The notes beneath the pieces are model-generated. The model saw only the letters and a list, made by a program, of their open reading frames with translations. It was not told the DNA's origin and made no database searches. From a virus: a stretch of 64,000 bases of DNA. Made by a program: the position numbers and the translations under genes. The DNA lies in IMG/VR virus record IMGVR_UViG_3300032316_000329, positions 101,115 through 165,114 of that record. One strand, given 5' to 3'. Positions 1 to 64,000 of the stretch are shown here, piece by piece; positions within the stretch are counted from its first letter, which is position 1, and the number at the start of each line of letters is the position of its first letter.

Positions 1-1
1 T

Positions 2-499
2 AATACATTCACCAGTGCTACATATGCCACTATAACAAATGCGGCCGCATCCTTTACAGTTGCTAATGCGGCATTTAATAAAGCAAATACCGGTGGACTT
101 TCCGTCAATACAGAAACATCATCATCTTCAACATATTATCCATTATTTACATCAAATACAACCGGAACTATCGCATATGCTAATATTTCTAATAGTGGTT
201 TATATTTTGTTCCATCAACCGGAACACTGTCAGCAACGGTGTTTAACTCATTATCTGATATAACAGTTAAAGAAAACATTTCACCAATCAATAACGCACT
301 AGACATTGTTGATAAAATGCAAGGTGTAGGATTTACATGGAAGAAAACCGGTCGTCCATCATTCGGTGTTATTGCTCAGGAACTAGAAAAGGTCGCGCCA
401 GAATTGGTAGATCAGGTAGATGGACTAAAAACAGTTAACTATGATGCGATCATTGCGTTCCTTATTGAAGCAATTAAAGAATTAAAAAATAAAGAATGA
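2..499 (+). CDS. Tail fibre C-terminal part with intramolecular chaperone (peptidase S74-like) domain; 5'-truncated by window
   Basis: The frame of the 239..499 ORF is open back to base 2 (NTFTSATYATITNAAASF...). It carries SDITVKENI, GVIAQELE and VNYDAIIAFLIEAIKEL, typical of S74 chaperone tails. Confidence 0.85.
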   Translation, partial: NTFTSATYATITNAAASFTVANAAFNKANTGGLSVNTETSSSSTYYPLFTSNTTGTIAYANISNSGLYFVPSTGTLSATVFNSLSDITVKENISPINNALDIVDKMQGVGFTWKKTGRPSFGVIAQELEKVAPELVDQVDGLKTVNYDAIIAFLIEAIKELKNKE

Positions 500-514
500 T
501 AAAGGTGTTATACT

Positions 515-997
515 ATGGGCGTTGAAAAAAATCTATCAGATGCTTTGGGCATAGACCACGAAACACCTCCTGCTGAACCACGGCAGGAGGTTATTCCATA
601 TGAAGAACCTGAAACTCCTATTAATACAATGCAGGATCAAGAGGATGATTATCGTCTAGCAAGAAGGGTTCTTAGAAATCTTATCACCAAAGGTAATGAT
701 GCGATTGAAGAAATTAGCCAGATTGCTAGACAGAATGAAAGTGCTAGAGGTTATGAGGTTGTTTCTACATTAATTAAAACGGTGGCAGATACGACTAAGG
801 ACCTATATAATGTTCAGAAGATGACAAAGGACTTAAAAGGTCCTGATCCTGACAGTGATCCACGTAAGAAAAGTGCGGACGCTGGCAATATCAACGTAGA
901 ACAAGCCGTATTCGTCGGTTCTGCGGCTGAATTGTTGGATGCTATTAAAAAGAAAAAAGAGCAAGATGGCCCGGACTCCTTACACATATCAGAATAA
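515..997 (+). CDS. gp16: Terminase small subunit (gp16-like)
   Basis: DDYRLAR..L..LI..G..AIEE and RGYEVVSTLIKT motifs, VFVGS tail; directly upstream of the large terminase. Confidence 0.85.
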   Translation: MGVEKNLSDALGIDHETPPAEPRQEVIPYEEPETPINTMQDQEDDYRLARRVLRNLITKGNDAIEEISQIARQNESARGYEVVSTLIKTVADTTKDLYNVQKMTKDLKGPDPDSDPRKKSADAGNINVEQAVFVGSAAELLDAIKKKKEQDGPDSLHISE

Positions 998-2642
998 TCC
1001 TAACCTCCCTAACGAACAGTATAGGCACGCCTTTACTCAACATGAACTTGATGAATATATCAAGTGTGAGTCCGACCCAGTTTACTTTTCCACAAAGTAT
1101 ATCAAGATTGTTAACGTTGACCACGGTCTAATGCCTTTCAAGATGTGGGACTTTCAAAAAGATATGCTTTCAAAGTTTCATGAGAATAGATTTAGTATTT
1201 GCAAACTACCACGACAGGTCGGTAAGTCTACCACATCGGTAGCATATATTTTACATCAAGTTCTATTCAATAAAGATATGATGATTGCCATCCTTGCTAA
1301 CCGTGCGCCTACGGCCCGTGAGTTATTACAGAAACTAAAACTAGCATTTGAATACTTACCTATGTTTCTTAAACAAGGTATCAAAGAGTGGAACAAGGGT
1401 TCTATCTTTCTTGCTAATGGTTCTAGAGTTCTAGCAGATTCCACCTCAGGCAGTTCCGTCCGTGGTTTCTCATTTAACATTATCTTTCTTGACGAGTTTG
1501 CGTTCGTACCTAATAACATTGCCGAAGAGTTCTTTAACTCAACCTATCCTACCATTTCATCTGGTAAAACTTCCAAGGTCATTATCGTTTCTACACCAAA
1601 CGGTATGAACCTATTCTACCGAATGTGGACAAAGGCCGTTGAAAAGTTAAGTGACTATGTGCCTATTGAAATCCACTGGTCTATGGTACCCGGCAGAGAC
1701 GCAGCATGGGCAGAAGAAACTATCCGTAACACTAGTCAAAGACAATTTGACCAAGAGTTTGGTTGTGAGTTCCTAGGTTCATCTAATACACTTATTGCTG
1801 GTTCTAAACTGGCATCATTGGCCATTAAGAATCCTATACAAAGTCAAGATTGCCTAGACATATACGATTTACCACAACCTAAACACACCTATGTAATGTG
1901 TGTAGATGTGGCCGAGGGACAAGGACTAGATTACTCTACATTCTCCATCTTTGACGTTACAGAAATACCATATAGGCAGGTTGCTAAATACCGTAACAAC
2001 GAAATTAGTCCAATGCTTTTTCCGGCAGTCATATACTCGGCTGCTATGAGATATAACGAAGCATTTGTCCTTGTGGAAATTAACTCTATCGGATTACAGG
2101 TAGCAGACATTCTACACTTTGAGTTGAACTATGAGAACCTTCTAAAGTTCCAGATAAAAGGTAAACAAGGTATTCAGGCTTCTGGCGGTTTTGCTGCCGG
2201 TAAAAACAGACTTGCATTTGGTTTGAAGATTAGTCCTCAGACTAAAATGATTGGGTGTTCTAACCTAAAAACATTGATTGAGTCCGATAAACTTATTGTC
2301 AATGATGAACATACAATTTCGGAACTATATTCTTTCTCGGCTGATAAGAAATCTTTTAGGGCCGAAGAAGGTAGTAACGACGACCTTGCAATGACATTGG
2401 TTCATTTTGGTTGGCTTACTGCACAAAAACTATTTAAAGAAACCGTATCTAATGACATTAGGTTCGTTTTGCAATCCGAGCAAGCATATTTGCAAGATGT
2501 GGAAAATGTACCTTTTGGTTTTATTGATGACGGGTTAAATGAAACAGTGGAAAAAGATGCCAATGGTGACTTATGGAGTCGTGATAGAGAACAATTATAT
2601 CCATTTGACGATTTCAACTATAGTTGGAACAGTCGCCTATAA
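966..2642 (+). CDS. gp17: Terminase large subunit
   Basis: PRQVGKST Walker A, IFLDEFAF Walker B, VSTPNG, DVAEG and DDLAM nuclease motifs. Likely start ATG 966 (MARTPY). Confidence 0.97.
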   Translation: MARTPYTYQNNPNLPNEQYRHAFTQHELDEYIKCESDPVYFSTKYIKIVNVDHGLMPFKMWDFQKDMLSKFHENRFSICKLPRQVGKSTTSVAYILHQVLFNKDMMIAILANRAPTARELLQKLKLAFEYLPMFLKQGIKEWNKGSIFLANGSRVLADSTSGSSVRGFSFNIIFLDEFAFVPNNIAEEFFNSTYPTISSGKTSKVIIVSTPNGMNLFYRMWTKAVEKLSDYVPIEIHWSMVPGRDAAWAEETIRNTSQRQFDQEFGCEFLGSSNTLIAGSKLASLAIKNPIQSQDCLDIYDLPQPKHTYVMCVDVAEGQGLDYSTFSIFDVTEIPYRQVAKYRNNEISPMLFPAVIYSAAMRYNEAFVLVEINSIGLQVADILHFELNYENLLKFQIKGKQGIQASGGFAAGKNRLAFGLKISPQTKMIGCSNLKTLIESDKLIVNDEHTISELYSFSADKKSFRAEEGSNDDLAMTLVHFGWLTAQKLFKETVSNDIRFVLQSEQAYLQDVENVPFGFIDDGLNETVEKDANGDLWSRDREQLYPFDDFNYSWNSRL

Positions 2643-2662
2643 TTCTGAAAATCAACAAAACA

Positions 2663-2669
2663 ATAAATA
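2663..2669 (+). promoter_or_regulatory. T4-type late promoter motif (ATAAATA) for gp18
   Basis: Resembles T4 TATAAATA. The same (A/C)TAAATA core recurs before gp19 (4425), gp20 (5019), 6895, gp21 (11022), gp22 (11701) and gp3 (14616). Confidence 0.7.
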
Positions 2670-2718
2670 AAGGTATTGGAATACTTTACACCATTCCAAC
2701 CTATAAAAGGAGTAAAAG

Positions 2719-4425
2719 ATGGCATATCAACTTTCACCAGGTGTGACATGGTCCGAAATAGATTTGACGACCGTTGTTCCCGCCGTTGCTACTACTGAAG
2801 GAGGTTTTGCCGGAGATTTTGATTGGGGTCCTGTTAATGAGATTAAGACCGTTGCCAATGAAGTAGAACTTGTTCGTTATTTTGGTAAACCAAGTGCTAA
2901 TACCTTCAAATCATTTTTCACCGCTGCAAACTTTCTAAATTATGGACAGAACTTACGCCTAATTCGTTCTGCCAATACAACCGTTGCTAAAAACGCTACA
3001 AACGGTACAGCACTACTTATTAGGAATAAAGATCAGTATGAAGTAGAGTATATGGATCTTTCTGCCGCAAATACAGCAGGTATGTTTGCAGCACGTTATG
3101 CAGGCGATCTAGGAAATAGCATTAGAGTTTCGCTTTGGGCTTCTTCTAATTCCATAGCATTTAATAGCTGGACATATGCAGAAGAATTTCCAGGTGCTAC
3201 AGCAACATCAAACTTTACTGGTACAAGAGGTGGTGCTAATGACGAAATGCATATCATCGTAGTTGACGTTGATGGTAGAATTTCTGGTTACGCTAACACC
3301 GTTCTAGAAAAATTTGCCTATGTATCTAAAGCATTTGATGCAAAGAACGATGATGGTTCTTCTAATTACTGGGTAAATATTATTTCTGATAAGTCAGAAT
3401 ACATTTATGCCATGAATCCTGCACAGAACACCACTACACAGGTTGTAGAAACTACAACTTGGGGTTCAACTGCCGCAAATACTACATTTGCTCAGACATC
3501 AAATGAATATACAGCAAGACTAGCAGGAGGTTCAGTTGCAGCACCAACCGATGCTGATCTATCTAGATCCTATGATCTATTTGTTAATTCTGAAGATGTT
3601 GATGTTTCCTTAATTATGACCGGTGCTGCTTCTCAGACAGTTTCCGAATATATTATCAATAACATCGCAGAAGTTCGTAAAGATTGTGTTGTATTCATTT
3701 CACCACTTTACGCCGATGCTGTTAATAACGATGGCGGTGAGGTTACCGATATTGTTGCTTATCGTAACGATTTCCCATCTTCATCTTATGCTGTTCTAGA
3801 TTCAGCATGGAAGAAACAGTTTGATAAATATAACAATGTTTATCGTTGGATTCCTTTCAATGGCGACATTGCCGGTCTTTGTGCCCGCACAGACTTTGAT
3901 CGTGATCCATGGTGGTCACCAGCTGGTCTAAATCGTGGTATTATCAAGAATGTTACAAAACTTTCTTGGAATCCATCAAAAGCTGAAAGAGACGATCTTT
4001 ATAAGAATGGTATTAACCCGATTGTTCAGTTTGCTGGCGAAGGCACAGTCCTTTACGGTGATAAGACAATGCTTGCTAAACCGTCTGCGTTTGATCGTAT
4101 TAATGTCCGTCGTCTTTTTATTGTCCTTGAAAAGGCAATTTCAAGAGCGGCAAAATACTCACTCTTTGAGTTCAACGATGAATTTACAAGAGCGCAGTTT
4201 ATAGCCCTAGTTGAACCTTTCCTGCGTGATGTCAAGGGCCGTCGTGGTATCTATGACTTCAAGGTTGTTTGTGACGAAACAAACAACACACCAGAGGTCA
4301 TCGACAGAAACGAATTTGTCGGAGACATTTACATTAAGCCAGCCCGTGCCATTAACTTTATTCAGCTTAATTTCGTGGCTGTTAGAACTGGTGTTGCCTT
4401 CTCCGAAGTTGTTGGCAAATTTTAA
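2719..4425 (+). CDS. gp18: Tail sheath protein
   Basis: LSPGV..SEIDLT N-terminus, WWSPAGLNRG, FDRINVRRLF, IYIKPARAINFIQLNFVAVRTG. Confidence 0.97.
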   Translation: MAYQLSPGVTWSEIDLTTVVPAVATTEGGFAGDFDWGPVNEIKTVANEVELVRYFGKPSANTFKSFFTAANFLNYGQNLRLIRSANTTVAKNATNGTALLIRNKDQYEVEYMDLSAANTAGMFAARYAGDLGNSIRVSLWASSNSIAFNSWTYAEEFPGATATSNFTGTRGGANDEMHIIVVDVDGRISGYANTVLEKFAYVSKAFDAKNDDGSSNYWVNIISDKSEYIYAMNPAQNTTTQVVETTTWGSTAANTTFAQTSNEYTARLAGGSVAAPTDADLSRSYDLFVNSEDVDVSLIMTGAASQTVSEYIINNIAEVRKDCVVFISPLYADAVNNDGGEVTDIVAYRNDFPSSSYAVLDSAWKKQFDKYNNVYRWIPFNGDIAGLCARTDFDRDPWWSPAGLNRGIIKNVTKLSWNPSKAERDDLYKNGINPIVQFAGEGTVLYGDKTMLAKPSAFDRINVRRLFIVLEKAISRAAKYSLFEFNDEFTRAQFIALVEPFLRDVKGRRGIYDFKVVCDETNNTPEVIDRNEFVGDIYIKPARAINFIQLNFVAVRTGVAFSEVVGKF

Positions 4426-4452
4426 TAAATAGAAACAAAGGAGAAATCACAA

Positions 4453-5022
4453 ATGGCATTTAATGTTCAACAGTTTAGATCAAGTCTCGTTAATGACGGT
4501 GCAAGAGCCGCCCTTTTTGAGGTGATTATGACTTTACCTCCAACAATTGGAATTGGTGCTGCATTAGACCAAGAAGTTCGCTTCAAGGCTCGCGCGACAT
4601 CACTACCAGGTGATTCAGTTTCTTCAATCTCCGTCAATTACTTTGGTCGTGAGATTAAGGTTGCTGGTACTAGAACATTCCCAGATTGGTCAATCACAGT
4701 TATCAATGACGAGAACTTTAGAATCCGTAACAATCTAGAAATCTGGATGTCCGGTCTAAATTCACATGTTGGTAACCTACGTTCACCAAATCTTGTCAAT
4801 AATGCACAATATCAGACCGATGCTTGGGTTAATCAGTATGCCAAGAGCGGTCAGATCATTAAGCAATACAAGATTGTTGGACTATTTCCAACTGATGTTG
4901 CGCCGATCGATCTAGATTGGGCATCAGGTGACCAGATCGAGGAGTTTTCAGTAACCTGGGCATATCAGTGGTGGGAGTCACTATTCCCAGTAGTCACAAC
5001 CGACTCGGTTGGTGCTATCTAA
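4453..5022 (+). CDS. gp19: Tail tube protein
   Basis: GREIKVAGTRTFPDWSITVINDENF, FPTDVAPIDLDW, IEEFSVTWAYQWW. Confidence 0.95.
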   Translation: MAFNVQQFRSSLVNDGARAALFEVIMTLPPTIGIGAALDQEVRFKARATSLPGDSVSSISVNYFGREIKVAGTRTFPDWSITVINDENFRIRNNLEIWMSGLNSHVGNLRSPNLVNNAQYQTDAWVNQYAKSGQIIKQYKIVGLFPTDVAPIDLDWASGDQIEEFSVTWAYQWWESLFPVVTTDSVGAI

Positions 5023-5033
5023 ATACCTCTATA

Positions 5034-5061
5034 ATACCGTGGGGAGAAATCCCCACGGTAT
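5034..5061 (+). promoter_or_regulatory. Perfect 12-bp hairpin with GAAA tetraloop in the gp20 leader (stability/processing element or weak terminator)
   Basis: ATACCGTGGGGA-GAAA-TCCCCACGGTAT, just after late motif CTAAATA (5019) and without a U-tract. Confidence 0.6.
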
Positions 5062-5082
5062 CTAATAAAAAGGACAGTCATA

Positions 5083-6903
5083 GTGAAATTATTTGGTTTT
5101 CAAATTGGTGGTGATGATACTGACAAAAAAAAGCAGCAAGAACAGGATGTAAAGAATAAATCATTCACGCTACCTCAAAACGAGGATGGCGCTGTTACCG
5201 TTGCTGGTGCTGGTTATTATGGTACATATGTTGACCTTGACGGTACCTTCCGTAACGAAACTCAATTAATCACCAAGTATAGAGAAATGGCCATTCAACC
5301 AGAATTGGAAACGGCTATTGATGAAATTGTTAATGAAGCCATTGTTCATGAAGATGATGGACAGTCGGTTGAGATTAATACAGACAAAACTAAACTACCA
5401 GAAAATATTAAGAAAAGAATACAAGACGAATTTGAGTATATTCTAAAACTACTCAACTTTGGTAATATGGGCCATTAAATTCTTAGAAGATGGTATATTG
5501 ATGGCCGTCTATTCTATCATATCGTTATTGACGAAACTAATCCAAATAACGGTATCATAGAGTTGAAGTATATCGATCCTCGTCGTATTAGAAAGATCCG
5601 CGAAATCCAAAAGATGAAGGACCCTAATACAGGTATTGAATTAATCAAAAGACATATAGAGTATTACCTTTATAATGAAAAAGGTATGATCGGTGCTGGT
5701 ACCAATCTTGGTGCTAAGATTGCCGTTGACTCTATCGTAAATGTCAATTCAGGCATCATGGATCCAAAACAGACTATGGTGCTATCTTATATTCACAAGG
5801 CAATTAAACCACTTAATAACCTACGCATGATTGAAGATGCCACGGTTATCTACCGTCTCTCCAGAGCACCAGAACGCCGTATCTTTTATATTGATGTTGG
5901 TAATATGCCTACCATTAAAGCGGAACAATATGTCCGTGATATTATGGTCAAGTATCGTAACAAGTTGGTTTATAACTCCGATACTGGTGAAATCAAGGAT
6001 GACCGTAAACATCTATCTATGCTTGAGGATTTTTGGTTACCACGTCGTGAAGGTTCTAAGGGAACCGAAATCTCTACACTACAAGGTGCTATGAACCTTG
6101 GTGAATTAGAAGATGTTAAGTATTTTGAAAAGAAACTAATGAAGGCCCTTGGTATTCCTATGTCTCGCCTTGAACAGAACCAGGGTTTCTCACTAGGTCG
6201 TACCACTGAGATTAGCAGAGATGAAATCAAGTTTAATAAATTTATTGAGCGTCTCCGTAATAAATTTGCCACTCTCTTTGACGACCTTCTTCGTGTTCAA
6301 CTTGTAATGAAACGCATTTGTACCGAAGAAGAATGGAAAGAGTTCAAAGAAGATATTTGGTATGACTATAAGAAAGATAATAATTTTGATGAAATGAAAG
6401 AAGCCGAACTATTAAATGTTCGTGTTGATACACTCGCTAAGTTGGACCCTTTTGTTGGTAAGTATTTCAGTATTGAATGGGTTCGTAAGAATGTTCTACA
6501 ACAGACCGATGAAGATATAGAAGAAATCAACGGTCAGATAGAACAAGAGGGTGCCGTTATTGCTCAACAGCAACAGCAACAAATGATTGCCCAGCAACAA
6601 GCCGATGCCCAAGCACAACAAGATAATATGGAACTACAGGCACAGCAACAGTTTAATCAAGCCGCTATTCAAGATAAAATTCAAAAAACATTTGGTAATG
6701 ATGAAAAAGAAATAGTCAATAAAGACCATGAACAGTCTGTGTTGGATAAGAAGATTGAATTGGAAAGACTTAAATCTAAAAAGACAATTAAAGAGGCCAG
6801 AAATCTTGGTCTAACATATATTGGTAATAACCAATACGCTAATAATGAAGGACAAGTCACTCATTTAGCACAAAATGGTTATCTAGTTGAAATAACTAAA
6901 TAA
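5083..6903 (+). CDS. gp20: Portal vertex protein; one frame interrupted by an in-frame TAA at 5476..5478
   Basis: The two ORF-track pieces are in the same frame. Reading through gives NMGH*ILRRWYIDGRLFYH...ELKYIDPRRIRK. Also YRLSRAPERRIFYIDVGN and EDFWLPRREG. Confidence 0.93.
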
Positions 6904-6913
6904 GGATTAGGTT

Positions 6914-8410
6914 TTGGCAAAAGGTCTTAAAAGTGTTTCTACACTATCAGCAAAAGAGATTGCCGAAAAACACGGTTTATCTCTTGCTTATATCGCAAAG
7001 CAAATTGTTAAAGGTGTAAAGGTAGAGAAAGAACACACCAAGTCAACCAGAGAGGCAAATGAAATTGCCCGTGATCATCTTGGTGAGAGACCTGATTACT
7101 ATATTAAACTAGATAAAATGGAAAAGACTAAAGTTATTAATGAACTAGGTGAGTATGATAATAAAGGTGGTTCACCAGTAGTTGGTGACTTGACGGGTTC
7201 ATCTAGAAAAGTTTCTAAAGTAGATGAAGGTAAAAGATTAGACAAGGCAAAAAAAGCGGTTATGGCAGGAGTTACTGCTGCTAATATGTATACCTTGGCA
7301 GATGTTGCTGGAAGAGCAACGGAGGGCGGACATGGTTCACCTAAAGGGGATATTGTTAGAGCCGCAACAGCATTACCAGGTGCCGCAGGATGGGGTGCTA
7401 CTGCCGTCCATTATGGTAAAAAAGGTTATGATGCTGCAAAAGAAGTATTAAAGAAAAAGAAATCTTCTATGGAAGAAGAAACCGTTAAAGAAGATTTGCG
7501 TAAATGGTTTAGAGAAAAATGGGTTCGCTACGACACAAAAGGAAACATAAAAGGTCCTTGTGCGAGAGAAGAAGGTGAAGGTAAACCAAAATGCAGACCA
7601 CTTGCAAGTGCCAGAGCAATGAGTAAAGATGAAAGAGCGAAATCCGCAAGACGAAAAAGAAGGGAAGACCCAGTGGCAGATAGACCAGGAAAAGGTGGTA
7701 AACCTATTATGGTTAATACCAACGAAGAAACACTTTTAGAAAAAAATGTTCCTACAAATCCTGAGTTGTGGGCTAGAGCAAAGTCCCAAGCAAAAGCAAA
7801 GTTTGATGTTTATCCTTCTGCTTATGCTAATGGTTGGGCTTCCAAATGGTATAAATCAAAAGGTGGTGGATGGAAATCTGCTGCTAATGAATCAGTTGAT
7901 GAAGCGTGTTGGGATAATTATAAACAAGAGGGTATGAAGAAAAAAGGCAATAAGATGGTACCTAATTGTGTACCAGTTGAAGAACAAGGTCAGGTAATGT
8001 CAAGATATACCGAAAGACCAACTTACGAAAGTAGAACTACAAAAGGTGATACATTTGGTCAGTCTATTGAACGTGGAATTTATGAAAAGCAAATTGATGA
8101 AATCTCCGCAGAGTTAGTCGGCAAGGTTTCTAATGCTCGTTTCTGGAGAGGCGAAGTACCATCTAAGACACTGGCCCGTGCCATAAATAAAAAGTTTATT
8201 GAATCTGGTAAGAAAAAAGATGTTAAAAAACAAACAGTAAAAGAGGAAACAATGGATACCAAAGAACAAATCCACGAAGCAATCGGAAATATTATGGAAG
8301 AGAATCTCCATGAAATGAAAGAAAACTTCCTTGCTGTTCTACAAGAAAAGGCTATTGAGAAACTTGAAGAACGCAAGAAAGAAATCGCAGCAAATTATTT
8401 CGGTCAGTAA
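6914..8410 (+). CDS. Modular prohead core/internal head protein with a gp67-like C-terminal helix
   Basis: Lies between gp20 and gp21. Basic modules are separated by (L/I/V)xE sites. The N-terminal KVEKEHT..EIARDHL.ERPDYY module is DUF5661-like (from memory). C-terminus EKLEERKKEIAANYF. Confidence 0.65.
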   Translation: MAKGLKSVSTLSAKEIAEKHGLSLAYIAKQIVKGVKVEKEHTKSTREANEIARDHLGERPDYYIKLDKMEKTKVINELGEYDNKGGSPVVGDLTGSSRKVSKVDEGKRLDKAKKAVMAGVTAANMYTLADVAGRATEGGHGSPKGDIVRAATALPGAAGWGATAVHYGKKGYDAAKEVLKKKKSSMEEETVKEDLRKWFREKWVRYDTKGNIKGPCAREEGEGKPKCRPLASARAMSKDERAKSARRKRREDPVADRPGKGGKPIMVNTNEETLLEKNVPTNPELWARAKSQAKAKFDVYPSAYANGWASKWYKSKGGGWKSAANESVDEACWDNYKQEGMKKKGNKMVPNCVPVEEQGQVMSRYTERPTYESRTTKGDTFGQSIERGIYEKQIDEISAELVGKVSNARFWRGEVPSKTLARAINKKFIESGKKKDVKKQTVKEETMDTKEQIHEAIGNIMEENLHEMKENFLAVLQEKAIEKLEERKKEIAANYFGQ

Positions 8411-8419
8411 GGAGATACG

Positions 8420-9712
8420 ATGAAAACGATCAAGCAGATTCGTGAAGAATACGATGCTAACTTTTTAGATCAGGTAGAATATCTACCTGGTGAAATCGTG
8501 CTTGACGAGGCAAAGATATCTCCAAAATATACTGTGCCATCTTCTAGAGAAATGCCTGTTATGCTTATCTTTAGAAGAATTACTTACCGAACATACCCAA
8601 ATAAACAAACCGTAGCACTATACTATTCCAAGTTAGTTGATAAGTATCTTTCTATCCCATTTGGTCCAGGCGGTAATCTAAATCTTTCCGAAGCACAAGT
8701 TGTAGAAGGTAAGATGTTAGATGCTATTAAGGGCGGAGCAAAAGGAGCATTATCTGGTGCTTTAAAAGGTGCTGCGATAGGTAATGTAGCACATCTTCCT
8801 GGATCGGCCGCAGGTGCGGTTGTCGGTGGTGCTATTGGTGCTTATAAAGGTGCTAAAAAAGCATTACGAAACGAAGAAGAGATTGATGAAGATTGGCAGT
8901 CAGTAAACCGTAAAGATAAGACCGATGGTCTATCTCAAAAGGCAGTTAATGCTTACCGTAGAGAGAACCCAGGTTCTAAATTGCAAACTGCCGTTACAGA
9001 AAAGAATCCATCTGGTAAAAGAGCATCCCGCCGTAAATCATTCTGTTCGCGTATGGGTGGAATGAAAAAGAGATTAACATCTGCTAAAACAGCAAGAGAT
9101 CCAGATTCAAGAATTAATAAGGCACTACGCCGTTGGAACTGTGAAGAAGATTTCCAGATAAAGTTATATGAACTTCGTGTGCAACAAGACGAAGGTGTTA
9201 TGTGGGATACATTATCTGGTGCTGCCAAAGGAGCATTTGCAGGACGTGCTGGAGGAATACCAGGTATGGCGGCTGGTGCATTAGCAGGTGGTGCTGCCAG
9301 TTATTTAAAAAGCAAACTACAACAGAAACCGGAAGACAGTGAAAAACCCGAATCAGCGGAAACCGGAAGAAAATCTGGAGAAAAAATTAGACCAGTTTCT
9401 GGTCCAAAAACATATAGTTCATTTAGTAAAAAACCTGAAGGTTCACCTATCACAAAAGAAAAAGAACGTCAACGTGTGATGAGTATGAAAGAAAATAAAA
9501 TTTCTGACATACAGAAGATGATTAGAGAAGGTATTGATTCTATAGACCTTCCCATTAATGGAAGGCAAGTTACACTAAATACCTCTATGGCAAAAAGAAT
9601 ACTTGAAGTTTACGACTCGGTCAATACCAAAAACAAAAAGATTGTAGAAGGTATGTTAAATGATGACCTAGAGTCCTTCAAGAAACTATTAAACTTTTCA
9701 ATAAAGGCATAA
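8420..9712 (+). CDS. Modular internal head protein with two glycine-zipper segments
   Basis: MKTIKQIREE N-terminus resembles the T4 internal-protein capsid-targeting sequence. RRKSFCSRMGG..RINKALRRWNC module; head-gene synteny. Confidence 0.6.
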   Translation: MKTIKQIREEYDANFLDQVEYLPGEIVLDEAKISPKYTVPSSREMPVMLIFRRITYRTYPNKQTVALYYSKLVDKYLSIPFGPGGNLNLSEAQVVEGKMLDAIKGGAKGALSGALKGAAIGNVAHLPGSAAGAVVGGAIGAYKGAKKALRNEEEIDEDWQSVNRKDKTDGLSQKAVNAYRRENPGSKLQTAVTEKNPSGKRASRRKSFCSRMGGMKKRLTSAKTARDPDSRINKALRRWNCEEDFQIKLYELRVQQDEGVMWDTLSGAAKGAFAGRAGGIPGMAAGALAGGAASYLKSKLQQKPEDSEKPESAETGRKSGEKIRPVSGPKTYSSFSKKPEGSPITKEKERQRVMSMKENKISDIQKMIREGIDSIDLPINGRQVTLNTSMAKRILEVYDSVNTKNKKIVEGMLNDDLESFKKLLNFSIKA

Positions 9713-9716
9713 GTAA

Positions 9717-10226
9717 ATGGCAAACGTAATCACAGAGCAGAAGGTTATCGATAACCACAATAGAGCATTGCTAAAATATGTTATCCGTTTCGATGGGACA
9801 ACAACTGCCAATACTCTTTTGGTTGATGTATCACAGTTGGCGTATGCCATGAATACTAGTAACAAAATTATGGTTTCTAATACTAATCCAAAAACATCAT
9901 ATCATAACAGTATCAGAAGAATTTTTGGCCAAGGTCAATTCAAATCAGGATTTGGTGTAGCACTTGGTTGGCATTCAGATTCCAATACAGACATTGTTAC
10001 AATCGGTAGCGGTATTTTTGATTACAATTTTGACCCACAAGGATTAACTGCTGCTATTCCAATGACAGGAGCAAATGCTACAGGCGATATTCTTTTGAGT
10101 AATATTGGTAGTGTCGCCTCTGGTGATGCAGTTACCATTTTTATCGACCTTAAGAAAGATAATCGTGATTATGATAACGGTCAGACTGCCGATCCATCCG
10201 CATTTAACGTTACAGGTATTCTATAA
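9717..10226 (+). CDS. Hypothetical virion protein
   Basis: 169-aa beta-rich ORF in the head gene cluster. Confidence 0.55.
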   Translation: MANVITEQKVIDNHNRALLKYVIRFDGTTTANTLLVDVSQLAYAMNTSNKIMVSNTNPKTSYHNSIRRIFGQGQFKSGFGVALGWHSDSNTDIVTIGSGIFDYNFDPQGLTAAIPMTGANATGDILLSNIGSVASGDAVTIFIDLKKDNRDYDNGQTADPSAFNVTGIL

Positions 10227-11017
10227 TGTTTCAATTACTAGAACACATTCTCAATAAAGATTATCTTTCTGCCAATGAACTTTTTGAATCTTCATTAGAT
10301 ACAATCGTTGAGAAAAAACTATATGAAATAAAACGCATGATCCAATCTGAGGCTGCCGGTGGTATGTCTAGAGCAGATTTTGAACGCCGTAAAAAAGCAG
10401 GATTTATGAAAGCTTCTGATTATTTTGAGGCATTAAAGGCAGCAAAAGAAATTGAAAGAAAAGCAAAAAGTGATATCACACCTGGTATAACCAAAAAGAA
10501 AAAAATATCGGAAGCAAATACAGGTATAGGTTCTGGTTCACAAGAAGAATTAGAAAAAAAAGCAAAAAAGTCCGCTGTTGCACTTGGTCAAGCAATTAAA
10601 AGTGCTTCAAAAGCACAGGCTGAAAGAGTTAGTCGTGAACAGGCAAAAAGAGCCGCTATGAAGAAAAGTGCCACTAAATCACAAGCAGCACCTGTTCCTC
10701 CTTCAGTACCTCAAAAACCTACTTCCGGTACGGTTCCTACAATAGAACCAGAGGTTAGAGTAAAGAAACTTGCTCCTAAATCCGCTGCTAAAACACCAGA
10801 AGATAGACAAAAGCAAGTTGCTAAAATAGCAGATATAGCCAAGCGTCTTAAAGCAAGAGGTCATAGCGATCCTTATGGAAAATTAAAAAAAGTATCTCCA
10901 TTAGGTTATCAAACACATAAAGTCAAAACTGCTATGACAAATATTGGAGACTTTAAAAGAAAAGCAGATTCCAAAGCAGGTCAAATTGCCGGACATTTTG
11001 GATCATCAGCAATTTAA
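10226..11017 (+). CDS. Prohead core-like, Lys/Ala-rich protein (gp67/gp68 position)
   Basis: N-terminal helix resembles the C-terminal module of 6914..8410; basic low-complexity body; just before gp21. Confidence 0.55.
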   Translation: MFQLLEHILNKDYLSANELFESSLDTIVEKKLYEIKRMIQSEAAGGMSRADFERRKKAGFMKASDYFEALKAAKEIERKAKSDITPGITKKKKISEANTGIGSGSQEELEKKAKKSAVALGQAIKSASKAQAERVSREQAKRAAMKKSATKSQAAPVPPSVPQKPTSGTVPTIEPEVRVKKLAPKSAAKTPEDRQKQVAKIADIAKRLKARGHSDPYGKLKKVSPLGYQTHKVKTAMTNIGDFKRKADSKAGQIAGHFGSSAI

Positions 11018-11048
11018 AATAACTAAATATACCTAATAGGTTAAAGAA

Positions 11049-11696
11049 ATGAAATTAATTACAGAAGAAATTCAAGATATTCAATACCTCGTAGAGTCCG
11101 ATGGTAAAGGTGGTAAAAACCACTTTATCACTGGTATCTTTATGCAGGCAGAGAAGCAGAACCGTAACGGTCGTGTATATCCTATGTCTGTTCTTTCAAA
11201 AGAGGCAGAAAGATATAACCGAGACTATGTTACGAAAGGCAGAGCATTTGGTGAACTAGGTCATCCAGAGAATCCTCAAATCAACCTAGACCGTGTGTCC
11301 CACATGATTACATCATTGAAACCTGAAGGGACAAACTTTATTGGTAAAGCAAAGATTTTAGATACTCCTAACGGTAAGATTGTTAAGAGTTTATTAGATG
11401 GAGGTGCAAGTCTTGGTGTATCAACGAGAGGCGTAGGGTCTCTAAAAGCATACAATGGATACCAGCAGGTACAAGACGATTATAAGTTAGCAACAGCAGC
11501 AGATGTTGTGGCCGACCCATCAGCACCAGACGCCTTCGTTCAGGGGATTATGGAAGGTAAAGAGTGGATCTTTGAGAATGGTAAGTGGAAAGAGCGTGAT
11601 TTTTATCGTGCCAAGAAACTTATCACCGAAGCGTCTAAAAACGAAATTGAAGATGTAGCACTGAAAATTTTCAGTAACTATATTTCAAAACTTTGA
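11049..11696 (+). CDS. gp21: Prohead protease
   Basis: MKLITE, NRNGRVYP, GELGHP, GVSTRGVGS, DVVADPSAPDAFV. Confidence 0.97.
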   Translation: MKLITEEIQDIQYLVESDGKGGKNHFITGIFMQAEKQNRNGRVYPMSVLSKEAERYNRDYVTKGRAFGELGHPENPQINLDRVSHMITSLKPEGTNFIGKAKILDTPNGKIVKSLLDGGASLGVSTRGVGSLKAYNGYQQVQDDYKLATAADVVADPSAPDAFVQGIMEGKEWIFENGKWKERDFYRAKKLITEASKNEIEDVALKIFSNYISKL

Positions 11697-11739
11697 AAAT
11701 ACTAAATAACAATTAGGATAATAAAGGAGTATCTATCCA

Positions 11740-13152
11740 ATGGCATCACTAACTGAAACTGCAAAGGCAGTTCTAGAAGGTAAAACGCTGGTAGAGGGTA
11801 TCCCAACCGTTGGTTCAACCAGTGGCGGAGTTTCTAACCCAAACCCAGTAGACCCTTCAACCGCCTCTACAGGCAATGCTAAAACACTACGCCCTGGTTC
11901 AAAGGCCAAGGATGAGCGTCACTCACAGAGCGCCGGTTCTGCCGACGTTTCATCATTCTCTGGTGTTGACGACCTCGATGGTGCTACACCAACAGAAACA
12001 CCTGACGAGAATCTTGGCGCCAATGCTGCTAAGAAAGTCGGCAAGGACACCTCTCGTTCATCTAAATCATCCGTTGCTGCTGATCCAACAAAGAAGCTAA
12101 ATGCTATGGCAGAAGAAATGGAAGATGAAGGTGAAGTTGTTGAAGAAGGTATGACAGTTGCCGAGCGTTTAAAGGCCCTCAAAGAAGCCAAGAAAGAAAA
12201 GGCTGAAAAAGAGGAAGACCACGAAGAAGAAGATGATAAGCACGAAGGCAAGATGGAAAAGTGCGACGAAGAGGTTGAACTCTCCGAAGAACTAGAAGAT
12301 TTCATCGCCGAGGCTATTGAAGCCGGTCTTTCAGAAGAAGAAATTCTTGCTGCTATTGACGAAAACTTTGAGTTTATCTCAGAAGAAGATGAATCAGAGA
12401 TTTCAGAAGCCTTAGAGACCTACGAGGTCGATATGGCCGAACACGTTAATGCACTACTAGAAGGTGAAAACCTTTCAGAAGAGTTCCATGCTAAGGCTAC
12501 AACAATCTTCGAAGCAGCCGTTAAGGCAAAGTTAGAAGAAGAAGTTGCCCTACTAGAGCAGGCTTATGCCGAGACTCTTGAGGAACGTGTTGCTCAGATT
12601 GAAGAGGAACTATCTTCACAGGTTGACGAATATCTAAACTACGTTGTTGAACAGTGGATTGAAGAAAACGAAGTTGCTGTTGAGTCCGCTCTCCGTAGCG
12701 AACTTACAGAGGACTTTATCTCTGGTCTCCGTTCACTATTTGCAGAACACTACATTGACGTTCCTGAAGAGGAAGTTCAGGTAGTTGAGGAACTATCACA
12801 GACAGTTGAAGAACTTGAAGCAAAGCTAAACGAAGAAATTCAGCGTAATGTTGAACTAACCGGTATGCTTGCCGAGTCACGTAAGGTTGAATTGACCGCT
12901 GTTGTTTGTGAAGGCCTAACCAGCACCCAAGCTGCCAAACTACAGGCACTTGCTGAAGGTGTTGACTATACATCTGATGAACAATTTATAGAAAAAGTTT
13001 CTACACTTAAGGAAAATTATTTCCCAGTGTCGGCTAAGAACGATGCTGTCCTAGACAAAGTTGAGTCAAATGACCCACAGTCTCTTAATGAGAACCTAGA
13101 AGGTCCGATGTCTCGCTACGTTCAGGCTCTTGGCAGAAGTCTTCCAAATTAA
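11740..13152 (+). CDS. gp22: Prohead core scaffold protein
   Basis: Very acidic coiled coil; LSEEFHAKATTIFEAAV, VDEYLNYVVEQW, LKENYF. Confidence 0.92.
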   Translation: MASLTETAKAVLEGKTLVEGIPTVGSTSGGVSNPNPVDPSTASTGNAKTLRPGSKAKDERHSQSAGSADVSSFSGVDDLDGATPTETPDENLGANAAKKVGKDTSRSSKSSVAADPTKKLNAMAEEMEDEGEVVEEGMTVAERLKALKEAKKEKAEKEEDHEEEDDKHEGKMEKCDEEVELSEELEDFIAEAIEAGLSEEEILAAIDENFEFISEEDESEISEALETYEVDMAEHVNALLEGENLSEEFHAKATTIFEAAVKAKLEEEVALLEQAYAETLEERVAQIEEELSSQVDEYLNYVVEQWIEENEVAVESALRSELTEDFISGLRSLFAEHYIDVPEEEVQVVEELSQTVEELEAKLNEEIQRNVELTGMLAESRKVELTAVVCEGLTSTQAAKLQALAEGVDYTSDEQFIEKVSTLKENYFPVSAKNDAVLDKVESNDPQSLNENLEGPMSRYVQALGRSLPN

Positions 13153-13188
13153 TTTAACTTAAAAAACATAGAAAGAAGGGTAAAACAA

Positions 13189-14529
13189 ATGTATCTTACA
13201 GAAAACCTAGAGAAGAAGTGGTCACCAGTTCTTGACCACAACGGTCTCGACACCATTAAGGATTCATATCGCCGTGCTGTTACAGCGGTTATCCTTGAGA
13301 ACCAAGAAAAGGCAATGGCTGAAGAGTCACGTGCCCTTAACGAAGCCGCTCCAACTAACGCTGGTGGCGGTCTCGGTGCAGGCACCAATGTTGCTTCATA
13401 CGACCCAATTCTTATCTCACTCGTTCGTCGTGCGCTTCCTAACCTAATCGCATACGACATCTGCGGCGTTCAGCCAATGACCGGTCCAACCGGCCTTATC
13501 TTCGCAATGCGTTCTAAGTATAAGACAATGGATGGCGGCGAAGCACTATTTCTCGAAGCAAACACAGCATTTTCTTCACAGAACTCTGCTGGTGGTCTTG
13601 CTGGTGCTGTTTCTGGCGTTTCTGGTAACACCAACCCAGTTCTAGACCTTGGCGACTCCGCTACATTCGGTGTTGGTAAGGGCATGACTACTGCTCAGTC
13701 AGAAGCTCTCGGCGATGCTGCTGGTAACATGTTTGCTGAAATGGCATTCTCAATCGAGAAGGTTACTGTAACCGCTCGTTCACGTGCCCTAAAAGCAGAA
13801 TACACCACAGAACTTGCTCAGGATCTTAAGGCAATTCACGGCCTAGATGCTGAAACAGAACTTGCTAACATCCTTTCAACAGAGATTCTTGCTGAAATTA
13901 ACCGTGAGGTTATCCGCAGCATTTATCGTTCTGCTACAACAGGTGCTCAGTATGGTGTAACAACCGCTGGTACATTCGATCTTGACACAGACTCAAACGG
14001 CCGTTGGTCAGTTGAGAAGTTCAAGGGTCTTATTTTCCACATTGAGCGTGAAGCAAACGCAATCGCAAAAGCAACCCGTAGAGGCAAAGGCAATGTCCTT
14101 ATCGTTTCTTCAGACGTTGCTTCAGCAATGGCTATGGCTGGTGTTCTCGACTACACCCCTGCTCTACAGGCTAACCTAACCGTTGACGATACAGGCAACA
14201 CATTTGTTGGCGTTCTTCACGGCCGTATTAAGGTCTATATCGACCCTTACTTCGGTGGTTCAGCAAACGGCGACGAACTCGTAACCGTTGGTTACCGTGG
14301 TTCTTCACCATTTGACGCTGGTCTATTCTACTGCCCATACGTTCCACTACAGATGGTTCGTGCTATCGGCCAGGATACATTCCAGCCAAAGATTGGATTT
14401 AAAACCCGCTACGGCATGGTTGCAAATCCATTCGCAACTTCAAATGCTGATGGTGTTGTTGGTGACCGCAATACTGCTGGTCAGGCAAACATCTACTATC
14501 GTATTTTCCGTGTGCGTAACCTCACATAA
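13189..14529 (+). CDS. gp23: Major capsid protein
   Basis: LEKKWSPVL, GVQPMTGPTGLIFAMR, SRALKAEYT, YCPYVPLQ, FQPKIGFKTRYG. Confidence 0.99.
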   Translation: MYLTENLEKKWSPVLDHNGLDTIKDSYRRAVTAVILENQEKAMAEESRALNEAAPTNAGGGLGAGTNVASYDPILISLVRRALPNLIAYDICGVQPMTGPTGLIFAMRSKYKTMDGGEALFLEANTAFSSQNSAGGLAGAVSGVSGNTNPVLDLGDSATFGVGKGMTTAQSEALGDAAGNMFAEMAFSIEKVTVTARSRALKAEYTTELAQDLKAIHGLDAETELANILSTEILAEINREVIRSIYRSATTGAQYGVTTAGTFDLDTDSNGRWSVEKFKGLIFHIEREANAIAKATRRGKGNVLIVSSDVASAMAMAGVLDYTPALQANLTVDDTGNTFVGVLHGRIKVYIDPYFGGSANGDELVTVGYRGSSPFDAGLFYCPYVPLQMVRAIGQDTFQPKIGFKTRYGMVANPFATSNADGVVGDRNTAGQANIYYRIFRVRNLT

Positions 14530-14571
14530 AATCAATAACTTATACACACTTATAAGTGTATAAGCAAGACT

Positions 14572-14598
14572 GGCGGGGATTTATTCCCCGCCTTTTTT
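14572..14598 (+). terminator. Rho-independent terminator after gp23
   Basis: GGCGGGGA-TTTAT-TCCCCGCC followed by TTTTTT. Confidence 0.9.
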
Positions 14599-14644
14599 GT
14601 GTCTTTTGGCAAGACCTAAATACCTTGTAAAGAGGTAACCGCAA

Positions 14645-15172
14645 ATGACCACTGAAAGCCTTACATCTAATACACCTGAAAACACATCAATATTACAAAG
14701 CACAAAATTTACGTTTATCATTCCTGATAAACCATTCTTAAAGTATTTCTGCCAAACAGTTCAGTTACCTTCTGTAACCACCTCCGAAGTCATGGTACCT
14801 ACACCATTTTCCAATACATATCGACATGGTGACAAAATGTCATTTGAACCATTAACGGTTACAGCACTTATGGACGAAAATCTTCGTGTATGGGAAGAAA
14901 CATATAAATGGATGGAATCTCTCACACGTCCATCTTCTTATGATCAGTATGCCAAGAAAACATTAAGAGACGTTCAGACACCTCTATATTTTGATGGTTA
15001 CCTAACTATTAATACAAATGCGAATAATCCTAATATTCGTGTTAAATTCCACAACTGTCATCCTACCTCAATCGGTATGATTAACTTTGATACCAAGGTT
15101 GATGCCGATGTTATTCCTACCGCAGACTTTACCTTCCGTTACGATATCTTTGAGATAGAACGCTTGACATAA
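14645..15172 (+). CDS. gp3: Tail completion/sheath stabiliser (gp3-like)
   Basis: LQSTKFTF, YFCQTVQLPSV, MDENLRVWEE, FHNCHPTSIG; usual position after gp23. Confidence 0.8.
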   Translation: MTTESLTSNTPENTSILQSTKFTFIIPDKPFLKYFCQTVQLPSVTTSEVMVPTPFSNTYRHGDKMSFEPLTVTALMDENLRVWEETYKWMESLTRPSSYDQYAKKTLRDVQTPLYFDGYLTINTNANNPNIRVKFHNCHPTSIGMINFDTKVDADVIPTADFTFRYDIFEIERLT

Positions 15173-15232
15173 TGATCTGTTTATGATACATTAAGATGGT
15201 TTATGATTCATTTATGATACAAAAGGAACACT

Positions 15233-15694
15233 ATGTTTTTGCGACCACCTGTAACCCTTGACCAGTTGAATGACGAATGGGAAAAAGATTGTAATATTGA
15301 CCATACCGATATTGATTTGGAGTTGTTAAAGATTTCTTCTTTACATTCCAAGTATTGTCGTATCCGTTCCCATCATAAACAAGTATCCTTTTCCCTAGAT
15401 GAAAAGTATAGAAACATGAAAGAACTCCGTAGGGAGTGGATTGAAGGTAAATCGGAACAGGAAACTTTGGAAAAGTATGGATGGCACCAGTATCAAGGTC
15501 AACCAGTCACCATGCGAACGGCTCAGGAATCTAAACTGGAGCACGATCCAGAACTCACCAAAATACTATTGAAGAAGAAACTACAGGACCTCATTGTAGA
15601 GCAATGTGACCTAAACATTAGAGAACTTAATAATAGAAACTTTGCCTTAAGAGGCGTCATTGATGTGAGAAGGTTCCTAAAGGGTAATGATTAG
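15233..15694 (+). CDS. uvsY: Recombination mediator UvsY
   Basis: WEKDCNID..LHSKY...INNRNF-like motif, upstream of uvsW. Sigma70-like promoter TTGACA at 15164. Confidence 0.8.
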   Translation: MFLRPPVTLDQLNDEWEKDCNIDHTDIDLELLKISSLHSKYCRIRSHHKQVSFSLDEKYRNMKELRREWIEGKSEQETLEKYGWHQYQGQPVTMRTAQESKLEHDPELTKILLKKKLQDLIVEQCDLNIRELNNRNFALRGVIDVRRFLKGND

Positions 15695-17153
15695 AATTAG
15701 CAATAAAGATGAATCCTATATTAGGGTTGATTGTGAAGAAAGCATAGCATGGGAACTCCGTGATGCCTTCTCCTTCCGCCCACCTGGATTTCAGTTTGTT
15801 CCGGCCTATAAGCAAAAACTTTGGGATGGATATTTGCGCCTCTACGACACCAACAAAAGACAAATCTACCGTGGTCTAGCACCACAAGTTATGGAATGGG
15901 CAACTAAAAGAGGTTATACTTATGAATATGAAGATGAATCCTATGACACCGATTTTTCATTGGAAGAAGCCAATCAGTTCGTTGAGGTACTTAATCCAAA
16001 ATACCCACCCCGTGACTACCAACTTAATTCCTTCGTTCATGCGATACGTTCTCAACGGCGTATTGTATTGTCACCAACTGGGTCTGGTAAATCTCTATTA
16101 CTATATCTCATTAGCATGTATCTACTCCGGCAGGGAAAGAGAGGACTACTAATCGTTCCTCGTTCGGCCTTGGTTGAACAAATGTTCTCCGACTTTCAAG
16201 ACTATTCTTGTAACAATGGTAAAGATATGTTCAAGTATTGTTGGAAAGTATATTCAGGTAGAGATAAAGACTCCGAGCATCCAATCATTATCTCCACTTG
16301 GCAGTCATTACAGAGAATGCCTAAGGAGTATTTTGTAAAGTTTGATTATGTAATCTGTGATGAGGTTCATCTGGCACAAGCAAAAGCCCTATCTGATATT
16401 GTGACTAAGTGTACCAATGCCCAGTATAGACTTGGTGTTACCGGTACCTTATCTGGTGCCAAGGCACATGAATGGGTGCTAGTTGGTTTGTTTGGACAAA
16501 TCTATAAGGCCACTACCTCAAAAGAACTAATGGATAAGAAGCAACTTGCGGAACTCACCATTAAATGTCTGCTATTGAAATATAGTGAAGAAGAATGTGA
16601 GTATATGAAACATGCTACTTACCAGCAGGAGATTGAGTATATCATTTCCAATAAGGCAAGAAATAAGTTCATATGTAATCTTACCCTCTCTTTAGATGGC
16701 AATAGTCTACTGCTATTCAACTATGTTGATAAGCATGGCACCGTCTTATACGACATGCTAAATAAGAAGGTTAAAGAAGGTCGAAAAGTATTCTTTATAC
16801 ATGGAGGAACAGATGTTGAGGATCGTGAACAGATTAGAAAGATTATGGAACAAGAAACCAATGCTATCATTGTTGGTTCTATCGGCGTTCTCAGTACCGG
16901 CACTAACATCGTGCGACTCAATAACATCATATTTGCATCCCCAAGTAAGTCCAAAATTAGGAATCTACAGTCAATCGGTAGGGGCCTCCGTGTTAATGAC
17001 ACCAAACAATCCGCCACTCTCTTTGACATTGCCGACGACTTTAGCTGGAAAAAGAAAGAAAACTTTACTCTTAAACACTTCTTCGAACGCCTCAAAACCT
17101 ACACAGAAGAACAGTTCAAGTTTAAACTCTACAAAATCCAAATCAAAGACTAA
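15687..17153 (+). CDS. uvsW: UvsW SF2 helicase
   Basis: WDGYLRLY, PRDYQ, SPTGSGKS, DEVH, LQSIGRGLR. Confidence 0.95.
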   Translation: MIRISNKDESYIRVDCEESIAWELRDAFSFRPPGFQFVPAYKQKLWDGYLRLYDTNKRQIYRGLAPQVMEWATKRGYTYEYEDESYDTDFSLEEANQFVEVLNPKYPPRDYQLNSFVHAIRSQRRIVLSPTGSGKSLLLYLISMYLLRQGKRGLLIVPRSALVEQMFSDFQDYSCNNGKDMFKYCWKVYSGRDKDSEHPIIISTWQSLQRMPKEYFVKFDYVICDEVHLAQAKALSDIVTKCTNAQYRLGVTGTLSGAKAHEWVLVGLFGQIYKATTSKELMDKKQLAELTIKCLLLKYSEEECEYMKHATYQQEIEYIISNKARNKFICNLTLSLDGNSLLLFNYVDKHGTVLYDMLNKKVKEGRKVFFIHGGTDVEDREQIRKIMEQETNAIIVGSIGVLSTGTNIVRLNNIIFASPSKSKIRNLQSIGRGLRVNDTKQSATLFDIADDFSWKKKENFTLKHFFERLKTYTEEQFKFKLYKIQIKD

Positions 17154-17162
17154 GAGAAGATA

Positions 17163-17594
17163 ATGAATGATGTAAGTGAAGAACCATCTGTCAAATTTAT
17201 CCGATTAAACAACGGTGATGATATTATAGCAGAAGTGGTAGAGGTAGGTGATGATACACAGACCGATTATATGGTAATTAATCCATTAAAAGTAGTTTAT
17301 ATACCTTCCCAGAGAGGTTCATCGTATCTACAAGTGGCATTTATGCCTTGGGTTTTTACCAAAATCTGTGAAGAACAGGAGTTTCTAATTCATTCAGATG
17401 ATATCGTTACCATAGGTAATGTAAGTGAATATATGTTAGAATATTACTGGAAGAATATGGATTACTTTATTACTTCGGAAGATTCAACAGTGGTGAGTGA
17501 AGAAAAACCAGAACCAGAAGAAACAGAACCAGAAGAAACATCTTTAGAAGAACTATTAGAAGCAATCAAATCATCAAGAAGGACTTTTCACTAA
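17163..17594 (+). CDS. Conserved T4-like hypothetical protein (Sm-like fold possible)
   Basis: KFIRLNNGDDIIAEV...NPL...FMPW pattern, similar to 52787..53104. Confidence 0.6.
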   Translation: MNDVSEEPSVKFIRLNNGDDIIAEVVEVGDDTQTDYMVINPLKVVYIPSQRGSSYLQVAFMPWVFTKICEEQEFLIHSDDIVTIGNVSEYMLEYYWKNMDYFITSEDSTVVSEEKPEPEETEPEETSLEELLEAIKSSRRTFH

Positions 17595-17893
17595 TGGCAA
17601 CCATAGCAACTAACGAATACCTTACACTAGATGATGCTGAACTTGTAGATGATTTCGGATTTACCTTTGGTAATGAGGACGATATCGTTGCCGAGGCCAT
17701 CGCACCAGCATCCGACGAGATTACAGACCTTAAGAAAAGACTAGAGGCCGTTCGGAAGATTTATCTACCTCTCCTTGAAAACCTTAATAAGAATTCCGAC
17801 CAACCTATCATTAAGTGGCCAAATCGTGGTCCTATCCTTACAAAGCAGATTACAAAGTTAAAAATGCTCACCGAACCAGGTTTCGTTAAGTAG
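17594..17893 (+). CDS. Hypothetical protein
   Basis: Coupled ORF with DFGFTF and PLLENL..N...IKWPNR. Confidence 0.6.
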   Translation: MATIATNEYLTLDDAELVDDFGFTFGNEDDIVAEAIAPASDEITDLKKRLEAVRKIYLPLLENLNKNSDQPIIKWPNRGPILTKQITKLKMLTEPGFVK

Positions 17894-17965
17894 TTGCTTC
17901 GCAACTGTCTCGCTACGCTCGACGGGTTGCTTTTGGTTAATATTGGTGGTGGTTTTCTTTCCAAG

Positions 17966-18048
17966 ATTATACACACAAAACTGGAACCTTGTCAAGCCCC
18001 GGAATGAAAAAATCCGCCATTGACAATAACTTTTTTTTATTATATAAT
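17966..18048. promoter_or_regulatory. Divergent sigma70-type promoters
   Basis: Minus strand: TTGACA (17995-17990), 18 nt, TATAAT (17971-17966). Plus strand: TTGACA 18020, 17 nt, TATAAT 18043. Confidence 0.75.
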
Positions 18049-18075
18049 GTATCCAATAACTATAAGAGGATTGTT

Positions 18076-18624
18076 ATGGCAAAGAAACCCAACCACTATG
18101 TAGATAACCAAAAGTTTTTAGCAGAGATTATTGAGTATAAGGACAAATGTAAAAAGGCCGCAGACAACGGCCTAGAAAAACCTCGGGTCTCAGAGTATAT
18201 CGGATCTTGTATTCTATTGATTGCTGAAAGACTTAGTACCAAACCTAGGTTTATGAACTACTCATTCCGTGATGAGTTGGTTTCCGATGCCTTAGAGAAT
18301 TGCTTTCTATACTTTGATAATTTCAATCCAGAGATTAGTCAGAATCCTTTTGCCTACTTTACACAAATCATCTACTATGCCTTCCATAGACGAATCTCAA
18401 AAGAAGAAAAAAATCGTTATATTATTTACAAAAAATTTCAAGAATCCGTCCTACATACCTCAGATGCATCCTTGATGATTGATGCTGATGATAATCACTT
18501 GATTTCCTCCGCAATGTATGATAACCTAAATGACTTCATAGGAAAGTTTGAAAAGCGAGAAGCGGAAAAGAAAGAGAAACGCAAGCAGGTCAAACAAGGA
18601 TTAGAAAATTTTACCGAGGAGTGA
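18076..18624 (+). CDS. gp55: Late-transcription sigma factor
   Basis: HYVDNQKF, YIGSCILLIAERLS.KPRF.NY, NPFAYFTQIIYYAF.RRI.KEEK. Start ATG 18076 with RBS. Confidence 0.96.
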   Translation: MAKKPNHYVDNQKFLAEIIEYKDKCKKAADNGLEKPRVSEYIGSCILLIAERLSTKPRFMNYSFRDELVSDALENCFLYFDNFNPEISQNPFAYFTQIIYYAFHRRISKEEKNRYIIYKKFQESVLHTSDASLMIDADDNHLISSAMYDNLNDFIGKFEKREAEKKEKRKQVKQGLENFTEE

Positions 18625-18629
18625 AAACA

Positions 18630-18836
18630 ATGAAGGAAGAGTTTGACGTACCTTTTCAAGTTCAGATGGTGATTGACTCACTAAAGAACAAGAATGAACG
18701 ACCAACTATTCGTGGTAATTACCGTATGCGATTAGATGGTATTCGTAAGGCCATTGATAATGCGATTAATGAATATGATACAGAAATGGGAACGGCAAGT
18801 ACCTTTGGTCGCCGTAAGTCCAATGGATCTAGATGA
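18630..18836 (+). CDS. Hypothetical protein
   Basis: Short ORF after gp55; start uncertain (18621 or 18630). Confidence 0.55.
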   Translation: MKEEFDVPFQVQMVIDSLKNKNERPTIRGNYRMRLDGIRKAIDNAINEYDTEMGTASTFGRRKSNGSR

Positions 18837-19005
18837 TATCGTAAAAGAGGTTGACCAGCAGATTGAATGGTTCTGTGATAAGGTTATAGAGCCATATCCT
18901 ATACATCGCAAAGATAAAGAAAAAATCTTTGAACGGATGAAAACCTTAGGATGGATTCGGCAATCAGAGATTGATACCTATAATGAAATTACCAAAGAAG
19001 ATTGA
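18823..19005 (+). CDS. Hypothetical protein
   Basis: MDLDDIVKE... portion of ORF 18736..19005. Confidence 0.5.
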   Translation: MDLDDIVKEVDQQIEWFCDKVIEPYPIHRKDKEKIFERMKTLGWIRQSEIDTYNEITKED

Positions 19006-19068
19006 CGAGGTCATTTTTTTAGTATATACTGTATCTAAGAGTTTGTTACTTGAACTAAAGGATAGATT

Positions 19069-20145
19069 ATGGCGTTGATTGCTATGCCGACTGATACACA
19101 CGCCGGAGTAAGAAATGACAATCCAGCGTTTCAGTTGTATCAGAAGAAATGCTGGAAGTGGTTCTTTGATTACATTGATGAACATAACATTAAGCATGTT
19201 GTTCATCTTGGTGATATCTATGACCGCCGTAAGTATGTGAATTTTATGTCCGCCAAGAGACTGCGTGAGGATTTTCTTGAACCTCTGGAGGAACGAGGCG
19301 TTGAGACACATATTATACAAGGCAATCATGATTCATATTACAAGGATACACACGAGGTTAATGCCTTAGATGAACTTGTCGCAGGAAAGTATAGGTATAT
19401 TAGGACTCATTCTGTACCTAGCATTATCAATATTGATGGGTTGGATATCCAAATAATGCCTTGGATTACCGACAGTAATCGTGAAGAGGCATTTGAAGCA
19501 ATAACAAAACCAAGAGCGCCAATACTAATGGGCCATTTAGAATTGAATGGTTTCCAAATGCATAGAGGCACTATTTCAGACCACGGAATGGATAGAAATG
19601 TATTTGATAAATTTGATGCGGTATACTCGGGACATTACCATCATCGTTCTACTATTGGTAATGTTTCTTACATTGGTGCCTTTGCTGAATATACTTGGTC
19701 TGATTACGACGACCCTCGAGGATTTAGTATATTGGATACTGAATCACGACAAACCACCTTTTTAAGAAATCCTTATAGGATGTTCAGACTGGCCAAGTAT
19801 GATGATGTTGCAAATCCTAATATCATTGAGAAGATACAAAATACTGACTTTTCAAAATATGCTGACACTTATGTTAAACTGGTTGTTGTTAACAAAAGTA
19901 ATCCGTATGCTTTTGACTTGTTGTTTGATAGCATATACAAGGCAGGGCCTCTTGACATTACTATTATTGAGGACCCTACGGTTTTATTAGATAATGAAGA
20001 AGAAGCGGAAGTTAATGAAGCGGAAGATACCGCTACTATATTGAGAAAGTATATTGGCGGTCTTACTTTACCAATAGATAATGATAAAATGAAAGAGTTC
20101 ATGCTTGATGTTTATCAAGAGGCCCTTCAAGTGGAAACTGTCTAA
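19069..20145 (+). CDS. gp47: Recombination endonuclease subunit (Mre11/SbcD-like)
   Basis: [29 protein letters not shown] phosphoesterase motifs. Confidence 0.96.
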
Positions 20146-20171
20146 ATAGTATAATATGTATAGGAAGGTTT

Positions 20172-21965
20172 ATGAATATGAAAAAATATTTCCCTTGGGT
20201 GCTGTTGATTGCCGTTACTATTGGTCTTGCAATCTTTATGATGGAAGGCCAGGGAAAGAAGGCAGTTGCGGATGTCAACTTTACAGATTTTATTGCTCAG
20301 GTTGACCGTAATAACGTTCATGACGTTATCATTAGTGGTTCACATGTTGTAGGACATTTTAGAGATAGTAATAGGGTTTTTACAACTACTATTGCAGGCA
20401 TTTCATCACTATTACCTCGGTTAGAGGAACATAATGTTAACATTGAGATTAAAGGAGAAGGTGAGGATTCTTTCTGGACCACACTCTTTCTTAATGCTTT
20501 CCCTATGTTTATTTTTATTGCTGTTTGGATTTACTTTGCTCGTAGAGGTACCGGCGGCCCTGGTGGTATCTCCGCATTTGGTAAGTCAAAGGCCAAACTA
20601 CTAACAGAGGCCACAGGCACAAAGACATTTGAAGATGTTGCTGGTGTTGATGAAGCAAAGGAAGACCTACAAGAGGTTGTAGAGTTTCTACAGGATCCCG
20701 GTAAGTTTGAACGTCTCGGTGGTCGTATTCCAAAGGGTGTTCTACTCGTTGGTCCACCTGGCACAGGTAAGACATTGCTTGCCCGTGCCGTTGCTGGTGA
20801 AGCAGGTGTTCCATTCTTCTCTATCTCTGGTTCAGACTTTGTTGAAATGTTTGTGGGTGTGGGTGCTTCCCGTGTCCGTGACATGTTTGAACAGGCCAAG
20901 AAAAACGCACCATGCATTATCTTCATTGACGAAATTGATGCCGTTGGTCGCTCCCGTGCCAATGGTATCTCAGGTAACGATGAAAGAGACCAGACACTAA
21001 ACGCCATGCTGGTTGAAATGGACGGTTTCAATGATAATGAAGGTATCATTGTTATTGCTGCTACAAACCGTGTGGATGTTCTAGATGCTGCATTAACACG
21101 TCCTGGTCGTTTTGACCGTCAGATTCAGGTTCCTAATCCTGACTTTGTTGGTCGTGAGAAAATCCTTAAAGTTCATTCTCGCAAGGTTCCAATCGGTCCT
21201 GATGTCAACCTCAAGACAGTTGCAAAGGGCACACCAGGGTTCTCTGGAGCAGACCTGGCGAACCTTGTAAACGAGGCCGCACTACTAGCAGCAAGACGTT
21301 CAAAGCGTATTGTTACTGCTAAGGAGTTTGAAGATGCCCGAGATAAAATCCTCATGGGTGCCGAGCGCCGAACTCTATTGATGACCGAAGAAGAAAAGAG
21401 TATGACTGCCTATCACGAAGCAGGTCACGCCCTTGTCTCTATGCGTATGCCTGCATCCACCCCTATTCATAAGGCAACAATCATTCCTCGTGGTCGTGCA
21501 TTAGGTATGGTTCAGTCTCTACCAGAACGTGACCGTATCTCTATGCATTATGAAGAAATGATTGCTCAACTTGCTATGGCAATGGGTGGTCGTGTAGCAG
21601 AGGAATTAATCTTTGGTAAAGACAAGGTATCTTCTGGTGCTTCTGGTGATATTCAGCAAGCAACCCAGTTGGCCCGTGCCATGGTTACCGAGTATGGGTT
21701 CTCCTCCAAGTTAGGAAGAATGGCATATACAACACCTAATGCTGATATGTTTCATACACCTAAGATTTCGGAGAAAACACAAGAAACGGTAGATAAAGAA
21801 GTCCTTAAACTTGTAGAAGAAGGATATGATACTGCTAAGAAAATCTTGACGGATGAAAAGAAACATCTTGACACAATAGCAAAAAGTCTGATAGAATATG
21901 AAACTCTATCAGGTAATGAACTCAAGGACTTGTTAGAAGGAAAGAAGCCAACAAGAGATTATTGA
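20172..21965 (+). CDS. ftsH: ATP-dependent zinc metalloprotease FtsH
   Basis: Two N-terminal TM helices, [48 protein letters not shown]. Confidence 0.97.
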
Positions 21966-23686
21966 TGATTACTTTTCATTATGTCAAGTGGAAAAACTTT
22001 TTATCTGCTGGTAATAATTTTACTGAGATAGAACTAGACACACACAAGAATACCCTTATTATGGGACACAATGGGTCGGGGAAGTCAACCTTCCTCGACG
22101 CATTAACTTTTGCTCTATTCGGCAAACCTTTTCGTAAGGTAAACAAGGGTAATGTCGTTAACTCTATCAACCAAAAGAACTGCGAGGTTCAGATTGAGTT
22201 TACTATTTCCAATAAGAGATACAAAGTTATTCGTGGTGTAAAACCGAACATCTTTGAAATCTTTTGTGAAAGTGTTATGGTGAATCAAGATGCGGCCGCC
22301 AAGGACTACCAGGATTACCTTGAGAAGCACATTCTCAAGATGAACTTTAAATCATTCACACAGATTGTTATTCTAGGATCGGCCTCGTTTACTCCGTTTA
22401 TGCAACTATCTCCCAATGACCGTAGAACTATCATCGAGGATCTTTTAGATATCCAAATCTTCTCGGCTATGTCTACTGTTGTTAAGAACCGATTACAATT
22501 GAACCGTGAAGGCCTAGAGAAGAATAGAATTACACTTACCAGCAAAGAAGAAAATAAAACTTACATTGAAACTACCTTAGCATCATTAAGAGTAAATAAT
22601 GAAGATAAACTTTCTCAATTGAGAGAAAAAGAACAGGAACTAAAAGATAGTTTAGTTTCCGAAAAATCAACAATTTCCCAGTTAGAGAATCAAAGAGATA
22701 AAATTTTAGAGAATGGTATTGACCTTACACCATTAAAGTCTAAGCATTCCAAACTAATTGGTTTCAAGGCCAAAATGGAAGGTAATATTGAGCGTATTCA
22801 AAAAGATAACTCGTTTTTTGAGACGAATGATACTTGTCCCACTTGCCGTCAGAGCATTGAAGAATCATTCAAAAAAGAAACAATCAATTCTAACGAAAAG
22901 AAGATTACAGAAATTGATGATGGACTAAATAAGGTTTCCGAACAGATAGACTCAGTTCTAGCCGAGATAGAGAAAATAGATGCTGTCCTCCGAGAGATCA
23001 ACCAAATTAAAATGGATCTTTCATCTGCTAATTCTACCTATAACAATATCTCTAATAATCTTAAACAAATTGTGGGTCAGATTGAGACCTTCGCAGGATC
23101 AGACAAGACAACACAAGATAGCGAACGACAACTTGAAACCGTCCAATATGATATTTCCACCCTCGAAGAAGAAAAGAAGGCCCTTCTAGATGAAAGACAA
23201 TATGTGGATTTGGCAACAACTCTTCTTAAAGACGGTGGCATTAAGACCAAGATTATTAAACAATATCTACCTATCATCAATAAGCATATCAACAAATACC
23301 TGGCCAAACTGGGTTTCTTTGTTAACTTTAACATCAATGAATCCTTTGAAGAATCTATCAAGTCTAGATACAGAGACGAGTTCTCCTATCACAATTTCTC
23401 CGAAGGTGAGAAGTTGCGAATTGATTTGGCCATTCTACTGACATGGAGACAAATTGCCAAACTAAAGAACTCCGTAAATGTTAACATTATTGTGTTTGAT
23501 GAAATCCTTGACCGTGCTATGGACAATACTGGCATTGACGAGTTTATGAAGATTATGTGGGATGACCTGGGTAAAGATTCCAATGTCTTTGTCATTTCTC
23601 ATAAGGAAACTATGACCGAAAGATTCCAAAGGACTCTTCGTTTTGAAAAGGTGAAAAACTTTAGTAGCTTGACAAAAGAGACCTGA
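21962..23686 (+). CDS. gp46: Recombination ATPase subunit (Rad50/SbcC-like)
   Basis: [13 protein letters not shown] zinc hook, FSEGEK signature, VFDE, ISH. Confidence 0.96.
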
Positions 23687-23720
23687 TAGTCTATGATATA
23701 GACCGTCGAAAGGAAAATCT

Positions 23721-24020
23721 ATGTTCAATAAGGAAATGATCCGAACATTGGCTGAATCCGAACGAATGATGGACCGAGGCGAAACTCCATTTGTTTGGAT
23801 GATGTCTAATGGCGGACAATATGAACGAATGGCCGTTGCTCCTCAAATTATGGAAGAATTAGGATTAGAACAAGGTCAAACAATTAACACTATCATACAG
23901 GATGCCATAGCACAACTATCTTTACAATTACTTGCTGAAAGATTGGATAAACTTGTTGAACAGGCACAAGATAGTTTACTAGATGAAAACTTTGACTTTC
24001 GTAAGGAGATGGATAAGTGA
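23721..24020 (+). CDS. Hypothetical protein
   Basis: RBS AAGGA; upstream TTGACA...TATGAT promoter at 23669. Confidence 0.6.
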   Translation: MFNKEMIRTLAESERMMDRGETPFVWMMSNGGQYERMAVAPQIMEELGLEQGQTINTIIQDAIAQLSLQLLAERLDKLVEQAQDSLLDENFDFRKEMDK

Positions 24021-24107
24021 TTACTATTGTATATAATACACAGTATGGTTATCAGACATATAATCTAGATAATCTTTGGACTGGCCTTTTGCAAATGGGT
24101 GATGTGA

Positions 24108-24347
24108 ATGTTAACCTCGAAACAAATTGAATTTTTCTTTGAGTGGGTTTCTACCTTCATTCTGTTGGCAGGTGCTGCTCTAACATCTTTAAACATCTAT
24201 CCTATGAATGTCTTCCTTTCATTGGCAGGCAATCTAGGGTGGTTAGTAGTTTCTCTAATGTGGCGTAAGCCCTCACTAATAGTAATCCAGTTAGTGATAT
24301 CCTTTATCTATGTTGCTGGTCTAATCGATAAAGGAGTTATTCTATGA
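24108..24347 (+). CDS. Small 3-TM membrane protein
   Basis: Hydrophobic; W..T...L.GA.LTS.NIYP.N pattern. Confidence 0.6.
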   Translation: MLTSKQIEFFFEWVSTFILLAGAALTSLNIYPMNVFLSLAGNLGWLVVSLMWRKPSLIVIQLVISFIYVAGLIDKGVIL

Positions 24348-24437
24348 GATATAATCACTGGTTCTGGAATAGTAGATTTATGAATTGCGTGGCCCGTTTA
24401 TTCGTCAATGCTAACAACTATATCTGGAGTAAGCAGT

Positions 24438-24614
24438 ATGGCAAAAACTGATCCATATAAAACACATAGTTATTCCCAAGATTACATATTGATGACTGCC
24501 TTTCAAACAGAAATTAATAGCTTGACAGTCCGCAAAAATAATGATAATATAACACCTATAGTTGAAGAATACCTTAGAGACCGTGTAAAAGAGATTAAAG
24601 AACGATGGAAGTAA
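24438..24614 (+). CDS. Hypothetical protein
   Basis: MAKTDPY... part of ORF 24408..24614. Confidence 0.5.
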   Translation: MAKTDPYKTHSYSQDYILMTAFQTEINSLTVRKNNDNITPIVEEYLRDRVKEIKERWK

Positions 24615-24784
24615 ATGTCGGCGACTTCTACTACCATAAACATATGTATCAAAAGTTCCAAGTTATGGCGATTGATAGTAATTATGTATGGTTGAAAAGT
24701 GAAGAATATTACCTCACTACAACTATAGGCGAATTGGAGAAAGAAAAGGCACCACTGCCTTTACCTGATAATGGAGTTAAGTGA
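24605..24784 (+). CDS. Small hypothetical protein (59 aa, below ORF-track cutoff)
   Basis: Hand translation MEVNVGDFYYHKHMYQKFQVMAIDSNYVWLK...; fills the gap before the next gene. Confidence 0.5.
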   Translation: MEVNVGDFYYHKHMYQKFQVMAIDSNYVWLKSEEYYLTTTIGELEKEKAPLPLPDNGVK

Positions 24785-26044
24785 TTGGCAAAAAGTGAAG
24801 ATGAACTAAAAGATGTTGAACGCCAGTGGGATCAGTTTCAAGAAACATTTGTAGCACCAGAGGCCCTTAATGATGACCAACTAAAAAAGGCCGTCGTTGA
24901 GGACCTTACAAATGTTTCCGCAATGACTGTAGAGGAATATACTCTCTATCAAAAGTGGCTTGAAATTCATATCAAGTATCCTACACATGAAGCTCTATTC
25001 GGTACCTGTTTACAAGATGGTGAACAGGAACTTGCAATCAATAAGATTAAAGATAACATCTGGATTCCTAATGATCCAATGGACTATGCGAAACTGAAAC
25101 CAGTCCTTGTATATACTCCTGAGTTTGATATGCAAGACACTTGGAACACTATTCGTAACTTTACCTCAACTATGAAGAACAACTCCAACATCGGCCGTAA
25201 TTTATCTTATATTGTGCAGGATGATGTTACAGGTAAATATCTTGGTGTTATTTGCATTTCATCGGACTTTCTTGATCTTACACCAAGAGATAACCATATT
25301 GGTTGGTCCCGTGAGGTAAAGACTAATCAAGGTATGATTAATCACACGGCCATTGGTTCTACTATTGTGCCTTTACAACCTCTTGGTTATAATTATACAG
25401 GCGGTAAACTTTTAGCATTACTTTGTCTTTGTGATAAGGTACAACAAGATTGGAAAAAACAATATGGTGATACACTCATTGGCGTTACTACTACATCATT
25501 ATATGGTAAGTCTAAAACTAACCAGTTATCGCAGTATGATCGCCTACAACATTGGAAGAAAATGGGCTTCACATCAGGCTCTGTCTCTTATGAAGCAAGA
25601 AAACCTACTGTAAAATTAATGCTTGATTGGTTGAAGAAGAACCATACAAGGAAATACTTTGAGTGGTATGTTGCAAAGAACCTTGACGGTATGCCTTACA
25701 AAAGAGACCACAAGAACCGATCCTATACATTTATGTATTCTCAGTTAAATGTTCCTAAAGAGTTGATTAGATCCGAGCACGCCCGTGGTATCTATTTCAG
25801 TCCTTTATACACAAACACAAATGAATTCCTACGTAAGGAAATTACCGAAGATAAACTTGCCAAAGCATTTGATTCCAGTTATGATGCACTGGTTGGTCTA
25901 TGGAAAGACAAGTATGCAGCAAAACGGATCAAGTCCTTAGTTGAACAAGACCGTGTTTCTAAGGAAACTCTTTTCTATGATGACCTAATCTATATGGATT
26001 GGCAACAAACTAAAGACAAATATCTGGGCCAGGTTGGGAGATAA
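24785..26044 (+). CDS. DUF4338 / Druantia DruA-like protein
   Basis: GRNL.YIV.D..TGKYLGVI, RDNHIGW, PLGYNYTGGKLLALL, TTTSLYG..SQYDRL, W..MGFTSG. Confidence 0.75.
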   Translation: MAKSEDELKDVERQWDQFQETFVAPEALNDDQLKKAVVEDLTNVSAMTVEEYTLYQKWLEIHIKYPTHEALFGTCLQDGEQELAINKIKDNIWIPNDPMDYAKLKPVLVYTPEFDMQDTWNTIRNFTSTMKNNSNIGRNLSYIVQDDVTGKYLGVICISSDFLDLTPRDNHIGWSREVKTNQGMINHTAIGSTIVPLQPLGYNYTGGKLLALLCLCDKVQQDWKKQYGDTLIGVTTTSLYGKSKTNQLSQYDRLQHWKKMGFTSGSVSYEARKPTVKLMLDWLKKNHTRKYFEWYVAKNLDGMPYKRDHKNRSYTFMYSQLNVPKELIRSEHARGIYFSPLYTNTNEFLRKEITEDKLAKAFDSSYDALVGLWKDKYAAKRIKSLVEQDRVSKETLFYDDLIYMDWQQTKDKYLGQVGR

Positions 26045-26045
26045 A

Positions 26046-26564
26046 ATGGCACACTATGATCTTTTTGACGGTAGTATAAAACTAAGTGAATTTGATCTTG
26101 CTAAAGAGGTTTATATTTCTTTGGAAAGAAAAGAACTCATAAGAGTTACGGGTGAAAAAACAGAGAAAGGAGTTTCTCTAAGTGTGGGTTTAGATGAAAT
26201 TCCTCAAGTTGCAGGAAATTATCTGATATATTATAAGGATAGTTTCAATCAATATATTTGTGTATATGCTGGAGAATCAAATTCAGAAGAAGGAGGCCTG
26301 CGTTACAGAATATATAGATTTGTAAAAGAATTGGCCGACATGTCGAGAGATGATGAAGGACATAGTGCCGCAAAGAAAATAAGACAATTAGGATTACTTA
26401 GACATGATGATGATATCTATGTAAGATATATAACAAAGTTGGAAATGTATTACATCGTTGCAAGTACCTTATGTAATCATTTGCATTTGGTGTTGAGAAA
26501 TATTGATGAGTGCATTGCCCATTTAGCCGGTGCAATCTTTAATAAGAGAGTGAAAAAGGCATGA
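26046..26564 (+). CDS. Possible GIY-YIG-type nuclease
   Basis: GNYLIY...VYAGES...LRYRI resembles GIY-(x)n-YIG plus a conserved Arg. Confidence 0.45.
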   Translation: MAHYDLFDGSIKLSEFDLAKEVYISLERKELIRVTGEKTEKGVSLSVGLDEIPQVAGNYLIYYKDSFNQYICVYAGESNSEEGGLRYRIYRFVKELADMSRDDEGHSAAKKIRQLGLLRHDDDIYVRYITKLEMYYIVASTLCNHLHLVLRNIDECIAHLAGAIFNKRVKKA

Positions 26565-26718
26565 AATATACACCAACATACTTTAACTTTGATGGATTAG
26601 AATTTAAACAGGAAATATTGGAAATATTCCTTACCGTAGCGGTTGTTTACATTCTAATATTCACTACCGCCTGGGTTTACAATCGACTAGACCGCTAACC
26701 TACTGATTCCATTTGGAC

Positions 26719-26747
26719 TTGACAAACCAGTTTCGATTTGCTATAAT
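26719..26747 (+). promoter_or_regulatory. Sigma70-type early promoter
   Basis: TTGACA-17-TATAAT with extended TG. Confidence 0.85.
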
Positions 26748-26771
26748 ACTGAAAATCGAGAAAGGTTATCA

Positions 26772-28988
26772 ATGAAAACGGAATCACAGTCTCTACTAGC
26801 TAAACTGCTGGCTACGGAAAATATTACGGTTCAACAAACACCCGGTATTAAAACGGCAATGTTTGACCTCAAGAACCGTGTCCTTATGATGCCTATTTGG
26901 GCAAATGTTTCTAAAGACCTTGAGGACCTTCTCCTTGGCCATGAGACTGGCCATGCTTTGGATACTCCTGTCGGTGAGTATAAAGAAGCAATTGAAACTA
27001 TTACAAAAAATGTTTTCGGTGATGAAAAACTATCAAAGCGGTTACAATCAACCGTCGGCGGTTTCCTTAATGTTATTGAGGACGCCCGTATAGATAAACG
27101 CCAAAAACGCCGTTACCCTGGCCTCCGTAAAAACTATCTAATCGGTTATAAAGAGTTAATGGACCGTGACTTCTTTGGCACGGCTAAACGGGATGTTAAT
27201 TCCATGACCTTTATTGACCGTGTTAACCTTTATTTCAAGGGCGGTTCTATTCACCTTAACCTTGAGTTCTCTCCCGCAGAAAAGGTTTTCCTGCGTCGTA
27301 TTGAAAGCCTAGAAACATTCCCTGAAACCGTTACACTAACGGAAGAAATCTATCGCTTCTGTAAGGAAGAGTTAGAAAAACAGCAGACAATGGAAAACGA
27401 CCTTTATGAAGGCGAAGAAGAAGAGTATTATGATGAATATGATTCCGATAATGATGGTGACGGTGATGTTACTGATGAAATGGAAGATGGAAACGATGAA
27501 GGCCAAGACGGTCAAGGTGAAGGTGATGAAGAGGACAGCAAGTCCGATGGTGAACAAGGACAAGGTAATTTAAAATCCGAAGGTGATAACTCTGCGGCTG
27601 CTGGCCTAGAAGGTTCTCCTTCCCATGATGATGAGATAGCACCAGAGTCCAAGACTGATGCCGCCTGGCAGGAAAAAATCCAATCCCTTGTTAAGGATGA
27701 AAACAACACCTATGTTTATGTTAATATGCCTAAAATCAATTGGGACAAGGCAGTAAACGACTATAAGGTTGTCCTTGAGGACTGGAAAAACTCTATTGAT
27801 AAACCTAACTGGAATGGTGTAACAAAAGACCAATTAGAAATAGCCCGCAAACAGTTTACACAATGGCGTATGAAGGAAAAAGATAGTATCTCCTTTATGG
27901 TCAAAGAGTTTGAACAGCGCAAGGCTGCGGAAATGTATAGTCGCACCCAAGTTGCCAAGACTGGTGTGATTGATACTAACAAACTCCATACCTACAAGTT
28001 TAATGATGATATCTTCCGCCGTATTACCACCATACCTCAAGGTAAGAACCACGGTTTCATTATGTTTCTTGATTGGTCTGGTTCAATGAATTATGGATTA
28101 AAAGACACGGTTAAACAATTGTTGTCGCTGTGCCTTTTCTGTAAGCAAATCCAAGTTCCTTTCGAGGTCTATGCTTTCAAAGATTCTGGTACTGATAATC
28201 CTTTTACTGCTATCGGTCAAAATAATGTGTTGAGATTCGGTAATGTTGTTCTTCGGAACTTTATCTCCTCCCGAATGAAAACCGAAGAGTTCAACTTCGC
28301 CGCATCCGTATTGTGGTCAATAGGTATGGGTGGTAATATTTCATCTGATGGTATGGGTGGTACACCTCTTAATGAGGCAATCATTATTGCTCCTCATATG
28401 GTTAAAGAGTTCCAACGCAAGAATAAACTTGAAATTGTCAATACCATCTTCCTGACCGACGGTGAAGGTAATGGTATCGGTTCAGTTTTAGAAAATGATG
28501 TGAACCCTGCCGGTCGTAAATCTTATAAAGACAAACACTTTTATAATGACCCCGAAACTGGTAAAACATATGAGTTGGATTTCTATAATTGGGGTCAAAG
28601 TATTACTCCTACTCTATTGAAAATCCTTAAAGATAAGACGCAATCTAATCTTGTAGGTTTCTTCCTGTTTAACTCTGGGTTCCGTTATCTTTCCAGTCGC
28701 TTAGGTCTCCGTAACGGGAGTGCCGAATATATGTCAAAGGTTAAAAAGTTCTGGAATGATAATAAGTTCTTTGCTGTTACATCCGAAGGTTATGATGAAT
28801 ATTATTACATTAACTGTGATGCCATGAAAGATGATAAGGTTGAACTGGAAATCACCGAAAAAACTAAAACGAATAAACAGTTGGCGAAGGCCTTCTCCAA
28901 GTTTGCTTCCAAAAAGGTCGTTAACCGTGTCCTTTTGAGGCAGTTTATTGAGAAAGTTGCTGGTATGTCAACAAGAAAAGTTGCTTAA
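26772..28988 (+). CDS. vWA-domain / HExxH protein (CobT-like partner of the AAA ATPase)
   Basis: LAKLLATENI, HETGHAL, NVIEDARI, acidic linker, LDWSGSM MIDAS, GGTPL, FLTDGEG. Confidence 0.85.
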   Translation: MKTESQSLLAKLLATENITVQQTPGIKTAMFDLKNRVLMMPIWANVSKDLEDLLLGHETGHALDTPVGEYKEAIETITKNVFGDEKLSKRLQSTVGGFLNVIEDARIDKRQKRRYPGLRKNYLIGYKELMDRDFFGTAKRDVNSMTFIDRVNLYFKGGSIHLNLEFSPAEKVFLRRIESLETFPETVTLTEEIYRFCKEELEKQQTMENDLYEGEEEEYYDEYDSDNDGDGDVTDEMEDGNDEGQDGQGEGDEEDSKSDGEQGQGNLKSEGDNSAAAGLEGSPSHDDEIAPESKTDAAWQEKIQSLVKDENNTYVYVNMPKINWDKAVNDYKVVLEDWKNSIDKPNWNGVTKDQLEIARKQFTQWRMKEKDSISFMVKEFEQRKAAEMYSRTQVAKTGVIDTNKLHTYKFNDDIFRRITTIPQGKNHGFIMFLDWSGSMNYGLKDTVKQLLSLCLFCKQIQVPFEVYAFKDSGTDNPFTAIGQNNVLRFGNVVLRNFISSRMKTEEFNFAASVLWSIGMGGNISSDGMGGTPLNEAIIIAPHMVKEFQRKNKLEIVNTIFLTDGEGNGIGSVLENDVNPAGRKSYKDKHFYNDPETGKTYELDFYNWGQSITPTLLKILKDKTQSNLVGFFLFNSGFRYLSSRLGLRNGSAEYMSKVKKFWNDNKFFAVTSEGYDEYYYINCDAMKDDKVELEITEKTKTNKQLAKAFSKFASKKVVNRVLLRQFIEKVAGMSTRKVA

Positions 28989-29009
28989 ATCAGTAGGTTA
29001 GGAGGGTGG

Positions 29010-29038
29010 TTGACACCCTCCATTCCTTGTGCTATAAT
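29010..29038 (+). promoter_or_regulatory. Sigma70-type early promoter
   Basis: TTGACA-17-TATAAT. Confidence 0.85.
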
Positions 29039-29074
29039 CCATATATAATGAGAAATCAGAAAGGAAAGATTGTA

Positions 29075-30286
29075 ATGGCTAAGAAGATTGACCGCGCCGA
29101 GTTCCTCGACAAAATCCGTTTTGAGTTCGGTGCTATTCGTTCAATCACCCGTCCGCAGGTTCTTGAAATCTGTGACAAGTATGGTCTTGATAAACCTAAC
29201 TGGATACTTAATGATGTATCCCGCAAACTTGGCCGTGGTATCTATGCTCTTCCTGAACATGGTGCCGACCTTCCAAAAGTTGAACCTAAAATTATTAATG
29301 TGGCAAAATCTGCTACTGTTGCGACTAAAGCACCTGTTATCCCTGCTACTGCCGTTGCTATGGTTCAATCATCGGTTTCCTCTCACTCGCAAGTCTCTTT
29401 AGTTCCTGAAAAGGCCATTGGTTATGTTCCGTTCGGTCATTTTGCCGATGTCCGTTCTATTATCAAATCCAAAAAGTTCTATCCAACATATATCACCGGC
29501 CTTTCTGGTAATGGTAAGACTATGATGGTAGAACAAATCTGTGCCTCCGAAAAACGAGAAATGGTCCGTGTTAATATTACAATTGAAACTGATGAAGATG
29601 ACCTTATCGGTGGTTTCCGCCTTGTTAATGGTGAAACAGTCTGGCAGGATGGCCCTGTTATTACTGCTATGTCTCGTGGTGCCGTATTACTATTGGACGA
29701 GGTTGACCTTGGTTCAAATAAACTTATGTGCCTCCAACCAGTCCTCGAAGGCAAGTCAGTCTTCCTAAAGAAGGTTGGTAAAGTTGTTCAACCTGAAAAA
29801 GGTTTCACCGTTATCGCCACTGCCAATACTAAAGGCAAAGGTTCGGATGATGGCCGTTTTATCGGTACCAATGTTATGAATGAGGCGTTCCTTGAGCGTT
29901 TCAGTATTACAATGGAACAGGAATATCCTGCTGCTAAGGTTGAAACTAAAATCCTTAACAATGTATTACAGGCATCAGGTATCAATGCTTCCGAGTTTGT
30001 TGATAAACTTGTAAAGTGGGCGGATGTTATTCGCCAGTCCTTCTTTGAAGGTGCTTTATCCGAGATTATCTCAACCCGTCGCCTTGTCCATATCTGTGAG
30101 GCATATGCTATCTTTAATCAGAACAAAGTAAAGGCAATTGAATTGTGCCTTAACCGTTTTGATGTTGATACTAAAACTGCCTTCCTTGAACTATACAAGA
30201 AAGTTGATGAAGATGCTATTGAAACTCCTGTGGCGGAATCGGCGAGTGCCGAAGATGCTTCAAAGGGTATGGAATCTGCTTTCTAA
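29075..30286 (+). CDS. MoxR/CobS-like AAA+ ATPase
   Basis: GLSGNGKT, ETDEDDLIGG, LLLDEVD, ATANTKGKG, NEAFLERF, ISTRRL. Start ATG 29075. Confidence 0.9.
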   Translation: MAKKIDRAEFLDKIRFEFGAIRSITRPQVLEICDKYGLDKPNWILNDVSRKLGRGIYALPEHGADLPKVEPKIINVAKSATVATKAPVIPATAVAMVQSSVSSHSQVSLVPEKAIGYVPFGHFADVRSIIKSKKFYPTYITGLSGNGKTMMVEQICASEKREMVRVNITIETDEDDLIGGFRLVNGETVWQDGPVITAMSRGAVLLLDEVDLGSNKLMCLQPVLEGKSVFLKKVGKVVQPEKGFTVIATANTKGKGSDDGRFIGTNVMNEAFLERFSITMEQEYPAAKVETKILNNVLQASGINASEFVDKLVKWADVIRQSFFEGALSEIISTRRLVHICEAYAIFNQNKVKAIELCLNRFDVDTKTAFLELYKKVDEDAIETPVAESASAEDASKGMESAF

Positions 30287-30295
30287 AAATAAAGC

Positions 30296-30324
30296 TTGAC
30301 AGCATACCAATTCCCTGATATAAT
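30296..30324 (+). promoter_or_regulatory. Sigma70-type promoter upstream of the tRNA-like gene
   Basis: TTGACA-17-TATAAT. Confidence 0.8.
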
Positions 30325-30358
30325 AACATCTATCGTCGGTTATATCTATAGGGAATAT

Positions 30359-30433
30359 GCGGAGGTGGTCTAAAGGTATGACCCGAGGTTCCATCCTCGG
30401 AATGTGTGGTTCGACTCCATACTCTCCGCTCCA
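30359..30433 (+). tRNA. Atypical tRNA-Gly-like gene (TCC in a 6- or 8-nt loop)
   Basis: GCGGAGG/TCTCCGC acceptor, U73, CCA end, GGTTCGACTCC T-arm. Anticodon arm CCGAGG-TTCCAT-CCTCGG is non-canonical. Confidence 0.7.
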
Positions 30434-30473
30434 ACGACGATAATTTTAAACTATGAAAAAGGAAGTATATACT

Positions 30474-30695
30474 ATGGCTACACCACGTAAGACCCAGATT
30501 GAAAAGATTGAGAACGTTCTACTCCGTCACAATACTGGCCCAGGTATCACGGCATCTTCAATTGCCCGCATGGCTCGTGTTCCTTATGAGACTGTTTCAA
30601 AGCGTGTTTATGACCTTCGTGAGTTTTATAACATCTACACCAACTACCGTAAGGTTGATGGTAAGCGCACGGCATTTTATCGTCTTGCCGACTAA
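30474..30695 (+). CDS. Small winged-HTH DNA-binding protein
   Basis: GITASSIARMARVPYETVSKRVYDLR HTH-like, then a beta-wing. Confidence 0.65.
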   Translation: MATPRKTQIEKIENVLLRHNTGPGITASSIARMARVPYETVSKRVYDLREFYNIYTNYRKVDGKRTAFYRLAD

Positions 30696-30717
30696 TCTTA
30701 TTCTAGATTAGCAATAG

Positions 30718-30763
30718 AGAGGCCGGCGCCTATATATTTGTATAGGCACCAGCCTCTTTTTTT
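30718..30763 (+). terminator. Probable terminator hairpin
   Basis: AGAGGCCGGCGCCTATA...TATAGGCACCAGCCTCT plus T-run; two C-A mismatches on the + strand. Confidence 0.55.
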
Positions 30764-30775
30764 ATGGAGAAGAAT

Positions 30776-31582
30776 ATGGAAATCAAGATTTCAAGTGAAT
30801 TGTTAAGACAAAAAAAGTTATTTGTGGCCACGCCGTGTTATGGTGGCCAGTGTTTAGGTCTTTATGCCAAGGCCTGCCTAGACCTCCAAGCTACCTGTAT
30901 TCAATATGGTATTGAGTGCCGCTTCTCATTCATCTTTAATGAATCACTTATCACCCGAGCCCGCAATTATCTTGTTGATGAATTTTTGCGGTCAGGATGC
31001 ACCCATCTACTATTCATCGATGCTGATATCCAGTTTAATCCACAGGATGTTTTGGCATTACTAGCACTTGATTATGATATTTCAGGTGGACCCTATCCAA
31101 AGAAGTCCATTAACTGGTCTAACATTGTCAATGCTGTTAAGAGAAATGCCAAGAATGATAAGTTTAATCCAGGTGACCTAGACCAGGTTACAGGCGACTT
31201 TGTGTTTAATCCTGTTCCAGGTACCAAGTCATTTAAGGTAACTGATCCAGTAGAGGTTATGGAAATTGGTACTGGTTTTATGATGATTAAGAAAGAAGTT
31301 TTTGACAAGTATAAAGAAGAGTATCCACATCTTAACTATAAACCAGACCATGTTGGTCAGGCAAACTTTGATGGTTCAAGAATGATTCACGCATACTTTG
31401 ATACCGTTATTGATCCACAATCTCACCGATATCTATCAGAGGATTATATGTTCTGTCAAAATGCCAGGGCAATTGGTTATAATATTTGGTTGATGCCTTG
31501 GATGAAAACCACACACGTTGGTACCTACGGGTTCCAAGGTGACCTTCCAGCAGTAGCAGCATTGAGTGGTAATCTACGATGA
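30776..31582 (+). CDS. GT-A fold glycosyltransferase-like protein
   Basis: LFVATPCYGG, ESLITRARN, HLLFIDADI (DxD), GTGFMMI, YLSEDYMFC. Confidence 0.75.
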   Translation: MEIKISSELLRQKKLFVATPCYGGQCLGLYAKACLDLQATCIQYGIECRFSFIFNESLITRARNYLVDEFLRSGCTHLLFIDADIQFNPQDVLALLALDYDISGGPYPKKSINWSNIVNAVKRNAKNDKFNPGDLDQVTGDFVFNPVPGTKSFKVTDPVEVMEIGTGFMMIKKEVFDKYKEEYPHLNYKPDHVGQANFDGSRMIHAYFDTVIDPQSHRYLSEDYMFCQNARAIGYNIWLMPWMKTTHVGTYGFQGDLPAVAALSGNLR

Positions 31583-32178
31583 TAATTGGCCTGGTCGGTT
31601 ATATCGGATCAGGCAAGGGCACGGTTGCGGACCTTCTAGTCCGCAACCACCAATATCATAAGTTTGCCTTTGCTGATGCTCTAAAGGATGCGGTTGCAGG
31701 TATCTTCCTGTGGCCTCGTGGCCTTTTAGAAGGTGATAGTAATGCTTCACGGGCCTTCCGTGAACGTGTAGATGTTTGGTGGTCTAACAAACTCGGTTAT
31801 GAGGTAACTCCTCGTCTTATTCTCCAAAAATTTGGTACGGAGGCCTGTAGGCACGGAATCGCAGATAACATCTGGATTGCAGCTTTAGAAAAACGTATTC
31901 AAGGATATGATGATGTGGTTATAGCGGACTGCCGTTTCCCAAATGAAATCGATTTTATTCGGAGTGCCGGCGGTAAGATTATCCGTGTGAAACGTGGTGA
32001 TGACCCAACACCGGAACAGTTAGCAAATCTCCATGTATCAGAGACGGCATGGAATGATTATATCTCAGATTTTGTTATTCATAATGAAGGAACAAAAGAT
32101 GAATTGAAAGAAAACATAAAAATCATCTTGACACAAAATGAAAAAGATGTTAGTATATATTATAGTTTGACAATATGA
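31579..32178 (+). CDS. Deoxynucleoside monophosphate kinase (gp1-like)
   Basis: IIGLVGYIGSGKGT, FADALKD, TPRLILQKFGTE, DCRFPNE, HVSE. Confidence 0.92.
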   Translation: MIIGLVGYIGSGKGTVADLLVRNHQYHKFAFADALKDAVAGIFLWPRGLLEGDSNASRAFRERVDVWWSNKLGYEVTPRLILQKFGTEACRHGIADNIWIAALEKRIQGYDDVVIADCRFPNEIDFIRSAGGKIIRVKRGDDPTPEQLANLHVSETAWNDYISDFVIHNEGTKDELKENIKIILTQNEKDVSIYYSLTI

Positions 32179-32188
32179 GGAGTATATT

Positions 32189-32842
32189 ATGAAATTATCT
32201 GAGAATACCTTGTCCGTCCTAAAGAACTTCTCTTCTATCAATAGCGGTGTTGTTCTTAATACAGGTAAGGTTCAGAAAACAATCTCACCTGAAAAGTCCA
32301 TTCTTGTTGAGGCAATTCTTGAAGATGACATTCCTTCCAAGTTTGGTATCTATGACCTAAATCAGTTCCTTGGTAATGTTACAACTCTAAAGAGTCCTGA
32401 ACTATTCTTTGCGAGTGAGTCGGTAACATTGGATGATGGTGACTTGGCGTTAACCTATCATGCTTGTTCACCTAATCTAATCATTTCACCGCCTGAGAAA
32501 GAGTTGGTTCTAAAGAACGTGGATGTGTCCTTTGCACTACCTAATGCAACCTTACAGAAACTACTCAAGGTTGCGACCATGAACTCTCTACCAAACCTAA
32601 CGGTTGTTGGTAAAGACGGAGAACTCCGCCTAAAGATTCATGAGAAGGCGAATGATACTTCCAATCATGGTTCGTTAAAGATTGGTGATTATGCTGGTGG
32701 TGATTTCACCGCAACATTCAAGACAGATAACCTCAAGTTGCTTCCAGATGATTACAATGTAGAGGTTCAGAAGAACGCATTTGCCAAGTTTGTGAATGTG
32801 AAAAAGACCCTTACCTACTTCATTGCTCTGGAGACAAAGTAA
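32189..32842 (+). CDS. gp45: Sliding clamp
   Basis: MKLSENTLSVLKNFSSIN, FGIYDLNQFL, YFIALE. Confidence 0.95.
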   Translation: MKLSENTLSVLKNFSSINSGVVLNTGKVQKTISPEKSILVEAILEDDIPSKFGIYDLNQFLGNVTTLKSPELFFASESVTLDDGDLALTYHACSPNLIISPPEKELVLKNVDVSFALPNATLQKLLKVATMNSLPNLTVVGKDGELRLKIHEKANDTSNHGSLKIGDYAGGDFTATFKTDNLKLLPDDYNVEVQKNAFAKFVNVKKTLTYFIALETK

Positions 32843-33020
32843 TGAGAACATTACAAATCCTTGATTTGGTTTTCTATGTTGTGCTTTTTATGTTTCTTTC
32901 TTTTATCTCATGGAATAGTTTTCAAGAAGCATCATGGAAAGATAGATGTAGGGATGCTGGAGGTGTTCCAACATCCAATTTTGTTTGTGTTAACCCTGGA
33001 TCAGTAATAGAGGTGGACTA

Positions 33021-33317
33021 ATGGCAGGTATTGGACATAATCAGCAGCAACGTTCGGTTCAGGGTTTGAATGAAGGTGAACGTAAGCAACTCCGCAAGGC
33101 AGTCATGGAAATGAATGACTCCATGACCCGTCAAGGTGCCGAGCGTGAACTACAGAAGGAAACCACCGATGTAATCTGTGGTCAGTTAGGTCTAGATAAG
33201 AAACTATTCAAGCGTATGGCTCGGGCCTATTTCAAGGCGAACTTCAAGGATGAGGTTCAAGAGAATACAGACTTTGAAGAGTTTTATACCGCAGTTATGG
33301 AAAACACGGCATCTTAG
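33021..33317 (+). CDS. dsDNA-binding protein (T4 DsbA / GapR-like)
   Basis: Helical 98 aa: ERELQKE...LGLDKKLFKRMAR; GIGHN N-terminus. Confidence 0.6.
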   Translation: MAGIGHNQQQRSVQGLNEGERKQLRKAVMEMNDSMTRQGAERELQKETTDVICGQLGLDKKLFKRMARAYFKANFKDEVQENTDFEEFYTAVMENTAS

Positions 33318-33544
33318 TGAAATATATTATTCATATAAACAGAAACATCATCCAACAAAACGCAAGAAGAGGTGAAAACAAACCTGTTTGTCGTGTTCAA
33401 AGTGGTAAGGATGTTCGTTATTGTATGGAGGTAGATATTAAAGGACCATCTAGAATGGTTTATCGTCCAGATAGTCCACGACCTTGCGGTGCTAAGTTGT
33501 GGATTGAAACTGATAGTGATATTGAACTGATTGGTGAGGAATGA
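33317..33544 (+). CDS. Conserved phage hypothetical protein
   Basis: IHINRNII..N...V.I.GPS.MVY.P..P..CGA..WIET. Confidence 0.6.
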   Translation: MKYIIHINRNIIQQNARRGENKPVCRVQSGKDVRYCMEVDIKGPSRMVYRPDSPRPCGAKLWIETDSDIELIGEE

Positions 33545-34480
33545 ATGAGTGAATATTTGCTATGTGAAAAGTATCGTCCTCATAGTGTTGAGGAATGTAT
33601 CTTGCCTGACCGTATCAAATCGGTCTTTCAAGAATATGTGAACACTGAAAATATTCCAAATCTAATGCTAACAGGTCCTGCCGGTTGCGGCAAGACTACT
33701 ATCGCCAAGGCCATGTGTGAACAACTTGGTCTTAATCATCTGTTCATTAATAGTTCTGAGGAACGTGGCATTGATATGCTTCGAACCAAGATTAAGGGGT
33801 ATGCGTCAACCGTATCTCTTACTGGTGGTCGTAAGGTGATTATCCTCGATGAGGCCGATTATCTTACACCAGAGGCACAGGCAGGCCTGCGCGGAGCAAT
33901 TGAGGAGTTTAGTGAGAACTGCTCCTTTATCTTTACTTGTAATTTTAAGGCTCGCCTAATCGATGCTCTACATTCCCGTTGTGCTGTTGTGGACTTTGGT
34001 TTGAAAGGTGATGAAAAGCCTAAGATGGCATCTAAGATGTTCAAACGTCTTGAACAGATTCTAACTACAGAAGGCATTACATATGATAAAGCAGTCATCG
34101 TCAAATTGGTTGAGCGTTATTTCCCAGACTATCGGCGGTTGCTTAATGAGTTACAACGGCATTCTGTTTCTGGAAGCATTGATGCTGCTGTTGTTTCTCA
34201 ACTCGATAGTGTTCGTAGCCTAGGTGATTTAATCAAGGCATTGAAGGAGAAAGATTTCTCGGCAATGCGTAAGTGGGTTGTTGCTAATTCGGATATGGAC
34301 CCATCCAGGATATATCAAGAGATTTACGATGGTATGCAGCATTTTCTTAAACCAGAATCTATGCCCTATGTTATTGTTACTGTTGCAAAATACCAGTATC
34401 AACAAGCCTTTGTTGCCAGTTCCGAAATCAATCTTGTAGCATGTTTAACAGAGATTATGGTTGAGGCGGAGTTTAAGTAA
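33545..34480 (+). CDS. gp44: Clamp loader large subunit
   Basis: EKYRP, GPAGCGKTT, IILDEAD, LHSRC, YFPDYRR. Confidence 0.96.
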   Translation: MSEYLLCEKYRPHSVEECILPDRIKSVFQEYVNTENIPNLMLTGPAGCGKTTIAKAMCEQLGLNHLFINSSEERGIDMLRTKIKGYASTVSLTGGRKVIILDEADYLTPEAQAGLRGAIEEFSENCSFIFTCNFKARLIDALHSRCAVVDFGLKGDEKPKMASKMFKRLEQILTTEGITYDKAVIVKLVERYFPDYRRLLNELQRHSVSGSIDAAVVSQLDSVRSLGDLIKALKEKDFSAMRKWVVANSDMDPSRIYQEIYDGMQHFLKPESMPYVIVTVAKYQYQQAFVASSEINLVACLTEIMVEAEFK

Positions 34481-34875
34481 TGGTTGATGTATTTAAAGAA
34501 ATCATACCTTCTATTCAACAAACTAAAAAAGACCTATCTAACGAGGAAGGATTTACAAAGAATTATTTGCCTTTCATAGTTAATAGGTCTCTTTCATTTC
34601 ATTATGATTGTGTTATGCAGGTAAACGAAATGAATCGGTATCCTGGATTGGATAAGAAGATGCAGTATGATTATCTTTTACATTCTATCAGGGGTTACAA
34701 GAGAAGGTTTGAACCTTGGCAAAAGTTATCCAAAAATGAAAATCTAGAATTGGTAAAAGAATACTTTAACTATTCTAATGAAAAGGCAAAAGACGTATTA
34801 TCTTTGTTAAATGATAATCAAATCAATGAAATCCGTGGAACGCTAAATAAAGGTGGAGTTGCTAAAAGAAAGTAA
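34480..34875 (+). CDS. gp62: Clamp loader small subunit
   Basis: YLPFIVNRSLS, NEMN, QYDYLL, VKEYFNYSNEKA. Confidence 0.92.
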   Translation: MVDVFKEIIPSIQQTKKDLSNEEGFTKNYLPFIVNRSLSFHYDCVMQVNEMNRYPGLDKKMQYDYLLHSIRGYKRRFEPWQKLSKNENLELVKEYFNYSNEKAKDVLSLLNDNQINEIRGTLNKGGVAKRK

Positions 34876-34897
34876 CAAAACCACGGAGAACGAGGTA

Positions 34898-35314
34898 ATG
34901 AATGATGAAATATTGAGTGGATTTATTGAAGTGAAACTTCCGGATCCACAAGCATTCCTAAAAGTAAAAGAGACTTTGACTCGTATTGGAGTTGCATCTA
35001 AGAAAGACAAAACACTCTACCAATCTTGTCATATACTACATAAACAGGGTCATTATTATATTGTTCATTTTAAGCAAATGTTTATGTTGGATGGTAAATC
35101 TACCGATTTTTCCGAAGAAGATCAAGGCAGACGAAATACTATTGCCAATCTTCTAGCAGAATGGGGTTTGGTTACATTAGTGGATTCGGCCAAAAGTACC
35201 GAGCCGCTAACGCCTCTAAATAGAATTAAGATTATCTCCTACTCCGAAAAGTCAGAGTGGAACCTAGTTGCTAAGTATTCTCTAGGTAAAAAGAGATACA
35301 ATCCAGACGAATAA
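34898..35314 (+). CDS. regA: Translational repressor RegA
   Basis: FLKVKETLTRIGVAS, LYQSCHILHKQG.YYIVHFK, RRNTIA.LL.EWGL. Start ATG 34898. Confidence 0.96.
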   Translation: MNDEILSGFIEVKLPDPQAFLKVKETLTRIGVASKKDKTLYQSCHILHKQGHYYIVHFKQMFMLDGKSTDFSEEDQGRRNTIANLLAEWGLVTLVDSAKSTEPLTPLNRIKIISYSEKSEWNLVAKYSLGKKRYNPDE

Positions 35315-35329
35315 GATGGAGTTTATATT

Positions 35330-35944
35330 ATGTCAAAATTGAAACTATGGCGAACACATCCAAGCAATGTTCTTCCTCGAAAACAGACCAAAGGATCATC
35401 TTGTTTTGATCTAATGTTTCAGGGACACGGTAAAAGTGAGTATAGAGGATATACTCGCATGAATAAACCTTTTGATCGTCCTATGCATAATCAAATTGTA
35501 ATTCAACCGGGTGATCGTATTATAGTACCAACTGGTTTGATTATGGATATTCCAGAAGGCCACTCCGTGCGCGTCCATGCTCGTTCCGGTATGTCTCTAA
35601 AGCAGGGTCTTGTCCTTGCTAATGCCGAGGGTGTTATTGATTCCGACTATGTGGAAGAGGTAATGGTCTTGGTATATAACCTGTCCGACAATTCAATCAC
35701 AATTCATACCGGTGACCGTATTGCCCAGGCGGAACTAATCAAAGACGAAGATTATGAAATCGAGGAAACCGCTGCTCGGCCCGGTGTAAAAACTTCTCGG
35801 GTTGGTGGCATGGGTTCTACGGGTATCAAAACATTAGGTGAAACTATTACAATAACAGTAGCAGAACCACCACCATCAGCATTAACTAAAACTGATGAGA
35901 AAAAAGGCAGAGGGAGACCTAAGAAGAATGTTTCCGGTTCATAG
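35330..35944 (+). CDS. dut: Trimeric dUTPase with basic C-terminal tail
   Basis: VPTGL, RSGMS, GVIDSDY, GDRIAQ, RVGGMGSTG. Confidence 0.93.
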   Translation: MSKLKLWRTHPSNVLPRKQTKGSSCFDLMFQGHGKSEYRGYTRMNKPFDRPMHNQIVIQPGDRIIVPTGLIMDIPEGHSVRVHARSGMSLKQGLVLANAEGVIDSDYVEEVMVLVYNLSDNSITIHTGDRIAQAELIKDEDYEIEETAARPGVKTSRVGGMGSTGIKTLGETITITVAEPPPSALTKTDEKKGRGRPKKNVSGS

Positions 35945-37004
35945 AATACTCGATATAAGATTATGTGGTGCCATCACACAAGGTATGGGTTTAAATAGTT
36001 CTGTTTTCGTTAATGGAATATTAGCTGCTGTTGTTGGTGATCCTAGTAGTCATGGCGGCGGAGGTGCCGCAGGTGCTTTATCTACCGCAGCTGGCCTTAG
36101 TGGACTGAATAATCTTAGTGGATTGAGTATGTTGGGACAGATGACCGGAATATCCAATCTCAGTGCTTTAGGAAGTTTAAGTGGGTTGGAAGGATTAAGT
36201 TCACTAAGTGATCTATCTGGATTTGGTGGGTTTAATAACATACTACAAAATGTAGGAACTAACATTCCAGGATTAATGACATCTATGGATGGTATTGGTA
36301 TGTCTATGAGTTCAATAGGTGATGTTGCAGGAATAACTTCTACACTATCAAGTATTAGTGGAGTGTCTGCTGAATCATTAATAAGCAGCGGATTTAGTGG
36401 ACTTAGTGGTATGTCGGGTTTAAGTGGTATTGCCAATATTGGTAATTTAGGAAACTATATGAATATGGCACAGGGTATCACGGGTCTTGCTGGTAGTTTA
36501 GGAAACATGTCTACTGCTATAAATGCTGGCGCCGGGGCCATAGCAGGTGCTCTAGGCGGTAGTAGTGGATTACCTGGTGCTCTTGTTTCAACAGGTTCTC
36601 AACTTTTTATTCAAGGTGTTCCTGCTATTGCTGCACTCAAAGATTTAGGACAAACAGATTTTATAGGATTGATTACACATGTTACAGGTCTTCCTATACC
36701 AGGCGCAGGATCACCTAATGTGATGATGGGTATGGGTAGTGGCGCAGCCGCTCTAGGAAATATGCAATCTATTTTAGGTGGATTTGGTGCTTTGCAAGTT
36801 GGTGAGTTGGTTTCTATAGGATCACAGGTTGCAGGACAAGTATCCGGTTTTTTCCAAACAGGAGGTTCAGGTGCTGTAATGCAATTGAGTAATCTACAAG
36901 GATCAACAATTTCATCTGGTTCCACAGTTACGGGTCAAACCTCGGGGTATAATTTTACTATAGGCACCTTCTATGATTCTAGAGTTTTATCCGGTGAGAT
37001 ATAA
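35928..37004 (+). CDS. PAAR-like (gp5.4-type) spike-tip protein with a large Gly/Ser-rich insertion
   Basis: PVHRILD.RLCGA, SSVFVNGILAAVVGD..SHGGG; second half SQLFIQGVP...GSPNV. Confidence 0.65.
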   Translation: MFPVHRILDIRLCGAITQGMGLNSSVFVNGILAAVVGDPSSHGGGGAAGALSTAAGLSGLNNLSGLSMLGQMTGISNLSALGSLSGLEGLSSLSDLSGFGGFNNILQNVGTNIPGLMTSMDGIGMSMSSIGDVAGITSTLSSISGVSAESLISSGFSGLSGMSGLSGIANIGNLGNYMNMAQGITGLAGSLGNMSTAINAGAGAIAGALGGSSGLPGALVSTGSQLFIQGVPAIAALKDLGQTDFIGLITHVTGLPIPGAGSPNVMMGMGSGAAALGNMQSILGGFGALQVGELVSIGSQVAGQVSGFFQTGGSGAVMQLSNLQGSTISSGSTVTGQTSGYNFTIGTFYDSRVLSGEI

Positions 37005-37046
37005 AATTTTTCTTGACAAGTGATATAATTTTACTATATAATACTA

Positions 37047-37103
37047 GAATGATGGGCAGGAGTCCTTCGTTCCTAATTTCTCGCTAACTATAGGAGAATA
37101 CAA
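37047..37103 (+). promoter_or_regulatory. ROSE-like RNA thermometer leader of hsp20
   Basis: TTCTC-G-CTA/TAG-GAGAA hairpin puts a bulged G (UCGCU) opposite the SD; a second hairpin lies upstream. Promoter TTGACA at 37013. Confidence 0.6.
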
Positions 37104-37646
37104 ATGACTAAAGAAACACTATTTTTCGATCCTTTTTCTTTTACAACTGGAAATCTTCCGAAGACCATTATCGGTTTCGACCAAGTGTTACAGCGACTAA
37201 AAGAAGCAAGTGAATATGCACCAAAGATTCCATCATACCCTCCATACAATATCAAGAAGGTTGACGATGAACATTTTGTTATCGAAATCGCCCTTGCTGG
37301 TTTTGGAAAACAGAACCTTGATATTGAATTGAAGGATGATACCTTAACGGTCTCTGGACAAGTTGATAATGAGGACAAAGATTATATCTTCCAGGGTATT
37401 GCCAACCGTGCCTTCACCCGAAAGTTTACTCTTGCTGATACAGTAGTAGTAAAGAACGCGGAGATGGCCAATGGACTTCTTAAAATCTTTCTTGAACGCT
37501 TTATTCCGGAAGAAAAGAAGGCTAAACGCATAGATATTCTTGATCCTTTTGGGGTAGGTGAAACAACAAGACAACTCTTGACCGAAAGTGGAAAATCTTG
37601 GGCCGAAACAGCACAAAAGATGGCCTCAAATATGACTCCTAAATAA
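37104..37646 (+). CDS. Small heat-shock protein Hsp20 (IbpA-like)
   Basis: IGFD, SYPPYNI, IEIALAGF, GIANRAFTRKFTL, A.MANGLL.I.L. Confidence 0.95.
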   Translation: MTKETLFFDPFSFTTGNLPKTIIGFDQVLQRLKEASEYAPKIPSYPPYNIKKVDDEHFVIEIALAGFGKQNLDIELKDDTLTVSGQVDNEDKDYIFQGIANRAFTRKFTLADTVVVKNAEMANGLLKIFLERFIPEEKKAKRIDILDPFGVGETTRQLLTESGKSWAETAQKMASNMTPK

Positions 37647-37655
37647 GTGTAACAT

Positions 37656-37691
37656 GGACGGGGCCTCTGTTATCAAGCCCCGTTCTTCTTT
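37656..37691 (+). terminator. Probable terminator after hsp20
   Basis: GGACGGGGC...GCCCCGTTC followed by TTCTTT. Confidence 0.55.
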
Positions 37692-37702
37692 ATGAGGTTA
37701 TT

Positions 37703-38446
37703 ATGAAACTTGTGATTGAAAAACCCGTTACTGTAATCACGCCTACTATCGGTTCTCCAAAACTATTAGATGCTATTGAGTCTGTAAAGAAACAGACTTA
37801 TAAGTGTAAACATCTTATTGTTGCAGATGGTCCTGATGCTTATTTCGATGTTGTAAAATTATTTCCAGAACCACCAGAACTTGATATCACTGTTACACCA
37901 GAGAACACAGGCAAGACGGGTGGAAACTTCTATGGTCATCGTATCTATGCCGCATATCCACACCTAATTAATTCTGATTATATTTTATTACTAGATGAAG
38001 ATAACTGGTATGAACCCAACCATGTTGAAACCCTTGTTAACACCATCGAAAGTAAGAACCTGGATTTTTCTTATTCCCTCCGTAAAATTTATAGTCCCGA
38101 CCGGGCCTACCTTATGGACGACAACTGTGAAAGTCTTGGTAAATGGCCAATCTTTATGTCTCGCGGTTCGCCCCACGGGCCACAGTTCCTAATCGATACA
38201 TCATCATTCTGTTTTAAGAGAGAGTTTATCCAAAAGACTTGTCATTTCTGGCATTCTGGATGGGGAGGTGACCGTCAGTATCTTTATTCTATAAAAGACC
38301 ATGCCAAGTATGATACAAACGGCAAGCACACATTATGTTATCGATTAGATGGAAATGAAGGTTCGGTAACTAAACAATTTTTTGAAGTAGGAAATAAAAC
38401 ACAGGAACAATATTACGGAGGCAAGTTTCCATGGGTAAAGATGTAA
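37703..38446 (+). CDS. Glycosyltransferase family 2
   Basis: VTVITPT, AIESVKKQTY, LIVADG, YILLLDEDNW. Confidence 0.88.
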   Translation: MKLVIEKPVTVITPTIGSPKLLDAIESVKKQTYKCKHLIVADGPDAYFDVVKLFPEPPELDITVTPENTGKTGGNFYGHRIYAAYPHLINSDYILLLDEDNWYEPNHVETLVNTIESKNLDFSYSLRKIYSPDRAYLMDDNCESLGKWPIFMSRGSPHGPQFLIDTSSFCFKREFIQKTCHFWHSGWGGDRQYLYSIKDHAKYDTNGKHTLCYRLDGNEGSVTKQFFEVGNKTQEQYYGGKFPWVKM

Positions 38447-39345
38447 TCATAGGCGTAGTGGATAACTATGACTGGGATAAAATTAAGTATTGGGCCAACT
38501 CCATTAAGCAATCAGGTTTTGACGGTCATAAGGCATTGATCGTTTATAACATGAATGCTGAAACATCTAAAAAACTTTCTAGCGAAGGTTTTATTGTTGT
38601 TGGTTGTAATGAATATAGTGAAGAAAAAGGTTTTAGTTTCGATACATCAAAGCGAAGTATTATGGTAGATCGTTTCTTTAACATTCATAACTTCTTAAAC
38701 ATGCTACAAGACCCTACTGATGTTGAGCGTGTGATTATTACAGACGTTCGTGATGTGGTGTTTCAGGTTAATCCAACTGAATGGTTAAACACATTCTTTC
38801 TACCTCAATATAATCTGCTGGTTGGTTCCGAGAATATGCTTTATAAGGATGAACCATGGGGTCGTAACAACATGCTACAATCTTTTGGTGAGTATTTTTA
38901 TGATCGCCTAAAGGATGAACGCATTATCTGTGCCGGCGTTATTGCTGGCACTCTGGAAGATGTTCGTGATCTTTGTCTAACACTATGGTTAGTTTGTCGC
39001 AATATGAATCCCCATGTTCCAGGAGGAGGCGGGCCAGACCAGGCGACCCTTAATATCTTACTTGATACGGTTGTTCATAAATATACAACTTTCTTTACTG
39101 AACCTGTTGACGGTTGGGTTGTTCATGCTGGTACCTCTATGGATGCTGTCCGTGCTGGTTCTGGTGGTATTGGTGAGGCATATCTAAAAGATCCTAGTAT
39201 CAATCTACCATTCGTAAATAATATTGAGTATTCTGTTATTAACAATAAAATTGCTGCTAATCAAACACCATTAACAATTGTCCATCAATGGGACCGTGTG
39301 CCCGCGTGGAAGAAACTGATTGAGGAAAAATATGGCTCTAACTGA
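38431..39345 (+). CDS. GT-A fold glycosyltransferase-like protein
   Basis: DRF, IITDVRDVVFQ.NP, CAGVIAG, DQA.LN, IVHQWDR. Confidence 0.75.
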   Translation: MGKDVIIGVVDNYDWDKIKYWANSIKQSGFDGHKALIVYNMNAETSKKLSSEGFIVVGCNEYSEEKGFSFDTSKRSIMVDRFFNIHNFLNMLQDPTDVERVIITDVRDVVFQVNPTEWLNTFFLPQYNLLVGSENMLYKDEPWGRNNMLQSFGEYFYDRLKDERIICAGVIAGTLEDVRDLCLTLWLVCRNMNPHVPGGGGPDQATLNILLDTVVHKYTTFFTEPVDGWVVHAGTSMDAVRAGSGGIGEAYLKDPSINLPFVNNIEYSVINNKIAANQTPLTIVHQWDRVPAWKKLIEEKYGSN

Positions 39346-39916
39346 TGAAGATTTTAAGACTATTGAGGAACTAGGTGACGCATATCCACAGGAGTGGATT
39401 TCTAACAAAGGATTGGTTCCGTATATCAAGAGACTAGGCGAGAAACTAAAAGGTATTGAGATTGGTACCTGCCGTGCCGAAAGTACCGCATACTTTCTTG
39501 AAAAGTGTCCGAATATTGACCTTCTAACAACGATTGATCCTTATAAAGGTTATCAGGATTGGAATGGTGAGATTACACAGGAGACGGTTGATCGTTTCAT
39601 GGAAGTCGCCAAAAAGAACTTAAAGCAATATGGTAAGCGTGTTAAGATGCTCCGAGAGGAATCTACCGGTGTTGCTGATACATTCAAGGACAAATCCATA
39701 GATTTCATCTTTGTTGATGGCGATCATTCTTATGATGCTACCTTGGCAGATTGTGAAGCATATTATTCCAAACTGAAAAGCGGCGGCCTATTTTGTGGCC
39801 ACGATTATCAAACTATTGAAAGTGTTAAACGATCTGTTGATGATTTTCGCGCAAAGCACAAGATTACCTCACCAGTCAATCTAACAACAAACTCGGCATT
39901 TTTTTGGTATAAGTAA
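39332..39916 (+). CDS. Class I SAM-dependent methyltransferase (Methyltransf_24-like)
   Basis: GIEIGT, IDPY, DFIFVDGDHSY, LKSGGLFCGHDY. Confidence 0.88.
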   Translation: MALTDEDFKTIEELGDAYPQEWISNKGLVPYIKRLGEKLKGIEIGTCRAESTAYFLEKCPNIDLLTTIDPYKGYQDWNGEITQETVDRFMEVAKKNLKQYGKRVKMLREESTGVADTFKDKSIDFIFVDGDHSYDATLADCEAYYSKLKSGGLFCGHDYQTIESVKRSVDDFRAKHKITSPVNLTTNSAFFWYK

Positions 39917-40797
39917 TGAGAGAGATTAAACTAGGATTTGCTGATACTTTTTCTACTGCGGTAAACTTCTTTACCGAGGCATTAAGTAAGCAATTCCATA
40001 TTATTCGTGATGATGCACAACCAGAATATCTAATCTACGGTGAAGGAGTCTATGGACAAAATCACCGCAGGTTCGGTCCTGAGGTCACCAAAATCTTCTA
40101 TACAGGAGAGAATGTTCGCCCACCTTGGGGTGAGTGTCAGTATGCTATGACATTTGACCATGAGAACAGTGCCAGACATTATCGTTTACCTTTATATGTT
40201 ATCGATATGTGGGGTGCGGTGACCGAAGGATGGACCAAAGACTACTATCAACTGGTTGGTCTAAAACACGACTATGAACGAGAATACGATGAAAGAGACT
40301 TTTGTTCTTTTGTTGTATCTAATCCAGGCCAGGATATGAGAAATAAGGCCTTTCGTTTCATCAATGAATATAAAACGGTTGATAGTGGCGGGCCGCATCT
40401 AAACAACATTGGTCATGTTCTACCTAGGGACAAACTATTACATAAACTAAACTTCTTAGATTGTTACCGTTTCAATATCTGTTTTGAGAATGGTTCGCAT
40501 CCTGGTTATGTTACCGAGAAACTATTCAATGCACTACAGATAAAGACCATGCCAATCTATTGGGGTTCGGCCACGGTTGATAGAGACTTTAATCCTTTAG
40601 CCTTCATCAATGCTGCTGACCATGGTAATTTTAATAAACTGGTAGACTATGTTCAGCATTTGGATTCACCTTCTGGTAAACAAGAGTACCTAGATATTAT
40701 AGAGAGACCTGCTTTTAAGAATGATGTTCCTAATGAGTTTACAGATATGAATAATCTATGTGACTGGTGGGAAACATTTGTAATGGGTGTAAAATGA
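39916..40797 (+). CDS. Alpha-1,3-fucosyltransferase-like (GT10)
   Basis: KIFYTGEN, FCSFVVSN, VDSGG, YRFNICFEN..HPGYVTEKL, PIYWGS. Confidence 0.85.
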   Translation: MREIKLGFADTFSTAVNFFTEALSKQFHIIRDDAQPEYLIYGEGVYGQNHRRFGPEVTKIFYTGENVRPPWGECQYAMTFDHENSARHYRLPLYVIDMWGAVTEGWTKDYYQLVGLKHDYEREYDERDFCSFVVSNPGQDMRNKAFRFINEYKTVDSGGPHLNNIGHVLPRDKLLHKLNFLDCYRFNICFENGSHPGYVTEKLFNALQIKTMPIYWGSATVDRDFNPLAFINAADHGNFNKLVDYVQHLDSPSGKQEYLDIIERPAFKNDVPNEFTDMNNLCDWWETFVMGVK

Positions 40798-41738
40798 GAT
40801 TATTGTTTGTGGTTCATCGATATGCTCCATTCCCTGGTGGTAGTGAGTATTATGTCCAGAATATGGCCGAGGAAATGCTTAAACGTAAGCATCAGGTTAC
40901 CGTTCTAGCACATGAACATCAAGGTAACCTGAATGACATTACCGTTTCAAATGACTATAACACTCTTCTAAATCAGAAATGGGACCTTATCATTGTTCAT
41001 GGAGGTGATGTTATCTCTCAGAACGTTGTTCATATCAATGCGGAGAAACTACAATCACCTGTTCTTTATCTAATTGTCAAACCAAGTGATAGTCCAACCT
41101 GTGTTCAAGGATTAAATAATCATCGTTTTCTTGGTTACTCAACCAGCATGGACGTTGAACACCTCAAGAAATATGGTGTAATCAATAAAGGCCGGCGTAT
41201 TCGTCATGGTATTGTTCCTCACAAATATCAAAGAGCAAACTTAACAGGCAAAACAATCTTTGTATCCGCAGGTGGATTCTGGCAGCATAAGGCCATGACA
41301 CCTTTGGCAGAGGCATTTACAAAAGCAAATATTCCTAATGCTCAACTCCATCTATATGGATACGGTGAAGAACATTTGATGCCAAAAGAAACTAAGAATG
41401 TAAAGTGTTTCTTTGGTAAAGACAAGACAGAGGTTTTACTCTCTATTAGTGCCGCAGATGCTTATATTATGAACTCTTATGAGGAAGGTTTTGGTCTTGT
41501 CCTTTTAGAATCCATGATGAATAAGGTGCCTTGGTATGCAAGAGATATTGCCGGTGCTAAAGATATGTGCTACCATGGGACAGTTTATGAAACAGAGGAA
41601 GAGTTGATAAAACTCCTCCGTAAACATAAACGGAATGATAAGAAGATTGAAGATGCATATAACTATGTTATGTGTAATCATACCATCCAAGATACCTGTA
41701 ATGATATTGAAGATATACTATTGGAGACATTAAGATGA
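40794..41738 (+). CDS. Glycosyltransferase family 4 (GT-B)
   Basis: P..GGSE, HKA, SYEEGFGLVLLESM. Confidence 0.88.
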   Translation: MRLLFVVHRYAPFPGGSEYYVQNMAEEMLKRKHQVTVLAHEHQGNLNDITVSNDYNTLLNQKWDLIIVHGGDVISQNVVHINAEKLQSPVLYLIVKPSDSPTCVQGLNNHRFLGYSTSMDVEHLKKYGVINKGRRIRHGIVPHKYQRANLTGKTIFVSAGGFWQHKAMTPLAEAFTKANIPNAQLHLYGYGEEHLMPKETKNVKCFFGKDKTEVLLSISAADAYIMNSYEEGFGLVLLESMMNKVPWYARDIAGAKDMCYHGTVYETEEELIKLLRKHKRNDKKIEDAYNYVMCNHTIQDTCNDIEDILLETLR

Positions 41739-42970
41739 AGGTAGCAGTTATTGGTGCCGGCGGCCATGTAGGATTTCCATTTTCATGTGTTATCGCCGAT
41801 GCTGGTCATACAGTGTTTGGTATTGACATAAACCAAGATGTTGTAGATAACCTAAACTTTGGCCATGTTCCTTATGTTGAAGAAGGTGCCGAGGATATTT
41901 TAGCAAGAAACATAGCACAAGAAAGATTATTCTTCACTACCAATTTTGACTTCATTAAACAGGCTGATGTTGTCGCTATTATGATTGGCACACCGGTTGA
42001 TGGAGAAGGCAATGCTAGATTGGATGACCTTTTTAATTTTGTTGACGATACTCTTATTCCTCGTATGAAAACAGGACAGTTAATTGTCCTTCGTTCTACA
42101 GTATCACCAGGAACATTAGAGGTTCTTCGCAACCATATTGCTGACCGTCATGGATGGGCGGAAGGTGCCGATTATCATCTTGTATTCTGTCCTGAGAGAG
42201 TGGTACAGGGCAGGTCTATTATTGAGACGGGTAAACTACCACAAATCATCGGTGCTTTTACCGACCAATCTTATAGAGTTGCTAAAGATTTCTTTAGCAC
42301 ATTTATTAACAATGAAATCTTCCAACTTACTCCTAAAGAGGCTGAGATTGGTAAACTAATGACGAATATGTATCGTTATGTTACCTTTGCCTTTGCTAAC
42401 GAGTTTTGGATGATTGGTGAAAAACATGGAGTGAATATTGACAAAGTTATCGATGCATGTAATTACGATTATCCTAGAATGGCAGTTCCTCATCCAGGAC
42501 CTAATGTTGGCGGTCCTTGCCTATTCAAAGACGGTAAGTTCCTGCTTACTGACATTCCCTTTGGCGATCTTATTAACACTAGCTTTCATATTAACGAAGG
42601 TATGCCTGATTATATCTTTAATCGTATTAAGAACATCAGTCCAAATATCAAGAATGTATTGATACTTGGTGCCACTTTTAAAAAGGATTGTGATGATACC
42701 AGAAACAGTCTATCTTTTAAAATGCGTAAGGTATGTAAGAAACATGGTGTGAAATCTTGGATGTGGGATCCGTTTGTAGTAGTGGATCAAAACTTACCTT
42801 CGGCAAAAGATTATGATGCTGTTATTGTAATGACGCCTCACTCAGATACAGAAAAAATGTGGCCAATATGGGACTTTAGAAAAGATTGTACCATTGTTGA
42901 TTTATGGAAAATCTATCCACGAAGCAAGATAAGTAATACGGGCATTTATAGAAATGGAGATATTTTATGA
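41735..42970 (+). CDS. Nucleotide-sugar 6-dehydrogenase (UDP-Glc/GDP-Man/UDP-ManNAc family)
   Basis: IGAGGHVG, GTP, RSTVSPGT, FCPER, GGPCL.KD, FKKDCDDTRNS. Confidence 0.92.
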   Translation: MKVAVIGAGGHVGFPFSCVIADAGHTVFGIDINQDVVDNLNFGHVPYVEEGAEDILARNIAQERLFFTTNFDFIKQADVVAIMIGTPVDGEGNARLDDLFNFVDDTLIPRMKTGQLIVLRSTVSPGTLEVLRNHIADRHGWAEGADYHLVFCPERVVQGRSIIETGKLPQIIGAFTDQSYRVAKDFFSTFINNEIFQLTPKEAEIGKLMTNMYRYVTFAFANEFWMIGEKHGVNIDKVIDACNYDYPRMAVPHPGPNVGGPCLFKDGKFLLTDIPFGDLINTSFHINEGMPDYIFNRIKNISPNIKNVLILGATFKKDCDDTRNSLSFKMRKVCKKHGVKSWMWDPFVVVDQNLPSAKDYDAVIVMTPHSDTEKMWPIWDFRKDCTIVDLWKIYPRSKISNTGIYRNGDIL

Positions 42971-43962
42971 TTAAAGTTTTGGTGACAGGTAGTGAAGGTT
43001 CTTTGATGCAGGCGGTCATTCCGCTTCTACTAAAAAAGAACTATGTTGTTGTCGGTGTTGATAATCTTGCTCGTTATGGTGAACGCCTTGGTATTGCTGG
43101 TAATGATTATCAGTTTATTAAATGTGACTTGACAGACCGTTTGAATGTTGATAACTTGGTTAAACAGACCAAACCAGATTATATCATTCAGGCAGCAGCA
43201 ACCATCTACGGTGTCGGTGGATTCAACAAGTATTGCGGAGAAATGTATAAGGACATTACTCTACATGATAATGTCCTCCGTGCGGCCGTTGCTTATGGTG
43301 TTAAAAAGGTAATCTATATTTCATCATCGATGGTTTATGAGAACTGTCCACAAGAGATTGGTAAGCCAGTAACAGAAGATATTGTTGATTATTACCCAGC
43401 ACCATATACAGATTACGGTTTGTCTAAGTTTGTTGGTGAACGTGTATCTAAGGCATATCTCAAGCAGCATGGCCTAAAGTATACCATTTGGCGTCCATTC
43501 AATATCATTACACCATACGAAAAGAGTGAAGATGAACAGGTTGGTATCTCTCATGTGTTTGCTGATTACATTAAGAATATTGCTATTGAGAAAAAGAAAC
43601 CACTCCCAATCATAGGAGACGGTCTACAGATTCGTTGCTTTACTTGGATTGATGAAGTAGCACAGGCAATTGCTGAATACTCTTTTTTAGATAAGACAGA
43701 CAATGAGACATACAATCTTGGTAATCCAGAACCAATCTCTATGCGTGTTTTAGCAGAAAAGATTGTTCATATTGGTTCTAATGAGTTCAAGACGTTTGAT
43801 GATTACTTTCTTCTTTATGAATCGGTTGGTGAATATGAGAATGATGTCCGTGTTCGTATTCCAGATGTTGATAAGGCCAAGAATGAACTTGGTTGGCAGG
43901 CAAAGATGCGAGCCGATGATTCCATTCGTTTATGTCTAAAGTATATTGTGGAGGGTAAATGA
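42967..43962 (+). CDS. NAD-dependent epimerase/dehydratase
   Basis: VLVTGSEG, ISSSMVY, YGLSK (YxxxK), RPFN, GDGLQIRCF. Confidence 0.9.
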   Translation: MIKVLVTGSEGSLMQAVIPLLLKKNYVVVGVDNLARYGERLGIAGNDYQFIKCDLTDRLNVDNLVKQTKPDYIIQAAATIYGVGGFNKYCGEMYKDITLHDNVLRAAVAYGVKKVIYISSSMVYENCPQEIGKPVTEDIVDYYPAPYTDYGLSKFVGERVSKAYLKQHGLKYTIWRPFNIITPYEKSEDEQVGISHVFADYIKNIAIEKKKPLPIIGDGLQIRCFTWIDEVAQAIAEYSFLDKTDNETYNLGNPEPISMRVLAEKIVHIGSNEFKTFDDYFLLYESVGEYENDVRVRIPDVDKAKNELGWQAKMRADDSIRLCLKYIVEGK

Positions 43963-44507
43963 TTTTAGATATAGGTTCTGGACCACATCCTAAAGCGGAT
44001 GCTACTGAAAGAATGGATATGCACCAGTGGGCAGGCGTGACACAGGTTCACGACCTGCGCCATTTCCCTTATCCATATGAAGATAGCTCCGCAGAAAAGA
44101 TTTACCTTGGTGATGTTATTGAACACCTTACCAAGTTTGATGCACCAAACGTATTGAAAGAAATCCATCGTATTCTAAAATCAGGTGGTCAATTTGAGAT
44201 TACCTGTCCAGATGCTTTATGGATTATGACACAAATTGTTGAAGGTACATGGAACGAAAATGCTAATGTTGATTGGTTAAGACAGAATGAGGACCCATGG
44301 GATAATGCTATGGACTATCTGTTTGGTGGTTGGCGTCATCCAGAAGAACACAGGATTCCTGGCATGGGACACATTAACGGATTTTGTTTCACTTCTTTAA
44401 GAAAAGAACTTGAGGCGGCAGGATTTAAAAATATTGAACGAGTAGCAGATGATAGAAATCCTGAACCAGCAAGATGGTCGGTGTTAAAACTGGTAGCAAC
44501 AAAATGA
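43959..44507 (+). CDS. SAM-dependent methyltransferase (type 11-like)
   Basis: ILDIGSG, HDL..FPY, VIEH, EIHRILKSGG. Confidence 0.85.
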   Translation: MILDIGSGPHPKADATERMDMHQWAGVTQVHDLRHFPYPYEDSSAEKIYLGDVIEHLTKFDAPNVLKEIHRILKSGGQFEITCPDALWIMTQIVEGTWNENANVDWLRQNEDPWDNAMDYLFGGWRHPEEHRIPGMGHINGFCFTSLRKELEAAGFKNIERVADDRNPEPARWSVLKLVATK

Positions 44508-44776
44508 TGGATAAATGGGAAGAACTTAAACTCCTTATTGATGGGCACATGGCATGGCCTGTAATTTACAGTCACTCTAGAGATTTTGAAAAGGGTGAAA
44601 TGAAACGTGTTAAAGAATGGATGACATATCTTGAAAAGAAAGAATCGGAGTCCATAAATTTACATATTCAAAAGATGGCAGTAAAAGAAGAATCAGGATT
44701 TCTTTTCACAGGAGTTCCAACATTTGACCAAAAAGAATGGGATAAAATGTTAAAAAACTTAGAAGGATTATCTTAG
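44504..44776 (+). CDS. Hypothetical protein
   Basis: Coupled ORF after the methyltransferase. Confidence 0.5.
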   Translation: MMDKWEELKLLIDGHMAWPVIYSHSRDFEKGEMKRVKEWMTYLEKKESESINLHIQKMAVKEESGFLFTGVPTFDQKEWDKMLKNLEGLS

Positions 44777-44779
44777 TGT

Positions 44780-45067
44780 ATGATGAAATATTTGATGACA
44801 ACCTTAATGGTGGTATTCCCCACGGTTACTAATGCACAATATCATTCTTTGAGTGGTGGCCCTGTAACAGATATTCCTGCTTTCTCTTGGGAAAATCCAA
44901 GATGGAGTGAAGGTTCAACCGCATTTAATGCTAGCCCACATCAACTACCTACGGCATCAGCACCTACGATGGTTCCTTCATTTGCTCCTGATAGTCGTGG
45001 TACTGCCGCTGCCGGTGGTTTTATTCCACCTTCAAGATTGAATAATGACTTCGGAAATATGGACTAA
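44780..45067 (+). CDS. Small predicted secreted protein (mature N-terminus QYH)
   Basis: Signal-like MMKYLMTTLMVVFPTVTNA followed by QYHSLSGGP... Confidence 0.6.
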   Translation: MMKYLMTTLMVVFPTVTNAQYHSLSGGPVTDIPAFSWENPRWSEGSTAFNASPHQLPTASAPTMVPSFAPDSRGTAAAGGFIPPSRLNNDFGNMD

Positions 45068-45156
45068 TTGTCTAAAAATTGACGGCGATTGTCTAAAACT
45101 GACTGTTTTCCTTATTATTTCTATGTCATAATGTTGTTATGTAGTCAATCAGGACT

Positions 45157-45164
45157 ACTAAATA
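45157..45164 (+). promoter_or_regulatory. Late promoter motif ACTAAATA upstream of pmoC
   Basis: Identical octamer to those before gp21 and gp22; followed by hairpin GGGTCC/GGACCC (45172-45191) and an AGGAG RBS. Confidence 0.7.
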
Positions 45165-45215
45165 TCTTATCGGGTCCTATTACCGGGACCCTAAGAAAAA
45201 CAATAGGAGTGATAA

Positions 45216-45986
45216 ATGAGCGTTGTAAATCGAGCGGCAACAGCCGTGGCTACCGGCGTTGACAGTAAGGTCGTTGACCTTCGAGGAATGTGGATAGGAC
45301 TCGCAACCTTAAACATATTCTATTTAATTGTCCGTATCTATGAACAGGTTTTCGGTTGGCGTGCCGGCCTTGACTCGTTCGCACCAGAGTTCCAGACATA
45401 TTGGATGTCTATTCTTTGGACGGAAATCCCACTAGAACTTGTTTCAGGTCTTGGTCTTGCGGGTTATCTTTGGAAGACCCGTGATAGAGACCTAGCAAAT
45501 GTAGCACCTCGGGAGGAGTTGCGTCGTTTGGTAACACTGGTTCAGTGGTTGGTTGTTTATGCTGTTGCTATTTACTGGGGTGCAAGTTTCTTCACTGAAC
45601 AGGATGGTACATGGCATATGACAGTCATTCGTGATACTGACTTCACTCCGTCACATATCATTGAGTTCTACATGAGTTATCCAATCTACTCAATTATTGC
45701 TGTTGGTGCGTTCTTCTATGCCCGCACCCGTATTCCTTACTTTGCTCAGGGATATAGTTTGGCATTCTTGATTGTTGCAATTGGTCCATTCATGATTATT
45801 CCAAATGTTGGACTTAATGAGTGGGGCCATACATTCTGGTTCATGGAAGAACTATTCGTTGCTCCGCTTCATTGGGGTTTCGTGTTCTTCGGTTGGATGG
45901 CATTAGGCGTCTTTGGTGTTGTTCTACAAATCCTTGGACGAGTTCATGCCCTTGTTGGTAAAGAAGGTTCTGCCCTTCTAACCTAA
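45216..45986 (+). CDS. pmoC: Particulate methane monooxygenase subunit C
   Basis: GLDSFAPEFQTYW, EQDGTWH..IRDTDFTPSH (CuC ligands D/H/H), PNVGLNEWGHTFWFMEELFVAPLHWGF (CuD ligands N/H/H). Methylocystis-like N-terminal region. Confidence 0.98.
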   Translation: MSVVNRAATAVATGVDSKVVDLRGMWIGLATLNIFYLIVRIYEQVFGWRAGLDSFAPEFQTYWMSILWTEIPLELVSGLGLAGYLWKTRDRDLANVAPREELRRLVTLVQWLVVYAVAIYWGASFFTEQDGTWHMTVIRDTDFTPSHIIEFYMSYPIYSIIAVGAFFYARTRIPYFAQGYSLAFLIVAIGPFMIIPNVGLNEWGHTFWFMEELFVAPLHWGFVFFGWMALGVFGVVLQILGRVHALVGKEGSALLT

Positions 45987-46003
45987 AAATAGGAGAGAAA
46001 GAA

Positions 46004-46138
46004 ATGGGTAATAAAAAACTATATAGATTTTTGTTCTTGGTTCTTTCGTGTTTGATTCTACAGGTGTCCTTTAATCCTACATATGCTCATCATGATGGAT
46101 CAAGTGGTGTGGTATATGAAGGTGCTGGAGGAAGATAA
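46004..46138 (+). CDS. Unannotated 44-aa secreted peptide; predicted mature HHDGSSGVVYEGAGGR
   Basis: Hand translation [28 protein letters not shown]|HHDG...; AGGAGA RBS; 17 nt after the pmoC stop and before the terminator. Confidence 0.7.
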   Translation: MGNKKLYRFLFLVLSCLILQVSFNPTYAHHDGSSGVVYEGAGGR

Positions 46139-46146
46139 AAATTAAG

Positions 46147-46172
46147 GGGTGGGATTAGTTCCCACCCTTTTT
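46147..46172 (+). terminator. Rho-independent terminator closing the pmoC-peptide unit
   Basis: GGGTGGGA-TTAGT-TCCCACCC-TTTTT. Confidence 0.88.
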
Positions 46173-46287
46173 GTATGTAAACATCGGTTATGCTATTTTT
46201 GACATAATAACCGATTATGCAGGAAATAACATAAACAAATGTAAACAGGGTGCGACAATATGTCGCATTGACTCCTATAAAAGAACC

Positions 46288-46794
46288 TTATAGGATGTAT
46301 TCACATTTGTCAAAATGCCATCTTTTCATAGCTGGTTTTTGGCCTACTTTACCACAATGAGGACAAATGACTTTTTCCTGGTTTATTTCCAGAAAATGGT
46401 GTGTTCCATTTGACAATCGTTCCTTTTGTCTATTGGATGCCGCTTCTCTATCAAGGAAAGGATGTTTTCCTTCTTTTGCCTGCCTTTTAGCATTTATTGA
46501 CCTTAGTTTTTTTCCGTATTCCGTTGCTTTATGTCCTTCCACACCATCACCACCATCGGTCAGGTTTCTCAATATACCTGTTCCGTTATCCTTACGACCA
46601 TACCAACGAATATAGAACCTTTCCAAGGCCAAGGCGCCAACTTCCGTAAGATTGGATTCCATAATGACTATTTTTGATTTATCCTTAGGAACGGAAACAC
46701 TATGCCCTATATTCCAGGCTCTGGTTCCTTTTCCTTTTCCGATATAATATGGTGTTAGATTGTCTTTGCGTAGGTAGGCATAAATATAAAACAT
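46288..46794 (-). mobile_element. Free-standing GIY-YIG (Seg-like) homing endonuclease gene
   Basis: YIYAY..PYYIGKG..R, LERFYI..YGRKD...LRNLTDGG, C-terminal CPHC..WHFDKC. Opposite strand to its neighbours. Confidence 0.8.
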
Positions 46795-46874
46795 AGCTGA
46801 TACTCCTTACCGAGTGTTAGATTCCGTGGGAGCGCCAACTCCGCGACGGATACCTTATTTAGGCATTTTTGTAT

Positions 46875-46903
46875 TTGACAAATACTATTCCTTGTGCTAT
46901 AAT
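46875..46903 (+). promoter_or_regulatory. Sigma70-type early promoter
   Basis: TTGACA-17-TATAAT. Confidence 0.85.
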
Positions 46904-46937
46904 ATGTTATAAAATGAAACTGAAAAAGGAATACATT

Positions 46938-47423
46938 ATGTGCCCTAATTGGTGTTCTAATAATCTCTCCCTATCACATAAAGATCCGGCTATGATTTCT
47001 CGTGCCAAAAAGGCATTTGAGGAAAACAGGTTTTTTCAAGAGTTTGTTCCTCTTCCTGAGGATAAGAAAGATGACTGGTACGAGTGGCATATTGACCATT
47101 GGGGAACCAAGTGGGATGTTGCAAACGGTTTCATCGGAATGGAGTCTGCTAAGGAACTTGGCCTAGGTTTTGATACAGCCTGGTCGCCGCCTCTTGCTTT
47201 CTATAAAAAGATGGAAGAGTTAGGGTTTGAGATTTCTGCTCATTACCGTGAAGAAGGTATGGGTTTTATTGGTGAGTATTCTGACGGTATTGATGAGTGT
47301 TATGATTATGATTTTGCCGATGATGAATGGCGAGATCATCTTCCTGAGCACCTTGCCGAGGAGTTGGAGTCGGAATACGAGTTTTGGAAAGAATATCAGG
47401 AAGAAAACACAGAGGAACAATAA
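46938..47423 (+). CDS. YubB/DUF1281-like ferredoxin-fold protein
   Basis: PNWCSN, WYEW...WGTKWD, FDTAWSPP, Y.EEGMGF.G. Confidence 0.75.
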   Translation: MCPNWCSNNLSLSHKDPAMISRAKKAFEENRFFQEFVPLPEDKKDDWYEWHIDHWGTKWDVANGFIGMESAKELGLGFDTAWSPPLAFYKKMEELGFEISAHYREEGMGFIGEYSDGIDECYDYDFADDEWRDHLPEHLAEELESEYEFWKEYQEENTEEQ

Positions 47424-47816
47424 GTGCATCTATTACATCCTTGTTATACTACCAACAACACCCGCAAACGGAAGGCCCGCAAGCCTTCCAAGTCTGCGAG
47501 AGAACATGAGGCGTGGCTAAAATCCATTGGCCTACATATATCACAGTTGCCTAAAAAACGTAAAGCAGTTAATAGTATAAAAGAATGTGCCGAAGGTCTC
47601 AAAGTAGATCGGTCGGGTTATGTTTCGTCAGGTATTAAAGGTACTAAGTATGCCTGTGCCAAAACTGATATTATGACTAATCTTCACAAAGAACCTCGGC
47701 ACATACAGGAAGCGATCTTGGCTAAAGCGGCCAGGACCGCTCCCTTATATTCCAAAGGACCTTATCAACTTATAACTGATGGTGCGTCTTTATCGGAAAT
47801 CGGCAAAAAAATGTAA
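47424..47816 (+). CDS. Conserved T4-like hypothetical protein
   Basis: Basic; AP.YSKGPYQLIT motif. Confidence 0.55.
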   Translation: MHLLHPCYTTNNTRKRKARKPSKSAREHEAWLKSIGLHISQLPKKRKAVNSIKECAEGLKVDRSGYVSSGIKGTKYACAKTDIMTNLHKEPRHIQEAILAKAARTAPLYSKGPYQLITDGASLSEIGKKM

Positions 47817-47895
47817 GGTAGCACGGTGAAAGAGAACCTTTTGGTCATTCTAATCTTTCTTTATTTCACCACACTTTTACTTGCTGCTTTACTAC

Positions 47896-50432
47896 ATGGA
47901 AACTAAAATGACTGATCTTGTAAAAAAACTTCGTTCATATCCTCAATCATCTTGTAATGATAAGGACATCTATGATGCTGCCGACCGTCTCGAGGAGTTA
48001 GAGAAAGAACTGGATAAACACAGACAGGCGTTAGTGTTTATACAAATGAACATCATGGATGTTCTAAGGCCAATACCATTTCAGGAGGATGATGATGAAA
48101 ATTGATATTGATGGTGATACGATATCTAACATAGTAGTTCAGGATCTAAAAGGTTACCATGAGATTATGCTAAACAATCCAGAAGAGGATGGTGTCTGTA
48201 ATGCTATTGAGATTATATTATCACACTATATGAATAGACAAGATTATATAACATGGTATAAAGATGTATATGGGCCAAAGGGTAAAGAGGTTGACTTTGG
48301 CGAAGATGTTGGGTTGGAGATCATAGATGACTAAAGTTCACTACATTGACCCACCTTCTGGTTGGAAGTATGGATTTCCAAAAGTATTACCAGAAGGTGT
48401 TAAAGATACAATAGCGTGGTTATTAGAACAAGGTTATCCGCAGCAAGAGATTGACCTTTGCGGAAATCATTTCATTTGCCGTCACTGGGAAGAAGAGGTT
48501 GAAAATGTCTAAAATCGTATTGGTAGAAACCGTAAGCACCTTTCGTCATATGTATGCCATAGAGTTAAGAGATGAACATCCAATTGAGTATGCTCTTGAT
48601 GATGTTTGTTATGCTACTGGTGGTATAGAAAATGGATTACAAGAGTTTGCACAACAACATATCGCAGAGGATACATTCTCTCATCGTGAAATCACCGAAG
48701 ATGAATACCTAAAAATCTTTGATAAGGAGAATGACTATCTCAGAGAATGGACTGCGGAACAGAAAAAGCAGTTTATACACAAAGCCTAAATAATAAACAT
48801 GCTAAAAAGATGGTACGAAAGTAGACCATTCACATTTGGATCGGTATTCATATTTTTCTATATGACCATACCGATTTTTGACCGGATATTCATAGACCCT
48901 AAGATGAAACCGGATTGTGAGAATCAAATGGAACAGGTGAAATCATGCGCCTCGTGGATCATAAAAAAGGATACGAAGCATGTTTCAACTAATACAGGAA
49001 GACCTTGAGGATTGTATAGAAATCCTTAAAAGAATAGCAAACGAATCCGGACCAGAAAGAACTCTCCTTATATCTGAATTGTATATGACAGAACGGAAAG
49101 AAGATGTGAAAAAAGTGGTTGACTTGTGCGAACAAATGATGTATTATTATGAGAAATCAAAACTAAACTAAGGACTTAAAATGCTTATATTCATGATTGT
49201 AATGAGTTTGGTTTTAGCCGTTCTTCTGAATGTTGTTACAAGCTGCTATGTCTGCTACAATGTGGCCGTTAATCCTGATGCGCCTAAAACGGCAATTTTA
49301 ACGGTCACAGGTATTGTTATACTTAATGCCTTGTTTCCCTACTTTTTGGGTTGTGTTACAGGCCTTTGGTATATTGGGTGATATGATGAACGAATATGGT
49401 TCCATCTTTGAACTTGTCTTAAATTGGTTTTTCTGGTTTTTATTAGGTACTATCGGCGCATATATCTTTTACTCAATCATGGAGTATATTGATGGACGAA
49501 AGTAAAATGAGTATACCTATTAATGTTCCTCTAAATCGTTTTAAAGAAGAGTTTGATAAAGAATGTCGTAAGTTGGATGAAAGTGAACCGAAAGATAAAC
49601 AATTTACATTGGAGATGGCAGAACATGTCTGGCGAAAAGTCAAAGGTTATCCAATTCCCCACTGCTACTCGGAAGAAGATAGATTATCCATCTTTGAACG
49701 ATACTATCACAGAGCAGTCTCTCAATCTCAAGGAGAGTAGATACTGGATCCAAATTATAGGATCTTTGATTGGTACCACAATCATGTTTACTCTATTTTA
49801 TTTCACAGGAAAGGTTATTCATGGATGAAAATACACTAATTGGCATCCAAAAGATGCGAGAAGATAACAAATGGCATCGTTTCAATCTTGATAAAGAATG
49901 TGAAGCATATAAGAAAGCATTAGAAGATATTACTAATGCTGACACGGCCGGCCAGATGCTTACCATCGCCTATCGTGTATTAGAGGAGAATAAGAAATGA
50001 AAGAGTTGATTTTTTGTGTTATCTCGGTTTGCCTAACAACGGGTGAATGTGAGACACATCAACTAAAAGTAGAACCTAAGGTGTGTAAACTAGGAACCGT
50101 TCAAGCCCAGGTGCCACATGGTGGTGAGTGGAAAGAAGCAACGGTAACTTTCAAGTGTTAAAAAGTTCATATATACTAATACTAGGGAGAAATAAATGCT
50201 AGTAGGAGATAAACTAAGTCACGATGCGGCCAGCGAGGCATATATCCTTTTGACTGCCTATATTCGTGAAGAGGGCAAAGTTGCAACTACATATGATGCA
50301 AACCGATTAACAGAGTTTGTTGGATTTCTAGCAGAGATTTTGAAGAACCCTGATAACTTCAGTTTTTCGGAAAAGAAACTAATAGAACCAGTAAAAGAAT
50401 TGTCGGACCAAGATGTTGTCGGTCTGGCCTAA
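47896..50432 (+). other. Run of about 12 short, tightly coupled hypothetical ORFs (early-type accessory genes)
   Basis: Overlapping start/stop chain in the ORF track (e.g. 48089, 48327, 48505, 48799, 48980, 49181, 49489, 50196); no families recognised. Confidence 0.55.
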
Positions 50433-50450
50433 AAAAGAAAGGTGATAATA

Positions 50451-50729
50451 ATGAATAAGGTATTTCTAACAGTAGCAATCGTTCTTGGTCTAACTGTTTC
50501 CGCTTCGGCGTTTCAGGATGAGACACACAATGGTAAGACTGTTGCTGTTCCTGGAGCAACAAAGAGCAGAGGTGTATTTGCTCCAGCGGCACAGGTAACA
50601 CCACATGGTGTTATTGCTACTGCCCCAGTTGGTTCAGATGTTGATGTTGATGTTGATGGTAATGACATTGAAATCGATGTTTCACCAAAGAGCCGTGGCG
50701 TTCTAGGCGTAGGTTTTCTAGGTCTCTAA
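50451..50729 (+). CDS. Small predicted secreted protein
   Basis: MNKVFLTVAIVLGLTVSASA signal peptide; VDVDVD repeat. Confidence 0.6.
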   Translation: MNKVFLTVAIVLGLTVSASAFQDETHNGKTVAVPGATKSRGVFAPAAQVTPHGVIATAPVGSDVDVDVDGNDIEIDVSPKSRGVLGVGFLGL

Positions 50730-50789
50730 ATAGTATTGTCTCCCAGACAAGTGCTACGTCCATGGGGCCGACGTTAAATGTCCCCACCT

Positions 50790-50863
50790 GCGGAATTGGT
50801 ATATGGGTTGTGCCCTAGGTTTCCATCCTAGAGAAAGCGGTTCGAGTCCGTTATTCCGCTCCA
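50790..50863 (+). tRNA. tRNA-Gly(TCC)
   Basis: GCGGAAT/ATTCCGC acceptor, CTAGG-TTTCCAT-CCTAG, GGTTCGAGTCC, TCCA end. Confidence 0.9.
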
Positions 50864-50864
50864 A

Positions 50865-51137
50865 TTAATCCTCAATACGAGCCTTTGCTTCATTGAGATA
50901 CTTTTCAACCGCTTCAATCGAGGCCTTACAAATCCGATTGTTCTTATAAAGTCGAACAATTGTCTTAGCAACCTCAACATCATTTAAGGTCTGCCAGTTT
51001 GGATAACGCTTTTCTAAAGGGCAGTTATACATTTCAGCAGGGGGTGTAACAACTGCCAACTTGGTTTCAATCAACATTGGTGATGACTGACAACCAGCCA
51101 ATAATAGGAATGGGATTGCTAGTAATAGTTTTTTCAC
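50865..51137 (-). CDS. o-spanin (Rz1-like lipoprotein)
   Basis: Lipobox LLAGC, Pro-rich segment, further Cys residues; overlaps the end of the i-spanin. Confidence 0.75.
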   Translation of the reverse strand: MKKLLLAIPFLLLAGCQSSPMLIETKLAVVTPPAEMYNCPLEKRYPNWQTLNDVEVAKTIVRLYKNNRICKASIEAVEKYLNEAKARIED

Positions 51138-51511
51138 TTGTTCAACTCCTTAAAGGTACGCTTAAGGACATCTGATGATTGTTTGCCCTTATATGCTCTA
51201 ACTGTAGAATCCTTATTGAGGTATTCATCTAGTTCATTAAACTTCTTTTCTAAAGCCTCGTTTCTGGCCTTTAGTTCGGCGGTAAGTTCTTTTTGTGTCT
51301 TGTTAATTTCGGTGAGGTCTTGAATGAGTTTTTGTTGTTCTTTTGCCACCTGTTCCTGCTGGGCTTTGTTCCATTCTAGGAGTGCCTCAGTCTTAATGGT
51401 ATGTTTCCAGTAGTAATATCCGCCAACCAATAGAACGACAAGGGTAATAATACCGATGATTTGGGATGCAACTTTATCTAATCCAAAAAGCGAAAACATC
51501 TTGACCTCCAT
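51134..51511 (-). CDS. i-spanin (Rz-like)
   Basis: N-terminal TM helix plus coiled coil; directly precedes a lipoprotein. Confidence 0.72.
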   Translation of the reverse strand: MEVKMFSLFGLDKVASQIIGIITLVVLLVGGYYYWKHTIKTEALLEWNKAQQEQVAKEQQKLIQDLTEINKTQKELTAELKARNEALEKKFNELDEYLNKDSTVRAYKGKQSSDVLKRTFKELNK

Positions 51512-51552
51512 CTATAAGTCTGCTATGATATATAGGTAATAAGGAGTCCAAG

Positions 51553-51741
51553 ATGATTTTATGTTCCTGTAATACTATATCATCAAACACTGTTAAACAA
51601 ATCCTTGAACATCATACTGGTGATGTTCCTTCGGTTCAAGAAATTATGGAAAAGCACGGATGCTCGGTAGTTTGTGCTACCTGTGTTCAAAGTATCAAAG
51701 TTGAAATAAGGAAACATTATGGTATCAATAGTGAGAATTGA
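51553..51741 (+). CDS. Bfd-like [2Fe-2S] ferredoxin
   Basis: MILCSCN...CATC; CxC...CxxC in 62 aa. Confidence 0.8.
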   Translation: MILCSCNTISSNTVKQILEHHTGDVPSVQEIMEKHGCSVVCATCVQSIKVEIRKHYGINSEN

Positions 51742-51934
51742 TCCACCCATTCCGTTAAACACCCCTAAAGGAACAGCATACGCACATTTTTTAATAGACA
51801 ATGGACTTGAAGATAATCTACACTGGGTATGCTTTCAAGATGATACCGGTGAGTGTTGGACATGGGACAATTCAAAAATAAGAGCAACGAAAAACATTAC
51901 CGTTGAAAGAACTAATATCTCGGAGATTACATAA
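51719..51934 (+). CDS. Conserved phage hypothetical protein
   Basis: PPIPL.TPKG.A.A...ID.G.....WV.F...TGECWTW.N..IR. Confidence 0.6.
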   Translation: MVSIVRIDPPIPLNTPKGTAYAHFLIDNGLEDNLHWVCFQDDTGECWTWDNSKIRATKNITVERTNISEIT

Positions 51935-52575
51935 TGAAGGTACATATTGGGCCGTATCATAGATGGTGGGGAGTTTATCAAACCGTCGACCTTCTACAGA
52001 AAGTTGGTGTGAGTGAAGATAGGTGTGAAAAGATTGCCGATTGGATTTGTGAAAATACTCCAGCCGAAGATTTCTTTAATTATATTTACAAACTAAAAGG
52101 TGACCGCAAGGTCAAGATTCGTATTGATGAATATGACACCTGGAATATGGACAATACACTTGCACTCATTATTCTTCCTATGCTTAAACAACTCAAAGAA
52201 ACCAAGCATGGTTCACCAATGGTTGATGATGAGGATGTTCCATTACATATGCGTCATACTTTAAGTAAGGGTCCAGATGATTATGAAACCGATGACCGTT
52301 GGGTTCATTACAAGTGGGAATGGGTTCTTAATGAAATGATTTGGACCTTTGAACAGGAACTTGATGATTCCTGGGAAGACCAATTCCGTCATGGTGAACC
52401 AAACTATGAGTTTATTCATGTTGGCGGTGAGATTGGAACCGAAAGTGAATTGAATGAAATGATTCAAACAAACCCAAATTATTCATTTGACATTGAGGGC
52501 CATAAAGAGTATAATAAGAGAATAGATAACGGATTTCGTTTGTTCGGTAAGTATTATCGTGGATTATGGGAATAA
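51934..52575 (+). CDS. Conserved T4-like hypothetical protein
   Basis: DTWNMD.TLA.II.PML.QLK..KHG.P, GF.LFGKYY..LW. Confidence 0.6.
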   Translation: MKVHIGPYHRWWGVYQTVDLLQKVGVSEDRCEKIADWICENTPAEDFFNYIYKLKGDRKVKIRIDEYDTWNMDNTLALIILPMLKQLKETKHGSPMVDDEDVPLHMRHTLSKGPDDYETDDRWVHYKWEWVLNEMIWTFEQELDDSWEDQFRHGEPNYEFIHVGGEIGTESELNEMIQTNPNYSFDIEGHKEYNKRIDNGFRLFGKYYRGLWE

Positions 52576-52786
52576 GGAGTATAACATGAATAAGAAGATT
52601 GAAGTTCTCGCCGAAGAGTTTAAGCAGCGGGCCTTTGATGGCAAGTGGCAGCGTTGGATTAAGATTGCCGACGAGGACAATGCCTATACCTGTACCAGTG
52701 AAACAGGTAGTAGAATGACCTATGTTCCTGAAATGTGGGTTGTTGCTGGAGTTTATGACTATATGCTAACAATTGAGGGTTAATTT

Positions 52787-53104
52787 ATGGCAAATGTAGA
52801 AAATCTTAAAATCCTTCGCCTTTCAACAGGTGAAGAAATTCTGGGCGAAATTCTTGATGAAAACATTACAAAAGTTGTTATCAAGAATCCTGTGCGTATT
52901 GTTGTAGTTCCTAGTAAGTCGGATCCAAAAAATCCTTCTGTGGCCTTTGCTCCATTCTTACAGTGGTCGGATGATAAAGAGTTGACTTTGAACGCAAATC
53001 ATGTTATATTATCATCAATACCCATCACCGAGTTTGTTAATCAGTATAACGGAATGTTCGGTGGTCTTGTAGTTCCTCCAAAATCAGGAATCATTACACC
53101 TTAA
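52787..53104 (+). CDS. Conserved protein upstream of the DNA polymerase
   Basis: KILRLSTGEEILGE, QYNGMFG...P..GIITP. Confidence 0.65.
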   Translation: MANVENLKILRLSTGEEILGEILDENITKVVIKNPVRIVVVPSKSDPKNPSVAFAPFLQWSDDKELTLNANHVILSSIPITEFVNQYNGMFGGLVVPPKSGIITP

Positions 53105-55665
53105 TGAATAAATTCTATACGAATGTCGAAGTGTGGGGCGGTAAGATCCTATATCGAGGCGTTGAAGAAGGGAGACGGGTTCGCCATAAAGTCGAGTATC
53201 ATCCGTCTCTTTTCGTTCCGTCTAGCACCCCTACAAAGTATATCACTATTCACGGAGAATACATGGGCAAGGTTAGTCCAGGTACGATTCGGGATGCCCG
53301 TGATTTTGTCAAGCAATATGATGGAGTTGAATCTTTCAAGGTATATGGCAATACTCGTTATCAGTATTGTTTCATTGCTGACGAGTTTAAAAGTACCGTT
53401 GATTGGGATATCTCTCTAATCAAAGTGGCCAATATTGATATCGAGGTCGGCGAACCACCAGAAGGTGGGTTCCCTGAACCAGATCATGCGAACGGTCCTC
53501 TAACCGCCATCACAATCAAGATGGACGGTACCTTTGTCACGTTTGGTTGTGGAGATTACAACAATACCCGTGAAGATGTTACCTATTTCAAATGCTATGA
53601 TGAATTTGATCTGATCAAGAAGTTTCTTGGTTGGTGGCAATCTGATTATCCAGATATCATTACCGGTTGGAATGTTCAAAACTTTGATATTCCCTACCTT
53701 GTCAATCGTATCACCAAACTATTGGGTGAGAACGAGGCTCGTAAACTATCACCTTGGAATGTTATCAACAATAAGGTTGTTGACCTTGGTATGAACCGTA
53801 AGATTAACTCTTACAGCATCCTTGGTATTGCTACACTTGATTTGCTTGATCTATACCAACGATATGCTCCTGATGGTAAGTCACAGGAGTCCTATAAGTT
53901 GGATAATATCGGTCATGAGGAACTTGGTGAACGTAAGTTATCTTATGAAGAATATGGTTCCCTTCATAATCTATATAAGGAGGACTATCAAAAGTTCATC
54001 GACTATAACATCAAAGACGTTGACCTCGTTGATCGTATTGATGATAAGAACAAACTCATTGAGTTAGCACTTACTTTGTCCTATGATAATAAGTGTAATT
54101 ATGAGGATGTGTTCGCGCAAGTCCGTATGTGGGATGTTATTTGTTTCCATCATTTGAAGTCTAAGAATGTGGTTGTCCCTCCCATTGAAAGACATGAAAA
54201 GGAGTCTCGTTATGTGGGTGCCTATGTTAAGGATCCCTTGGTTGGATTTCATAATTGGGTTGCTAGTTTTGACGTTAATAGTGAATATCCTAGCGTCATT
54301 ATGGGAAGCAATATTTCCCCAGAGACCATTGTGGAATCTGATCTTTATAGTGATTGTATGCGTTCTATTGTGGCCTCTAATGTTACCGTTGATCGTTTAC
54401 TTAATCGTTCTATTGACACAAGTTGTCTCATGGGTGATAATGTTTGTTTAACTGCTAACGGCCAGTTCTATCGCCGTGATAAACAAGGCTTTATGCCTGA
54501 AATGGTCGAGAAGATGTTCGCTGACCGTAAAATCTACAAAAAGGAGATGTTAGATGCCGAAAGCGCCTACGAAAACGAAAAAGACCCCAGTAAAAAAGCA
54601 GAACTTAAAAACAGAATTGCCCGCTACAGAAACCTCCAGCTCTCCAAAAAAGTCTCACTTAACTCTTTATACGGTGCTCTTGGGTCTAAGTATTTTAGGT
54701 TTTTTGACCTTCGCAATGCTATCGCTGTCACTACCACAGGCCAGCTCTCAATCCGTTGGATCGAAACTGCCCTTAATGGCTATCTCACCAAGATTTTAAA
54801 ACAAGAGGATGATTATGTCATTGCGGTCGATACTGACTCGGTATACCTACGCCTTGGTGATATTGTGGACAAAACTATTAACGCAGACGGTGCAACTAGG
54901 GATACAGCAAACATCATCACCTTCCTGGACAAGGTATGTGAAAGTAAAATACAACCTGTTATTGATAATGCTTGTAGAGACCTTGCTGAATATACTAATG
55001 TTTTTCAGCAAAAGATAGTAATGAAACGAGAAGTCTTGGCAGATAAGGCAATCTGGACTGCCAAGAAACGATACATTCTAAATGTCCATAACTCCGAGGG
55101 TGTGCAGTATGCCCAACCAAAGAAGAAAAGTATGGGTTTAGAGCTTATAAAAAGTTCAACACCATCATATTGCCGTGAAAAACTTAAAGAAGCGGTTGAT
55201 GTTATTTTTGATAAAAATGAAAGTGCTATTCAGGAGTTTATTGGTGAAGTTAGAGAAGATTTCCAAAAACAACCTCTTGCTGATATATCATTTCCCCGTG
55301 GTCTTAATGGTTTGGTTAAATATGCTGATAGAAAAAGTATCTACGCATCCGGATGTCCTATTCATGTTCGTGGTGCTCTCGTATATAATCACTTTTTACA
55401 TCATCATAATCTTACTAACAAGTATCCATTAATCAACAATGGTGAAAAGTTAAAGTTTATCTTCCTTAAAGAACCAAACACTATTCAATCTAATGTCATT
55501 AGTTTTCCTCAGGGAGGAATACCCGATGAATTTGGTTTGGAGAAATATGTGGATTATTCAGTTCAGTATACTAAGGCCTTCTTAGATCCTTTAAAGATTA
55601 TATTAGATAGTATAGGATGGAAAGACGAGAAAAGTTCATCATTGGAAGATTTTTTCTCTTGTTAA
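53104..55665 (+). CDS. gp43: Family B DNA polymerase
   Basis: DIEV exo I, TGWN...FDIPY, YNIKDV, SFDVNSEYPS, KVSLNSLYG, DTDS, KKRY, SLEDFF clamp-binding tail. Confidence 0.98.
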   Translation: MNKFYTNVEVWGGKILYRGVEEGRRVRHKVEYHPSLFVPSSTPTKYITIHGEYMGKVSPGTIRDARDFVKQYDGVESFKVYGNTRYQYCFIADEFKSTVDWDISLIKVANIDIEVGEPPEGGFPEPDHANGPLTAITIKMDGTFVTFGCGDYNNTREDVTYFKCYDEFDLIKKFLGWWQSDYPDIITGWNVQNFDIPYLVNRITKLLGENEARKLSPWNVINNKVVDLGMNRKINSYSILGIATLDLLDLYQRYAPDGKSQESYKLDNIGHEELGERKLSYEEYGSLHNLYKEDYQKFIDYNIKDVDLVDRIDDKNKLIELALTLSYDNKCNYEDVFAQVRMWDVICFHHLKSKNVVVPPIERHEKESRYVGAYVKDPLVGFHNWVASFDVNSEYPSVIMGSNISPETIVESDLYSDCMRSIVASNVTVDRLLNRSIDTSCLMGDNVCLTANGQFYRRDKQGFMPEMVEKMFADRKIYKKEMLDAESAYENEKDPSKKAELKNRIARYRNLQLSKKVSLNSLYGALGSKYFRFFDLRNAIAVTTTGQLSIRWIETALNGYLTKILKQEDDYVIAVDTDSVYLRLGDIVDKTINADGATRDTANIITFLDKVCESKIQPVIDNACRDLAEYTNVFQQKIVMKREVLADKAIWTAKKRYILNVHNSEGVQYAQPKKKSMGLELIKSSTPSYCREKLKEAVDVIFDKNESAIQEFIGEVREDFQKQPLADISFPRGLNGLVKYADRKSIYASGCPIHVRGALVYNHFLHHHNLTNKYPLINNGEKLKFIFLKEPNTIQSNVISFPQGGIPDEFGLEKYVDYSVQYTKAFLDPLKIILDSIGWKDEKSSSLEDFFSC

Positions 55666-55745
55666 ATTTAACTTGACAAAGCAAGCAATAAAGCATAGAA
55701 TAGATTCTAATAATTATGAAGATTGGTATTATAAAGGAGATTAAA

Positions 55746-56188
55746 ATGAGTAATACGGAATGGAAAAATGGTTATGACACAGGATTTGCTGCTGGTTGGA
55801 AGGCTGCAAAGAGTGAACTTTCTGGAGTGTATAACATCACACCAAATGCTTCGTTTTCAACAATGGCCGACCAGTCACCATATAGTGTTGTAAATACCAC
55901 TACAGGTTATGGTACTATTACACTAACAGAATCTCCTAAAACAAAGAAGCCTGACCTAAAAGTCATTCATAACCTATCAGACCATACAAGGATTGTCTAA
56001 TGGCAAAAAAGAAGGACGACGAACTTAAACATTCACCCGCCCGTTTATATGAGTTTGTGCCGGACGAAACAAGTATCACACCAAACAACATTGTTGAACT
56101 TGCTAATCTAGTAAGAGTTGGTATTGGTGGACATGTATTGGAGAAACTATCTCCAGAACTACAAAAACATTTTAAGAAAGTTGCCTAA
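55746..56188 (+). other. Two short hypothetical ORFs (55746..56000, 56000..56188)
   Basis: Coupled ORFs behind promoter TTGACA 55673 / TAGAAT 55696. Confidence 0.5.
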
Positions 56189-56222
56189 CGAGATTGTTAG
56201 GAACTAAAATAAGGAGAAACTT

Positions 56223-57281
56223 ATGGATATTTTCAATCAGTTGTTGGAAGAAACCAACAACGAATATGCCTCTATTGCTGATGATGGTGTAGAAGCAGGC
56301 GATGTGTCTGGTTTTATTGGAACCGGTTCTTATGCTATGAATGCCTTGCTATCTGGTTCCATCTTCGGTGGTATTCCTCAAAACAAAGTAACCGCATTTG
56401 CCGGTGAACCATCAGTAGGCAAAACATTTTATGCTCTTAATGTTTGCTACCAGTTTCTAGAGGACAATCCAAATGGATTCGTATTCTACTTTGAATCCGA
56501 ATCTGCTATTAGCCGACAGTTTCTTACTGACCGTGGTATTAACACTAAGCGGTTTGCTATTGTTCCTGTTGCTACTGTTCAGGAGTTTAGAACACAAGCG
56601 GTCAAAATTCTAGACAAGTATTTGGAACAAAAGGGTGAAAAGGCACCTATGCTTTTTGTCCTTGACTCTCTTGGTAATCTTTCAACCGATAAAGAAATGG
56701 CCGATATTGCCGATGGTAAAGATACCCGTGATATGACCCGAGCCCAGTTGGTTCGTGGCGCCTTCCGTGTGCTTACTCTCAAATTAGGTAAAGCGAAGGT
56801 GCCATTGATTGTTACTAACCATGTTTATGATGTGGTCGGTTCCTATGTTCCTGTGAAGAAGATGGGCGGTGGTTCAGGCCTTGAGTATGCGGCATCAACT
56901 ATTGTCTTTCTATCTAAGAAGAAAGATAAGACACTGGATGACGATGGAGGTCGCACCGGCGCGGTCATTACAGCACACCTCAAGAAGTCTCGTATGACTA
57001 TTGAGGATAAGAAAGTGGAGACCTGGTTGAACTATTCACACGGTCTTGATCCATATTATGGACTTCTTGACCTTTCTGAAAAGTTTGGTATTGTAAAGAA
57101 GGTTTCTACTCGTTATGAGTTCCCAGATGGTAGTAAGGCCTTTGAGAAGGAAATCAAAAAGAATCCAACCAAGTTCTTTACGACTGATATATTGGAACAG
57201 ATTGATGATGCCTGTAAGACTGAGTTCCTATATGGCAAGAATAATGTAGAAGAGGATGGAGAAGATGGAACTGGGAACTGA
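56223..57281 (+). CDS. uvsX: RecA-like recombinase UvsX
   Basis: LNALLSG-like motif, GEPSVGKT, LDSLGNL, DMTRA, TNHVY, MGGGSG..YAAS. Confidence 0.95.
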   Translation: MDIFNQLLEETNNEYASIADDGVEAGDVSGFIGTGSYAMNALLSGSIFGGIPQNKVTAFAGEPSVGKTFYALNVCYQFLEDNPNGFVFYFESESAISRQFLTDRGINTKRFAIVPVATVQEFRTQAVKILDKYLEQKGEKAPMLFVLDSLGNLSTDKEMADIADGKDTRDMTRAQLVRGAFRVLTLKLGKAKVPLIVTNHVYDVVGSYVPVKKMGGGSGLEYAASTIVFLSKKKDKTLDDDGGRTGAVITAHLKKSRMTIEDKKVETWLNYSHGLDPYYGLLDLSEKFGIVKKVSTRYEFPDGSKAFEKEIKKNPTKFFTTDILEQIDDACKTEFLYGKNNVEEDGEDGTGN

Positions 57282-57597
57282 TTGGCAATTTCGTGATGAC
57301 CTCTGGGATTCTAATAAAGAAGGATCAACTGTGCCTATTGAGATTTTGATTGACCCATTTGCCGGAGTGGTGTATAATTATACCACAGTAGCATTTAAGA
57401 TGGGTGAGGATAATGTTCCTCGGATGCAGTATGATTATGAGATTATTAAGTCAAATGATTTGTCTATGATAACCTTAAGAAAGAACCAAAAGTTTAATAC
57501 TATACTTGGTTTAATCCTGAATAATCTATTGCTAGATGCGTCAGAAGCGGAAGGTGCGAGTGAGACTAGAACAAACGATACTCAAAAATCTGATTAA
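57265..57597 (+). CDS. gp40-position protein (putative head vertex assembly chaperone)
   Basis: Synteny between uvsX and gp41, as in T4. Confidence 0.5.
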   Translation: MELGTDWQFRDDLWDSNKEGSTVPIEILIDPFAGVVYNYTTVAFKMGEDNVPRMQYDYEIIKSNDLSMITLRKNQKFNTILGLILNNLLLDASEAEGASETRTNDTQKSD

Positions 57598-58936
57598 GAG
57601 TGAGGCATACACTCGCAAGGTGTTGCCGTTCTTGAAGGAAGATTACTTTGGTAATATGGAAGACCGGCTACTTTTCAAAGAAGTGGCCGGATTCGTCCTC
57701 AAATATAATCAGCAACCAACATTTGATGCCTTAGAGATTGAGGTTAACAATATCCGTGGCACAACCGATGATGCTGTTAAAAGTATTACTGAGACATTAA
57801 AACAACTTGATTCTGACACAAATCCGACAAATCAAGATTGGCTTTTAGATGCGACCGAAAAGTTTTGCCAAGAAAAGGCCATCTATAATGCTATCACCAA
57901 TTCATTGGAGATTATGAATGGCAAAGGTAAACTTACTAAGGGTGCTATCCCATCTTTACTCCATGATGCTCTGGCTGTTTCTTTTGATCCAAATGTCGGT
58001 CACGACTACCTCGAACAATCCGAAGAACGGTTTGACTATTACCATAAAGTAGAAGAACGCCTACCGTTTGACTTAGATTTCTTTAACAAGATTACCAAGA
58101 ATGGTGTTCCAAAGAAAACACTAAACATCGTTATGGCAGGTGTTGGTGTCGGTAAGTCTCTAACTCTTTGTCACTTTGCTTCCTCTTATATCAATCAAGG
58201 TAAGAATGTTCTTTACATTTCTATGGAACTTGCTGAGAAAGAGGTTGCCAAGCGTATTGATGCTAATGTTTTAAATGTGTCTATGGATGATCTTATGGTT
58301 CTATCCAAAGATATGTATAATGATAAAGTGAATAAACTAAAACAAAAGACTGCCGGTAAACTAATCGTCAAAGAGTATCCAACCGCATCCGCATCCACGG
58401 TTCATTTTCGTGCCTTGTTGAACGAATTGAACCTCAAAAAGAACTTTATGCCTGATGTGATTATGATAGATTATCTAAATATATGTGCTTCGGCTCGTAT
58501 CAAACCGGGTAATGGTGTGAATAGTTATACCTATATCAAATCTATCGCAGAAGAACTCCGTGGCCTTGCCGTTGAGTTTAATGTTCCTGTGTGGTCGGCA
58601 ACCCAGTTGACTAGAAGCGGTTATGGTTCTTCCGATCCAGATTTGACAGATACTTCCGAGTCCTTTGGTCTACCAGCAACGGCAGACTTTTTCGTGGCAC
58701 TTGTTACCAACGACCAGTTGGAACAATTGAATCAGTTTGCGGTTAAACAGTTGAAAAACCGTTATGCTGATCCTGCTAAGTTTAAGAAAGACATTATCGG
58801 TGTTGATAAAACCAAAATGAAATTGTATGATGTTGAGGCTTCGGCCAAAAATATCGTAGATACAGGAGAGGACATAACTCCTGTTCCAAAGAAATTTGAT
58901 GGTGGTAAATCTAAATTCAAAGGACTTAAAGTATGA
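57560..58936 (+). CDS. gp41: Replicative DnaB-like helicase
   Basis: AGVGVGKS, IVKEYPT, IDYLNIC, AEELRG, SATQ.TR, SESFGLPATAD, QLKNRY. Start GTG 57560. Confidence 0.96.
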   Translation: MRLEQTILKNLIKSEAYTRKVLPFLKEDYFGNMEDRLLFKEVAGFVLKYNQQPTFDALEIEVNNIRGTTDDAVKSITETLKQLDSDTNPTNQDWLLDATEKFCQEKAIYNAITNSLEIMNGKGKLTKGAIPSLLHDALAVSFDPNVGHDYLEQSEERFDYYHKVEERLPFDLDFFNKITKNGVPKKTLNIVMAGVGVGKSLTLCHFASSYINQGKNVLYISMELAEKEVAKRIDANVLNVSMDDLMVLSKDMYNDKVNKLKQKTAGKLIVKEYPTASASTVHFRALLNELNLKKNFMPDVIMIDYLNICASARIKPGNGVNSYTYIKSIAEELRGLAVEFNVPVWSATQLTRSGYGSSDPDLTDTSESFGLPATADFFVALVTNDQLEQLNQFAVKQLKNRYADPAKFKKDIIGVDKTKMKLYDVEASAKNIVDTGEDITPVPKKFDGGKSKFKGLKV

Positions 58937-59172
58937 TGAATCGTCTCTATACATATTATCCAGAAATTGATGAAGATGATTGTTTGTTATGGCATGTCTA
59001 TGAAAATGGCACACAACAGATTATTGATTCATTCTTATTTGAGGATGATGCCGTTGAATTTATGGAGTGTTTAGAAAATGGCCGGGGGTTTAATGGATTC
59101 ACACCTACATTTATATTAACCAAAACACCTAAAATGGATATTAACGCAGCATTTTCCGCAGAATTTGCTTAA
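58933..59172 (+). CDS. Conserved hypothetical protein
   Basis: G.GF.GFTP.F motif. Confidence 0.55.
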   Translation: MMNRLYTYYPEIDEDDCLLWHVYENGTQQIIDSFLFEDDAVEFMECLENGRGFNGFTPTFILTKTPKMDINAAFSAEFA

Positions 59173-59314
59173 CAAAGGGAGAAAACGATGTTAGAATTAG
59201 CAGTATCATTTGCAGCAGGACTTGTTGTTGGTTGGAATCTTCTACCACAACCAACATGGGTAAAAGAAATCTATGACCGTGTTGCTTCATGGGTAAGAAG
59301 TAAGTAAGTGAATT

Positions 59315-59391
59315 GGTCCCATAGCTCAACAGGATAGAGCAACGATCTTCTAAATCGTAGGTTCCCCGTTCGAGCCGGGGTGGGACCACCA
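59315..59391 (+). tRNA. tRNA-Arg(TCT)
   Basis: GGTCCCA/TGGGACC, ACGAT-CTTCTAA-ATCGT, CCA end. Confidence 0.95.
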
Positions 59392-59708
59392 CTCTTTGGA
59401 GCATATTATGAACCATGACCAACTAAAACGCCAAATGATTTTCCGACTCGTGGTAGTTTTTCTAATTACTGTTGTGGTTGGATTTATAGTGCAAGATATA
59501 CAAACAAAATTTGAGTTAGCTAATACGGATCAAACCGTAACAGATATGAGGTAATAACATGTTTAAGATTACAGAAGAAACAAAGGTTGCTGCTATTGAG
59601 GCAATGAAGGCCATTCTTGGTGATGTTCCAGAAGATAAGTTATCGGATGCTTTTGATGCTGCCGTTGAGCGGGTCATGAAGCAGTTTGGTATGTAAGGAG
59701 AATCCAAA

Positions 59709-61367
59709 ATGAAATATACCGCCCCAGTTGAGTCAACTCTATTTCTACTTAAAGACGTTCTAGGTTTTGATAATGAACTAGCCGAGCCGATCTTAACTGA
59801 GGCGGCCAAACTATGTGAAGAAACTATTGCGCCCACTAACCAAATTGGCGATATACAAGGTTGTGAAAGAAGTATATTTGACGATGTTATTGTACCAGCA
59901 GTTTTCCATGAACCATATAAACAGTTTGCCGAAGGAGGATGGATCGGTTTATCGGTACCTGAACAGTATGGTGGACAAGGTCTACCATTTACACTTGCGG
60001 TTGCAGCCAACGAGTTTGTATCCTCGTCTAATATGGCTTGGTCTCTTTTTCCTGGCATTACTCGTGGTGCCATTCAAACACTCTTAGTATCCGCTTCTGA
60101 CGCACAGAAACAACATTTTATTCCTCGTTTGGTTCGTGGTGAATGGACAGGAACAATGTGTTTGACAGAACCGCATTGTGGCACCGACCTCGGCCTATTA
60201 AAGACAAAGGCGATAGATAAAGGTAATGGTTCTTATGAAATTACAGGCCAGAAGATTTATATTTCTGGTGGAGAACATGACCTAACTGATAACATTCTAC
60301 ACCTTGTCCTGGCCCGTATTGAAGGTGACCCAGAAGGTGTAAAGGGTATTAGTCTGTTTGCTGTTCCAAAGGTTCTTGTTGATTTTTCACGCAACAAGGT
60401 ATTCTGCGGTTCCATTGAAAGTAAGATGGGTATTCACGGTTCACCAACTTGTGTTATGAACTTTGATGGTGCTACAGGATTTTTAATTGGCGAACGTTGC
60501 CGTGGCCTCCAGGGCATGTTTATTATGATGAATGAACTAAGACTAGGATGTGCTATCCATGGTCTATCACAATCGGAGTTGAGTTATCAAAATGCTTTAC
60601 AATATGCCAAAGACAGAATCCAGAGTAAGAGTGCCGTCAATCTTAGCGGTCCTAGTGTCCCTATTATTACACATCCTGATATTAGGCGGATGCTTATGGA
60701 TGTTAAGTGTATTAATGAAGCTGCCCGTCTATTAGTATTAGAAGCGGCCATGTTGGTTGATAAGGGAGGTGAAGAAGCGGAAGACCGTCTTGGTCTTATG
60801 ACTCCTGTTCTCAAAGGTGTTGTTACTGATTATGGTGTTGAGAACGCCATTAAGATGCAGCAAGTTTGGGGTGGTCATGGTTATGTTCGTGACAACGGCA
60901 TGGAACAGATTGTCCGTGATGCCCGTATTGCCATGATTTATGAAGGCGCTAATGGTATTCAGGCACTTGATTTGGTTGGTCGTAAGTTGCCAAAGAACAT
61001 GGGCCGTGCTGTTATGCGTTTCTTCAAGGACAGTCAATCATTCTTAACTAGTGCTTATGAGAATGGTATTAATCCTATTGTTCAACCAATGACTGCTTCT
61101 CTTGATGATTTGAAACAAGCAACAGAATGGTTAGCAGCAAATGGTATAAAAAATCCTAATAATGCTGGTGGTGCTTCATACGATTATATGAAGATGTTTG
61201 GTCTTGTGTTGCTTGGACTTGCTCATGTTAAGATTTGTCTTAATACAGATGACAAAGATAGACACAATACGGCCAAGTATTTCATGGATCGTTATGTTCG
61301 TGAAACACATTTTCTATTACAGCGTATTCGTTGTGGTAGTGATACAATGATGAACGCCGATCTATGA
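59709..61367 (+). CDS. Acyl-CoA dehydrogenase (DmdC/FadE5-like subfamily)
   Basis: TMCLTEPHCGTDLG, GQKIYISGGEHD, KMGIHGSPTC, QVWGGHGY, IYEGANGIQALDL. Confidence 0.93.
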   Translation: MKYTAPVESTLFLLKDVLGFDNELAEPILTEAAKLCEETIAPTNQIGDIQGCERSIFDDVIVPAVFHEPYKQFAEGGWIGLSVPEQYGGQGLPFTLAVAANEFVSSSNMAWSLFPGITRGAIQTLLVSASDAQKQHFIPRLVRGEWTGTMCLTEPHCGTDLGLLKTKAIDKGNGSYEITGQKIYISGGEHDLTDNILHLVLARIEGDPEGVKGISLFAVPKVLVDFSRNKVFCGSIESKMGIHGSPTCVMNFDGATGFLIGERCRGLQGMFIMMNELRLGCAIHGLSQSELSYQNALQYAKDRIQSKSAVNLSGPSVPIITHPDIRRMLMDVKCINEAARLLVLEAAMLVDKGGEEAEDRLGLMTPVLKGVVTDYGVENAIKMQQVWGGHGYVRDNGMEQIVRDARIAMIYEGANGIQALDLVGRKLPKNMGRAVMRFFKDSQSFLTSAYENGINPIVQPMTASLDDLKQATEWLAANGIKNPNNAGGASYDYMKMFGLVLLGLAHVKICLNTDDKDRHNTAKYFMDRYVRETHFLLQRIRCGSDTMMNADL

Positions 61368-61790
61368 CCTCTATTACTCAGGCAGAATTTAATAAACAAT
61401 TCGCTGAGTATGTAAAAGATAAAGAAGTGAATAGAGATAATCTATTGGAACTTCTAATAGAGTATGAAAAGATATTAAAGGAGCAAGGATTAACCGTTCG
61501 TGCTGGATTCAGTATAGACCAATTGGGAAAAGTAACATATGAAGAGTGAATATCCGGAGATTATAGATTCTTTACATAAACTGGCAGATTGGATTGAAAA
61601 AGAAAATCACCTTCAATGTCATTCTGTTCCTCGTAAAGCGGCATATTTGATTGGTGCCCTTGAGGAAGATAATAGACTGATGCGTTTACAATTAAACAAA
61701 CGGAAAACACACCTAATTGATTATGTAAACATGGCCATTGGTTTATTCCGTTTGTTTATTTACAAACTAAAAAAGAGGTTGACAAAATAG
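61364..61790 (+). other. Two short hypothetical ORFs
   Basis: 61364..61549 and 61539..61790, coupled. Confidence 0.5.
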
Positions 61791-61838
61791 TTTCCTTTTG
61801 ATATAATAAGACATAATAGAGAAAGGAAAAAAGAAAAT

Positions 61839-62309
61839 ATGAGCAATGTAAACAAGTTATGGATATTCGACATTGACGGAACTTTATCCGACAATGAACA
61901 CCGTATGCATTATATCATGGAAGAAAATCGTGATTGGGACACTTTCTTTTCATTACAGGATAAAGATGAACCATTTGGTGCTGTAATGGAAATCTTCGAT
62001 ACACTATCGGCCGCAGGCCATAAATGTGTTATCATTACTGCCCGTTGCGAACGTTTCCGTGATGTTACTCTTGAATGGTTGAATAAACACCATGAAGGAA
62101 CGATAAAGTCCAAAGATGTTTACATGCGTCCTTTAAATGACCGTACCGATGATGATAAGATCAAGATTGACATTCTCAACAAAATCTTGTATGATAATCC
62201 ACAGTACCGAGTAATGGGTATCTTTGAGGATCGGCATCGTATCATTGATGCCTACCGTGATGCTGGTTTCTATGTGTTTGAATGTAATCAAACACGGTTG
62301 CCATTTTAA
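61839..62309 (+). CDS. HAD phosphatase (PseT 3'-phosphatase-like)
   Basis: FDIDGTL, ITAR, YMRP..D...DD..K, FEDR. Promoter TTGACA 61779 / TATAAT 61802. Confidence 0.88.
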   Translation: MSNVNKLWIFDIDGTLSDNEHRMHYIMEENRDWDTFFSLQDKDEPFGAVMEIFDTLSAAGHKCVIITARCERFRDVTLEWLNKHHEGTIKSKDVYMRPLNDRTDDDKIKIDILNKILYDNPQYRVMGIFEDRHRIIDAYRDAGFYVFECNQTRLPF

Positions 62310-62314
62310 CATAT

Positions 62315-62390
62315 GCACCCATCGTCTAGCGGTCTAGGACGTTGCCCTTTCACGGCAAAAACACGGGTTCGAGTCCCGTTGGGTGTGCCA
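62315..62390 (+). tRNA. tRNA-Glu(TTC)
   Basis: TTGCC-CTTTCAC-GGCAA, GGTTCGAGTCC, CCA end. Confidence 0.95.
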
Positions 62391-62405
62391 CATTTTTGAT
62401 TTAAT

Positions 62406-62481
62406 CTAGGTGTAGCTCAATAGGTAGAGCATCCGCTTTGGGAGCGGAAGGTTGTTGGTTCAAGTCCATCTACCTAGACCA
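62406..62481 (+). tRNA. tRNA-Pro(TGG)
   Basis: TCCGC-TTTGGGA-GCGGA, GGTTCAAGTCC, CCA end. Confidence 0.93.
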
Positions 62482-62496
62482 ACATAAGGATAGATT

Positions 62497-62979
62497 ATGA
62501 ATAAGTTTGTATCGGCCGCGGCCATCTTTATCACACTAACAACTTCGGCCGCTGCCGATCCGTTATCTGATTTTTTCGATGGTGCCTTTGGCGGGCAACA
62601 ACCACAGCAACAGCAGAAAGTGACAAGAGGTAAGCATGGTAAGGGAACTATTTCAAACGACACTACTGATACTGGGAGCGATTGGTTTGGTCGTGCTTCT
62701 GGTGGGAGTCATATGGTTGCTTCCTTTTATGGCCACGGCGAAAAGTTATCCAGACACACGGCGTCGGGAGCAGTTTTCAATCCAAATGCCCATACATGCG
62801 CCCACAGGTCCTATCCATTTGGCACAGTGCTCCGTGTATGCCATCGAGGTTGTGTAAATGTTACGGTTAATGATAGAGGACCCTTTGTCCGCGGTCGTCA
62901 TCTTGACCTGTCTTACGGTGCTGCTAGGGCTATCGGTATGGGATCGACATCATCGGTAACGGTGGAACGATTAAACTAA
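62497..62979 (+). CDS. Secreted RlpA-like (double-psi beta-barrel) lytic transglycosylase
   Basis: Signal peptide; ASFYG, TASG..F, AHRSYPFGT, VNDRGPF..GR.LDLS..AA..IG. Confidence 0.9.
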   Translation: MNKFVSAAAIFITLTTSAAADPLSDFFDGAFGGQQPQQQQKVTRGKHGKGTISNDTTDTGSDWFGRASGGSHMVASFYGHGEKLSRHTASGAVFNPNAHTCAHRSYPFGTVLRVCHRGCVNVTVNDRGPFVRGRHLDLSYGAARAIGMGSTSSVTVERLN

Positions 62980-63064
62980 TTTTACTATATAAGGTTAATG
63001 TTGCGTTGCAGCATTTACGAATGTTTCGCTAATTCTAGGAAACATAAAACGAAAGGAAAAGGAA

Positions 63065-63304
63065 ATGAATAAAGTTATTTCCCTAGTATCATTTTTTGCA
63101 TTAGTTTCTCCTTCTTTTGCTGCTGGAGCGGCAGAATATAAGGCAGATGATTATACCTCTTATGGTTATGCAGCCGGTGCTTCTGCTATCTTTGGCACCA
63201 ATTTGAAGGGTGGTCTCCGTGGTTCGCACGTTGCTGCCAATCATCATAAGGAAAACTCCTACTACCCTGGTTATACTGCTATCCCGTCCCAGAAGGACAA
63301 GTAA
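63065..63304 (+). CDS. Small predicted secreted protein
   Basis: MNKVISLVSFFALVSPSFA signal peptide. Confidence 0.6.
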   Translation: MNKVISLVSFFALVSPSFAAGAAEYKADDYTSYGYAAGASAIFGTNLKGGLRGSHVAANHHKENSYYPGYTAIPSQKDK

Positions 63305-63357
63305 CTAAATACTCGCAGTCGTGTCCTAGCGATCTAGGATTCTCAAGGAGAAATGAA

Positions 63358-63702
63358 ATGAAAAAGATTATCATTACTTTATCAACGGTTCTAGGTCTTT
63401 CCGCAGCTACTATATTACCAGCAAACGCACAGTTTTGGGGTGGTTATGGTGGTTGGGGTTACGGAGGATATGGATACGGATATGGCGGTTATGGTGCCGC
63501 ACTAGGTATTACCGCCGGCGCTGCCCTACTGGGTGGTGTTATAGGCGGCGCCATGGCCTCGCAGTCATATGGTTACGGTGGTTATTATGCTCCTGGTTAT
63601 TATTATCCACAGCAACCTGTTCGTCGGACTATTCGCAAGAATGTAATTATTAAAAATAGTCCCGGTGCTACAGTTATTGAAGAGGATGATTTTGGTTGGT
63701 AA
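63358..63702 (+). CDS. Secreted Gly/Tyr-rich protein with a glycine zipper
   Basis: Signal peptide PANA|Q, (GGYG)n repeats, GAALLGGVIGGAMA. Late motif ACTAAATA at 63304. Confidence 0.65.
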   Translation: MKKIIITLSTVLGLSAATILPANAQFWGGYGGWGYGGYGYGYGGYGAALGITAGAALLGGVIGGAMASQSYGYGGYYAPGYYYPQQPVRRTIRKNVIIKNSPGATVIEEDDFGW

Positions 63703-63724
63703 TTCATTAAACGAGGTTCAATGA

Positions 63725-64000
63725 ATGTGTTACTACACAATTACACTAGATCACACTAATTTACAAGAGGGTCATAAACGTGCGATTATGATCCTTGACG
63801 CCAAAAACAATAATGAGGCCACGGCAAAGTTCCTTAATACTTTCGGGCCTCAATATTACAATCAACTTTCGGTAACGGAAGGAATACATATTCCTGAAGG
63901 GTTTGACCGGCTCTTGACAGAACAAGTAAAAAAGTATATAATGAAGGTCAAAAGTAAGGCAGAGGATGCGCCCTCTCCTATGATGTATCAAAATATGATA
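63725..64000 (+). CDS. Hypothetical protein, 3'-truncated
   Basis: Open frame MCYYTITLDHTNLQEGHKRAIMIL... to the window end; GAGG RBS. Confidence 0.5.
   Translation, partial: MCYYTITLDHTNLQEGHKRAIMILDAKNNNEATAKFLNTFGPQYYNQLSVTEGIHIPEGFDRLLTEQVKKYIMKVKSKAEDAPSPMMYQNMI

What the first reader, a model, noticed from the sequence alone, without database searches (positions are those of the whole stretch)
45157..46172. pmoC appears bicistronic with an unannotated secreted His-His peptide (candidate phage copper-binding peptide)
Seen: late motif ACTAAATA, then pmoC, a 17-nt gap with an AGGAGA RBS, a 44-codon ORF (46004..46138, below the ORF-track cutoff) and one terminator. The ORF reads [28 protein letters not shown]|HHDGSSGVVYEGAGGR: basic n-region, hydrophobic h-region and a PTYA cleavage site, which would leave a 16-aa peptide starting His-His-Asp. 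Established: pMMO is a copper enzyme, and signal cleavage that exposes an N-terminal His creates Cu sites in PmoB, CopC and LPMOs. Inference: the phage co-expresses a minimal periplasmic Cu carrier to metallate its own PmoC. I know of no description of this.
Basis: partly seen in the sequence, partly recalled or inferred. Interest (0 to 1): 0.9.

Follow-up and report, generated by a model that had tools for sequence, protein, structure and literature searches.

The report
Exported mini-peptide gene behind phage pmoC
A real, strongly conserved 44-codon gene sits directly behind the methane-monooxygenase gene pmoC of this phage and encodes an exported peptide of about 16 residues from an undescribed family; a copper or pMMO-helper role is plausible but untested.

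Summary
pmoC (45216-45986) is followed by a 17-nt gap with AGGAGA, a 44-codon ORF (46004-46138) and one terminator (46144-46176).

The ORF is a gene. About 29 clusters of homologues exist. Synonymous sites in the mature part are saturated (pS 0.4-1.1) while pN is 0.00-0.25.

The N-terminal 23-28 residues diverge freely but keep basic residues, a 19-23-residue uncharged span and an invariant Ala at -1. The C-terminal 16-18 residues are nearly fixed: X-H-[DE]...GVV[YF]EG[AS]GG[RK].

In every phage contig examined (more than 20, six sequence types) the gene lies 15-57 nt after pmoC, although flanks and promoter types differ. Most pmoC phages lack it.

Bacterial copies are never beside pmo genes. 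They lie between tRNA-Val and an integrase or integrase remnant, in uncultured methylotrophic relatives of Methylocystis.

The first His (H29) is not conserved in phages (H/D/A/S/N). The second (H30) is invariant. This fits an Xaa-His amino-terminal Cu(II) site, not a conserved N-terminal-His brace.

The copper-carrier reading is partly supported, at about 0.35. Rivals are an AmoD/AmoE-like pMMO accessory peptide and unrelated mobile-element cargo. I found no description of this family.

The parts
45157..45164 (+). CTAAATA-type late-promoter-like motif, 51 nt before the pmoC start
   Evidence: Strand bias is 18:1. The motif lies 19-31 nt before head protease, scaffold and tail tube genes. It is conserved before pmoC in L003, L004, L008, L018, L038 and L052.
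45172..45191 (+). Hairpin in the pmoC 5' leader (GGGTCC / GGACCC)
   Evidence: Read from the sequence. A similar hairpin is kept in all CTAAATA-type upstream regions. Function not tested.
45216..45986 (+). Phage pmoC, 256 aa
   Evidence: Pfam AmoC E=1.2e-108. 90-93% identical to Methylocystis/Methylosinus PmoC.
45991..45996 (+). Shine-Dalgarno AGGAGA of the sORF, 7 nt before the ATG
   Evidence: Every homologue has a purine-rich SD at a similar distance.
46004..46087 (+). Signal-peptide part of the sORF (28 codons, ending T-Y-A)
   Evidence: Three basic residues, a 20-residue uncharged span and Pro at -4. Across 37 variants, -1 is always Ala and -3 is A/T/V/S. This part diverges freely between lineages.
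46088..46138 (+). Predicted mature 16-residue peptide (HHDGSSGVVYEGAGGR) plus stop codon
   Evidence: Invariant H(+2) and GVVxEGxGG in the 10-sequence alignment; near-invariant D/E(+3), Tyr and C-terminal R/K. pS 0.4-1.1 against pN 0.00-0.25.
46144..46176 (+). Intrinsic terminator closing the pmoC-sORF unit
   Evidence: 11-bp stem with 6 GC pairs, then a T-run. In L002 the same hairpin follows pmoC directly and the sORF cassette is absent.

Best explanation
The sORF is a genuine gene transcribed with phage pmoC. The unit runs from a CTAAATA late-type promoter to one shared terminator.

The 44-residue product is exported by the Sec pathway. Signal peptidase I most likely cuts after the invariant Ala. 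This would release a 16-residue periplasmic peptide with a free amino terminus, an invariant His at position 2, an acidic residue at position 3 and a fixed C-terminal block GVV[YF]EG[AS]GG[RK].

Most likely mechanism (inferred): the amino terminus with His2 and Asp3 (plus His1 in this phage and in all bacterial copies) forms an Xaa-His type Cu(II) site. The peptide would then hold or hand over periplasmic copper, or sit on the periplasmic face of pMMO, while new PmoC is inserted late in infection.

Shown: gene reality, purifying selection, signal-peptide architecture, strict adjacency to pmoC in phages, family distribution.

Inferred: export, cleavage, Cu binding, any effect on pMMO.
For: (1) Coding and selection. 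The mature core has 4-11 synonymous against 0-1 non-synonymous differences between bacterial copies. pS is 0.4-1.1 against pN 0.00-0.25 over all pairs.

(2) Signal architecture. It holds in all 37 variants scored, with Ala at -1 invariant while the rest of the N-terminal part diverges completely. Host PmoB has a near-identical c-region (APASA then His), and its N-terminal His is a known Cu ligand (PMC11725843).

(3) Linkage to pmoC. In every phage context examined the gene lies 15-57 nt after pmoC on the same strand. Downstream genes differ (unnamed 143-188-aa ORFs or hsp20; a reverse-strand 168-aa ORF in the window), and three different promoter types precede pmoC. Neither the IMG/VR pattern scan nor the phage contexts examined showed a copy away from pmoC.

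(4) Chemistry. A free amino terminus with a neighbouring His is a structure-independent metal chelator (PMC12537917; PMC10952591). That Xaa-His peptides such as GHK bind Cu(II) tightly is my own knowledge.

(5) Hosts. The phage PmoC is of Methylocystis type. The reference genome nearest to a bacterial carrier contig (PurK 90%) has fae, and the next nearest (71%) has fae and a lone pmoC with a PCuAC gene close by.

(6) Parallel case. In the 59-64%-identity pmoC-phage clade the same slot after pmoC holds pqqA, another tiny peptide gene of the methane pathway.

(7) Precedent. Small extra subunits of copper membrane monooxygenases were found only recently.
Against:
- The best conserved block, GVVYEGxGG[RK], has no clear metal role.
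- Only 2 of 80 IMG/VR pmoC loci (L003, L013), plus the window itself, carry the gene. The pmoC tree shows scattered presence, which implies repeated loss, so PmoC works without it.
- Bacterial copies are monocistronic between tRNA-Val and an integrase or its remnant, not near pmo or cop genes.
- The gene was not found in M. parvus, M. rosea or Ms. sporium, nor in about 800 Rhizobiales genomes sampled.
- Adjacency in phages may be inherited linkage. The sORF has no promoter of its own and sits inside the pmoC unit.
- There are no expression data. Chen et al. found the small Methylocystis-type pmoC phages transcriptionally silent in their samples.
Confidence: 0.35

Rival explanations
1. Mobile-element cargo unrelated to pMMO or copper. 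On this reading the peptide is a periplasmic factor carried by phages and tRNA-Val islands, for example for superinfection exclusion, defence or signalling. It is linked to pmoC only because it was once inserted between pmoC and its terminator and is inherited or lost with that cassette.
For: - All bacterial contexts resolved place it between tRNA-Val and a tyrosine integrase: intact in L205, a 90%-identical remnant in L216, a 60%-identical remnant in L184. This is a typical slot for accessory genes expressed from integrated elements (my own knowledge).
- Toxin-antitoxin genes lie nearby in L182-L186.
- Most pmoC phages lack it, and a clean indel separates the window from L002.
- It has no neighbour in common with pmo or cop genes in bacteria.
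Against: - Near-identity of the mature peptide between phages and bacteria, with saturated synonymous sites, fits a fixed chemical or housekeeping target better than an arms-race function.
- It is kept after the integrase has decayed.
- In phages it was not found apart from pmoC, in any context examined or in the IMG/VR pattern scan, despite shuffled flanks and promoters.
- Here it is in a late-type unit, whereas exclusion genes of T4-like phages are early (my own knowledge).
Confidence: 0.3
2. An uncleaved signal-anchor micro-protein. The hydrophobic segment would stay in the membrane, N-terminus inside and C-terminus outside, as a supernumerary single-helix subunit packed against PmoC. It would resemble the 46-residue helix (AmoD) of Nitrosomonas AMO or the 23-residue helix of Methylocystis sp. 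Rockwell pMMO. The conserved tail would lie at the periplasmic surface.
For: - The uncharged span is a constant 19-23 residues and the best 19-residue Kyte-Doolittle mean is 1.7-2.4, enough to span a bilayer.
- Size and predicted orientation match the N. europaea helix and AmoD.
- Such helices sit beside AmoC/PmoC, and the gene here is beside pmoC.
Against: - The hydrophobic part is the least conserved part and carries a 4-residue indel in L003-type copies.
- Ala at -1, a small residue at -3 and often Pro at -4 to -6 are kept in all variants, which a plain anchor does not need.
- The profile search of PDB chains found nothing down to E=10; I did not check that the extra-helix chains are among the chains searched.
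Confidence: 0.15
3. A cleaved peptide that is a structural accessory of pMMO with no copper-carrier role. The GVVYE stretch would add as a beta-strand to the edge of a periplasmic domain such as the PmoB cupredoxin. This would resemble AmoE, or the unassigned periplasmic densities seen in native membranes, and would stabilise the complex or its arrays.
For: - The strongest conservation is in a beta-prone V-V-Y/F block flanked by glycines.
- Tucci and Rosenzweig describe an unidentified density that forms a parallel beta-sheet with the PmoB N-terminal cupredoxin edge strand and reaches CuB. They also describe an unassigned 14-residue periplasmic peptide in AMO.
- AmoE is a small soluble periplasmic subunit.
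Against: - No structural test was possible.
- The density in M. capsulatus appears joined to a lipid, and this peptide has no conserved lipobox Cys.
- The gene was not found in cultured Methylocystis or Methylosinus genomes.
- A short-word comparison with PmoA, PmoB, PmoC and PCuAC showed nothing meaningful.
Confidence: 0.12
4. Precursor of a modified peptide or cofactor, in the manner of PqqA or MbnA.
For: It is tiny, has a conserved Tyr-Glu pair, and pqqA occupies the same slot in other pmoC phages.
Against: - It has a Sec-type signal instead of a cytoplasmic leader.
- No maturation enzyme gene is adjacent in any of the contexts.
- It does not match TIGR02107 or any NCBIfam or Pfam model.
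- Tyr is replaced by Phe or Asn and Glu by Asp in some members.
Confidence: 0.04
5. A chance ORF or a non-coding spacer.
For: It is short, below usual gene-calling cut-offs, and lies in AT-rich DNA.
Against: Conservation across about 29 clusters, an SD in every copy, and synonymous far exceeding non-synonymous change.
Confidence: 0.02

Closest known systems
Supernumerary small subunits of copper membrane monooxygenases: the 46-residue helix/AmoD and the soluble AmoE of Nitrosomonas AMO, and the 23-residue helix of Methylocystis sp. Rockwell pMMO (PMC11725843, PMC12804982)
   Same: Tiny, previously unannotated products that act beside the C subunit or on the periplasmic face. Size (44 aa) and predicted N-in/C-out topology are similar. 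Here the gene is physically joined to pmoC.
   Different: There is no sequence similarity. Here the hydrophobic part looks like a cleavable signal and the conserved part is the short periplasmic tail. Binding to pMMO is not shown. amoD and amoE are not encoded next to amoC.
Amino-terminal copper sites exposed by signal cleavage: PmoB CuB, CopC, PCuAC, YcnI, LPMO histidine brace (PMC10952591, PMC12537917)
   Same: A Sec signal ending small-x-Ala, followed in this window and in all bacterial copies by His. Host PmoB has an almost identical cleavage region.
   Different: The brace needs His at position 1 plus a distant His in a folded domain. Here position 1 varies in phages, the invariant His is at position 2, and the product is an unfolded 16-18-mer. 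It fits the Xaa-His (GHK-like) peptide motif better, and it is not ATCUN, which needs His at position 3.
pqqA next to pmoC in the 59-64%-identity pmoC-phage clade (L055-L057)
   Same: A peptide gene of fewer than 50 codons placed directly after phage pmoC.
   Different: PqqA is a cytoplasmic cofactor precursor with a known family model, TIGR02107. The sORF has a signal peptide and no family.
Copper-sensing exported leader peptides CruR/CutF (DUF2946) before lone pmoC genes (earlier scan note e1-5268630; seen here in L212)
   Same: A small exported His-bearing peptide gene associated with a stand-alone pmoC.
   Different: Those lie upstream, end in the arrest motif RAPP and regulate the gene behind them. 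This sORF lies downstream, ends in GG[RK] and is followed by a terminator.
psbA with hli genes in cyanophages (my own knowledge)
   Same: A T4-like phage carries a fast-turnover membrane core subunit of the host's energy enzyme together with a very small accessory protein gene.
   Different: HLIPs are one-helix pigment-binding membrane proteins. There is no homology, and the analogy is of logic only.

Membership tests
Sec/signal peptidase I signal peptide | Basic n-region, hydrophobic h-region, small uncharged residues at -3 and -1 | tested here: met
   1-3 Lys/Arg at the N-terminus and an uncharged span of 19-23 residues. Across 37 variants, -1 is Ala in 37 of 37 and -3 is A/T/V/S. SignalP itself could not be run.
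Sec/signal peptidase I signal peptide | Actual cleavage at the predicted site | not testable with these tools
   Needs mass spectrometry or N-terminal sequencing. A signal-anchor cannot be excluded from length or hydropathy.
Histidine-brace copper proteins (PmoB CuB, CopC, LPMO type) | Conserved His as the first residue of the mature chain | tested here: not met
   +1 is His in this window and in all bacterial copies, but D, A, S or N in most phage copies.
ATCUN motif | Free N-terminus with His at position 3 | tested here: not met
   Position 3 is Asp or Glu in all members.
Xaa-His (GHK-like) amino-terminal Cu(II) peptides | Free N-terminus with His at position 2 | tested here: met
   His at +2 is invariant in all family members seen, given the predicted cleavage site.
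Xaa-His (GHK-like) amino-terminal Cu(II) peptides | Measured specific Cu(II) binding | not testable with these tools
   Needs a synthetic peptide with EPR, ITC or competition titration.
Supernumerary helix subunits of pMMO/AMO (AmoD-like) | A stable transmembrane helix packed on the C subunit | tested here: inconclusive
   Hydropathy allows it, but the segment is poorly conserved and carries an SPase site. The profile search of PDB chains found no match.
PqqA | Match to TIGR02107 | tested here: not met
   No NCBIfam hit for the sORF or for P0035, while L055 and L056 peptides hit at E=2e-10 and 5e-10.
DUF2946 / CruR-type copper-sensing leaders | Upstream position and a C-terminal RAPP arrest motif | tested here: not met
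   The sORF is downstream of pmoC, ends in GG[RK] and is followed by a terminator. A true RAPP leader is seen in L212 for comparison.
Bacterial lipoproteins | Conserved lipobox Cys | tested here: not met
   Cys16 of the window copy is F, T, A or I in other lineages.

The most novel reading that the evidence does not exclude
A ribosomally made, unmodified, Sec-exported linear peptide of 16-18 residues acts as a periplasmic copper ligand or shuttle for particulate methane monooxygenase. It would dock through its GVVYE strand on the PmoB/PmoC periplasmic face. It would be spread among type II methanotroph relatives by T4-like phages and tRNA-Val islands, and it could account for some unassigned periplasmic densities in native-membrane cryo-EM maps.
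Probability: 0.12. Interest if true: 0.9.

Novelty: new variant of a known kind. Interest (0 to 1): 0.6.

Why it matters
How pMMO gets its copper, and which small partners it has in the membrane, are open questions. Extra subunits were recognised only in 2024-2025.

A peptide gene that phages keep fused to pmoC gives a concrete and cheap candidate to test. A 16-mer can be synthesised and titrated with Cu(II), and pmoC with and without the sORF can be expressed in a Methylocystis or Methylosinus strain.

It also shows that gene callers miss accessory genes in pmoC phages. Chen et al. 2020 reported PmoC as the only protein specific to these phages. Together with pqqA after pmoC in another clade, this suggests that phages tune methane oxidation with more than one gene.

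If the peptide proves unrelated to pMMO, it is still an undescribed and very conserved exported mini-peptide family of mobile elements in methylotrophs.

Tried and rejected

Searches with no hit for the sORF:
- Pfam, NCBIfam and PHROGs.
- A PDB profile search.
- The ESM Atlas gave only unnamed clusters at 0.79.
- GenBank phages by DNA and plasmids by tblastn.
- The pattern scan of 185,579 species genomes.
- M. parvus, M. rosea and Ms. sporium.
- 401 genomes of the order and 401 of the family. The positive control on the phage's own record worked.
- G688 and G753.

Other attempts:
- Naming the bacterial carriers failed, because handles carry no taxonomy. Only PurK identity and marker genes could be used.
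- A short-word comparison of the mature peptide with PmoA, PmoB, PmoC, PCuAC and the upstream 95-aa protein gave only trivial 4-mers.

Readings rejected:
- Lipoprotein, because the Cys is not conserved.
- Regulatory leader peptide, because it lies downstream and is followed by a terminator.
- Fused or longer forms. The exhaustive representative search found only mis-called N-terminal extensions and two spurious repeat proteins.

Lead not pursued: TTGTCAT-N4-TTGTCA(C/T) direct repeats before the sORF in L165/L205 and L170 looked like a response-regulator box. They are absent in L184, L082 and L083 and lie too close to the SD to act as a -35 replacement.

Full report
**Observation.**
- pmoC is at 45216-45986, with Pfam AmoC E=1e-108.
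- A 17-nt spacer carries AGGAGA.
- A 44-codon ORF follows at 46004-46138.
- A strong hairpin with a T-run lies at 46144-46176. There is no terminator between the two genes and no competing ORF on the other strand.

The upstream ACTAAATA is not significant as an 8-mer. Its core CTAAATA, however, occurs 18 times on the + strand and once on the - strand. It lies 19-57 nt before 11 gene starts, including head maturation protease, scaffold and tail tube genes. It is also kept before pmoC in six related loci. A late-type promoter is therefore a fair reading. Chen et al. 2020 saw pmoC co-expressed with structural genes in other pmoC phages, but found the small Methylocystis-type phages silent in their data.

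**Is the sORF a gene?** Yes.
- Direct homologues follow pmoC in L003 and L013.
- A metagenome scan gave three distant copies (read).
- An exhaustive profile search of 1.84 billion representatives gave five true clusters.
- A profile search of the 90% clusters gave 29.
- Over the 15 gap-free codons of the mature part, bacterial copies differ by 4-11 synonymous and 0-1 non-synonymous changes. All pairs give pS 0.4-1.1 against pN 0.00-0.25.
- Every copy has a Shine-Dalgarno sequence.

**Anatomy of the family.** The N-terminal 23-28 residues share almost no sequence between lineages. They always have 1-3 basic residues, an uncharged span of 19-23 residues, Ala at -1 (37 of 37 variants) and A/T/V/S at -3.

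The rest is nearly fixed:
- X-H-[DE]-[DGEN], then a short variable linker, then G-V-V-[YF]-E-G-[AS]-G-G-[RK] and the stop codon; single members depart at one position of this block (for example I for V, N for Y, D or E for E/G).
- Position +1 is His in this window and in every bacterial copy.
- Position +1 is D, A, S or N in most phage copies, even among variants otherwise identical to the window's.

This pattern is what a cleavable signal followed by a functional short peptide predicts. The c-region of the bacterial copies (PASA then His) is almost the same as that of host PmoB (APASA then HGEKSQ). The N-terminal His of PmoB is a ligand of CuB. An uncleaved anchor cannot be excluded from length or hydropathy.

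**Distribution in phages.** The phage record is 165,114 bp and about 99% complete. Its PmoC is 90-93% identical to Methylocystis/Methylosinus PmoC.
- In every phage context examined the sORF lies 15-57 nt after pmoC: the window, L003, L013, L171-174, L206-211, L219-224.
- This holds although downstream genes differ (unnamed 143-188-aa ORFs or hsp20; a reverse-strand 168-aa ORF in the window).
- It also holds although pmoC is preceded by three different promoter architectures.
- The gene is rare. Two of 80 IMG/VR pmoC loci carry it, besides the window itself.
- In L002 the roughly 150-nt cassette is exactly absent between the pmoC stop and the same terminator.
- On a pmoC tree the carriers are scattered, which implies repeated loss or recombination.
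- In L003 a hairpin separates pmoC from the sORF, so strict bicistrony is not universal.

**Distribution in bacteria.** Copies with mature HHDDA[KQRN]G... are monocistronic with their own terminator.
- They lie about 250 nt from a convergent tRNA-Val.
- On the other side is a tyrosine integrase in L205, or its remnant: 90% identical over 69 residues in L216 and 60% over 50 in L184.
- The flanking chromosome is syntenic (RNase D ... purEK).
- The gene therefore sits at the tRNA-proximal end of an integrated element that has decayed in some lineages while the sORF stayed intact.

On who the carriers are:
- They are uncultured alphaproteobacteria with 37-50% GC.
- PurK of L165 is 90% identical to G688 and 71% to G753. 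It is 62-69% identical to the remaining close matches in the family sample (among them the named M. parvus at 68% and Methylosinus sporium at 62%) and at most 59% to the other Rhizobiales in the order sample.
- G688 and G753 both have fae.
- G753 has a lone pmoC with a RAPP leader gene upstream and a PCuAC gene close by downstream.
- pmoA was found in neither partial genome.
- Bacterial-type and phage-type copies co-occur in two samples.
- The gene was not found in three cultured type II methanotrophs or in about 800 sampled Rhizobiales genomes.

**Interpretation.** It remains the single most likely mechanism, in modified form. The invariant feature is His at position 2 with an acidic neighbour, not an N-terminal His. 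I put it at about 0.35.

In favour:
- the chemistry;
- the strict dependence on pmoC in phages;
- the C1-utilising hosts;
- the parallel of pqqA after pmoC in the other phage clade.

Against:
- its rarity among pmoC phages;
- the lack of pmo or cop neighbours in bacteria;
- a conserved C-terminal block with no obvious metal role.

That block suggests binding to a partner protein. Recent native-membrane structures show small helices beside PmoC/AmoC, a soluble mini-subunit AmoE, and unassigned periplasmic densities at PmoB. This makes an accessory-subunit reading credible, whether cleaved or anchored. The mobile-element setting in bacteria keeps open a function unrelated to pMMO.

**Novelty.** No Pfam, NCBIfam, PHROG or PDB entry matches. 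Chen et al. 2020 do not use the words 'peptide', 'downstream' or 'pqq' in their main text, and they report PmoC as the only protein specific to pmoC phages. I found no description of this family in the papers searched.

Noticed in passing
L055:3842-3910, L056:2726-2797; L057 about 3840-3911: In the pmoC-phage clade that is 59-64% identical to this PmoC, a pqqA gene lies 71-74 nt after pmoC. TIGR02107 matches at E=2e-10 and 5e-10, above the cut-off. Viral pqqA is mentioned in a Lake Baikal study (PMC7678222), which I did not read. Its pairing with pmoC is not mentioned in Chen et al. 2020.
   Followed up: partly
L009:3957-4064: Another small ORF with a signal-like N-terminus lies 183 nt after pmoC. 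After the predicted site SAYA its short tail ends in C-G-N-C-F. It is unrelated to the family studied here, and its CxxC could be a metal site.
   Followed up: no
window 44780-45067: The 95-aa exported protein upstream of pmoC is conserved before pmoC in 16 related loci. It has a YHSLS...YSW.NPGWS.G motif.
   Followed up: partly
window, 18 sites on the + strand (for example 11023, 11702, 14616, 20142, 45158, 63305): CTAAATA behaves as this phage's late-promoter core. TATAAATA is absent from the window. Relatives drive pmoC from three different upstream architectures: CTAAATA, TTGTCT...CATATAAT, or TTGACT...TATAGTATAAATA.
   Followed up: partly
window 46288-46794 (- strand): The 168-aa ORF just after the pmoC-sORF terminator begins with a GIY-YIG-like motif (YIYAY...YYIGKGKG) by eye. 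Pfam gave only a weak zinc-ribbon hit. Relatives lie near pmoC in 7 loci, including the distant L071 and L072. It may be a homing endonuclease that helps move the cassette.
   Followed up: no
L212:113-2877 (- strand), genome G753: A lone pmoC paralogue is preceded by an exported Cys/His-bearing ORF with RAPP close to its C-terminus. Downstream come a 133-aa ORF and a PCuAC-like protein whose mature end starts with His and which ends in a His-rich tail. This is the arrangement an earlier scan note described for Methylocystis.
   Followed up: partly
L165:1100-1156, L205 (same region), L170:200-257: Direct repeats TTGTCAT-N4-TTGTCA(C/T) lie just before the Shine-Dalgarno sequence of some bacterial copies. 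They are absent in L184, L082 and L083. They could be a response-regulator or repressor site.
   Followed up: no
L003:3775-3800: A GC-rich hairpin lies between the pmoC stop and the sORF in the L003 lineage. There the sORF may be reached by read-through or have its own start signals.
   Followed up: no
L165:8466-8526; L083:790-862: A fluoride riboswitch precedes the outer-membrane efflux (OEP) gene in L165. An mmgR-family sRNA lies in L083, which supports an alphaproteobacterial origin for that contig.
   Followed up: no
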